Assembly (NCBI RefSeq): GCF_036321535.1
Contig: NC_087436.1
Coordinates: forward strand, 29,452,001-29,516,000
Source: Camelus dromedarius
Taxonomy: Eukaryota
Direction of reading: 5' to 3'
DNA: 64,000 bases
The translations under genes were made by a program, and so were the position numbers. The notes below the pieces were generated by a model. That model was not told the DNA's origin. It did not search any database and was given only the letters and a program-made list of their open reading frames with translations. This document shows positions 1 through 64,000 of this stretch, one piece after another; position 1 is the first letter of the stretch; each line of letters starts with the position of its first letter.

Positions 1-1049
1 GATGTTATTAAATTATATGTTACATGTTATTAAACATGTAATTTCTAGAAAAGTATAAATGAGCAAGTATGATTCAAAGACATAGAAAATTTACATGACT
101 CTTCATGACTTATATTTTTAGTACTGCCAAAGGTTAAAAAAGAAGGGACCATGAATTTGCAGGCTTCTTTCAGGATTTTAAAAATTTGAGAAGTTAATTA
201 AAATAATTTTCAATCTTATGTTTGGTATTAGATATTGTAATAGGTGTGTGAAAATGTGATGTGACAGATAATGTAAAAATATTAGATATTGTGAAAAGCA
301 TCTTAAAATTGAAAGTTATTAGAATATAGTAAAGACTAATGTGTTTTAAATGATAACTACCAAAATCATACAACAATATAACAGTAAAGTATTAGACTAT
401 TATATAATAAAATACTAGGTTTTATTTCAGAAATAAAGCATGGTTGAAAATTGAGTAAAAACATTTGTCATGTCATTCATTAAAAGAAAATCCACTAAAA
501 GTCATAAATTTATGAAATTAGAATATGAAGGTATTAACATTAATAATATATCATTACTTTATATCTGTATACTGTATGACTATATATCATTAACTAATGG
601 CATAGAAAATTGTGTAACCTTGATTATACATTAAAAAGTGGTTTTAAAACTATGCAATTTGATACCTTTTTACATACACACTACAAGTAGACATGCTTTA
701 CTGTCTGAAGGGAGTAAAAATAATATCGAAGCATACTCAAATAGTAAGGGGCAATACTTTTACATTAATTAAGGCTTCGACTTAGTAAAGTATAAAACTA
801 TATGCCAAACAGCCCTGCTTTTTCACATTAACATTATGAAGACAAATTTTGGTCACTATGTGCAAAGAAGGCAATTGAGTTGAGACCACCATACACCTCT
901 TCACATCTTTTAAAATTCCCAGCCTCTCTCCCATGATCACATCTATTGGTACCAAGTTCTTTCAGCCATGAAGTGATCAAAGTGAAGAAAGGCAGGTAGA
1001 AGTTTTAAGATTTTACCACTATGAATACTCAAGATTAGGGTAATTTGAA

Positions 1050-1059
1050 TATATAAATA

Positions 1060-1102
<43 letters not shown>

Positions 1103-1228
1103 TATATATAAAACACACAGAGTAACGACATATATGTTACTCTGTGTTATGTATACATATGTATGTGTGTGTGTATATATAAATATATATATATAAAAAA
1201 CATTGGTATATAATATATATGTGTGTGA
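1050..1228. repeat. compound microsatellite (TA)n/(AG)n/(TG)n
   Basis: Direct dinucleotide runs, e.g. (ag)10 at 1081-1100 flanked by (ta)n runs. Confidence 0.95.
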
Positions 1229-2334
1229 ATTTGTTTGTACCAATATTAAAATTATCTTTTGATTAGATGCTGGAAATGTGTTCGCCTCATCTGTTTATGC
1301 TTTTTAAAATTTTCCACTTCTTTATGCATTTAGCGATTTTATAATTTAGGAAAGTAACACATTTAAACACACAGAAGTTAAAAAACATGCATAAAATAAA
1401 TATGGATCATTGAAGAAAAATACACACTACAGGCAAAACACAGTAATTCATAAATACAAAACAGAATGCAATAAGCAATGCAGCTACAAATAAACTTTCT
1501 GGGTATGTGAGGCAAGGATAGCATTAGAATAGACTAAAATGGATAAAGATGATTTAATAGGGTGGCTAGCAAATAGAATTTCTACAACCTAGACAGAAAT
1601 GGAGTCAGAAAAGCTGAAGAAGAAAAGATGACAAAGGAACACATGTGAAGGTGGATCAGGTAAGAAACAATATGGGAGAGTGTGCCTACGCTAGAAATAC
1701 AGAGGAATAGTGCAGAAAGATTAAAAAATCTGTATGAAGATACTGGTGAGCATTTTCATTTAAATTATTAAGAGGAAAAAAAAACTGTGCAACATTGCAA
1801 AAGGCAGAAATAGAATTGTATTTGAGAATAAGTTGAGATCATTATATACTTGGGTTGAATATACAGAACTATGTGTGAAGAGGAATCAAAACATTTAAAC
1901 TAAATTATGTTTAAGGTCTTCTAAAATTGTTACATTATAACATTTAACGTGTTTATTTGAGATTAATAACAATATTAGTTTTATTTCATTTATTTCACAA
2001 TATTGATTTGTTCTTGTTTTGTATGCAGATGTTTAAATTTAGTTAATATGCATAATGAGAAAAATCACATTTTACTGTATTCTGCATATGCTGACCATTT
2101 TAAAGAAGAAACAATTTTAAGGTGTCTCATAGAAACTAGGTAAGTGTTGTTTATTTTCTCCTAGAAAAGGAGAGCTATCATGTAGTGATTTTCTTCTATT
2201 TCTAGCTGTTTTCGTTGACATGTACCTATCTTATTATGAATCAACAGTTTGATGTAAATGCACATGACTCATTTTCTATCTGCATATATGCAATTAATAA
2301 ATAGAATGGCATAAATAGGATAATATAATGAAAA

Positions 2335-2560
2335 TAATAAAATCATTAATAATTACTATGTGCCAGGCACTGCTTTTTCTGTTTTATGTGTATTAATTCA
2401 TTTAATCCTTCACAACAACTTTATTAGGTAGGCATTATCATTATCCACATTTGCAGAAACTTTGTTTTGTGTAGATAACGTACATTTCCAACCATCACCC
2501 AGAGAGTATATGACTGAGCTGAAATTCGAATCTAGGAGGTGTTGTGTGGTCAGAGAGTTG
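2335..2560 (-). mobile_element. MIR SINE remnant
   Basis: tactatgtgccaggcactg...attcatttaatccttcacaacaac...attatccacatttgcaga is the reverse of the MIR core/tail. Confidence 0.75.
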
Positions 2561-3543
2561 GTGCTCTTAGCTATCAAGTTATATTACTTGTCATGGGTAA
2601 AATGTATTCCATTAATATTAATGTATGAATTCCATATTATATTCCCAAACAACTTCTATTGTTTTCAACAGCTTTAATACAAATGTGGATTATATATGTT
2701 TAGTAGACTTCAGCCAAAAATATTCTCTTCCTGCTTTATCTTTTTCCAACAAAGAACATTTTTATATTTAAAAAAAATCAAAATCTCTTCCTCCACTTAC
2801 ATTATTACAAAGTTCACTGGATCATGACTTTGTGTAACCATGAACAAAATCATCTCATCTCCATTTTCTGAGCTACTAATTACATGCGGCACATTAAATC
2901 AAGTCCACTTGGGGAAAGACCACTTAATTAATTAATTTAATTAACAATAAGACAGAAGAGGGGATACAGTTATCACATGATAATCACTCCCTTGGGATAG
3001 TTTTCTGGCACAACATGTTCCATATTTGAGTGGTAAAAGAATAGCCCTTCTTTATTAGCTTTATTAAGTTGCACCTAAGCAAACTCCTGAACACAAAGCA
3101 TAGGATAATGTATTTCCACGTAGAATTCAGACAAGAATTTTTATATAATCTCAAAATATTTAGGCACTTTAACGTTTTCACAACATAATATTTTTGTAAT
3201 GGGAAAGAGGGATTAATGATAAATACAGTCCCTTTTCTGTCCTGTGTGATTTGCTTCCAGGAAATACTTGCATAAAGATGAATACTTATTTTCTAACCAG
3301 TCAAGTTTCAACTTAGAGGTAACACTACCTGGAACAGATGTCAGAATCTTGAACAAAATACTGAGGTTTTATTTTCGTCAGCTTGCTACAAATTCAATTA
3401 AACAAGAGCTCCTCATTACTTAAGAAGTGGGTACTATAAAATGTGACCTTTTAAAATTGAATGTAGTCATGAAGTTTGACTGGTAAACTAGAAGGATTTA
3501 TCTGTTGGAACACAAAGAGTAGTACATAGAGTAATGGTTACTG

Positions 3544-5545
3544 TTTTATATTGTGGTAATAATATAAATAAAATATAACATAAAAGTTGCTGGATTAAAC
3601 ACTTTCTAATTGCACAGAACTGTGTAATTAAGTATATTCACATTATCAGGCAAACATTACCATCGTTCACCTCCAGAACTTTTTCTTCTCCCCAGCTGAA
3701 ATTCTGTATGCGTTAAACACGAATTCCCCACATCTTCCTCCCCACAGTCTCTGACAACCACCATTCTAGTTTTTTACTCTATGAATTTGACTATTCTAGG
3801 TACCTCACATAAGTCGAATCATACAGTATTTGTCCTTTTGTGTCTGGCTTATTTCACTGAGCATAATGTCTTCAAGGTTCATCCATGTTGTAGCAAGCGT
3901 CAGAATTTCCATATTTTTTAAGGCTAAAAAATATTGCATTGTGTGTATGCATCATATTTTGCTTATCTGTCCATGGACATTTGGATTGTTCTCCCCTTTT
4001 TAGTTATTGAGAAAAATGCTGCTATAAATATGGGTGTGCAAACATCTGTTTGAGTCTCTGCTTTCAATACTTTTGGGTATATTCCCAGAAGTGGAATTGC
4101 TGGGTCATATGGCAATTCTATATTTAATTTTTGAGGAAATATCATTATGTTTTCCATAGCAGCTGCATCATTTTACATTCTCACCAGCAATGCACAAGAG
4201 TTCCAATTTCTCTACATTCCAACCAACAATTATTTTTTGTTTATTTTGTTTTGCCTATTGTATCTTATAACAGTAAAGCTAATGGGTGTGAAATGATTTG
4301 TCATTGTGCTTTACATTTGCATCCCTAGTGATTAGTAATGTTAAATATCTTTCATGTGCTTATTGGCCATTCGTATGTCTCTTGAAAAATGCTTATTCAA
4401 GTTCTTTGCCCATTTTTAAATCAGGTTATTTGTTGCGTTGTTATTGTTGTTGTTGAGATGTAGAGGTTCTTTATATATTCTTTATATATTCCGGATATTA
4501 GCCTCTTTTCAGTTATATGATTTCCAAGTATTTTTCTCAAATTCCATGGGTTGTCTTTTAATTCTATTCATAGTGTCCATAAAAGTTTTTAATTTTTACA
4601 TGTCTAACTTACCTATTTTTCTTCTGTTGCCTGTGCTTTGGTATCATAGCCAAGAAACCACTGCCAAACATAGTGTTATAAAGCTCTTCCCCTAAGTTTT
4701 TCCTAAGAGTTTTATAGTTTTAGTTCTTATGCTTTGGTCTTTGAGCTATCTTGAGTTATTTTTGTATATGGTATATTGTAAAGATCCTACTTCATTCCTT
4801 TGCATCTGGATATCCAGTCTTCACAACATCATTTGTTGAAAAGATTATATTCTTTTTCTATTGGTACCCTTGTCAAAAATCATTTGACTATATATGGATG
4901 GGAAAGCTTATTTTCAAATTCTGTCTTTCTGTTCTATTCCATTGCTACACACACACACACACACATATTTAAGCATTTTATCTTATATTTGATGCTATTA
5001 TAAATGGAATTGTTTAATTTTATTTTTGGATTGTTCATTGTTAATGTACCGAAACAGAAATGTTTTTAGAGTGTTGATTTTGTGTCTTGCAACTTTGTTG
5101 AATATTTTTATTAGTTCTAACAAGTGTGTGTGTGTGTGTGTGCACGCTTGTGTGCATGCACGCATGCACTTGTGTGGACTCTTAAATTTTCTACATATAC
5201 GACCATGACGTCTGTGAACAGAGATGGCTTCCTTTCCAATTTTGATGACTTTTATTTCTTTTTCTTACCTAATTGCTCTGGCTAGGCCTTCCAGTACTAT
5301 TTTAAATAGAAGTGGTGAGAGTGAGGATACTTATCTTGCTCCTGATCTTAGAGAAAAAATTTTAGTCTTTCACCACTGAGTATGTGTGGTTTTTCATAAA
5401 TGGCCTTCATTCTGTTGAAATTATTTCCTTTTATTCCTAGTTTATTGAGTGTTTTTATCAAGAAAGGGGTTGAATTTTGTCAAACACTTTTTCTACATTA
5501 ACTGAGATTATAACATGTGTTTCTTCTTTATTCTGTTAATAAGTG
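3544..5545 (-). mobile_element. old LINE-1 (L1MB-like) 3' UTR plus degenerate ORF2 C-terminus
   Basis: Minus ORF 3963-4157 ([20 protein letters not shown]...CTPIFIAA) is the L1 ORF2 C-terminus. L1MB-type 3' UTR at ~3544-3850. Many stops; internal (CA)n and (TG)n runs. Confidence 0.9.
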
Positions 5546-7329
5546 GATGATAAAACAGAACATTTTATTATTCTAAAGATCTACTGATGTGACATTTCAT
5601 GCTAATTTTGCCAAGTAAAGCAAAGCAAATTGCATACAACAGACTGCTATGTCAATGACTAAGATAAATTTAAAATCCTTTTTTGCTTCCTATTAAAAAA
5701 AAGAAAAAAAAACTTGGTCTGAGCATTTTATTATCCAATTTAAATGATTTGTCTGATAATTACTGACAATGATACATAATTTTCTACAGAATAAAGCCAA
5801 ATTTTCTTTTAATAGCATCCAAATCGCTTATGCAATCCTCTGCCAATACTAACACTGTTCCTTCTGCTTTGAATTATGCATTTCGATTTGCCTACTGTTG
5901 ATGAATCTTCCAATTCATACTTCAAAATAGAGTTCAAATGTAACATTTTCTAAATTGCATGAGCACATTTTATATCACTGTGTCATCAAACATTACTCTT
6001 TAATACGGTTTATAATTTTTTTTCTGTTTCTACACAAATCGGCAATTTTAAGGGCATCTCCTGCTCCTGGGTGAAGTGTCTGGCATGAAACGGGCTCTTA
6101 ATATCTATTCAATTAAATGAATCAATAACTAACGACTAGCAAGAATTTTTTTCAAATCTTAATGTTCCATTTTTTTCTATTTAAATTTCAAATTGGGAAC
6201 GTCATATATATTTATGTTCATATTACTGTCTTCTATATTGAAAGTACCTTGTGAAAGTGGACAGTATCTTAATTTAAGGTCTATAGTATGTAGCATACTT
6301 ATTAGTTAAATCTATTGTGTAAGTTTATAATTTTTCAGTTTATTTATTCCTTACTCATGAACCTTTTACTCTTCTGAACATAGACAAATAAAATATTTAA
6401 AGTATGAAATGATTTTCTAAAATAAAATGCAAAATATGAATTAATCTTAAAAAAGTATTCCTCTGAACCTTTCCAAACAATAGCAGGTATGTACAATCTG
6501 CCCTTTTAGTTAAAAGTGGCTTTGGTATTCAGCAACAAAATACAACGGGATGCTAGAACGAACATATGATGTGTTTGATGCTGTATATTCAAACTCAGAT
6601 AGCAACAAACTACTGAGTTTTATATGAGGATTCAATTTGCAAAATATCATTAAAACACTTTGAATTGAGGGTCAAAGAGCTTCAGTGTAATTGAAATCTT
6701 CACAATATGCATTTATGCGTAATGATCGATTTTTTACTCCCCAAGTACTCCTTACTGTGAAAAGACTTTAAATATGTAAATTATAGTATAACATAATTTA
6801 GCAGGTCAATCAAATGAATAAGTAATTGATAAATTAACGTGTTCAGTTTTCAGGGTTAGAGTGAAACGTCTATAACTCTTAGTATTCAAATTGCCTGATT
6901 CTTTTCCCCCTTAATTCCAAATTATTCTGTTGGTGTTCTTTATTTTGGAGATCTGTTTGATCAATCTTAATAGTATAATTTCAGTTTAAATGTATACATC
7001 TAAAATTATAATCCAGAAATCAAAGGTAATTTCCTATAATGGTTGCTGAAATGTGTTTGTAGCCTATGCTATGACCAGCAGAAAGTCAAATATAAACAAA
7101 TGAATAAACCTGAAATAGAACATCAGGGCTATTTATGAATTGTATTTAATTGGTAACTAAAAATATAGAACTTGTAGTTATATCTATGACATTAGAAATT
7201 AGTCATATCTAATTTTCTCTTTTCTAAATCAAAAATTGAAGCCTGGAGAGATTAAATGGTTTGTCCTGATCATACTGAGACCAGGGATTTAGGTCACTAA
7301 AATTTAAATCTAGTGTTTCTCAATCTAGT

Positions 7330-8900
7330 TTAAGTGTGAAACTGAAGATTAAACTTTCTCTTCCCGCACATATCCAGTGTCATGTTTTGAAGACTACTCC
7401 TGTGTTCCATTCTAGGTGAGTGTGATCAAGAAGACTAGGGTTTTCTCTGTCCCCTCCACAAACCCCAGTCTAACACTACAGTTTCACTTCATAAGAGCAG
7501 ATGAAAGGTTTCTCATCCCAAACAAGGCCCATGTTGGAACAGCTTTATTCCATGCAGATATGGCCAAAAAGACCCAGGCTCCCTTTACCAGCCCAAACCT
7601 GTACACTTAGAGAAGAGGCTCTGCCTCAGGAGCCATAGGCTGAAATACTGAGCAGTGATTGCCCCCAACCCTGTCACAGCCTCAGTCCATTCGTAGAGCA
7701 GAGGTCCCACCCAAAGAGGGGTGGTGGACTACACCCCACAAGCCTACAAGGCCCCTAGTGGCCCAGCTTCAACAAGGAAGAAAGAGCCTGGAGTCAGTGA
7801 CAGAGGCATCAGTGGTTTAGCGGATAGGAGGATCTTAATGTGCCTGAAGCAAGGTCTTGGCATGACTCACCACCGTGTGTGCTGGACGGGTGGCCAGGAC
7901 ATGGTGGCAAGGGGCGGCAAGGTTAACAGTTACGGGGGAATTGACGTTAGGTTGGCTCATTGGTTACCACGGAAACCATCAGAGGCACACGCCCTTCACC
8001 TCCCCTTTGATAAGAAAAATCACCAGCTGGGCTTGGGGCAAGTAGGTAGGAAGGTCAGTCCTGCGAGTAGGGTGTAGGTGAAGTAGGCACTGGTCGAGCA
8101 GGGGGTGTACAGAGAGCGAGAGAACAGCCATCTTGAGTGGCCTGACCATACAAGGAGGCAAGCTAAGAAGACCAGGAGCTACCACACAGCCCAGAGCTTG
8201 CTCGTAGACCATGGATGGGTGTCACTCTGGGAGAAGCCAGCTGCTGTCCCTAGCACAGAGTTTCCTCCTAATGGGGGGACAGGCCATAAAGACAAGGAGC
8301 TCCACTGTCTTGCTTGAGGATATTGACTTTATATGGAGCACAGCTGGAAGAATGTCATGCCTAAGACCACTGCTGAAGAGAATGGAGACATTGGTGGAGA
8401 GCAGTTCAGAGGGTATGAGTGGCTCCATGAAACTGAGAGCAACAAGCAGGACAGCAGAACACCCAGAAGTTTAACAGGAACAAGCAGGGGAGAACCCACG
8501 GAGAATACAGCCATGGAGAACCCTCCTGGGATTACAGACAACCTTGAGTTGGGGAATTCTATGCATGTACCAGACTGAACAGAAGGACAGGGGCAGACTG
8601 AAAGCTTTTGCCAAGCTGCAAACCGATCATCAAATAGTAGAAACCTCACTGGCACAACATCTTAAGCAAAACTTCTGGCCAACACAAGCTGAACAATAAG
8701 CCACACTGATCCAGAGACAACTTCTAAGACAGCAGATTATAAAATAAAATCCCATGCTTCCCTGGCTGTCTGAAGACTGTATGGGTGGCTATGGGTATAT
8801 CCTCTCAGAAGCACTTAGAGAAGGAAATTCCAAGCTACAAGGCCTGCTTGAATGTGGGCAAAAACATACACATTCTGAATTATGATAACAATCTACCAGT
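7330..8900 (+). mobile_element. old L1M-type 5' region, interrupted by a solo LTR
   Basis: GC-richer block resembling ancient L1M 5' UTRs (ggcaagctaagaagaccag, gagagcaacaagc, ccctcctggg). Boundaries approximate. Confidence 0.5.
7722..8152 (-). mobile_element. ERV solo LTR (~431 bp)
   Basis: Minus strand starts TGtatggtcaggccactcaagatggc and ends ...gtagtccacCA. Flanks agggg (7717-7721) and aggag (8153-8157) form a 5-bp TSD with 1 mismatch. CCAAT box at 7959-7963. Confidence 0.8.
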
Positions 8901-9583
8901 CACACACAAACCTCCAAACAAACAAGGGATACAATGGATGCTATAGAAACAATGATCCTGCCTTAGATCCTTTGGCTCATAAGCCATTGACTTACATTCT
9001 CCCTTTCAGATAAACAATTTAATATACCTATATCTATATGAAGCTCACTTATATGGCCCCTGACATGTGAAAATCTACAGTCCCATCGAGGCAGTACTAT
9101 AAGCAGCTCCAGGTGTAATACCTCTGGGTAACATGCGAGTCTCTTTATCAAGTCTAAATGTTCTTCAAAATAAGAGATTCTTCATACAGTTTGGGATCAC
9201 AATGTGTATGCCTTGTTCTAAAAAGCTAAATTAAAAAAAATACAAATAATAAAGAGAAATTTCAAAGTCACATAAAAATAAATTACTTACTGTTAATTAT
9301 CAAACTTTGAAATTTATTCCTAATAAGGTCTTTAATTTTTTAAAATGTATTCCTAATTAATTTAATAGTAAATATATGGCTTCACATTATCTATCTATAT
9401 GCTATTAAATTATCATATCTTCTTTCAAGTAAGTGAATTACCACATGATTTAATACTCAGTGATGGGAGAAATTTTCACATGTTGAGGTATGGGGAAGTC
9501 ATTCTGGCTTATACATGACTTGGATTGAACTTTATGTTAACTAGAACTGCCTGTCTAAATCTGCCAAACATGCATTGCACAAC

Positions 9584-10094
9584 TGTTTTTACCATTAAAG
9601 AAAAAATACATTTAAAATTCAAAACAGAGTTAACTATGGTTCAGGTCTCCAAAATGGAGCTGGGTGGCCAGTGTGGATGTGGTTTCAGATACATTCCTAC
9701 ATCACTGAGAACTCTAATTTTCTGAACTGTATCAAACTCAGGGACACCACCAGCTTTTCTCAAAACAGTATCTGCTATCAGCTGTCAACTGCAACCTTAT
9801 GGTCTCAATGTTTCTCCTCGTAACCATGCAATCATTTTGGACCCCAGCCAATCCTTACTTAACAAGTACCCTTAACTTCTTGCCAGTTCAACTCTAATTC
9901 TGGATAAACAACTCCTCTAGCTAACTGTAACTTTGCATTTTTTGACTATATGAGCCTCCCCCATTTCGTAGTTGGACAGAACAAAATTCAAGTGCTTCCT
10001 GAAACCGCCTCCCCAGCTACAGTTCTCAGTTTGGCTCAAACAAGACTTTTTTCTATTCCTATTACGGATTGTTTGCTGATTATTTCTGTTGACA
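9584..10094 (+). mobile_element. old ERV1-class solo LTR (MER-type)
   Basis: caaaatggag near the start, ccaat, and a U5-like end agttctcagtttggctcaaacaagac...tctgttgaCA. Left boundary uncertain. Confidence 0.55.
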
Positions 10095-10335
10095 GCAGTA
10101 TAGTTTAGTAGTTAAAACAAAGTGCACTGTAATCCTATTTGGTTCAAACCTTAGTTCTCTCAGCTACTAGAAACGTAAGCATGGGCACCTTAACGGTAAC
10201 TCTCTGTCACAGTCTCTTCACCAGTATACCTGAGAAACTATTCTATCTTATTTGGTTTTTGTATTAAATGACATGATATATGAAAAACACTTAAAAGACT
10301 TCTTGGCATATACTAAAAACTCAGTATTTGTTTGC
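10095..10335 (+). mobile_element. MIR SINE remnant
   Basis: gcagtatagtttagtagttaaaa...ggttcaaacc...attaaatgacatgatatatgaaaaacactta...tggcatata. Confidence 0.65.
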
Positions 10336-11169
10336 TTTTACTAAAAGTAAAAATTTACTGATACTTTACTAAGTTGAGTGAAGACAATGAAATAAAAATT
10401 ATATTAAATTCTAACCCTGCCACCTAAATCTTGGCCCAGAAATATGAATAGAAGGCTGACATATCTACAAGAGTTACTGAATTCAAGATCTAAATATAAG
10501 ATATTAATTTATTATAATGTTGAAAGTTAAATAGCTTAAAGTTTGAATGGTGCTTACTGAAATAAAAGAAACTGAAGGTTTAATATATGGGTTCATATTC
10601 CATGGCTCATACTCAAAAACATATACCTATTTTTACCAACTGCTCGTCAAGTTGTAATTGATTATTTTTGCTTTTGAATATTTGAGCTTCTAAACAAATG
10701 CAAGAATCTATAAAAGAATCAAACATTATACAGACCAATAACTCAGGCTGTCTAGTGTTATTTCAGGCGTTCATTTCAGCTGCCTTGATTTCACTTTCTT
10801 AACAAGTATATCTATTTAAATATGAATACATTTTATAAAATTAACAACATTAAGAGTCCACATCAATCATATTGAAAAGTTAGGGAAAACAAAATATAAC
10901 ACTCATTTCACTTCAGTTCATAAAGTACAGTAATCTCTTACAACCATAAACCTTTGGATTTATATAAATAAACTCTGAATCCAGTTAGTCCATTGTCACA
11001 ACCCTGTACGCAGTGGCAATTTCTAACATCAGGGTTTCTTTCACATGTCAAGGACGAGTTTCTAAAGTGAGATATTCTGAAGTAAGATAAAGAAACATAA
11101 TACTTTCAACCATTTTATGCCACTACTTCTCACTGCTTTTTTTTTTTTTTTTTGTACACACCAGAGTGC

Positions 11170-11365
11170 ACGGGTGTGCTGGCAAATGTTAACTGGTTCT
11201 CTGGGAAAAACAGCGCTGGTTTGCAGGATTTGCCATTTTCATGATGCACTTTCTCCCGTGGAGACTGATTTCCTTCTACCGATGTGATGCCACTCAACAG
11301 AGGGCTGAGGGAAAAAAAATGTATGTAGTGCCTCTTGTGAGCAGTGGACAGGAGCCAGCTCAAGT
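11170..11365. mobile_element. hAT-family MITE (MER63-like)
   Basis: gtgtgctggcaaatgttaactggttctctgggaaaaa...tttgcaggatttgccattttcatg...gagccagctc resembles MER63. Confidence 0.55.
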
Positions 11366-13913
11366 CACATTCATTACAGTGGTTTTCAGAGAATGTCTTG
11401 CCAGAAGGTATCAGAATTCAGGGCTGGGGGTAGTAAAGCAATTGTTTAGCTGATTCTGTCTGTGCTATACAGATTATATATTTAGCTTATTGAATAGCAA
11501 TTCTTTGTTTAATTAATATCAGATGTGCTTTTATTCTAAAGTAATGATAGCATTTTTATTTATATTCACATAACGTTTTTAAGTTTCTAAGAGGGTGTTC
11601 TGAATCTTTTAGGAATATGAGCTTTCATAAAAAAGGAAGCATAGCTAACAGAGTTGTTATTAAGCTAGTCTTCATGGAACAGAGGGGTTCTATTGCGGTG
11701 CTCAAAAGGAGCAAATGAGCTTTTATCTCTTTTACTTGCTTGTTTCCTTTCAGGATTTTTAATTAATTAATTTAATATTAATTAATTAATATGTTGCTTA
11801 AATATTGAAAAAAAACAATCCTAGTTAATACAGCACAGAATTTGAAGTCACATGGGTAAGATTTCAAATCCCAGCTGATAAAATTGTATGACCTCAGTAA
11901 GTAAACGTGGCCTCTCTGGGCAGCGGCTGTGAAGACAACAGAAATGGTTAGCAAAATACCCACCAGTTTTGCAACAGATTTTAGTTACATGCTGTTACCA
12001 CTCATGATGACTTCCAAATGATTGCTGAATTCTCAGGAGTTTCACTGTTGCCATAATGTATAACGATTGTTAAACTGCTCAAAATTGATTTACTTAACAC
12101 CAGAGCAATAATTTAAGACTTTCTATATGTTTATTTCATTGTCTGGAACCATTGTAACTGTCCTAAGCTTCTCTTAGTTCTCCATGAGGAAACTGCTTTT
12201 TCCTTAGCCAACTCTGTATCCCCATACAAACTAAAACAAACATCTTATCCTATCATCCTATTTTTTTTCTTTAGGTTAGAAATAAGGTTTCCTTACATAA
12301 ACCGTGAATTTCAAAGCCTTTCTTGTTTTCTGGTCTACTCTGTTCCTCTCTTCCAGTTTCAAATTTTTCACTGCCTCTTGTCAAATCATTTTGTTCTCAA
12401 CCTATTTCATAAATTGAAAAATTTATCAGACTCCATGTCAAACTTTCTTTCCTTTTATTAATTCAGCAATAAACCCATGGGGTTTTATGAGTGTTAAATG
12501 AAGTCATATATGTGAAACAGAACAGTGCCTGACCTACAGAAAAGGCTTAATAAATGTTAGCTATTACTAATACATATGTATTGATTTTCTACCGTGTTTT
12601 GTGTTCTGTGAAAGGTGCTAGTCATAAAGCAACTAACAACTGATGCCGACTGCTCCTAACAAGTACTGATATTCTGAAGCAAGATAAGGAGAAGTAAACA
12701 GAAAACTGCTTAGAGGATACATAGCATTATCATAGAAAACAAACATCTGAAAATTAAAGGAGAGTTCTTGGAAGAAGAGAAATCTAAGCTAATATTAGTG
12801 AATACTAAGATTTTCAGCCGTATCACTCATAAAATATGCCCTATAAAGGAATGTACCAGATTTTAAAAACACAATATTGTTTTGCGCTATTTAAGATGGA
12901 TGTAAACTGAAAGAACATCTAGTTCTATCTTTTATTGAATCAGTAAGAAGAATCAGACTCAGAGGGGCTAAAGGATAGATCTGTGGTTTCAGATAACATT
13001 TAAAGCAGTTTATTGTTGAAATACAAGTGCAGTTCAACCACTGAAAATCAAAAGAACTCAATAAATTATTTTTTTGGTCCAAAAGAACTTGTTAGTAATC
13101 TTGTATTCCTGTTTCCTTGTGAGGGAGAACTGTTAACAAATGGAATGGAAATCTCAGTTAATCTATTAAAAAAAATTTTTTTTGAGTGTAAACAATGTGT
13201 CATAGTTCAAGTAGTGAAAATAAATAAACCTACAATCTACTTTCTTCCGCTGCTTACCTTCACATAGAAGGCAATCAACATATAACACTAAGAATAAACA
13301 GTAAGCCAGATGGTCATGAGGGCTCTGGAGGAAAATAACGTAGATAGGGAAGAAAGAGAGTATTTCATTTTTTTTTAAATAATATCATCACAGAGGGTCT
13401 TTACTTTTAAAAGTGACATGTGATCACAGATCAGAAGGAGGTGGGTGTTCAAACCAGGAAACAGGTTTCCAGGAAGAAGGAAGATCAAGGGCAAGGACAT
13501 TCTTTGTAAAAGTCTTTGGCTTATCTGGGTAACAGCGATGAGATCATTATTGCTGCAGAGAAGTGAAGGAAGGGAGGAGAGAGGATCAGGACTATAGGTA
13601 AAAAGTCTGATAGGGCTCTAGGTCAAAGTGAAGAGTTTGAGGATGTGTGTCAGGAATTGACATACCTGATGGACCCTGGAATATAAACTGGAAAAAAAGA
13701 AAAGCGAGGAAATGATAAATTTTGAAATAGACTATGTATCAGAATATGACATTTCAATATGAAGTACAATGATGTGTAGACATGTATATAATTCTCAATC
13801 CATGAAATGACTATGTTGTACTAAGAAGAGATTCCAGAAGGAAAGTATCAAAAAATATCTTCTACTAGATAAATGAGAACCTCATAAGATATATGATAAT
13901 TACTGAACCATGA

Positions 13914-14282
13914 TTTTTTTAATAGTTTTGAAAGGTTACTTTCCTTTTACAGTTATTACAAATATTGGCTATATTTCCTGTGTTGTCAATACATCCTTGA
14001 GCTTATCTTATAACCAATAGTTTGTACCACCCAATGCCCTACCCCTACATTGTGTCCCTCCCCTCCATTGGTAATCACTAGTTTGTTCTCTACATCTGTG
14101 AGTCTGTTTCTTTTTTGTTATATTCAATAGTTTGTTGTATATATTTAGATTCCACATATAACTGACATCATACACTTGTCTTTCTCTGTCTGACTTATTT
14201 CACTTAGCATGAAGCCTCCCAAGTCCATCCCCATTGCTGCAAATGGCAAAATCCATTCTTTTTAATGTCTGAGTAGTATTCC

Positions 14283-14319
<37 letters not shown>

Positions 14320-14408
14320 ACATCACATCTTCTTTATCCATTAATCTGTTGATAGATACCTAGGTTATTTCCATATCTTGGCAACTGTAAATAATTCTGC
14401 TATGAGCA
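13914..14408 (-). mobile_element. 5'-truncated LINE-1 3' end with internal (TG)n
   Basis: 3' UTR is the reverse complement of the same type seen at ~56690-56905 (gggaatatagccaatatt, aacctttaaaa). Short poly(T) at 13914-13920; (TG)n at ~14285-14317. Confidence 0.9.
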
Positions 14409-16070
14409 AACAATGAATGTTTTATACCAGATGTACTCATAACAACTTGGGTTTAAAATGTGACAATAACATCCCACTATATCAGAATTATTTTATCCTA
14501 AAGAGAAATAACCGTATAATAAAATATTAGAACGGAACCTATACTTTCAACTATGAAAACCCCTAATTATTGAGATACATTAAAGAAACTCCTGAGTGGT
14601 TGAAAGTCAGATTAAAACCTTAAATTGTGATAGAATAAACAGAAAGAGAAAGAAAAACATTACTCAAGGAACAATGCAAATACATAGGAAATTATATTGA
14701 GTTAACATATTGCATTAATTGGAACAAAAATATTTTCTATTCTAGAAGACTGATTTTCATGCAAATTCTTAGAATAAATTTAGTACTGGTGTTGAATATT
14801 GCTGCTGAATTATTCCAAAGTATTTTGGTTTTAATGTTGAGGAATAACAAGAGGCAACTTTTCAGGAACTTTAAAATGTTTTATATTAATTTGTGTGTAT
14901 TAGATAGATTTGATATACAAGCATTAGATGACGAGTTTTATGTGACTTGGTGTCTGGAAGTGAGTTAAAACAGACTATTTCTCTTCCCTGGCATATCTGA
15001 TTTGAAAGTAAATTTTCTCCAATGATTGAATAAATTTGAGTTTTAAAAATTATAAGAGTATTTCATTTTTCCTATATGTGGTATGATTTTGTTTATGCTA
15101 ATAAAAGAAACTGTCATTAATTAACATTTTAATCACTGTAGGTATTTCTGGTAATTGCATGTTTTCAATGCTGTCATCTTCTCTTCCAAAAAGATTCTAA
15201 TTCATAAATATTCAATCACTTGGGTTCATTTTCATCATAAAGGCATCAATCCCTATGTTATTTATAGGAAAAGTAATATAATTACAACTACTGCTCTACT
15301 GCTTCAAAAAGTAAATGCCTTCAATTGCTATTATTAGTGCATGAAAGTACGACTAGATAGTTAATATGGGGGGAAAAGGATACAAAGAGGACAACAAAGT
15401 ATTATCAGACTTATAGGAAATTTCTACTTAAGTTCTGTACTTATATGGAAAACTTGAAATAAAAAGATGAATAATCGGTCTACAAATTTAATCAGTACTA
15501 TCATTCAAACACTATTATTCTTCACAAAAATCTGTATTTCAAGGCCACCTGTGTTATAATAGTAGTTGTGGAATTAATGGAGTATTTCTTTTTAGGTTAG
15601 CAATTTGATGGCCCTTGAAAAGTGGTTCTGAACCCAGGTACAAAAAAAATGCCCTGAGCTGTTCTGAATTAGTTGACTGGTGTCGAGTCCAGAAATGCTT
15701 CTTTTAAATGACTACACTACTAGGTGACTCAAATTCAGATGTCTATATCTATTCGTTGAGAAACAATGTTCTAGAAGAATAACTAACTTGCCTTTCTTTT
15801 CTTTCTTTTTTATTATTATTATTTTTTGTTTGTTTGTTTCAGTGACTTCTTACAAGGTATGTCTTCAAGTTTGGTATAAATTGCTTTGAAAACCTAGATT
15901 TCATTTTCAAAACTCATATTTTGCTCCAGTGAAGCAAGTTTCTCTGTCTGGATATATGTTTTAAAATACAACTACAACAGAAAAAAAGACCATATGGTGC
16001 TTCTTTGCTTTCTCAACTGTCTATTGCTTTGTGTTATCTATCCAGGTGTAATTAGAGGATTTGCATTATA

Positions 16071-16101
<31 letters not shown>

Positions 16102-16136
16102 AGTCACAAACATATCACTTTTCTCTTTGTTGTAAG

Positions 16137-16594
16137 TATCAAGGGAAAAAATCATATCCAGACAGTAATTAAAGCAGTAAAAATGGGACTATTTATTCAG
16201 GACTATTGCTACAGGTGAAAAGAGACATCAGTCTAGAACTGCACCCATTTTCAAATACAGCAAGGCCAAGTGGAGATTTATAACCAAGGAGCACGGTCGG
16301 GGTCAGTGGATGAAAAATTAACTAAAAGGAAGCAGCAAGAATAAGGGGGAATTCTGGCTACACTGACTTGACAGGATTTATGCTGAAGGCAGGACAAGGG
16401 GAACTGATACCAAGGGTACGGAATGAGAAATCTAATCAGATATGGAGAATGGGGATTCTTGCAAAATTGATTTAGCAGGATTTTTAACATTAAGTGATAC
16501 AAAGATGAATGTAGGAGTTTGAAGGTAGAGGCCTCGTTGAGAAAGTCACTCACAGGAATATGACTAAAGTTTGCTCAAGGAAGGCATCTTGTCA
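16137..16594 (-). mobile_element. MER31-like ERV1 solo LTR
   Basis: Minus strand begins tgacaagatgccttccttgagcaaactttagtca...ttctcaacgaggcct (MER31-type start), with aataaa near the far end. Confidence 0.75.
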
Positions 16595-17039
16595 GCAACA
16601 TATGGTTTCCAGTCAGAATTTTATTTATTAAGACTTTCAAATTTTATTTAGTATGCAAAAAACCTAATTTCTGCATTTTTTTTTTCTATTTCTCAATTCT
16701 TCCAAGTCACTAGTTCCTTTTTATGACTGTGGAGAGGCCTCGTGCATTTTGAATCATTTTAACTTCCTACATGTTCTGAAACAAGACATGAGTTTTTATG
16801 ACTTACTTCAAATAATTATCATTTGATTTTTGAATATAAACTAATTTAAGTCAATTAGTAAGTACTTATGCCAGTCACTGTGAATAAAGCAAAGACTGTC
16901 AAAAAGACATACATTCTGCCTGAGATTTTAAAAGTCATGACTGCATTTCCTAACTCTATCCCCAGTAAAAACTGTATTCCTCATTTGTAACATAATTCAT
17001 ACAATGATAAATCCAAATGGAATAACACTGGCTTTCCTA

Positions 17040-17530
17040 GGCAGTATATATTACATTTCCCTTTTTTGTACTGTACCTTTTGCGTTCACAACACACTAAA
17101 GAAGTGAGATATTATTGTCTCCTGCATTTAGAGTGGAGTCTGCATAACTTGCAACTCTTCTGTGTAGGGTATTTGTCTCCTCTTCTGTATTTTATTGATT
17201 CAATCATTTATTTGTGTCAGCATGTACTACAGGATATTTATTTTATACTTTGGATTGTAATCAAATAGTTATTACTTTCTTGCTTAAATTGTTTCACTTC
17301 TGGCCTTTGGAGATGCTTTCATTTGGCTCTTCTGCCACTTCAACATACCGTCATGTAAGTTTGTTCATTGGTCGATTGGTTTTAAGTACTTCATTGCTTT
17401 CTGGCACTACAAGATCCTCCAGGCTCATCTTGCATATTTCTTGCTACAGTTCTAGAATCAATCATTTCTCCAAGAGATCCCCGTTCTTTTTATTGAGGAA
17501 TGATATTAGAAACCAAAATCTGAGCACTAG
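17040..17530 (-). mobile_element. old L1M (L1MC-like) 3' UTR fragment
   Basis: ttgctttctggcactacaagatcctccaggctcatcttgcatatttc...tagaatcaatcatttctccaag...tattagaaaccaaaatctgagcactag motif. Confidence 0.7.
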
Positions 17531-19134
17531 ATATGCCGACCAGACAACAGAAAGAGACCCCAAAGTGATCCGGTTAATGGAGTTTTCAGACATGGACTTT
17601 TAAAAAGTGTCTTCAATAGGTTAAGGGAAATATAAACAAAGATTAAGAGAATATGGCCCCAAACTGAAAACCACAGGATATGTATTTAAATTTTTAACAC
17701 TTGATAATTATAAAAAGTTTACAACTGTAATACTGACAATCAAGTGAAACATGCTGTTACGTAAAGTAAATGCTGAATACATTTAAACTTGACATTAGTG
17801 AATGCACTGAATATTCCTGTCTCTGACATGATGCTTCTAATACTACAATCAAAGCAAAATTTGTTTTGTATTGTCTGATATCCAATTTGAAATAGTTCAT
17901 TTATTGAACAAATATATTGGGAACCCACTGTGTTGTTAGAATTTAACCAAGTTCTAAATGAATAGTTCATTTCTATACTTACTAATTTAGGTAGATTACT
18001 TTTGAAACTTCACATCATTTTAACATGATGCAGCATTAAAAAGTCAATTTTGTTCTTGACGTAAGTATGGATTTAAAACCCTGAATGGAAGTGGGAGGCT
18101 AGACAGGGTAAGAAGTTGGTTCCTTATTAAAATTTTTAATTTCCTGATATCATCAGCAACCTAGCTATTCAGACACCTACTTAATCCCTTAGAACTTTTT
18201 CTGATTATCTGGGTGCCCCAAAATTTAGCTTGGAAACTTTAGTTTGAATCATTATGTAAATTGCTTTATGAGAGAATATAACCTTATGTCCTCCTGATGG
18301 AAACAGAAATTGAAAGAGGCAATCCTGAATTAATGATTCCATCCCTGAAGAGTGTCTCAAGTGGGAACAGCTCACAAGGGACGGTTATGAATTTTATTCT
18401 TTTCACGTTCACTCTTGACTCTCAACCAGTGTCAAATAAGGGTTATATAAGAATAATTTTATTCTCTGTTCCTGACAATTTAAAACCAGAACAATTGTTC
18501 TTTTTTATGGAAAGATGCAAAAAAAAGATTAATCTATTAATTAAGAGTTATTAACGACAGGAAGAAAAAACACAGATTTTATAATCTATCCAAAAGTTTT
18601 AAGTAAAATTGTGTATTTTTACCACGACACACAAAAGAGAAAATATATTATTTATGATAGGCAAATCTGCAACCCGCAATGCTCAGTTGCATAATAATGA
18701 GATATAGTGAGGTATACAAGCCTTTCAGAGAAACTTCATGGAAATTATTGAAGACTATATTTAGAGAATACTAAAAACAATTATTGGATACTAATGGCAA
18801 AAGTTCTATCTCTTAGATAAAGATTGTATTTCTTATTAGAGAGAAACCTAGTTCATACTTTTAGGTTTGATAATGTTTTCCCTTTTTCCTATCTTCCTAT
18901 GTAAGCATTTCTATTAAGTGGCTCAATACAGGTCCTAATCATAAGAATCCCACTGAAAGTTATAGAAAACCACAGAAAGGGTTAACTAAGCCACCATTCT
19001 ATTTTCTGCATCTTTTACTTTTCCCCAAATATTTTAATATCTATCTCTGGGATTCAAAGAAAATAGTTTCTTGCCCCAAATGAAAGAAAGAAAGCCACAT
19101 TGCTTAATTTTCTGGTTTTAACCGTAAGAAGTAT

Positions 19135-19237
19135 ATGTGTGTGTATACACACACACACACACACACACACATACAAATATACACACACACATATATACAT
19201 GTATATAGGTAGGTGTGTGTGTATATATGTATGTGTT
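19135..19237. repeat. (TG)n/(CA)n/(TA)n microsatellite
   Basis: Direct observation of dinucleotide runs. Confidence 0.95.
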
Positions 19238-20689
19238 TTATTTTTCTATTCATAGTTAAAAAATAATAGTTGATAACCACATCTACAACTGAATCACTGT
19301 CTAAACATCCACATACTTAACTGAAAGAAGATTCTTGCATTGATCAAAGAGGATTCAGTGAAATCTTGCTATTGTTTTGGCTTTTATTTGCACAGTCTGT
19401 GATTCAAAACAGTCCTGGATCCTTTTTGATGCTTTCGGAGGCACTGCAATTCTGGCATGCCCTCAATTGATAATGCGTTTGTCAGCTTCACTGCAAAGTA
19501 TTGCCATCTCTCAGAACAGATCATGATAAATCAGTTCGTCTCTTCAACGTTCTTAATGGGCTCCACCACCACAGCAACTCTATAAAAACGCTTCTTCTTT
19601 TTCCATCCCTCACATATTGAACAAATATTTATTTAGAAACAAGAAGAGTCTCTCTTATTCTAAGCTTTGATTCATTCAATTTGATCCTCAGTACAAAAGA
19701 GAAGGCTGCAGAATTTTGAGTAGAATTACATATAAAGTGAGTGAAAGCTCAAGGGAGGTAAAAACCTCCAAATTATCTTCCTTTCACTAATATGAAAAAG
19801 TAATTTATGTTATGAGGAGGTATAAAACTAATATATAAAATAGAGCAAAACTGATAGTTTCATGGTTATTGTAATTTGTCCCAACGTAAGGCATTTTCTT
19901 ATATTAATTCATACATTTTGTCTCATAGCCTGATATATACAAATTTAAATATTAGATTGACATACTATGTGATTGGATTAAATATTAGATTAGATTTATT
20001 AGACTGATAACACTTGTAATTTTAAAGATGCCATTTATACTTTTTATCATAAAAGTGGAAAAAAAGTAGAAAGCATGTTTTACATTTTTTAAATACTTCA
20101 TATGTTGAAATTTTACTCCACTATAAACTTGTAATTATCAGTTCTGTAGTTGGTTGAATCATACTATTTTTATATAAGATTAAGAGGATAGCCCATGAGT
20201 TCCAAGTTGGTTAAGTCTAAACCCAAACTGTACATAAATGAGACAGAAACATCTATTTACTACTGAAAATTTAAATTTCTTTGTTGAGGATCAAATATAT
20301 TGTAGTCTTTCAATTTTAAAGTCCACATTGGTTTTATATACTATTCATATAACTGGTTTACACTGTTGAATGATACTTTCTCTTCTGTTTAAGAAAAGGA
20401 AGGTGGCTTTTGAGTCAAAACTTTTTAGTCACTACAGTGTAAAGAATATTTTAAAATATACATATTTTATTGAAGTTTCTTGAGGCATGAAGCTTTCTGG
20501 ACGTGTGATATCTCCAAATAACTGAAATTTACCTCATAAGACAGAAAAATTTCTAAGTTTCTTTACACATACAGTTGTTTCCTACTATATTATTCACTTT
20601 CTTAAAAAGGAAGCGTATTATACTGTAATTCATTTCTCTATATGTAGGCTTACAAGAACCTACTAATCTAATTTATATTTGCCTTTATT

Positions 20690-22150
20690 TTAGCATTCCC
20701 TTTGTTCTTCATCACTTACTGCAATGCCACCATTTCATCTGCATGTAGTGTTACTTTGTTATGAATTTTAATTTGGCACAGGACTTCTGTGAATGAATTC
20801 TTTCAATTACTATTTGTCAGAAAATGTCTTGGTTTCTACTTCATTCTTGATGAATATTACCAATGGGTATCAAAATCTGATTTGTCACTTTCTTTGTGCA
20901 TTTTGAAAACACGATTCCATTTGCTTTCTAGTCCCCATTATTTCTGTTAAGAAGTCGTCTATGTAAGTCTTTTTTCCACTTCTTTGAAGATAGCGTATTC
21001 CTCCTCTTACCAAAGATTTTCTTCTTCTCTTTACTGTTCTGTGGCTTGAAACCACCAGTTCTACTGTACAGGTTCTATTTTACAGATATATTTTATTGCA
21101 AGGACACATTCAAAGTGCTTCTTGATAATTTGTACTAACCTCATTTTTCAGGTTTTAAAATTCTCAGTCATTAATACCACATATTTTACTTACACTCTAT
21201 TCCTTCTCGTATTTTCTTATAGGACTTCAATTTCCTATTACATTAGAAGTTTGGGTTCTATGTCATCTGTCATGTGTATAACATTCTTTTATGCAGTTTC
21301 TACCAGTTAAATCTTTACAGTTACTTTGTGGAGTATGTTTTACACCTCTTTTCAGTTGTGTTGATCTATTATTAAACAAACACTTTGAGTTCATAATTTC
21401 AGTCGTATTTGTCAGAAAAGAAAATTTAATTTTTAAATTCTTCACTTATCTCCTCAAAATCTATATCTCATCATCTCATTTTAATATATTACTTATCACA
21501 ATTATTTTAAAATGTCTACTCTGAAAACTCTAATATGTGGTTCTAGTATATTCTGTCTTCATCTATTTCTATCACTTACTCTTTTTTCTTGGTTTCCAGT
21601 CATGTCAACCTAAGTCAGTATGTCTGCTTATTTTATTTGAATTTATAATAGAAACAAACTACTGTGTACAGAAAAAATGGGAGAAAATTTGAGACTATAA
21701 GTAATTTTGTTTTTTCTCAGAATTTGGAATTGCTTCTAGGAAGGGAGTTAGAAGGAGAAGAGAACATATTAGATTGTTAACATATTCAAAATGAGGCTTC
21801 AATTTTAATGATAGCTCTATTCTCCTGATTCACCTTTATTTCCAGCAACTTCTCTGGTGCCCCAGGCAGGAGTCTAGTGTGTATTAGTGTCCCTACTCCA
21901 TGGTGGGTTTTGAATTCCAACATTTACATACTCAAGTCTAAAATACTGTTCTGTTTAATTCCTCAGTCTCTCAGAAGCAGTTTCTTCACAGAGTTACAGC
22001 TTTCCAGATGCTTTCTCTCTTTTTTCTCTTTCTTTGTTTGGAATCAGTCCATGATTTCAAGAGACAGTAGTAGTGGATGTCATACAAACTTTTCTGCCTC
22101 CTCTTCTTTCTAGGATTTTGTTTTTTCAAGATATTGGTACCTTAGTAGTT
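20690..22150 (-). mobile_element. highly degraded old L1 (ORF1/5' region)
   Basis: T-rich L1M-like motifs (gaaaatgtctt...cttcattcttga, ttccatttgctttctag, aagattttcttc). No intact ORF. Confidence 0.5.
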
Positions 22151-22604
22151 TTTCAATTTCATTAAACAAATTTTCAAATGTCCATCGTTAGAAAGCAAGA
22201 GGAAAAGAAAGATCAACTTTTGAAGTTCTTCTTTGAAGGTTAATTAGCAATAAGTAGCTTCCCATCCCTGGAAAAATAAACATAAATGTATTCTTCTAAA
22301 CATAAAAGCTTTAATTCTAGAACTGTAAAAAATTTAAATTTATACTTTCCAGTATAAATGTCATAAAACAGAGTAGGTAATAGGACGCTGTATATTTTAA
22401 TATTATTTCTTTCCTCTGTAAATAATGTCTATTGAAGAAACAGACCTTGAGAAGTGAGCTACTTAAATCATGAATTCCTTTAGCAAATATTTATTGGGTA
22501 ACTGCAATCAGATAACGTTTGTGCAATGTTTATTACCCCTGTGCTTCCTTAATTCAGAATTAAGCAGATTACTACATGCTATTAGAGGAGACATGGACAG
22601 ATCA

Positions 22605-22905
22605 CAATCCTTGAACCATATTTAGCCTGCAAACTGTTTTACTATTGGACATCAGCTAAGAATGCTTTCAATATTTTTAAATGTTTGAAAATGTATCAGG
22701 AAAAGAAGGATTCTGACATGGATATTGCACAAATTTAAAATTTCAGTGAACAAAAAGAAAATCTGATTGGAATGTAGCCACATTCATTTGTTCACTCTTT
22801 CCTGTGGCTTCTTTTACACTACAGTGGCAGAGTTGAGTAACATATGTCATATGACCCTGAAAACCTAATAGATTAACTACCCGGCCCATACAGAAAATGT
22901 TGCCA
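22605..22905. mobile_element. hAT-Charlie MITE (MER58B-like)
   Basis: agctaagaatgctttcaatatttttaaatg...attggaatgtagccacattcatttg...acagtggcagagttgagta...cagaaaatgttgcca. Confidence 0.75.
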
Positions 22906-23324
22906 AAAACAACATGGGATTACATTTTGAAACTTGATTTCCCCTTTTAGCATACAAAAATAAAATCTTCATTTTACAAAGGTTTTTGGGGAAGCATTCT
23001 ATATTTGATTATTTTTTCCTACCAGGAAAAACTCAGAGCATACCTGCATTTCTGTTTTCTTTGGCTATTCATGGCATTGAGGCTTTAGATATTCCCACTG
23101 TGTAGATAGCACCCTTTAAGGCTCACCTTTGAAAAATCCAGAGTTTCTAATTTGTAGGAAAAGTTATGCTCAAAAATAGTGTCAATATGCCAACTTCAGC
23201 TCATTGATTCTCTTAGATTCATACTGTGTATTTATCTCATTCTCCATGGTTATATAATAGCTCTTTAAAAATACTTCAGGAATTATATATGTTACTTTTC
23301 AATACAAAAGGCCACACCTATTTG

Positions 23325-25161
23325 TTTTTTTCCATCTTTTATGTTTTTAACACCTTTATTGTGGTATGATTCCTGTATAGTAAACTACATATATTTCAGA
23401 TGTACAAGCTGATGAACTTTGGTAGATGTATATACCAATAAAGCCACCCACCACTACAATCAAGATAGCTAACATTTCCATCACTCCTCAAGAGGTGCAA
23501 ATTTCAAATTCCCAGTTTATCCCTTCCCACCGTATTTACCCCTGGTAGCCATAAGTTTGTTCTCTATGTTTGTGAGTCTGTTTCTGTTTTGTAGATAAGT
23601 TCATTTGTGTCCGTTTAGATTCCACATATAAGTCATACCATATGGAATTTTTCTTTCTCTTTCTGACTTTGTGACAATCTCCAGGTCGATCCATGTTGCT
23701 GCAAATGGCATTATTTTATTCTTTTTGATGGCTGAGTAGTATTCCATTGTATATATATACACTACATCTTCTTTATCCAGTCATCTTTCAATAGACATTT
23801 GGGTCATTTCCATGTCTTGGCTGTTGTAAATAGTGCTGCTGTGAACACTGGGGTCCATATGTCTTTTCAAATTATATTTTCCTCCAGATATATGCCCAGG
23901 AGTGGGATTACTGAATCGTGTGGTAAGTCTATTTTTAGTTTTCTGAGGAATCTCCATAGTGTTCTCCATAGTGGTTTCACCAATTTAAATTTCTACCAAC
24001 AGTGTAGGAGGGTTCTTTTCTCTAATCCCATTTACCATTGCACCAAAAAGAATAAAATACCTAAGAATAAATTTACTGAAGTAGGCAAAGGACCTGTACT
24101 ATGAAAACTATAAGACACTGAGGAAAGAAATTGAAGATAATATAAACAGATGGGAAAATATAACATGTTCATGCATTGGAAGAATCAATATTGTTAAGGT
24201 GGCCATGCTACCCAAGGCAGTATACAGATTCAGTGCAGTCCCTACCAAATTACCAATGACATTTTTCACAGAGTTGGAAAAAAAACTGTTAAAATTGGTA
24301 TGGAAACACAAAAGATCCCCAACAGCCAAAACAGTCTTGAGAAAGGTGAATGGAACTGGGGGAGGGAATCACACTCCATGACTTCATACTATACTACAAA
24401 GCTATAGTAATCAAAATGGTATGGCATTGGTACAAAAACAGACACATAGACCAATGGAACAGGATAGGAAGTCTAGAAATAAACCCATGCACTTATGATC
24501 AATTAATCTATGACAAAGGAAACAAGAATATGGAAAAAAGACAGTCTTTTCAACAAGTGGTGCTGGGAAAACTGGACAGCTACCTGTAAAAGACTGAAAT
24601 TAGAACATTCTCTAATACAAAAGCAAACTCAAAATGGATTAAAGACCTAAATGTAAGACCAGATACTATAAAACTCCTAGAGGAAAACATGGGTAGAGCA
24701 AACTTGAACATAAATCACAGCAAAGTATTTTTTTCATATCAGCTCCTAAAATAATGGAAATAAAAGCAAAAATAAACAAATGGGATCTAATTAAACTTAA
24801 AAGCTTTTGCACAGCTAAGGATACCATCAATAAAATTAAAAGACAACCTAAAGAATGGGAGAAAATACCTGCAAATGATGCAACCAACAAGGGACTAATT
24901 TCCAAAATATACAAACAGCTCATACAGCTTAATATCAAAAAAAAACAAGCAACCCAATCAAAAAATGGGCAGAGCAGAGTACCTAAATAGATATCTCTCC
25001 AAAGGAGACATCCAGATGGCCAACTAGCACATTAAAAGATACTCAACATCACTAACTGTTAGAGAAATGCAAATCAGACCTACGAGATACCACCTCACAC
25101 CAGTCAGAATGGCCACCATTAAAAAGTCCATGGACGATAAATGCCGGAGAGGATATGGAGA
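23325..25161 (-). mobile_element. LINE-1 with 5' inversion (twin priming), bounded by a TSD
   Basis: Minus-strand 3' part at 23325-~24022 and plus-strand ORF2 part at ~24023-25167 ([31 protein letters not shown]). TSD aaaaggccacacctatttg (23306-23324) vs aaaaggccacatctatttg (25162-25180), 18/19 identical. Confidence 0.92.
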
Positions 25162-27429
25162 AAAAGGCCACATCTATTTGAATGTGCACATTGTTTTTTT
25201 GTTTTTTAGAAAATGCTTTTTTTATTTTCTGAAAAATTAGCCACATATAGAAAAATGCCTTTGATAATAATTTCCAGAAATAGTTTCAAGCAAGTATAGC
25301 TTAAGACAGTTTGGCTGGTGGGAAGCCAGATAGAAAGGTCTTTTTAATTTTTTTTTTTTTTTTTTACAGCTTACCTAGTGCATTATAAAAGCTTTAAACA
25401 AACTACTTTTCTCTAGTGTGGTGTTAAGTTTAAAAAAAATAAATTTACTGGGCAAAATAAATATTTTCAAGCAAATGATTTGCGAATCAGGTCCAAGTGT
25501 TAATCCAAGCTTTAATATTTCTAATTAATTAACCTTGGCTATAGCAGCTATAAGCTGCAAAGCTCGGGATTACTGGGTGACTTATCTGAGAGTAAAACAA
25601 ATCCATTATTTGAAGAAAATATCTTTAAAATGGTTGCTTAGAACCTACAAAAGCTTTGAAGCATGTTGATATAAAAATCATTCTCAAAAGCCATTTAATT
25701 CCCTTACGATACTAAAACCCACTCAGCTTAAAAAACAAAACAAAACAAAACAAAAAAACACTCAAACGTTAAATACTTGGAGATTAATCCCCTTGTCTTA
25801 AAACTCAAATTCAACCATTCTAGTGTTTGAACAGCAACTGAAGTAGAATACTCATGCAAACCAGAGGATACATTACTTTCTGGAGGAAAAGGATGTTGAT
25901 TGGGTTGGGACACTTGTATTTTTTACCTAACTTTCTAGAGAATTTTGAATTAGGCAGTGAAATAACTTTATATTTAAGTAAAAGCAAATAAATGCAAACT
26001 TCAGAGAAGTTTGCCTTTATGGAGCTATTAAGAAACTTATTAATTCTATGATTTTATATTTTTTTGAAATACAATTTCATATATTGAATTTACATAAAAT
26101 AATGGCAATACAATTTTAAAATAAAAGTGTATAAAATCCTGTCGGTTCTCATAACATGTATTTTAAAATTACTGATGACATTCTCCAAGAACTGTGGAAT
26201 ATAAATGCAGTGAAAATAAATCTGAATTCCTATTCTGCCTCCTAGTGTCACTTCAGTATAGCTTTAATTAATTTTAATATATTTGTGATATTATATTCCT
26301 TTCATAATCTTAAATTCCCAAAACTTGGAGAAGTTTTGAAAAGGCCCATGTTCACCTTTTAAATTAATGACAGTTTATAGGCAAATACAAATCCTTTAAT
26401 ATATGCATCCTAATATGTCTATATTTTTAACATTTTGGCTTAGAGTATACGAAGAATAAAATAGGAAAATCTGAAATGCTTACTAATGAGCATTAAGTAG
26501 ATTTTTAGATCACAAGTCCAGAAAAATGAGGGGAAAAAAAAACAGCATAAAGTAAATTGATGAATGGCAACCTAGCTGCAGAGCAGAGAATGATGAATTC
26601 TAAGCAGACAGTAAATAGTTAAAAATTCATGTTACTTTTATCTTAGAATCCTTCAACTTCTAACAATTTTGAGTTGAATTACATCTGGAAGTAAGGGCTC
26701 AATAGAATGTCACTAAAATACGATACTTTTTTTTTTTTTTTTTAAAGCAAGGAGACTTTCTAGATGTGCTTTCTGACACTATCTAGGAAAAAAAAAAATC
26801 ATCTCTCTCTCATTGCAGCACAAAGTTGCAAAGATAAAGCTTATTTTCTGAGCCTAAAACATAGAGTTAATGACCTAGATGATGCCCTCTGCAGCCCTTG
26901 TCTACTATTCAGACCCTAGCATTCTGGATTACTGGACATTGACATCTAGGTAAGATGTGGGAGTATTTTTTTGGAAAATCCAATCATTCCAGTAAGATTG
27001 AAAAAGAGATCTTACTGACACCTATTTTTCCAAAGAAACCACCCATCTAGATAATTTAGAACAGATCCTATCTAATAGCTTCCAAAATGCTTGTTAGTAA
27101 CTGTTAATTATGAACAGGCAACCAAAGATTATCTATGAAAACCCTCTAATCTGAAAGATAAAGATAAAAAGTAATAAAGAGAAATATTTAACTTGGAGGA
27201 TATAGTGACTGTTTGTGGCAGTGGAAATATCAAATACCCTTTGCATACAATTTGGATCAATCAAATCCAATTTTATGTTTGGGCAGTTTTACTTGGAAGA
27301 ATTAACATATTGAGTATTTCTTACAATATGGAACAATTAATATATTGAGCTTTTCATTTTCTGTTAGAGGTCTTCCAAAAAAGAGAGACAAATTAATTAT
27401 TTTTAAATGAAATAAAACTCATTCTATTT

Positions 27430-28380
27430 TTCAATTACCATATGGGTCTATTGGGCAGTTTTATAAATCTAAGACACATTACAGAATCTTAGTAATCATT
27501 TTCTTATTAAAAAATATTTTGCTATTTCATTAATCTATGAATTATTTTATTAGCCACCAATTACTCCCAAATAAAGTTTCAAATAATTTTTTAAAGAAGA
27601 AAAGAATTGTTGGAATAATATAGGATGATGCAACTGTGAAATAAATTATTCTCTTTTACTTTTTTTAAATGGAATTTTATATGGTACTGCATCATCTTTC
27701 ACAAAGTATAAGTGAAAAGTAGGGATTCCATCTCTGAAGTGTGCTTTTAGATTTCTTTAAACAAAAGTAAGAAATAAGATTGTTCAGGTTTGGCCTATAA
27801 TAAAAAAGAGAAGAAAACTGACAGAGCATTAAATTTCACAATTATTAAATAAATCAGAAGATGAATTCACTGAGGCTGATTATACTCTAGACTTTGATTA
27901 TGATGACAAAATTGATCATAAAATTGAAATCTCAGACTAGTCTCCAGATGATATCTTACTTGATTTTCCCCAACCGCACAAATTATAAGAGAACAATATA
28001 TTTCTAAAGACAAAAAAGAAAAAATATATTATCATGTAGTTAGTAACTCAATAAGAAGAACTTCGTGATATAATGTTTTGGGCCAAAAACCTAGACTAAA
28101 CCAGTTTTCTGAAAGAACATGTTAACAGTAGTTTTTGTTTTGTCTTAATCTTTTATAATGTTTGCATACCAAAATTAATTGACATAAGGTGATTTAAATC
28201 TCTAATTAATTATTAAAATGTATTTTAAAATTAACTATCCCTTTTTAATTATCCTTTTATTTTAACCATTTAAAAAAACTTATCATTCTTTACTATCCTT
28301 TTATTCTTGTTTTTGTGAATTAATCACTTTAAATATATAAAGCATTAAAAGTGTCCATTGGAATCATGTATTAAATGATG
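27430..28380 (+). mobile_element. piggyBac-type DNA transposon relic (Looper-like), internally deleted
   Basis: Broken acidic N-terminal transposase-like frame from ~27800 (KKRRKLTEH*ISQLLNKSEDEF...DDKIDHKIEISD*). Degenerate inverted ends atgggtctattgggcagttt (~27442) and aaagtgtccattggaatcat (~28348). Confidence 0.65.
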
Positions 28381-28399
28381 ATGATATTTTCTGAGGGAT

Positions 28400-29060
28400 A
28401 ATATTTCCTGAAAGAAGACAATGCATCCATGAAGAAATAACAGAATACTATAAAAAGAAGGATAAAATTAATGAATGGGTGCTCTCAGAAAACACAACTA
28501 TGCAACAGAATTGTCAAAAAAAAAAAAACTTAACTGGAAGACAAAGATAAATATCTTATCAAACGTTCAATTAAAAGACAATAATTTGAAAATGGGTGAA
28601 ATAAGGATAGTCAGAAGTATTTTCCGGAGGATACAACATGCAACTATGAGGAATTTTCTAGAAGAAGAAATGAGAAATTGATTAAAGAATATCATCATTG
28701 AAATCACTCAAGAAAACTTTTACAAACTGAAGGACATTGACTTTATGAACTGAAAGAGTTCACTTAATACCCAAAACAACCTACTAAAAAATACATCCAA
28801 GTAGCATTGTTGTCAAATTTTGTAACTATAGAAACAAAGCCACTACAAGATTTCAGAGAAGATAAAAGTGGTGCACAGAGAATTAATAATAACACCAGCA
28901 CTGAACTTCAGAACAGAAACATCAGGAACTTAAAACATGTCTTCACAGTTCTGAAGAGAAATGGTTTCTAACCTAGACTTCTATACTTATCATAGCAAAC
29001 AAACGTGAAGGCAGAATTTGTATATAAGTTATACAAATGGGTTAACAATGACAAAGTTAT
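28400..29060 (+). mobile_element. old L1 ORF1 remnant
   Basis: A-rich degenerate ORF1 motifs (gaaatcactcaagaaaacttttacaaactgaaggac, tctaacctagacttctatac). Confidence 0.55.
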
Positions 29061-31289
29061 CTTACAAAAAACTTTTAAAATAAACTTACAGAGGGTATAG
29101 GCACAAAAGGAGATAGGAAGCCAGAAACAACAACAAAAAAGTGAGATCCTTTAACAGAAGATCCTACAAAATTAAAGATGTGAAGGAAGTACTAGTGTGG
29201 TGATGAAGTGAGATTACAGGTAAACACAAATGTACGACAACAGTTACAGGTTAAAATAGTGGAATTTAGAAGATAGCTATGTTAAAGACTGTCATTGCTG
29301 AAGCATGTTCTCTAATTTCCCACTAATTTAAAGCCGACTTAAGGAAAGTCATATTCACTAAGGAAAGAAATTATATGTTTTACTATAAAAACTGACTCCC
29401 CGAAGTATTTTAGGCATCACATCTAATCAATAAAATTGATGCCTTTCTCAAGTGATTTTTTTGAAAATCGGTTGCATTCTATTCTTGGTCAGGTTTTCTT
29501 GCTTTAAGTTACAAAATTAAGCTCAGTCCTTGAATATATAAACTGTATTATGAATAGGGTATTATCCTGCAACAGTTTCTCACAATGCTAATAAACAATG
29601 AACACTTCAGCACTAGTCTTTCATAAGTTAAATTTACTTTCATGTAGTAATTTTAACTATATAAAGGATGCAATTGGATATGTTCCTTTTTTTTTTTTGG
29701 TATTTTCTGTATTACAATACTTTTAGATGATTTTGAAAAAAATCCTTGCTGTTATCATTACTCCACCAAGTCTAGAAATCTGGCCAAATTTATTAGGTTA
29801 GGGGGATTTAAATGAGGGGCTGAAAAAACACCAATTTCCTGGAATGCAATCATACCCACTTAATCTCTTTTTCTATGACTATACCAGAAAAATCTGCACA
29901 TTAAGTACACCAGAGATTTTGGTTCACATGTAAATTCAGGTTATCTTCCTTAAGAAATTAGTGTTAGTGTGATTTTTTGCATTAAGCTTATTCTTCAAAA
30001 AATAACAACTGCATAAAATATCATTAGAGTGTAGAACATGGAGCAATTATAACTGCTCATTAAACATAGAGTAATTACACAAATAAGTGAAATAGATTGG
30101 ATAATAATACAACTGGGAATTTGTGGAGACTGGAGAAAACTGGTGAAAAAACGTCCCATCAGAAGAGAACGATGTGTTGCCAGCTGATGGTTGCCAGTAA
30201 GAAGTTGATCTTAGTCTTACCAGATCTTATTTTTCAAAGGATGATAAGAATACACATTATTAAACTAAAAGTCTTTGGTCTTTTAAATCTAGAGGCAATC
30301 ACTTTTTTACACACTGATGGACATCAACATGGACACCAAGTTCACCAATTTGCGATCTGCCTCTGTAAAGTGTGCAGACGATGTGGGACAGTTTACGTTT
30401 TGCCATTCCCACGTGGATGGGTAAGATACCAACTGCATAATGAAATATATTTACTGTGTTTATTTTCCAACCTTTATAGGTGGGAAAAAAAGGAACATGC
30501 CAAGTCTCATTTTTCCTTTGAGTAGCAGCATTTTAATGAATATGTACCAATATTTTTTAATTCCCCAATTGTTTACAAGCAGTGACTTTTATAGTCAGAG
30601 GAAAAAACTGAAATTCTAACAAACAGAATCTCTGATCTTCTGAGTGACTGTGTAATGAACAGTAGGACTGACTTAAGAGCACAAAACTCTAAGAAATGTA
30701 ATTTATGTACCTGAAGGATCAAGCTCTTTGGCGATAGGTAATATCAGACCAGGAAAAAAACCAAGATAAGAGATTCAAAGAACTAGACGTTCACTAAAAG
30801 AACACCCTAGACACATAGGCCAGGGAATGATGATAATTTTATCTGGCTCCTCTCGCACTGTAGACTTTCTCAATCCTTTCCTCCACCCTTCTGCCAGCCT
30901 CTAGAGACAGAAAGGAATAGGTGTGTGAATATAGAACTGTTACTGTTAAATCTAATATTATAGAAACTCACGTACTAACCTAAAGAAGCCATGGAGTCCA
31001 GATCCAGAATATTTCTTCAACTCCCTCTCCCCACTCAACCCCACTGAAATATAAATTCCATGAGGGAAAAACACAGATTCAACTCTGTCTCCTAAGTGCA
31101 GAGAAGAGAATCTATAATATAGCAGATGATACATAAGTATTTGTTTAAAGATACAATTACAGTGCATATAGCAATATATATTGGATTCTTCGGAGGTTTT
31201 CAAATATTTGGATTTATTTTGTATAGACATTTTTAGACTTTTCTTAAAAGCTTTTATTGGAAACGAAAGTATCGATTGCAATAGAGTAC

Positions 31290-31990
31290 TGTTTACTAAC
31301 TGCCTATTACATGTCAACAAGTATAAGGGGCTGTAATGGTGAAATTTTTTTAAGCCATGACCCTCATAAAATTATTATCATTGAGGGGATACTGGTAAAC
31401 TCAATAGTCAGCTCAGTGTTATACTTGCTACAGTCAGAACTATTGATCCCAAGGTGAATGGTGTACCTGAGTCAGAATTAAGGGGTCAGGGATTTCCTGG
31501 AGGAAATCACTTTTAAACTAAGACTTGGAAAATTAATAGTAATTAGTTAAGAGAAAGGTTCTGGTTGCTGAAGTTAACATGGAGGCTGAAACAATCAGGG
31601 ACCAGGTTGTTTTAATAGTCATGTAGGACATGACAGTGAGCTTGATCTTTACCCTTAAAAGGACTATCTGACTGCAATACAAATCATCGAGATAGATTGT
31701 ATTACACCAGTCTATACTGCAATACCAGAGAAGCTGTACTGAGACCATTAGGATAGATGTTATTTCAATAATCAGGGGAGGGAGGGTTTTAATACAAATC
31801 ACCAGAACAGCAGTAATGGGATGAAGAGAACCGAAGAGATCTGAACCCTTGAAGTTGCTGTGTGCTGGATACAGTTTAACATCAATGATTTCACAGGGTT
31901 TAATATGTAAAACTGATAGAATTTCTTGATTTATTGGCAGCATTGGAGAGATAAAAGGAGCCAACTATGATGCTGAAGTTTCTGGCTGGT
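31290..31990 (-). mobile_element. L2 LINE remnant
   Basis: tttactaactgcctattacatgtca...cttttaaactaagacttggaa...tgatgctgaagtttctggct pattern typical of reversed L2. Confidence 0.55.
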
Positions 31991-33598
31991 GAGCTACCAC
32001 TGGTAGTGATGTGATTGCAGGGGACATTTTCTCATTAATAAAGCCTTTAGAGAGTAACTCTTTGTTTGCTTTCCAACGTCAAAACTAATAAACCGACAAG
32101 ACATTCACACTGTTTCTTTCTCTATAAAATATTTGGCTTCCCCAGATTGAGTTTCTTCTCTTTTCATTTTTGTGAAGATGTGTATGTTTACCAAGAAAAG
32201 TAATGTGGTTTGGAGAAGTCTCTTACCTTGTTTAGAGAAGACCTACTTATTGAAGAATGAATTCAAGAATTCATGTTATAAACACACACAGAAGCCAGTA
32301 GTTGCCAACTTATGGAAAATCAGCAATGATACCATATTTATTTATAAAACATAATTCCCAATGAAGTATTATGAGAGACATCTTTTTCTGTCACTTGTCA
32401 TTTTCAAAGCCACTGAGCAAAATTTAGCACAAAATGAAGAGCACATTATCAGAAATGGCAGCAACATATGTATTCACAGTTTCATACTGACCTACCCTAT
32501 GTTAATTTCTATAGCCTGGGGTGAGTTGGGCTGTTTCATCTAACAGTGTCATTAGAAATGTAAATTCAACAAAGGTTAGGAAAAGGAGAGTTTCTGTATT
32601 TTCATTAATTTTAAAACATATGATTAAAAAACAGGGAGATTTCACAGCATTGTAAAATCCATACTAAAAAATATTTCAAACATACACTAATTTCAACAGC
32701 TTATTTAACATATTACTTAATAAAATTTAGCTCATTACAGGTAATTCAGTTTCTGTAGTACTCCTTTGTAACAGAGAACCAAAAATGGTATCACTTATTC
32801 TTCAGAACTTGCTCAGTGCTATAGTTAAATCTCCATGTATCTGTCAAGCTGTCTTTCCCTCACTGGAGCTCCTGTCAGAAATAATCATTTCATGGTCTCA
32901 CATTTACAAAGGTGCAAACCCCACATATTCTTGCCTTTTTTATGTCAAAAATTATACAGACATGAAATGTTTAATAAAACTACTGTGGACACACAAGTAA
33001 GCCCCTCCTTTTTGATTTCTGTGTTTTGTTCTGTTTTATTTTTTCAAGAGTAGGTACTGAAATATGGATAATCTGAAGGTTTTAAAAATTTAGCCAAGAT
33101 AATTTATTGGTTTACTACATATATTTATAAAATATAAAGTTAAATAAGAAATTACTCTATTACATTAGTGGATACTTTGTGTAAGTAGAATCCCTAATAT
33201 AAAGTTATTAAAAATGTTTATTTATAAGAGCTAACATCTTCAAGATTATTTAAAAATATGAAGTCTAGCATAGGCTTCTTATCTTCATGCACATCATAAA
33301 ACAGAGAATGACAATGTTCTTATGATTTAATACAAAAACACTAAAATATGCATATTCTAGAGGAAACAGAGTTTACTTTAAATATTGACACAGGTCATAC
33401 ATAACTTAAATAAATCATTAAAAGAAATCACACAGATTTTAGAGATTAAATATCATTTTATGGTACTCCAAGACCTATATCCTGCAAAACTCCTTCATTA
33501 GAAAAAGCATTTGTAGGGATGTTTAAATCATGTAGAATTGTATCTAAAATTGTATTTGTTTTTCTGTAGATGTGAGGAAAAAAATAAATCTGTATTTC

Positions 33599-33609
33599 TT
33601 TCTTATCTT
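33599..33609. repeat. left target-site duplication of the L1 plus transduction unit
   Basis: tttcttatctt, identical to 36084-36094 (extends to 14/15 over 33595-33609 vs 36080-36094). Confidence 0.85.
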
Positions 33610-33625
33610 TTTTTTTTTTTTTTTT

Positions 33626-34134
33626 GTATTCAGTGCTGTTTATTATGGGAATTGCCTTTTTGGACATCATGGGATAGAGCCCTAGCCCCAATCAGAAAAG
33701 AACCAGAAGATTTCTCACATCTGTACTTCCTGTCCCATCTCAAGGGTTTGGACCTGAGGACTCAGTGGCAATGCTCTTGGCATGCCCCTGTGGCTGCAGT
33801 GTCCTCCCTGGGCACAAGGAGAAGCTCTCCTCATTTCAGTCATATCAGGACCAGGCTAGGCAGACAGTGTCCCAGAGCAGAAGGCAGGGAGGTAACCCTT
33901 CTGGTCCAGGAGGGTGGGACTGAACATCGGGCGGGGGCTCCTCCACCTCTCCTTTGGTGGGCGTGTGACTCAGCGGCGGTGACATCAGCCATGACTTCAT
34001 TCCCCTAGAGGAGAGACTGGGTGCAGACCATGAGCGGGGCTCTGGCTCCTGCCCTTCCCTCTCCACGTTTTGTCTCGTCGGGGACATTGTCGTGGTCCTG
34101 CTGTTGTTTTCCATACATCCTTTTCATCTTGCTG
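33626..34134 (-). other. L1 3'-transduced non-repeat genomic segment (GC/CpG-rich)
   Basis: Lies between the inner L1 poly(A) (T-run 34146-34157) and an outer poly(A) (T-run 33608-33625), inside the TSD. Composition differs sharply from the AT-rich flanks. Confidence 0.85.
33639..33644 (-). terminator. AATAAA polyadenylation signal used by the transducing transcript
   Basis: tttatt on the plus strand, 13 nt from the start of the outer poly(A) tract. Confidence 0.85.
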
Positions 34135-34145
34135 TTTTTCTTTTC

Positions 34146-36083
34146 TTTTTTTTTTTTAACATTTTTTTTTATTGATTTATAATCATTTTACAATGTGTCA
34201 AATTCCAGTGTTCAGCACAATTTTTCATTCATTCATCGACATATACACACTCATTGTCACATTTTTTTCTCTGTGAGTTATCATAACATTTTGTGTATAT
34301 TTCCCTGTGCTATACAGTGTAATCTTGTTTATCTATTCTACAATTTTGAAATCCCAGGCTATCCCTTCCCACCCTCCACCCCCCGGTAACCACAAGTCTG
34401 TATTCTCTGTCTGTGAGTCTATTTCTGTCCTGTATTTACGCTTTGTTTTTGTTTGTTTGTTTTTGTTTTTGTTTTTTTGATTCCACATATGTGCGATCTC
34501 ATATGGTATTTTTCTTTCTCTTTCTGGCTTACTTCACTTAGAATGACATTCTCCAGGAGCATCCATGTTGCTGCAAATGGCATTATGTTGTCGGTTTTTA
34601 TGGCTGAGTAGTACTCCATTGTATAAATATACCACCTCTTCTTTATCCAGTCACCTGTTGATGGACATTTAGGCTGTTTCCATGTTTTGGCTATTGTAAA
34701 TAGTGCTGCTATGAACATTGGGGTGCAGGTGTCATCCTGAAGTAGATTTCCTTCTGGATACAAGCCCAGGAGTGGGATTCCTGGGTCATGTGGTAAGTCT
34801 ATTCCTAGTCTTTTGAGGAATCTCCACACTGTTTTCCATAGTGGCTGCACCAAACTGCATTCCCACCAGCAGTGTAGGAGGGTTCCCCTTTCTCCACAGC
34901 CTCTCCAGCATTTGTCATTTGTGGATTTTTGAATGACGGCCATTCTGACTGGTGTGAGGTGATACCTCATTGTAGTTTTGATTTGTATTTCTCTGATAAT
35001 TAGTGATATTGAGCATTTTTTCATGTGCTTTTTGATCATTTGTATGTCTTCCTTGGAGAATTGCTTGTTTAGGTCTTCTGTCCATTTTTGGATTGGGTTG
35101 TTTATTTTTTTCTTATTAAGTCGTATGAGCTGCTTATATATTCTGGAGATCAAGCCTTTGTCGGTTTCACTTGCAAAAATTTTCTCCCATTCCGTAGGTT
35201 TTCTTCTTGTTTTATTTCTGGTTTCCTTTGCTGTGCAGAAGCTTGTAAGTTTCATTAGGTCCCATTTGTTTATTCTTGCTTTTATTTCTTCTAGGAGAAA
35301 ATTCCTGAGATGTATGTCAGATAATGTTTTGCCTATGTTTTCCTCTAGGAGGTTTATTGTATCTTGTCTTATGTTTAAGTCTTTAATCCATTTTGAGTTG
35401 ATTTTTGTACATGGTGTAAGGGAGTGTTCTAGCTTCATTGTTTTACATGCTGCTGTCCAGTTTTCCCAACACCATTTGCTGAAGAGACTGTCTTTATTCC
35501 AATGTATATTCTTGCCTCCTTTGTCAAAGATGAGTTGACCAAAAGTTTGTGGGTTCATTTCTGGGCTCTCTATTCTGTTCCATTGGTCTATATGTCTGTT
35601 TTTGTACCAATACCATGCTGTCTTGATGACTGTAGCTCTATAGTATTGTCTGAAGTCTGGGAGAGTTATTCCTCCAGCCTCTTTCTTTCTCTTCAGTAAT
35701 GCTTTGGCAATTCTAGGTCTTTGATGGTTCCATATGAATTTTATTATGATTTTTTCTAGTTCTGTGAAATATGTCCTCGGTAATTGGATGGGGATTGCAT
35801 TAAATCTGTAGATTGCCTTGGGCAGTGTGACCATTTTAACTATATTGATTCTTCCAATCCAAGAGCATGGAATATCTTTCCATTTTTTAAAGTCTTCTTT
35901 AATTTCCTTCATCAATGGTTTATAGTTTTCTGTGTATAATTCTTTCACCTCCTTGGTTAGATTTATTCCCAGATATTTTATTACTTTGGGTGCTATTTTA
36001 AAGGGGATTGTTTCTTTACTTTCTTCTTCTGTTGATTTATCGTTAGTGTAAAGAAATGCAACTGATTTTTGAACGTTAATTTT
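34146..36083 (-). mobile_element. young 5'-truncated LINE-1
   Basis: Uninterrupted ORF2 3' half, complete 3' UTR with aataaa, and poly(A). Confidence 0.98.
34419..36083 (-). pseudogene. LINE-1 ORF2p C-terminal 554 aa (end of RT, thumb/wrist, CCHC C-terminal domain), 5'-truncated
   Basis: The 509-aa ORF extends 45 codons upstream without a stop ([12 protein letters not shown]...[11 protein letters not shown]). Cys-rich motif [14 protein letters not shown]. Lacks the endonuclease and YADD core, so it is non-autonomous. Confidence 0.95.
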
Positions 36084-36094
36084 TTTCTTATCTT
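36084..36094. repeat. right target-site duplication
   Basis: tttcttatctt followed by ga, giving 5'-TCTT/GA-3', a variant of the L1 endonuclease consensus TTTT/AA. Confidence 0.85.
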
Positions 36095-37709
36095 GATGCT
36101 GTATCTTCCACTAACACTCAGTAGGCTTCAGTTTCAAGACCAAATGTTATAATTGTATTTGTTGGAAAAATGGAACATGATACTTTAGGTCTACAAGATA
36201 ATTCCCAACATACTCATTCCAAGAAGTACTGATTAAACTTCCAGTGGTGCAACATTCAAATCAGTATGGAAATGATATAATTTCATTGAGAAAAATTCTA
36301 ATTTCTATGCTAATTTCGTAAGACTGCACAACATATGTTCATTTAGGATATAGCCTTAATGGGAATTATAAAGACATCTACCAGCAGATTTTATCCCTGC
36401 TATTGACTCCTGAAGTGTTTGTTAAAAAAATATGGATAGCTTCTTTTTCAGGGCTGGAATTTGCTTCTGGAGCTTCAGAGTGGGGCCAGAATTTCTCATT
36501 TTTAAACTGACTTATTAAATTATTTAGCTTCTTATTTTTAGCAAGCTTCTTGATCTCTACTAAATCTGATGATTAATAAGTTGCAGAACCACTGTTTGAA
36601 AAAGTAAAAGAAATTTCCTGGTGTTTGTTCAGAGTATTAGACTTTTTTTCCCTGAATAATCGCCTTTATTCTAGTCCACTGGAGTGGATAAATGGCCAGA
36701 TACTGGAACTAAAATAAAATATCAGAAAAGGGTTTTATGTGTAACACTCAGGACTAGTTTGCTCACTGGGTAATAACCTTATCCAATAATTAGAGTGCTA
36801 GGCTTCCAATTCAGACCCCATTCCTGGTTAACTCTGAGTTTAAATAAGCTACCCAATGTCACTAAATCTCATTTTCTTTATCATTAAGATAAGAATTATA
36901 ATGATATCTTTCAGCAGGGAAGAGAATAAACAAATCAATACATGTTACAATATTTAGAATAGTGCGTGGTATATATAGAGTTAATTTTTTATAAACCATT
37001 ATTAAGTTTACTTTAATTATTAGTTATTTTTTAATTTTGGTAGTGGAAAACATACACAATAACCCAGAAAATTCCTATAGAAAAACAATGACATTCCTTG
37101 GTATAATCATAATCTCACAATATAGAAGTAGGGTCAAAAATACCCTCATACTGTGAAACAAAAGTAATTATCCTGGTTGGAATAAGTTGTAGGAATACCA
37201 GTCATTTCATATAAAAGCCCAATGAAGCAAGCAAATTAAAAAAACAAAACAAACAAACAAAAAACCAGAAAAAAAAGCTTTCCTTGGTCACACACTGGTT
37301 TCCCAATGAGACATGTGCATGAGTAGAGCAACACTTCTATTTTCTTGTTGTCAGTTACTATATAAAAATTTCTTTGCCAAAATTGTTAATTTGGCACACA
37401 ACATTCTTAAAAATATGAAGGCCTTCAGGCAAAAATAATAACAGATTTGTTAAAGTTAATGTACAAGCAGCCTGTCTTTTTCATATGAAACAAAATGACC
37501 TAAGACTTACACCTGAATAGGGTGGTATTGAAATCCAAGTTCCCAACTCCGATTCCAAAACTCTCTCTATTACTACAATTAAAAGAGAAAAAATTTTTAA
37601 ATGATTTCATTTGATATATCTTTCAATAAATGTTCTCTTTTCCGTGGTTTCTGTCACTGGAGCCAATAAAATTTTAATGTAGACTTCTTGTTTTTAATCA
37701 CTAATTATG

Positions 37710-37923
37710 TATCCCTCCTATCCACCTACATTCAAAACGTAATATACTATTATCTCCCACCTACCAACTGCCAGTCTTCCACCCCTTCATTCATTTAATA
37801 TTCATCCTTACATATGATCTCTTTCAAAATAGGTTTTTATGCTATTTAAGAAGGTAGATCAAAATGATAAGATATTAAGCAAATTATATTAACTATATTA
37901 AATTTACCAAAAATAGAAGTAAT
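37710..37923 (+). repeat. left arm of a perfect 214-bp inverted repeat
   Basis: tatccctcctatccacc...aaatagaagtaat is the exact reverse complement of 38110-38323 by manual comparison. Confidence 0.97.
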
Positions 37924-38109
37924 AGACAGTAACATATGTTCTTGACTGTTGTTACTATCATTTAAAAATGGTTACTGTCTATCTGATTTCTACTTAATAT
38001 TTTTAAGTATCTGTTAAGGCAGAAAATTTCTTATACCTTTACATTTTATTCGTTAACATTCTTAACTAAACTTTCAACACATACATAGCACTTTTCCAAT
38101 CTGTTGTAA

Positions 38110-38323
38110 ATTACTTCTATTTTTGGTAAATTTAATATAGTTAATATAATTTGCTTAATATCTTATCATTTTGATCTACCTTCTTAAATAGCATAAAAAC
38201 CTATTTTGAAAGAGATCATATGTAAGGATGAATATTAAATGAATGAAGGGGTGGAAGACTGGCAGTTGGTAGGTGGGAGATAATAGTATATTACGTTTTG
38301 AATGTAGGTGGATAGGAGGGATA
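38110..38323 (-). repeat. right arm of a perfect 214-bp inverted repeat
   Basis: attacttctattttt...ggataggagggata; 186-bp spacer at 37924-38109. Confidence 0.97.
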
Positions 38324-38454
38324 ACTCACAGAGAAAAAAATGCGACAATGAGTGTGTGTATGTCCATGAATAACTGAAAAATTGTGCTGAACACTGGAAT
38401 TTGACACAACATTGTAAAATGATTATAAATCAATAAAAAATGTTAAAAAAAAAA
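38320..38454 (+). mobile_element. very short (~135 bp) LINE-1 3' end with poly(A)
   Basis: gataactcacagagaaaaaaatg...aatcaataaaaaatgttaaaaaaaaaa matches the reverse complement of ~34150-34282, with about five substitutions, a 3-bp indel and an A-run length difference. Confidence 0.95.
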
Positions 38455-38461
38455 GAACTTA

Positions 38462-39055
38462 TGTATAAGTTGTTTACTGTGACCATAACAATTTGCTGCA
38501 AATTTAGAGGCTTAATATAACACAAATTTATTATCTTAGAGGTTGGAAGTTTTGTGGGCTTGGCTGGTATCTCTACTTCTTATTTCACAAGTTTGAAATG
38601 AAATTATCAGCAGGGTTGACCTGAGGGTGAATTCACTTCCAGACTCATTCAGGTTGTTGGCCGAATTCAGGTGGCAGGACTGAGGTCCTCGTTTGCTTGC
38701 TAGCTTTTGATTGAGGGTCATTCTCAGTTTGTAGAGACAGTGTGCACTCCCTGGCTCATGGCTGTCTTCATTTTCAAAGGAAGCAACAGTGGAGTAAGCC
38801 CCTCTACTTTTTAAATACCTGCTAACCTTCTTTCTGTGTATCTCTCTGCCTTATACTTCTGCCTCTCTCTTCTACTATTAAGGACCCATAAGATTATATT
38901 GAGCCCACCACAATAATTCAAGAAAATACTGGAAAATCTGAAAAGTCCCTTTTGTAATGTAATATAACTTGTTCTCAGGTTCTAGAGATTAGGACATAGA
39001 CATCTTTGGTGGGGTATGGGAGGGTGGGAACAGTAGGCATTATCTACCAATCTCA
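38462..39055 (-). mobile_element. MaLR (MLT1-type) solo LTR
   Basis: aaatttagaggcttaatataacacaaatttattatctta...gattaggacatagacatctttgg motifs. Confidence 0.8.
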
Positions 39056-39209
39056 GTATAGTTAAAAGAGGGTGATAAGGTATTAAGATTCAATGGCTTT
39101 GTGGCTTGTTTATTCAATCAAATATTTTCTTTTATTTTGATCTTTTCAAAAAGGGTAGAAATCACATTTTTTGCACCCACTTCAGTGTGAAACCATGAAA
39201 CTTATACCA

Positions 39210-39660
39210 ATTTATTCAACAAGTATTCATTGGGAACTATCCTGTGATAGGCTCTACTCCAGGCACTAGGGCTAGAGAGGTAACGAAGATAAGAAAATGT
39301 TCCTGTACTTGTGGAGTTTACAGTCTAGTGAAGGAAACAATGAATAATTTTTATTATAATCTAAAATGATGTTAATTGCAATGAACACATTTAAAAGGCA
39401 GGCAAGAAGGTAGACACTGAGTTGAGAATGGTAACATTTTAAGAAATGATTCAATTAGAACCAGGGGAAAGATATTTTCAGGGTGTATGAATGAGTAAGG
39501 GTGACAGTCATTAAGGAGACTGAACTATTCAAGAAAGGCAAGAGGGCCAAGGTGGATAAAACAAAAAAGCAAGAACAATAGGAGGGAAACTAAATAAGAT
39601 AAGTAGACTATGGTGAAGAATTTGAATATTAAGCTTGGGATAATAAGAAGGTTTTGAACA
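39210..39660 (-). mobile_element. L2 LINE 3' remnant
   Basis: tttattcaacaagtattcattgggaactatcctgtgataggc...tggagtttacagtctagtg. Confidence 0.65.
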
Positions 39661-42600
39661 AAGGTTAATACTGATGTAGTCCAATGTGTATTTTACTCTT
39701 TTACTCTGTTTGCCTTGGGATTTCCTTTATAATCTATTTTTATAACACCTAGACTAAACAAGTTTTAGAATTTTTGAAATTATATTTTATAAGAAAGTAC
39801 CCCTTATTTTCACTAACTATAAAGTCCAATGTTTCTTTTTAACTCAAGAGATTTACTAAACATTCTGTTAAAACACAACAAAAACAATACAAATTTCTAA
39901 TGCTTTAGGTTTATTAGATTTTAAAGTGATTTCATATTATGGCCCCATGAACATAAACATAGCCCTTCTTGAGATCTTGATTTGGTATAAAAACAAAAGA
40001 GAAAGAAGTTAAATTTATAAGTATGTAAAAATGAAGCAGAGACGAATAACATAAGAAAGCAACTAACTGTACTGACTGTGTTCTTCAGCCACAGTAAATT
40101 TTGATTCATATTTTACCTTTCTACGAATAAATTTCTGCAGATATTTCATGTCACATAGAGTGATTTTATTATCAAAGTCCTGGTTCTGACCAACTTATGC
40201 AAAATAAAATGTAGATTTTAAGAAATTTTCTTTCTAACTCAGTAAAGAGGTAAATAAATTACAGCTGTATTTTATTAAGGAGTACATAGCAAAAGGCATG
40301 CACATTTTCTATGTAGAATGTAGGAATCAGTATCACTGACTGCCCTTTTTGATATAATATTTATTTATATTTAATTAGGAATAAAATAATTCTGTTTAAT
40401 TGAATTGAGCATTGTCTCAAAGAGGCAAGGAAGTCACACTTTTCAAAAAAAAAAAAAGATACAAACATTTGAGGGTTTTCTTTTCCTTATGCGTCCCAAA
40501 TACCTCAAATGACCCCAATATTAAGATTGTTGCTAAATTCCTATGTCAAAGCAAGCAAGCTCTCCTGAATCCATTTAGAAGGATATACAGGAATTGTAGG
40601 TTCTGGGCTATTTTCTAGATGTGCTGAGAGCATTGAGGCCAAAATTACTCATAGACAGGTAGGATGTATTTTCTTTTGGAGGATATTTACAGATAACAAA
40701 AATAATGCAGCTTAGGCTAAATTAAAAAGAAGCACCCATTTATTATAAAGCTACCAGGTTTAATGTATACATTTCAAAAAGTGGGAGAACAAGCTGCTCC
40801 ATAGTAACGTAGGATATTCTGCTTTAATTATTTAGGGAATACTCCATACTTTTAAAAGAATGTATACAAAATAATTTTGACATGTTATAAAGAGTTAGAA
40901 GCATGCAGGAGTGACACTATGTTCTAAAGTACTTCTGTTTTCCTTTTCTAGAAAGTCTTGTGTTTATGCTGTTTTTTTATGAAGTTTTCTTCATTAAGTG
41001 AAGCTTGATTATTTATGACAAATTTAAAACTATTAAATTAAAATTATATTTACTAATACACTGAACTCATGTTTGCAAGATTAAAAATTCTGCAATGTCC
41101 TCATATTAAAGATGGTCCCCAGTTGATCTTTTTCAAGGAAAAAAATAATCCATTGAAAAATGAGGGCATGTTAATACATTATGATCAAATGCTAATATAG
41201 AATCATTATTAACACTGCTTATAGCACTGGGAGAAAGAATTTTGAGTAACTGTCCAGAAGATCCTAAAAGACTGTATTCTAAAATAAACTGGTCCTGAGA
41301 TTTTGAGATTTACAGCTTTCCCAATGATACTATCCATTTCATCCCCCAAATACACATTAGCTTATTATTCTACATTATTTTGTAAAATTATATTTTATTT
41401 GCTTTTATCGACTTAATTATGGTATCAGTTATTTCAATTACATTCAAATACATCATTTAGCAAAATAATTTTAATTTAATAATATTCAGCAAGGAAGCCA
41501 CAAATTAATTTTTATCAGTTATTCTAACTACATTTGCTATAGTAAGAAAATAGAATATCTACTTTAAAAGATCATGAACATATAGATTATATTAGTAATA
41601 TATCCTTAATAATATATATATCAATAAAATAATACCTTAATATAGGTATTATCATATCATCAATCCACATACACTTTATTTTATTGGGTATCTCACCATT
41701 CTACTTAAAGATTAAAGGAGCAACAAAAAATAGTTACATATTATTTCCTGATTCCCAAAGCAGCAATTAAGTGTAAACTGAAGTAAAAACTGTAGTCTAA
41801 GCTTACATAATTGAACACTGAAAAGGAAGATTTGTTTCAATGTACTATGTCTTTTTCTTATTATGTAAAACTAATTTTGGCAATGTTTGCATTAGGGGAC
41901 TATGCTATATAATTTAAATATTTATAAATTTTTGAATAATTTGTAGATTCAATTTATCATTTAAAAAGAGTCTCAAAAAGCTAATGTTCTTTACTCAAAT
42001 ATTAACATCTAAATCTGTAATTGTGTTGGACTAATTGATATAATCCAGGTGTGATGCTACAGGAATAATTTTAAAAGGTAAATAAGAAGTCCATGGCAAG
42101 TAACATATTTAAATTTGGTGAGATGCTATCAGGTAGAATTGAAGCTGGCTCCACATCCTTGCTCCAATTAATTAAAAAAATGAGAAAAAACTACAATGCT
42201 TAGTAGCTTCTTCTTTAAAAGTTTAATTTATCTTTTTTGCTTTTCTCCTCTGTGGCTCATTTAGAAGGGATGAAAGAATAGAGTCACATGGGAATATGGA
42301 ATAACTGTTATGACAATTAAATGCATAATAGTAGCAGAGCCTTTGTGATAAAAAGAAATTTAAATTATATTTAGCAACTTGTAGTTAAATAGCTTAAATT
42401 GTTATATGGTTCATATTGCAATGATTTAAGCCCTATCCAAATTACTGTAAAACCAATATAATATAAAATATCAACTTTAAAATATAGGAATAAATGAGGT
42501 TTCCATCTGGGTCACACAAGCATATTTCTACATTTGAGAACTCTTTGTTAATATCTTGTCTGTGACTTGTTCAGTTATAATATGGAAAAATATGAACTTA

Positions 42601-45600
42601 ATTACAAATTACTTAATCTGCAGTATCTGCTTTCATTGACAATGATGTTAGCTTATCAAGTCTTTCCACAGTTGCTAATGCTCCATTTTTAACTATGTAT
42701 TTCTGAGTCAATGGCACAGAAGATTTCATTTTTTGTGTTATGTAGCTTCTTGAAATATTTTTCCAAAATAGATATTATGTACTCCACACACTGAACCCAT
42801 TCCAACTGTTCAGCCATATCCTCCAACATAAACTCTGTATTCCAAATAAGCTAAATTGCTTACCGCTACCTTGAAATATCACACACGTCACTTATTTATT
42901 AAAATATTTTTCCTTGTTCAAAAATATCTTCCTTTCTTTCTTTTTGCCTATGATATATACCACTAAGTTTTAAGAAATTTGTCAAATTCTTCAACTTACA
43001 TCTTTCTTAATGCACACCCTATCCTTAATTAACATTGACATTTCTATTTTTACCCCAATATTTCTTATTTTCAAATGCTTATTACCATGTCAATTACTTC
43101 TTTTTTTAAAATTCTTATCATTGTTTATGATAACCTCTGTTTTGAGTGCACTTTTTTTATACCCTGAGCTTTTTCAAGGTAGGAACTGCAGATGATTTGT
43201 GAAAAATAAGATAATTTCATAATGTAATTCATAATGTCTTGACTAACATAGACAAAAAAACAGAGTGAGCTAAAGAATTTGTTTAAAGAATGGTATTTAG
43301 CTGATTTTTCCATTTTCTTCATGAATGAATAATCATAAAAATTGCAGTCTATTTGGATATCTAGCGATAAAAATGCCAAAGTCCTTTGTCTTTGAATACT
43401 AGAAGCATGACACAAAGTTTAAAGGTGGAGGACTGAGCACATATTCTGGAACAAAAGGTGATGTCCTGGGAATGTTGGCCTATTCACATTCTTCATATAT
43501 TGTAAGTGATACTCTTTAGAGCTCTGTGGTATATTTCACACTTCTCACTTTGCCAGAACTATTGATTATCAATGAATCCCATTTAAAATGCCTTGTCTTA
43601 TTTAATTTATGACTGCAGTCATCTAAAATTCTAACTATATCAATTACTTGTTTAAAATATATAATTATTCATCTTGACAAGACAACTAAAATTAGATTCC
43701 TCCTGAGTGGTGCATTTATCAAATACAATTCACAACACCCTGATCCACATACTTGCCTTTTCTCAAGTACAACAATAATACCACAGGCATCTGCTGGCCT
43801 CAACGTCTTGAAGGTCTACTGAGCCCATTGCATCTACTATATGGGCAATCTGTATATTCTTTTCCCATTTGCAAAAAGACTCAGGACTGTGAACTAGCCA
43901 GGTCCATAAAGAAGTTGGAACTATGGGAGCTTTGGTTTCACTGGTTTCTGGGTGATAAAACGAGGGAAGTCAAGGTTCCTTGGGATGGACTTTGAATGAT
44001 GGGAGACTGAAAAACAAAAAGTGCTAGTTGATGAATTCTTACATAGAACATATGGCCTGTGTAAAGTACGCTGAGAGGCCTCTGACCCTGGGTGCTGAGA
44101 GCAGTAATTCATCATTGTGACTGTTTAGAATTGGTGGAACATGATGATAACAAGAAGCAGTCCACCCTTACTACTTGGAAACCAGGCAGAAGGACACCCT
44201 TCCCACCACTGATAGACAGCTCACAGGTATCAATGACCAAGCCAGCAATTCTCCCTGTTAACCTGTGGTCAGCCAGAAAATTTACTCCTCATATTTGCTC
44301 TCCCATTCCCCCCAACTCATACGCCTTCTATCCTTTCTTCTCCTGGGACTGCTCTTCCCAATATGGAGTTACAGACAATATTTTGCTCCAGCACCTGTTT
44401 TCTAGAAAACCTAGGCTAAACTGTCAGCTGTATCGTATTTGCAACCCTGGATGCCTTTGCAGCTTCACCAGCCACTCTTCCTCATGTGAACATCTCCCCA
44501 TTAACACTGAATTTACTGCTTTCCTAAGAATGCATCTTTCCTATTTTAATATTTTGTTATCTCTCTCTGGAATTCTCTGCTTTGCCTTTTCTACCTGAGA
44601 AACATCTACTGTGTGCAAATAATTTAACTGAAGTACCAAATTATTAAGTATAGTATGAATGGAGTAGAATTAAAAAACAGTGATTCATGAGTATAGTACA
44701 TTAAAATGAGGACAGTTTGCTTTGATAAGAACAGAGCTAAAAATATGATTACAGTAAGAATGAGGATGGACACATAGCACTATACTGAATTTAACTGATA
44801 AATTGTACATTTCTGTGATACTTTGCATTTAGATGATAACCTCCTTATTTCTCAGACATGAAGAAGCAGTTGCTTAAAAAGAGTGATTTACAGGACAGAA
44901 CTATGATGTCTCCAAAGATCAAAGGCATGGTGTCTGACGGTGAGAAGCACAGCTAGAATGGTCAGTTCTTAATCTGCTCTCACAAACTGAAGGAGATAAC
45001 AGATGTGGTTTTGAGAATGAGTTTTGAATAAACACTCTTGTTTGATTTTTTTTCATGGCTTACACATCCACTGTGAGGCATTGTGAGGCTTTCTAGGTAA
45101 TACTGATTTATTTTATGATGTCTTTATTGACCCTCCCTTTCAAAATGTCCACTAAGTAGTAACCAAATATGGATCACATTCTGGTGTATTTATTGTTGGT
45201 AATGATGTCTTGTTCTTTCGAGCACTGTCTTTCTCAACAGGTGAGCTATTTGAAGGTTTGGCATGTAGAAAGCACCAAATTAATAAATATTGAGTGGTAC
45301 TATTATATACATTACCTTCATTTTCTGCATTTCTCCTTATTCACTTATCAAGTACACAATCTGTTCAAGTTTGTTTTGTACCAATGTAAAAATGGACATG
45401 GAGGATCCTAACACTAATCTTGTACTACCTCCCACAATTCACCACAAGAAAAGATATTTCAAAATCCATGTTTTCTCTCCGAAGCTGGAATACTCATTTA
45501 CAAACTCCCTCATCGACACTATTTAGTTTCAATCTGTCAAGATTTTTTAAATGAATAAGTACTTTTAAAATTATTTTATCACATATTTTAAAATATTAAA

Positions 45601-46319
45601 AACATAAAAAAATAAGTTCCAGGTACTTTTCTAAGCACTCTATATGCATTATCTCAATACTCATAGATATCTTATGAAAATTATTTTTATCATCTCATTT
45701 AGCAGCTGAAAAAGCTGAAGCAAAATTAATAAATTTGCAGACAGTCACACACGTGCTGGATTTAGAATTCAAGTCCAGGCAGCAAAACACCAGAAGTCCT
45801 ATGCATCATCACTACCAGATAATACCTCATTAAGTACTTTGGAGCTCCCAGCCACAAATAGCTAGTATTCAAATAACAATGTTTCAGCAACAGGGAGATA
45901 GTTTAGACATCTGATTCTTCTATGGGAAAATTTAACTTAAAAACCATGAGTCAAGGAAAATATTAGTTAGCAATTTAATCTTTAACTATTCTATTTTTTT
46001 TCTTGTATTATGTTCATAATATGTCAGCCTCACTAAAAGTTTCTATAGTTCAAATGAGAGCACAGGTCTCAACTTTGCTGTAAAATTTTCATAATCATGC
46101 GGCCCTTAGCTGACCTTCTTCCTTAATTATCAAGTTCTTTGACTGGCAGTGAAGAAAATGATGAAAATGTATAGAAATGATTTTTTTTAAAGATAACTGG
46201 CCTAGATTATATTGCCCAAAGATTTTTAGGAGATAAAATTCAAACAACTTGAAGGAATCAAAACTAGAAATGAAAAAGAAATGTCAAAAATGATCTCTAG
46301 TTTTCTGCTCCTATTATAG

Positions 46320-49300
46320 GTGCAGAAAGTGACAAGATCACCAGAATTTTAAAAATAAACCAAATAAATTACAAAATTATAGCTTCACCTGGGTCCATCA
46401 GAGACCAGAGGACAACCAAGTAACCTTAATTTCCGAAATCAGAAGAGGACAAGAAAACCAAGCTGCATGAATTCTGAAGAAAGACAAATTTCATGAAGAA
46501 GAAGAAACAGAACATACAAACTCTGCCTTACTAAAGGGCATAGGAAGAAGAGAAATCAGTCACCACGCAAACTGGTAAGTCTTATCCAAAACTAAAGACA
46601 GAGTTTGGGTATTGTATCAGTCTGTAATTGTTAGTAGCCTCAGACACAAGGCTTTTTTCAATGGCCCCCACCACTGCTCACAAGTAAGACTGGGGTCAGG
46701 GAAGGAGGAAATGAGAGAAAGCCTTGCTCAGTGCAACAAAAATACATGAGGTGATTGTTGGTGTTTGGGGATGAACAGAAGACAAATACTGCCAGCTCTC
46801 CTGTTCTTCAGATCAAATCCTTAAGCTCCTGAGAGAGGACAGGAAATACTCTGAACAGTAGGCAAAAACTTATTGTTGGGGAAGGGTAGAAGAAGAAACT
46901 ATCAGTGAGAGAGAGCCAGGAGATTTCACTGGTCCTTGGATCCTGTATTAATCCCAACGTGAGATCAGCTACTGACGGGAGAAGGGCAGAAAACAGCCTT
47001 CCAAGTACAATCTCACACATAAGGCAATGTTTAGAGCACTGAGAAATTCCACCCTCCCCAGACCCAAAAGCAGAGGGATGCCTAACATTTAGGCAGAAAC
47101 TGGCCAACTGAGACTATGCCACACATGCTAACACAAGCCTGGAGAGAAGTGATCCAGCGAAGTTGTCCACGGGGAGGGAGGATGAAGAGTACGGTAACCG
47201 TCCCATTTAAAGTGCAGCTATGCAAGTAAGGTTGGTTGAAAACTGAGAGTGTGGAGCAGTCACGTAGGTTACCTTTCAGGACCTTATCCCCAACCCTCAG
47301 CATGCGGCAGTATCAGCCCAACACTACAGAAATTGGAAGTCTGTGGTACACTGATGATAACAATAGCTACAACAAAACTCAAATCCAGATGAACTCCTGA
47401 ACAGACTGACCAAGTTCCCCACATTAATGGCCAAACAGGGGAAGCATTTCTAGAATTAAACAGCAATTTGTCTCAATTGCTACTGTCCTATACATGATTT
47501 TCCTCATTTAATCAAAAAGTATCAAATGCACCAAGAAGAGAAGAAAATAAATTATATCAAAGAATAAGGCAATTAAGGAAACAAGACATGGAGAGGATGG
47601 ATGTAGATGGTGGAAAGAAAGAAAGGGTCTTTAAGAAAGCATCTTTAAAATAACTGTAATTAATATGTTAAAGAACAGAGTAATTGTAGGAGGTGGCAAA
47701 CATGAAGAGGTAATTTTGCAGAGAGATGTTAATTATAAGAAGGGATTAAATGGCAGAAGTGAGGAAAGATCTTGAAGATAGGCCAATATAAAGTATCCAA
47801 AATTTTTAAAAATGAGAAGATAGGATGAAAAGTAAAAAATAGAACATAGAATCCAAGAGCTGTGGTGAAATACGTGTGGATTTCAATCCAAAAGAAGAAA
47901 AAGAATAATACAGAGAAAATACTTGAAAGCTGAAATAGTTCAAAATTATTTTAAAAAAAATCAAACCATAGATTAGCTCAGAGAATGCTAACCAGCATAA
48001 ACACTAAATTTGAGTCATACATGATACTCAGAGACTTGAAGAATCAGTATTTTTCCCCCATTCATCTAGATTTACAGCATAATAAAAATAAAATCAGAGT
48101 ATGTTCTTTTTTTGTTGATGGTGGTAAAAATTAACAAGCTGAGTCTAAAATTCACAGACGATCTTGAGTAGCCAAACGATTTTGAAAAAGAACATATTTG
48201 GAAGGCTTGTACTACCTGGTTTAGGATTGCAAAACAAAGCCGAAATCCATCTAAAAGCTGCAATAAATGCAACAGTGTGGTACCGTCATAAAGACAGACA
48301 TACAGATCAATGAAACAAAACAGTTCAAATACAGATGCACACATAAATGGTCAACTTTTTTTACATAGCTACTAAGGTCACTCAATGTTAAAAGGACACA
48401 CTTTGCAGCAAATAGTGCAGAGAAAAAACTGAATATTCATGTATAAAAAAACAGTACCTTCAACCCAAACCTCTCACCATATACAAAAAATAACTCAAAA
48501 TGAATTATAGACCAAAATTTAAAAGCTGAAACTATAAAATTTTCTATGAGAAAGTACAGGACAATACTTTTGTGACATAAAATGGAAAGATTTCTTAGCT
48601 AGGACAACAAACGTGTAATCCATTAGGTAAAATGATTGACACTTTTGGCTTCACTGAAATTAAAAATGTGTTGTTTGAAAGACAGCCTATTAAAACAAGT
48701 CAGAGACAAGCAACAGGCTGGAAGAAAATGTTCACAAAACACATAAATGATAAATGTCTAGTATCTAGAGAATATAAAGCACTCTCAAAATGCAGTAATT
48801 AGAAAATCTTCAACAAAAAATTTGAAGAGAGAGTTTACCTTAAAAGATAGAAAGATGGCAAATAAGTATATGAAAAGATTCTTAACATCATAACTCACTT
48901 GGAAAATTCAAATTTAAATCACAATGGAATACCACTACAGACATATTAGAGTCACTAAACTTAAAACAAACAACCGAAAATACTCTAAGTACCAAAATTG
49001 TGGAAGAAAAGAATGTACAGCTCTCATACACTGCTGGTGGGAATTCTAAAAGGTACTGACACTGAGGAAAATAATTAAGCAGTTTGTTATAAAATTGAGC
49101 AAGTGCTGTAAGACTCGACTATTTCATACCTAGGTGCTTTACCTAAGAGAGATCTGGGTAAAACATAACCCAGACCTGTGCATTTGTGTAAGAGCTTCAT
49201 TCATAATAGCAAAACTAGAAATGACCCAAATATCCACATCGGGAGAATCAATAACAAACGGGGCACATATGTTTAATATACCATGCAGTAATAGCAAGGC

Positions 49301-49495
49301 ATGGACTACTCATACCTGCAATGATACACAATGATTCTAAACGTTATGCTAAGTAAAGACTACATACTCTATGATTACACACATAGGATTTTTTAAAGTA
49401 CAGGGACAAATAACAGGTTTTAGGTTATCAAGGTCTGGAGTGAAAGGGGAAACGGTTATAAAGGGATAAACGGAATTTTTGAGATGATGAATGTC
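46320..49495 (+). mobile_element. old L1M (L1MC/L1MD-like): 5' region, ORF1 pieces, ORF2 3' part and 3' UTR, with internal deletions
   Basis: Degenerate ORF2 motifs from ~48030 (acagatcaatgaaaca, caccatatacaaaaaataactcaaaatg, ctcatacactgctggtgggaat) and ORF1-like A-rich sequence at 47560-48010. Confidence 0.8.
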
Positions 49496-51719
49496 TTCAC
49501 TAGACCTAAATCTCCAGAGAATCCTTATATATTGAAACTCTTTCTAATTTGAATTTAAAATATGTATATATGATTGTCACTGCTTGCTGTTTATTTCTGT
49601 ATTTCATACTGTTTTCAGTTGCATCAATTATTTCTTCTAGAATGGTAGACATCCATTCCTTTCAAAAATATGTTAGATATTTCAGATATATGTTCCTATT
49701 TTATTTCTTCTACCGTTGTTTTATACTCTATTTGCTAACGCAATTATTCATTTCCTTTATACTTAATATTCCTGAAGATGGACTATGAATGCTTTACTCA
49801 TTACTGAGGTTCTTCACTCAGCTTAGAAATCTTCACTTAGCTGATGGTTAATTATTTTATTGAATGAACATGTTTCAAGTGATAACAACAAATTTAAATT
49901 TTTACTTCTAAAATAAAATCCAGTGAAGTCAGAAACTGAATGTTATTTTGTAGGAATTTATATATCCATTTATTTATCCATAGGCAACCTAAATGAGGTG
50001 TCAGTGGCAAAATAATGGCTAAATACCTGTATCTCTGCAAGATTCCTGAGTCCTTGATGATAAATGGTCTTTACTGACAACTAAGACACTGATCAATAAA
50101 ATGCATCTTTATCATGCCCTATGATCTACTCAACATTGATTTAAAAATAATAAAGTAAGCTAAGGTATGTGGTAAATGGGTATTATTCAAAAGGGATATT
50201 GTTAAGAACATTTGAATAAAAAGAGATATTAAACTTGGTTTCCTCTAACTTCACAAAGAATTGATTTTCATTATAACTCGTATTTGTGAAGTTCTATGTG
50301 TGTGTGTGTGTGTGTGAATTCTGTGTACATTAATATGCATTATACTGATTTTTTATTTTCTTTTTATAAAAGACATTAAGGCGTTGAAGTTTTCTTTTTA
50401 ATATAGACAACGGAAGATATATGGACTGGAATCAAATCATGAGCCTAACATTTGTTAATTAGGTTTCCAGGAATCTTCTCTGCCTTAATTTCATCATCTG
50501 CAGAATGAGGAGGATATTAATTGACTAACTTTGTTGGATTATTATAATAATTAAATGATTTTGTATACATATAAATACTTAATATATTAATTAACGCACT
50601 GAAATCAGTGTATGAGCATTGGCTTTTCATGTCATGTCTGATTTTAAATGTATTTAGTGTGTTAGTTAAATTCTTATGTATTTTTCCATTTGTTAAAAAT
50701 TACATAATTATAAATCAAAAATAGCAAATAGGCTTATTAAACTAAAATATATACATGTGCTTGCCTCTGCTAAAACCTAAGGATATAATGTTTAAAGAAT
50801 ATATGGCACTTTAATTAAAAAGTTAGTAAATTTTTCTAAAAGAAAATTATTTTTCTTGAGAATAGGACAGTCTTTGAAATACATACTAACTCTAGGAATT
50901 TGAATTAAAGGATCTGGGGAAAATATTGAAACATATTTAAACTTATCTATATAATGACTCAGAGTGAAAGATAAGGCTGTAAAACAAACCAATTTATGAG
51001 CAAATAAAGTGTACATTTCTGCATTAAGATATTTCTCCTTGGTCTCAAAAGACTAAAAACAATCTAAATGATAGCTGCCTTTGCACAAGACCCTCCCCAA
51101 AATGGGTGGATGGAAAGGGAAATCAATACACTGGAGAAAATCCTACTTGGATACTTAGAGTGCTCTGTGTAGGGTGTTTATTGATACTGCTTATGACTTT
51201 TCTCATTTCTTTTGAACCTCCTTACCCAGATTCTTTTCTGAACCCCATTATTAAAATTTTGTAGGCTAATCTATATTATCTCAAGGGCCTTTCAGAGATC
51301 TCTGTGGCGTATCATTATCAATCATCTCTTGGCTATATTAGTATGTACACCTATATCATCAGGCCTGTTTCTTCAAGGCATGTCCAGCTTTATGTATGAT
51401 GTAAAGTCTGTGCTCCTGGTACCGTGCCAAATACGGAAAATTCCTAAAGTTGGAGAATTTTTACTTTCACAAATATGATGATGAAATATAATTATTTCTC
51501 ATATGACCAAGGAGTTAAAGAATCTGGCACAATATTATGACTCCTAATGTCTCACTTTTTAATTTTTTCCTCTTTACTGCTTATACTTTTTTTAGTATGT
51601 AAACATGCATTCATAGAATGCTATTATGAAAATAGAACAACTTAAAATGTTTGAACAAATGTAAATGCTTTAAATTCTAATTTAAAAGGCAGAATCTCTG
51701 AACTTCAATGGCTTATATT

Positions 51720-53180
51720 CACTTTTGCCTTCATCTCAGGAATACGTAGAGTTGGAAGGGGCATCACACCATACTTACAAAAAGAAAAAACCCAGACAGA
51801 ATTCCAGTCAGGTCTGTGACTTTACTTGAACCCATCAGAGACCTGACATTTCAGAGCAACCAAATAATCCAAAATCTAAAGACACATAGACTCCTGTAGG
51901 GAGGTGCAGGCAGCAAACACTGCATTAGAAGGGCAGAGGATTCAGGCTGCAGTGCAAGAAGAATACAGCTAGAATAACTGATGAACTGGCAGTGCCCGCG
52001 AGCAGACTGGCAGAAAAGCACGGAGCTCCTAGCGGCCACACGTATAAACAGGAACTGCAGCTTTTTGCTGGCCTTTTTTTCTACAAACCCCAGCAGAAGC
52101 TCACAGAAAAGGGAGATGTCTTAAAAAAAAATCTGCCTTCTCAAAACAGCACAGGGTAAAGGGCAGCAGGTATTGACGAGGGGCAAAAAACTGCGTAAGA
52201 ATCATTCTCCGGTATCAAATACGTGGGAAAAAAAGGAAAGAAAAGCTTTAATCTGTGAGAAGAGTAATAAAAACTGACATCACTGAGACACTGGGAACAA
52301 CCATTACATATGGGAAAAAAGAGAGACCTTCTACCCCTTAGGGAGTGTCAGGAATACCTCCTGGGACCAGAACCACAGCTGGTAGGGAATAATATTCACC
52401 AAGATAAACCACAAACTGCCACAGAACAACTTTAAAAAATAAAAATCGTACAAATTATTTTCTCATATTATAAAATAAACTAGAAATTAATACAAGAAAG
52501 ACACCTCAAAAATCCCCAAATATCTGGAAATTAAACAACCCATGTTGAAACCATCTATGATAACAGAAGAGCCTCAAAGAAAATTTAATCATATTTGGAA
52601 TGGAATGAAAATGCAGCATTAAAAATTATGGGATGCAGCTAAAGCAATCTTCAAGGAAAAGTTTACAGAATTATAGAGTTAAATTGTATGTATTACATTA
52701 GATAAACAAAAGCCTTCAAATCGTTAAGGGAACCAGAAAAAGAATAGCAAAGTAAACCCACAGCAAGCAGAAACAAGAATATAAGATAATTGTAGAACTA
52801 AATAGAATTAAAAATGAGAAATCATACTAGTCAATAAATCACTGATGTCTCCAAAAAAAGAGAAACGAGGAGACAGTATTAGAGGCTATATGGAACTCTA
52901 GTGATAATAATGAAACATCACAAAACTGTATTCCCAGAAATTCACCAGCTTAAATGAAACGTACTACTTTCTCTAAAAGATGCAAACTATCAAAATTAAC
53001 TCAAGATGAAACAGATAACTTGGATAGCCCTATGGCTATCAAATACATTCACTTTAAAGTGTTTTCAACAAAGAAAACTCTAGGACCACAGAGTTCCATT
53101 GATGAATTCAACCTAGCATTTAAGGAAAAAATATCAGCCATTTTATACACTCTCCTTCAGAAAATAAAAGAAGCAGAAAC
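51720..53180 (+). mobile_element. old L1M 5' region joined to an ORF2 fragment
   Basis: ORF 52954-53226 (KLSKLTQDETDNLDSP...KKTLGPQSSIDEFNLAFKEKISAILYTLLQKI) is a degenerate ORF2 Z/RT-entry region. Confidence 0.75.
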
Positions 53181-55734
53181 AAATGTTTCCCTGACAGCTT
53201 TTGCAAACAGCTACATGCCCGAGTGATTCATCTTCAACAAAAAGGAACTATCTTGCAGACTCATGGAAAGGACTATGCCAGGTACTGTGGTATACAGGCG
53301 TCTGATGGCATTGTTCGTAACTCTGAGATACTACCACTGAGCTGAGTCAGAAATCCAGAATGCTAATTAAGAAGCTAATGGGTTCATGGGATCTGCTAAC
53401 CCAAGATCAAGCGAAACAAGAATTAATTACATAGAACTAAATAAACTGATGAAGGATTATCATAATTTTTTGTTTGGAACGTTCTTGTTGTTTTATGTTT
53501 GGAATACTGTTGATGTTTTATATTCTGTTTCCTGGCTATAAAGTACCTCTGTATGAAATCTGACATTCGTTGGGTGTAAAAAGCATGATGCAGTTTATTA
53601 CTGACTTATTATCATCATCACTTGATCACTTAATTTCCTCACTAGGGAGCAGCAAAACGCCTTCTTTTCTATCAATTACACTCAGCTGAGTCAGTAATAA
53701 GAATTGCACAGCTACTTTTACAAATGTTAAATCTGGTATGGACAAGTAAATGTTCTAAATGCCATGGTTACTGTATAGTTACTTCAATCATGTCTTTAAA
53801 TATTCTTTTAGTTTTCTCTTCAGACTGGTTTATTTCCGCTGAAAAAAATGGATGTGCTTAGAATTAGCCAATGCAATAAATTGAACTGGTCCCTCTCAGT
53901 TCATAAAATATTTCCCATGCCCTAACATGCCAAAATATTTTACCCTAGTGTTTTCAAAAACTATGACTTACCATGTTGCCAGAGGTGAAGAATTAGGTTT
54001 CTCTCTTGAAGAAGATAATAAAAACAAGCTGATGTTTTAAAATTTATGTATTTTAAAATCTGTGAAATCAAGTGTCAGTTCACATTGTCTGCTATATGTT
54101 ATCTTTCATATTAATAAAAAATTATCTGACATACTTATTCTTAAAAAATAAAATAAAACTTAGTCAAAATATTAAAGTTTGCTAAAGAAAAGCCATTCTA
54201 ACTTGTAACAAGTCCACATTTCCTTACATTTAATCACAATTCCCTCCACATCCAGAAGGCCATGTGCAGTGATTATGAGCCACAGTGGGGAATAAACTTT
54301 TTCTTTCACTCCACCAGCATTTTGTATATATTTTTTTCTTTAACCCACTTATTTATAATAGGCTTAAGGGAAGAATGGCTTCTCAGATATCAAAAGGCAG
54401 TGAAGCAGCTAACACAGAATTTCATAAGGTTTTTGCTGGGTGGTAGAGCAGCAATGGCTGCATAAGTGGAAGCACTGCTGGGTGCACCTGGCCTTTATCG
54501 CTGATTCCGGTGCACAGTTCTCTCTGGCGCATGGCCAGTTTTATAATCAGGAGACAACACAGAAGCTGCATAATGATGATTTTAATGATCATTTTAGGAG
54601 AGTGAAGTATTAACTGTTACTATCTTAATGTTTAATGATGAATTATAAATGATCATTCATCCTTTTAGAAATATATTTGAAATTCAGGTTCCAGTTCTTT
54701 CTAATGAGTAAATTAATCAATATTTTGTTTGGTATTACAGAAGATACATAAGGAATGGTTTTCCAGAAAAGTCTTTAAAATGAAGGAGAGTATTTTATAG
54801 AAGATAAGTGATGTCATTTTAATACTAGGAATAAAATTTAATCAATGTATGCATATGATTTTTAAATGCATCCCTAAATTTATTTTCGCTGTACACTATG
54901 CATTTTTGTAGTTAAAGATAAAAACACAGTTCTTACATGCTGCTGATGTCTTAACTTTAAAAAAATTATTAGATACAATAGCATGCTCACACTACATTTT
55001 AAAATATCTATAATTGTTAGCTTCAAGAAACAACTTTATTTCAATGTGACACCATGATAAATTTTTGAAAAGATTTATTTCAGAAATAAAAATAGACAGT
55101 AAATTTGGATTATACATTTCAAGTAATTATATAATTGAACAACATATATTGGACTAATAATATGATATTTACTGAATTACTTTTCTGATTTGAATGACAT
55201 ATTCATCATTTTTAAATTAACTTTTTTCATGAATAAGTTTTTTAAATAAAGTTACTTTCATTGAGTCTGCATTTGTGTGACAGATTTCTCTTCATATATG
55301 ATCAAAATCCCATCACCTGATTCTCATAATTCTCACTAGTAGTTAGATTCACGGATATTACTTACAGATCCTTCAGAAATTAGTCCAATAATCTTCAGTC
55401 AGATATGTAATTTGAATCTTAGTTTCCTCATCCCTAAATCAAGGGTGTAACTTATTTTCAAAGATAGAAGACAGATAGAAGACAAAGATGAAGTTACATT
55501 ATGTGAAAAAGCTTCCATGCCCTCTCTTTCCCCAACCACATGCACATAGACACACACACCTCCTACACGCATGTGAACATGTGCCCTCATATAACACACA
55601 TTTCTAAGCCTATCTCTCACTGTAAGTTTTACTTTGTGATCAAGGCAGGAAGTCTGAAGTGTAAAGGCTAAAAGGTATTTTCCTCTGATTTATTTTGCTT
55701 CCATTTTTCTTGTTCTTTTTCTTATAGTTCTTCA

Positions 55735-56983
55735 AGATTTAAATGTAAGACCAGAAACCATAAAACTCTTAGAGGAAAACATAGGCAGAATACACTCTGA
55801 CTTAATAGTAGTAATATTTCTTTTTTTGGATATGTCTCGTAAAGCAAAGAAAACAAAAGCAAAAACAAACAAATGGGACCTAATTAAACTTAAAAGTTTT
55901 TGCACAACAAAGGAAATCTTTGATAAAATAAAAAGACAACCTGCTGAATGGAGAAAATATTTGCAAATTATATGACTGACAGGGGGTCAATAGCCAACAT
56001 ATATAAACAGTTCAAACAACTCAACATCAAAAAAAAAAAACCAACAACCTGATTTAAAAATGCCAAAAACTACATAAACATTTTCTCCAAATAGGAAATG
56101 CAGATGGCCAACAGGCACATGAAAAGATGCTAAGCATCACTAGTCATGAGGGAAACGCAAATCAAAACTACAATGAGATACCAGCTCACACCTGTCAGAA
56201 TGACTATCATCAAGAAAGGATGCAAATAACAAATGCTGGCAAGGATGTGGAGAAAAAGGAACCTCTGTACACTGTTGGTAGGAATGTAAATCGGTGCAGA
56301 CACTGTGGAAAACAGTATGGAAGTTTCTCAAAAAACTAAAAATAGAACTACAGGACCCAGCAATTCCACTCCTGGGTATACAATCAAAAAAACAAAAACA
56401 CTAATTTGAACAGATATATTCACCCCGATGTTCGTAGCAGCATTAGTTACAATTACCAAAATATGGAAGCAACCTAAGTGTTCATCAACAAGTAAATGGA
56501 TAAAGAAGATGTGCTTTATATGCACACAATGGATAACTACTCAGCCATAAAAAAGAATGAAATTTTGCCTTTTGCAGCAATATGGATGGACCTGGATGGT
56601 CTTACGCTAAGTGCAATAAGTGAGACAGACAAACACTGTAATGACAACACTATAATGATATTATTTACGTGAGACCTAAAAAATAAAACAAATTAGTGAA
56701 TATAACAACAACAAAAAAAGACTCAGATATAGAGAACTAACTAGGGGTTACCAGTGGGAAGAGGAAAGGTGCGAGGGGCAATAAAGAGGTAGGGGATTAA
56801 GGGGTACAAACTATTATGTATAAAGTAAGCTACAGGATATATTGTACAACCCAGGGAATATAGCCAATATTTTATGATAACTATTAATGGAGTATAACCT
56901 TTAAAAATTGTGACTCACTATGAGGTAGACCTATAACTTTTATAATACTGTACATCAACTCTTCAATAAAAAATTTTAAAAAA
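55735..56983 (+). mobile_element. 5'-truncated LINE-1 of intermediate age
   Basis: Frameshifted ORF2 C-terminus (aaatgggacctaattaaacttaaaag, cccagcaattccactcctgggtata), full 3' UTR, aataaa at 56965-56970 and a degenerate A-tail. Confidence 0.95.
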
Positions 56984-57825
56984 TATTAAGGGGCCATGCT
57001 GTATGTGTTGGTGAAAAGGGAGTACTTCTATTTTATTAACCTTGGGGAAATCAGAAATTTCTGTATTTCTTCCTATAACACTATCCAAATCTCTAGACAT
57101 TAACTTTTGCATTAGAAAGTCCTACAGCATTATATATTTCCAAATGCTCATATTTTAACATTGACACTATGTCTTTCTTTGCTCACTCTCCCGTTTTTCC
57201 CTCACATTTCCCAATGTCATATATTGTTTTGTGGTTTAATTTATAAAATACCATCAAAGTATCACATACAATATGATTTTTAGATACCAAATAATTACAT
57301 AACAGTTTAATTATGAAAATCAAGAGTTCCCTCATCATTCATCCTCTCCCTAACACTTGTCTCCAAAAACCACTTTAATTAATTTTATTTTTAAGTTTTC
57401 ACTGGTTTACTCCTATGACAGACTTTTAATTTTTCTCCATTACCTATTTTCCCTTTTTCCATGTAGCAAAATGACTTAATGCAAAGCTAGAAACCTCCTT
57501 CCCTATCTTGTCTTACTGCCAGATACGGCCATGTGACTAAATTCAAGCCAATAGGATAGGAGCCGCTTCTGGTCACAAATTTTAAGAATTAAAATGATGG
57601 TCTTCTATCTACTTTCTTTCTTCATTCCCAAGGAAAACAGATGTGCTGTTAGTGAACAACCCACTATCAAGCAGGTGAGTAAGACACCCTGGAGGAGAGC
57701 AGAACAGTAAGAAAGAAGAAAACCTAGGTGCCTGGAAATCTTCACAGAGTATAATGAGCTATATAACTCCTCAGAGAGTTAACTCTTTGGAATATTTAGA
57801 TTTTCATTTTTTTACATAGTATACC

Positions 57826-57874
57826 TATACACACACACACACACACATACACACACACACATATACACATACAT
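57826..57874. repeat. (CA)n microsatellite
   Basis: Direct observation. Confidence 0.95.
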
Positions 57875-60800
57875 AAACGTATTTAAAATATTTCTTTAAA
57901 GGTGAACATTTTCTTGTTGATTCTGTTTAGACATTGTAATCCTTTCTATTCTAATTCCTTTGCCATTCAGCTCTCGGATATTTTTTACTATTACATTCCG
58001 ATATTTTTCTTCTCCCCATTTTCTTTCAATGCTTTTGACATGTCTGATGTCTAGCTCAGATCCCATTTGCTACTTGAAATCACACAAGACAAGTACAGCC
58101 TGCCTTAGTTCCTTTTAGCCTCTGAACATTAATTACATTTAAAATTAGCATATGAGGCTTGATATGTGTATGTGTCTTTACATGGAGAGGTAGGGTTGTA
58201 CACTTGACGATTCTGACTATAATTTTCCATTGTAGTTTTGCCTCCATAACTGAATTAGAAAATCCCTGAGGCATTCATAATATTTTAACTCCTGTGCTTA
58301 CTCTGTCACTTCTTCTGCTAAATCCTCTATAATATATTATGATTAACAAAATGTAGTGTCCTGTGTGTCCTTCAAGGCATTTCATTCTTTATTTGCTTTC
58401 ATAAAATGCACAGATTCTCTCTATGATGTGACATGATCTTTGAATAATGTTTTTATATCACACAATTTATTAGTAATGTTACTTTGTTTAAATCTAAACC
58501 TTTCAATGTATTTGTAGGGTAGCTACTTGGTCTTCTATTTTGTCCCTTACCCATTAATACCACTAGTGCCATTAGAACTGTTAGGAGTACATCAATACAT
58601 ACTTTCTGAATGAAATCAATTCAATAAACAAAACAATTTAGCAAACAGTAAGCACGATGTGGCTTATTAATGGTGAAAATACCATATTTGATTAAAATCT
58701 GCCAAATGTGTAAAATGCAAACACTGATTAGTGAAAAGTGAGGGTGGGAGGGAAGGAAAAACTTGCTACACAGCTGTTCTCCTAGTTAAGGACCCACTCA
58801 GAAATGCAAACATACTAGTGTAACTCTTGGTGCATACCAAAATAAACCTGCACTAGAGCAGTAAACCTTTTGGTTGAGTCAAAAAAATGAACCCCTTGTA
58901 AGTGAAGGAGAAAAGAGAGCAGAACTGTACACTGCAGCCTCAGAGTACAGCACTACTTTCAAGATAGCAGGATGCTGGGCTGGCCAAAACGTTTATAATG
59001 TACTCATACGTATATACATTGAATGCCATTTATTTCATCAACTGTAAAACAGATTTACAATTCTTCATGCTTTCATTGTCTTTGTAATGGTATTTAAAAT
59101 ATGTAGCTATCTCTGGAGTGTGGACTGCTGATTAAGCTATTTCAAATGCTGTCTTCTTGATATACTTTATGTTATATATACATGTATATATATACTTATG
59201 TCACATTATTTATGCTATATTTTACAGTAAATTATATTGCATATCCTACAGCAATATATTTGTGCACATTTTTTATTTCAAGATCTCAATGTCTATTAAA
59301 TCTGATTTCACTTTTCAAGTAAATAATATCATTCAAAGCTTTACTTATGAGATAATAGTTAAAAGTAGAAGCTCTGGACTCAAACACATTACGTTGAATT
59401 CCAAACTCACTTAGACTTTTTTGTTTACAAATATCTTTATTATTTTTATTAAAATGTTTAATAATAGCTATTCATATGATTATGAAATGTATCTATTATG
59501 GTAGCTCTTGTGAGCTTTATTTTCTAACTGGATGCAAGTGTTAAAATACCCATTTAATACTGTAACACTGTGTTGAAATAACACAAATATTAATAACAGA
59601 AGTAATCCTATCTTGAGATGACTTATGTGTATACAAGCAAAAGTTTTTTTCTGGCTAATAAAAATGACTTTATTTTTAGTTTGAGAATAATAGAGCCTGA
59701 GCTATACTTTAATAAAGAATACATAAATAATTTTTACTTGGAATTTATGTATCATTTATGGAAATAATGTATTTACAGTTAACCATTTGCAGGTTCACAA
59801 CAGTTTTAGGAGACGATTATTTTTATACCTGTATGAAGCAGCCTCTATTTAGAAAGGAGAACGTATAATTTAATGAAAGGGACTTTGTGCCGGTAGTCAC
59901 AAGCCTTAACCTTCTATCTCATTCCCAATCTTATGCTAACTTTCGTAAGATAATTAACCTCTTTCATCTGTGAAGAAAATACATCATGTTATAAATAGAA
60001 ATATTATGTATAATCCAAAATAGCAGGCGACCTATGAAAGCTACATTTCCTTTCACATGAAAATCTAGGACATATGAGAAGAATTAGAATGCAATATATT
60101 TTGATCCCCCAAATGTACTGTATGGTATTCATTTTGATATGAATAACAAACCTTTTCGTAGTTTCAAACAATGCCTTTTGGGATATATTCTATGATGGTT
60201 ATGTAAAATATCTTGCAGATGCTTTATTCCTTTAACATTTGCAAAATTTGTATTTCATCCTCATGAGCCTTCTGTTTTGTTTAAGGCTGGATAGGGTAAA
60301 TGTTGGTGCAAACTAATTAGCATCAAAAAATACCAAGTTGATCAGATAGTAATTCAAAAGCAAATACACATGATCCTGTTATTGAGTTACCTGGATTTTA
60401 CTTTAATGCTCAATAGATGAAAAACATGTTCTACAAGTATGTGTTTGAATTGGTTTTCTTAATTCTGTTTCAAATTATACAATTCTTTTATTTTTTTAAT
60501 AATTCTTATAGTTAATAAATTTATTTCACACATTACTAGTAATTTTCACTTAATTTGAAGGTATTTTCTGGTTTCTCTTTCTAGGTAAGGAATATTTTAT
60601 TACTGAAGTACTTGAAATACAAGTAACTATTAGCTGCTATGTATTTTCATTAAATCAATTTCATTCATATCAGTTTGATAAAAGGACAAGAATAAAACAA
60701 TATTATTATGTAAACATCAATATTAGAACAGCAGTCCCTTATTTTGGTCCCTGTGAGTTGTTTTGTAACTAAAAAAACGCAAATATTTCTAATTTCACAT

Positions 60801-62924
60801 GTCACTAAGAAGCAGTGTCATTAAAAACCAAGTTAAAATACATGACTGTATTGTATTTTTAAAACCAGTTCGTCTCACTTACATCTGCATAGGTATCTTG
60901 ATGGGGGTTACAGACTTGAGCTTTCTGAGTGGCATTGCTGTTTTACGGAACAGTAGAGAACCACAAAATCCTAGAATTCTGGATTTGAATGCTAGTTTTG
61001 TCAGTTAACAGCAACATAGATTTCAGGAATCACTTAATATGCCTAAATCTCAGTGACCTCATCTAAGAAAAGTAGGTCATGTTCACCTTGAAAAATGGTT
61101 TATACATTTAATTTTCAAAAATTAGGTAAAATGCCTAATATATTTCTTAGTAAATACTAAGTACTAAATATTATTAGACAGTAGCAACAACATATTTTCC
61201 TTGTTCACACTCCAGGTTTTATAGGAAAAAAAAAGGAAATAATATCTATAAAGTCCGGAAAGAAGTGAAAAATATTTTTATTATCTTAGCAGCACTGATA
61301 ATACATGCATCTATTTTTCCCTCTGTGTATTGTATTTAGTTGTAAATATGGTATAAATACAATTTATAGACTCTCAAATTGTACTTTATATCAGAGACAT
61401 TTCTCCATTCTTGGACATGACTGTATTGTTTACAGTCTCATAGAGTTTATTCAGATGTAGAGATGAAAATTCTACATATATGATTTGAAAAGGGGATGGT
61501 TTCTACAAAGGTGTTCAATACCACTCATCTAGAAAACACACAAGTGCATACATGCAGACATACACCCAAATAAAATTGATTAAAGAGATATAAAAAAACA
61601 ATATTGAGGATATCCATCAGGAGAAGCCTAAATATGTTACCACACAATATGAACAATTCTTTAGTCATACTGAAGATATACTTATTGATGAGGAAGTTGT
61701 GATATATTAAGAACTAAAACAGAAATATAATCAAGAAACTGCAAAGCCCTAATTTGGAGGGTCAAGAGTTACAGAAGAAGCTAGAGCACTGGAGAGGCAG
61801 GACTACCTCATCTGAAGTGCTTTTAATGTAATGGAGCCACAGATTTCAAAAGGGACTCTGTCATGTGAATATCTATGGACAGAAAACATCTGCTGATTCT
61901 AAGAAGTCACATTGACCTGAATTGTCCCTAATACTCTGGATTTATCTTGAACTAACAGAGCACTCTGCTGACTTGACAATAGTTTTCCATGACATGGCAG
62001 GATCTTGACATGCTGTTGCGTATCTCTGCAAAGTCACAGAAAGAAACTCCTCAGTATTGAGACTAGACATAATCACATTTTGTACCTACCCAAACAGAAA
62101 ACTGAATTTAGAAATACAGTCCTTAGAAGAGTAGATTCAACAAGCATAGAAAAATAATGAAGCAGAAAGTTCCATTGAATCACTTCCTATATCAATTTAT
62201 GCTGAATCACAGGAATGGTAATATTTGCATACTTCAGTGTTTCAGCTAAAAATATGTATATATTTCTTTAGCACAAATTAATAATGAAAAGAAGCAGTAA
62301 AATCCAGGCATAATTTACTCATAAATATCTGATGAAGAGAGACTTCTCCATTCACTGATAAATATAAGGAAACAACAACATAAGCCCTATAAAAATATGG
62401 AATAAACTGATTAAGCGGACTATATTTTGAAGCATGACTGTGTTACATTAGATTCAAAGCACATAATCACACGATTTCAGTTCAATCAGATAATTTGTGA
62501 TTATTAAATTCTAGCATTCTCCAATATTAGTAAATCTTTTGACATAATTTCTTAAAAAGTTAGATTTAAACTAAATATACATGTGTAAATACACATGTGT
62601 TTATCACATATTTGTATTTAATCAATGTTCCCAGAAGACCCTACAAAACCAAGTTATCTCAGTTAATTTTATATAGACTATATACTTAAATATACTCATA
62701 AACAATGATTCATCTAATAAAAATTTTTGTGCAAATAATAAATGGTTCAGGGTGCCTTCTGAGTTTTCAAGGATATGAGAACAAAATGGAGAGGGTAAAC
62801 GTTTCCTCAAATAAATACTTTTAGTGTAAGAGTTCATAAAGGAGATATGAGAAGATAGTGTATACCACACCTCCCCATAATCCATCCACATGACCCAATC
62901 ATGCTTAGCATCTTTAGTAACTAT

Positions 62925-63065
62925 TATCAGTTTCATAGGGCTGTTATAGCTAAGTACCACTAACTCGTGACTTAAAAAACAAGATACATTTATTATGTCA
63001 CAGTTTTGGAGGCCAGAAGTCTGAAATTAACATCAGCATGGTTGGTTCCTTCTGAGGGTTCTGAG
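62925..63065 (-). mobile_element. MaLR (MLT1-type) LTR fragment
   Basis: attatcagtttcatagggctgttatagctaagtaccac...atttattatgtcacagttttggaggccagaagtctgaaatt. Confidence 0.75.
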
Positions 63066-64000
63066 TGAACAAATACAATGTCCTATTTAATGGTACACAA
63101 TGAACACAGGTAAATTCAAATATTGCAAAAGTGGTTTCAAACTGGGTATTGTATAAAAAGCCTTAACTGTAAGACTACACCATGCTGTTTACACAAGCCT
63201 CAATCAGAATGAAAATTGTTGACTTGTCATCATAAATTATCAGGATATAGCAGTAACATTTTTATAGATTCTATCAGAGTTGCTGCCTTAAAATTGAAAT
63301 GATTTTTATTATAATAATATGAACTGACTTTGACATTAAGAATCTTTTTTCAGGAAATTCCAAAAAATTATTTCATAAAGTTTTTATAATTTCCTATATG
63401 TGGGCCAACATCACTTCTTACAGGAAGTTGCTTTTAACTGCCTTATAAGTCCTTTCTGTAAAAATTCAAGATCATATTTTATGTAATTGCTTTGTTAAAT
63501 TTATTTATCATATTTGTTAATATTAATTGAAATGCGAACACTGAGGTATTTTTAACTACAGAAATTTAGAGATGCTTCAAATGAAATGCTATAAAATTTT
63601 ATTTAAAAAGGCTTACAAAATATCAACTTAAATTTATTGATTATATATTATTGTTGAGTATACTTGATAATTTTGTTGACATAATTCCAAACCTTAATAG
63701 GCATTAAAAGTGATGTTTGAGGTCTAAAATCCCCATTAGAGTAATTTGGTTTAAAAAGCATTTGAGACTTAAGAACCACAAAATTTTTGAGCACTTGTCA
63801 ATTACCAAAATAGAGAAATATTTTTAAATATCTAAAAAAATGAGTATGGCTTTCAACTACATAGCATCTAGGGGATGCCAACCAATAGAAAGTAAACAAA
63901 CAAATCAAACAACGCTTCTGTTCATCAAGATCTTTCTGTTGACTTAAATTCATAGCAACACTGGCTCTCAGGGCCAGCTAATTTACTGATTACATGTGAT

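Follow-up and report, generated by a model that had tools for sequence, protein, structure and literature searches.

The closest described parallel to the insertion analysed here comes from the dog, in which 17 of the 18 transduced sequences carried by dimorphic LINE-1 (L1) elements were reported to map to loci without an adjacent L1 and were named 'parentless' (Halo et al. 2021, PMC7980453), and in a 2026 dog study just 3 of 27 transductions had a LINE-1 in the 50 bp upstream and the other 24/27 had none (PMC13141329). In the human L1 3' transduction families, as described in PMC6425141, the source element can still be found and has given rise to numerous copies. L1 and non-L1 sequence joined inside one target-site duplication (TSD) are also found in U6/L1 and other chimeras, those of the U6/L1 type being described with the cellular RNA 5' of the L1 (10.1101/2025.02.02.635956).

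The insertion studied here occupies positions 33599..36094 of a 64,000-nt stretch of dromedary DNA (the window, meaning the whole stretch that was analysed) and is read on the minus strand. Like the 'parentless' transductions as reported for the dog, it combines an L1, an internal tail, a unique flank and a second poly(A) inside a single TSD, and its donor locus has no adjacent L1. The dog cases are dimorphic L1_Cf elements, read there as offspring of still-segregating active parents, whereas the present L1 is ~0.8% diverged, its junction occurs in both DNA sequencing runs compared (2/2), its parent is more likely to be extinct and its host is a camelid; because the dog L1s are dimorphic and younger, the rates reported for them serve here just as an analogy. 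With the human families as described it shares the hallmarks and the read-through mechanism proposed below, but a single offspring and no progenitor are seen here. From the U6/L1-type chimeras as described it differs in that the foreign part, an unspliced piece of antisense intron, lies 3' of the L1 and beyond its complete tail. A human lung-cancer transcript also joins L1 to FGGY (PMC9288060), the gene assigned below to our donor; that case is a chimeric transcript in human, nothing seen links the two, and we regard the shared gene as a coincidence. The 'ghost' L1s of PMC8219666, described as centromeric, are a different thing. Literature searches on camelid LINE-1 transduction and on FGGY with LINE-1 returned the locus in none of the matches listed; a table of camelid structural variants in a supplement could include the insertion. 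The insertion is thus an ordinary pattern, known from dogs, and what is new is the copy at this locus, without a traceable or active source and without siblings.

All parts of the insertion lie on the minus strand. It opens with one TSD copy (36084..36094), directly abutted at 36083, with zero extra bases, by the 5' end of a 5'-truncated L1 (34158..36083) that comprises the 3' part of ORF2 in an open frame and the 3' UTR. The L1's own AATAAA (34168..34173), beyond which the siblings end alike, appears to have been read through. It is followed by a first, internal poly(A) of 12 nt (34146..34157), interpreted as the tail of the presumed parent L1, and by a 4-nt linker, GAAA (34142..34145), which alignment with the donor places out of register and which may be part of a patterned tail, donor sequence minus 3 nt, or part of an inner duplication. 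The transduced segment (33626..34141, 516 bp) was identified by genome search and alignment as a copy of C14:27720932-27721447, within an intron of FGGY and antisense to the gene. Its AATAAA (33639..33644) is the first AATAAA or ATTAAA past the junction on the donor strand (position 1997 of the donor extract L002) and probably marks the end of the read-through RNA. The second poly(A) (33610..33625, 16 nt) begins 13 nt past this AATAAA, four of its As being templated and the remainder missing from the donor, and the 3' copy of the TSD (33599..33609) closes the structure. The T-run seen at the left edge (33608-33625) accordingly measures 18 nt, of which 2 come from the TSD and 4 are templated by the donor. 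The foreign part is therefore 3' of the L1 in the sense of one RNA, with a single TSD around both parts.

Every feature listed in the original prediction (TSD, L1, two poly(A)s and AATAAA) was recovered at its position, and the architecture that it claimed, an L1 3' transduction in which a TSD encloses an L1, a flank and a second poly(A) after an AATAAA, was borne out. The foreign GC-rich DNA was likewise present, although the homology to the donor reaches 34141 and not 34134 as first delimited. The GC content of the segment is 54.6%, versus 32.8% in the window, and only 0.4% of the window's 509-bp stretches are as high. The window has one other GC-rich island, at 7600-9000 (44-48% per kb, with a 56% peak), which may derive from an LTR or from the 5' region of an old L1.

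The 11-bp TSD had been predicted to enclose both parts and to end at the nick site TCTT/GA, which is a common form of the L1 endonuclease target, and this was upheld. The 11 nt are the sole shared stretch of at least 8 nt between the two 61-nt junction regions and occur on the plus strand of the window just twice, at 33599-33609 and 36084-36094, with TCTT/GA on that strand at the 36084..36094 copy; in a chance control, 1 of 3000 random 30-nt stretches shared at least 11 nt with the left junction. The right flank of the insertion (36084-36700) is single-copy in the assembly.

Exactly one other copy of the segment was found in the assembly, at C14:27720933-27721447 on the plus strand of another chromosome (2/2 candidates scored), differing from it by 13 substitutions in 515 bp without gaps (97.5% identical). 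The claim that the segment had been copied from another, GC-richer locus was thus confirmed, the 1-kb bins over 40 kb of the donor region having 33-51% GC and mostly 40-45%. Copying ran from this locus into the window: the donor has neither a poly(A) nor a TSD, its four As being followed by unique sequence. Genome searches showed the donor DNA both upstream and downstream of the segment to be single-copy, so that the boundaries of the homology coincide exactly with the L1 tail on one side and the second poly(A) on the other. The sequence at which the segment starts resembles an endonuclease site; this motif occurs at 1.7-2.1% of positions over the 40 kb around it. A further AATAAA in the donor lies within an A-rich stretch (L002:1483-1500), probably by chance.

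The host gene of the donor was named from protein matches. An exon 14 kb from the segment matches FGGY_N with an E-value of 0.00046, below the curated cut-off, and the same exon searched against the PDB matches a carbohydrate kinase (E 2.3e-18), while the TIGR01315 profile aligns with ten collinear exons on the minus strand of C14:27.47-27.76 Mb, placing the segment between the exons at C14:27735577-27735750 and C14:27709871-27709969. Together with the human FGGY peptide, which we take to resemble the product of the donor-locus exon, these matches lead us to name the host gene FGGY. The copied strand is antisense to FGGY and consists of ungapped intron sequence; the FGGY mRNA was therefore not the template, and a promoter from outside was required. 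A processed FGGY pseudogene was excluded, since the segment is ungapped antisense intron and not spliced sense exons. Elsewhere in the assembly, C2:84688301-84688911 (plus strand) matches positions 1-210 of the FGGY profile in one uninterrupted stretch that lacks introns but has an internal stop and shifts of frame, and is probably a processed FGGY pseudogene. A 163-codon frame across the segment matched no Pfam family, and Rfam gave zero matches in the window or the donor locus. APOBEC-type editing was considered and rejected: the copy shows GG-to-AG at 3 of the 13 differences in the segment, yet just 2 of the 15 private changes of the L1 part are G-to-A, neither of them in GG/GA context.

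The original prediction had further proposed that the segment tags its source element, possibly a recently active L1. A BLAST search with the complete insertion over the 40 kb that surround the donor, 20 kb to each side, revealed no young L1 and matched only two old L1 fragments of 70-72% identity about 16 kb away, the old fragments across the 40 kb ranging over 68-73%. The donor was also compared with contigs of four of the 24 listed sequencing runs, two of DNA (X11 and X12), one of RNA (X15) and X20. In X11 and X12, which come from different samples and studies and of which neither is flagged as a possible origin of the present DNA, the donor flank continues straight into the segment with no differing letter, and no piece leading from the flank into an L1 was present among the 20 contig pieces of the four runs, such contigs dropping rare alleles and showing presence rather than absence. 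Both DNA runs (2/2) contain in addition a separate 47-53-nt contig over the junction (L002:1500-1529), and in X12 its loose letters correspond to the A-tail and the linker; as this contig includes no diagnostic site, it establishes the presence of the junction in both animals but not the locus from which it comes. Unbroken low-depth contigs of the RNA run X15 span the donor and show neither a joint nor a tail at the AATAAA, RNA ends not being visible in contigs; at L002:1577 the run has the letter of the window copy on a contig spanning the donor flanks, so that at least one of the 13 differences looks like donor-side variation. X20 contributes two short pieces with the donor's letters at the three diagnostic sites covered and, because it has 1 difference in 319 bp, is too close for outgroup use.

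Sibling or orphan transductions were sought with the whole segment, with its first 70 bp and with the donor sequence downstream and upstream, and these searches returned the donor and the window copy alone (2/2 candidates scored). A search of the genome with the segment had been expected to return a near-identical copy directly downstream of a full-length L1, and possibly sibling transductions; the copy was found, with no full-length L1 upstream of it and no sibling. As no young L1 lies beside the donor in the assembly, and the contigs of the two DNA runs show it empty as well, the transduction is no tag of a recently active source, and that part of the original prediction is not supported.

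The L1 part is 97.8-98.6% identical to 29 sibling loci, all of which extend upstream of its 5' end, the set being a lower bound retrieved from the best 40 of 9303 candidates scored in a genome search. Going by its 3' UTR and by the chromosome-scale contigs, which are numbered up to C37, we take the family to be a camelid one. Over 1914 bp the L1 has 15 private substitutions (0.78%), the sibling mean being 10.2 with a range of 3-16 among siblings that were chosen as best matches. Because of these 15 substitutions, its description as young stands in evolutionary terms only. The ORF2 frame is open as predicted, with 563 codons from stop to stop, and is nothing special, since among the 29 closest siblings 19 or more are open over the same 1599 bases; it lacks the usual stop and runs 19 codons beyond that of most siblings, into the 3' UTR. 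A Pfam search of the ORF2 fragment matched no family, which is consistent with the loss of its 5' domains. No close relative with the private changes of this copy was present among the 29 sibling loci (best 40 of 9303 candidates scored), and no near-identical second copy was returned when the three siblings of the 29 with a distant A-run (L023, L027 and L031) were searched for mappable transductions elsewhere. Two further siblings (L012 and L030) have a second A-run ~15-20 nt past the L1 tail, possibly very short 3' transductions or patterned tails.

Other L1 sequence occurs in the window. A second, very short 3' piece of the same family lies at 38320-38470 on the plus strand (~135 bp plus tail, 92% to the insertion's L1; no end duplication of more than 6 nt was found), and older L1 fragments of 72-75% to the insertion's L1 lie at 23500-25163 and 55731-56633. 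In the former of these, two pieces of opposite orientation meet near 24015-24024, as in a twin-primed inversion. The eight listed candidate exon frames considered for a host gene of the window are L1-derived or unremarkable by eye.

We consider it probable (about 0.85) that the insertion arose in one retrotransposition event, by read-through from a parent L1 that was never fixed or was later lost, that is, as a 'parentless' 3' transduction. An active L1 would once have been inserted at ~C14:27720932, in the FGGY intron and antisense to the gene. RNA polymerase II would have passed the polyadenylation signal and the genomic A-tail of this parent and continued for ~516 bases, and the read-through RNA would have received its 3' end, by cleavage and polyadenylation, at the first AATAAA downstream. 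ORF2p would then have nicked the window at TCTT/GA and primed on the new poly(A); reverse transcription would have passed through the segment, then the internal A-tail and then 1.9 kb of L1 before it stopped, leaving the 11-bp TSD. The parent may have been polymorphic and its haplotype lost, or the element may have been removed by recombination between its duplications; either loss would leave the donor site empty, as it is today. A segment that ends 13 nt past the first downstream AATAAA and starts at an endonuclease-like site is what would be expected from an L1 that had inserted there and been read through. The product itself is an inert passenger, because it has no promoter and the 5' part of ORF2 is missing. 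Against this reading stand the parent L1, unseen in the assembly and in both DNA runs (2/2), and the lack of a sibling with the same tag; the GAAA linker, out of donor register, would also fit an inner duplication of 6-7 bp, and the A-rich junction is predicted equally well by template switching.

In a template-switch chimera there would be no parent at the donor: ORF2p would have primed on a polyadenylated antisense RNA of the FGGY intron and jumped, at an A-rich stretch yielding a T-rich cDNA end, to the poly(A) of an L1 RNA. We think this improbable, even though it agrees with the donor being without an L1 in the assembly and in two DNA runs, with A-rich sequence on both sides of the junction and with the existence of switching or ligation chimeras as put on record in 10.1101/2025.02.02.635956. 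The donor's AATAAA 11 nt upstream of the junction (L002:1483) adds that cleavage of an antisense RNA there could have yielded the segment as its downstream product, and a jump from the 5' end of such a product, a reverse-order chimera imitating a parentless transduction, is no better than a slender prospect. That AATAAA, however, is one of 6 on the strand in 3.5 kb and is followed by purine-rich and not U/GU-rich sequence. An antisense transcript would also be needed, of which there is no sign in the X15 RNA contigs (which cannot show RNA ends), and the chimeras described in the same source carry the cellular RNA 5' of the L1, which is the opposite order, whereas a lost parent accounts for the same facts via a common process. 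Were the template jump true, part of the published 'parentless' class may be misread as hidden active L1s.

Two nested insertions would have begun with an orphan copy of the segment with the 11-bp TSD, into whose 5' TSD copy an L1 later inserted at TCTT/AT with an inner duplication of 6-7 bp. The implied nick site is indeed endonuclease-like, and the final 6-7 nt ahead of the 5' end of the L1 are the same as the linker taken together with the two terminal As of the tail; however, GAAA follows the tail in 5 of the 23 siblings parsed (6 of the 29 remaining unparsed), so the match is cheap, and a 3-nt deletion relative to the donor explains the linker as well. As another insertion, close in age and identically oriented, would have had to enter a single 11-bp target with an unusually short duplication, and as the orphan copy would still require an antisense promoter at the donor, we judge this scenario very unlikely. 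Least credible, and largely refuted, is a DNA-level event or an assembly error, in which duplication, gene conversion or a misjoin set the segment beside the L1: nothing in its favour was found, and it is opposed by the non-templated poly(A) 13 nt past an AATAAA, by the TSD at an endonuclease-like site, by the 13 substitutions between the copies, by the single-copy right flank in the window and single-copy donor flanks, and by the junction piece (L002:1500-1529), which forms its own contig in 2/2 DNA runs.

The divergence of 0.8% in the L1 and 2.5% in the segment suggests that the insertion is roughly 1.5-5 million years old. At 2.5e-8 per generation and five years per generation, the values given in PMC8605555, the L1 would date to ~1.6 and the segment to ~2.5 million years. 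The two estimates appear to agree, since 13 differences were seen in the segment and 8.6-10.2 are expected over two lineages at L1 rates of 0.84-0.99% (P(>=13) = 0.10-0.23); the measured private rate of the L1, 0.78%, is lower than the rates used in this test and would make the excess in the segment slightly larger. A slower rate would roughly double these ages.

Within the segment, a CpG-containing cluster (33929..33999, plus strand) consists of a GC box and three bZIP-like cores (33966, 33980 and 33992) and is kept both in the donor (L004:75-102) and in the copy. The three cores fall within 34 bp, and there are 8-9 CpG per 250 bp compared with a local mean of 1.4-1.9, although further CpG peaks of 7-9 occur in the donor's 40 kb, and the motif patterns were picked after seeing the sequence. 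From its motif content, the cluster is possibly an intronic enhancer of FGGY that was copied intact. The copying put a CpG-containing bZIP-like cluster into an AT-rich region of another chromosome and, should the cluster function as an enhancer, would be a minor example of L1-moved regulatory DNA.

The parentless pattern described in dogs is thus found also in an older insertion, where it would point to an extinct parent and not to a hidden active one. Read as a parentless 3' transduction, the insertion would be a cleanly preserved relic of an L1 whose activity in the lineage dates back a few million years and of which nothing remains at its own locus; among camelids, its presence or absence could be used as a marker.
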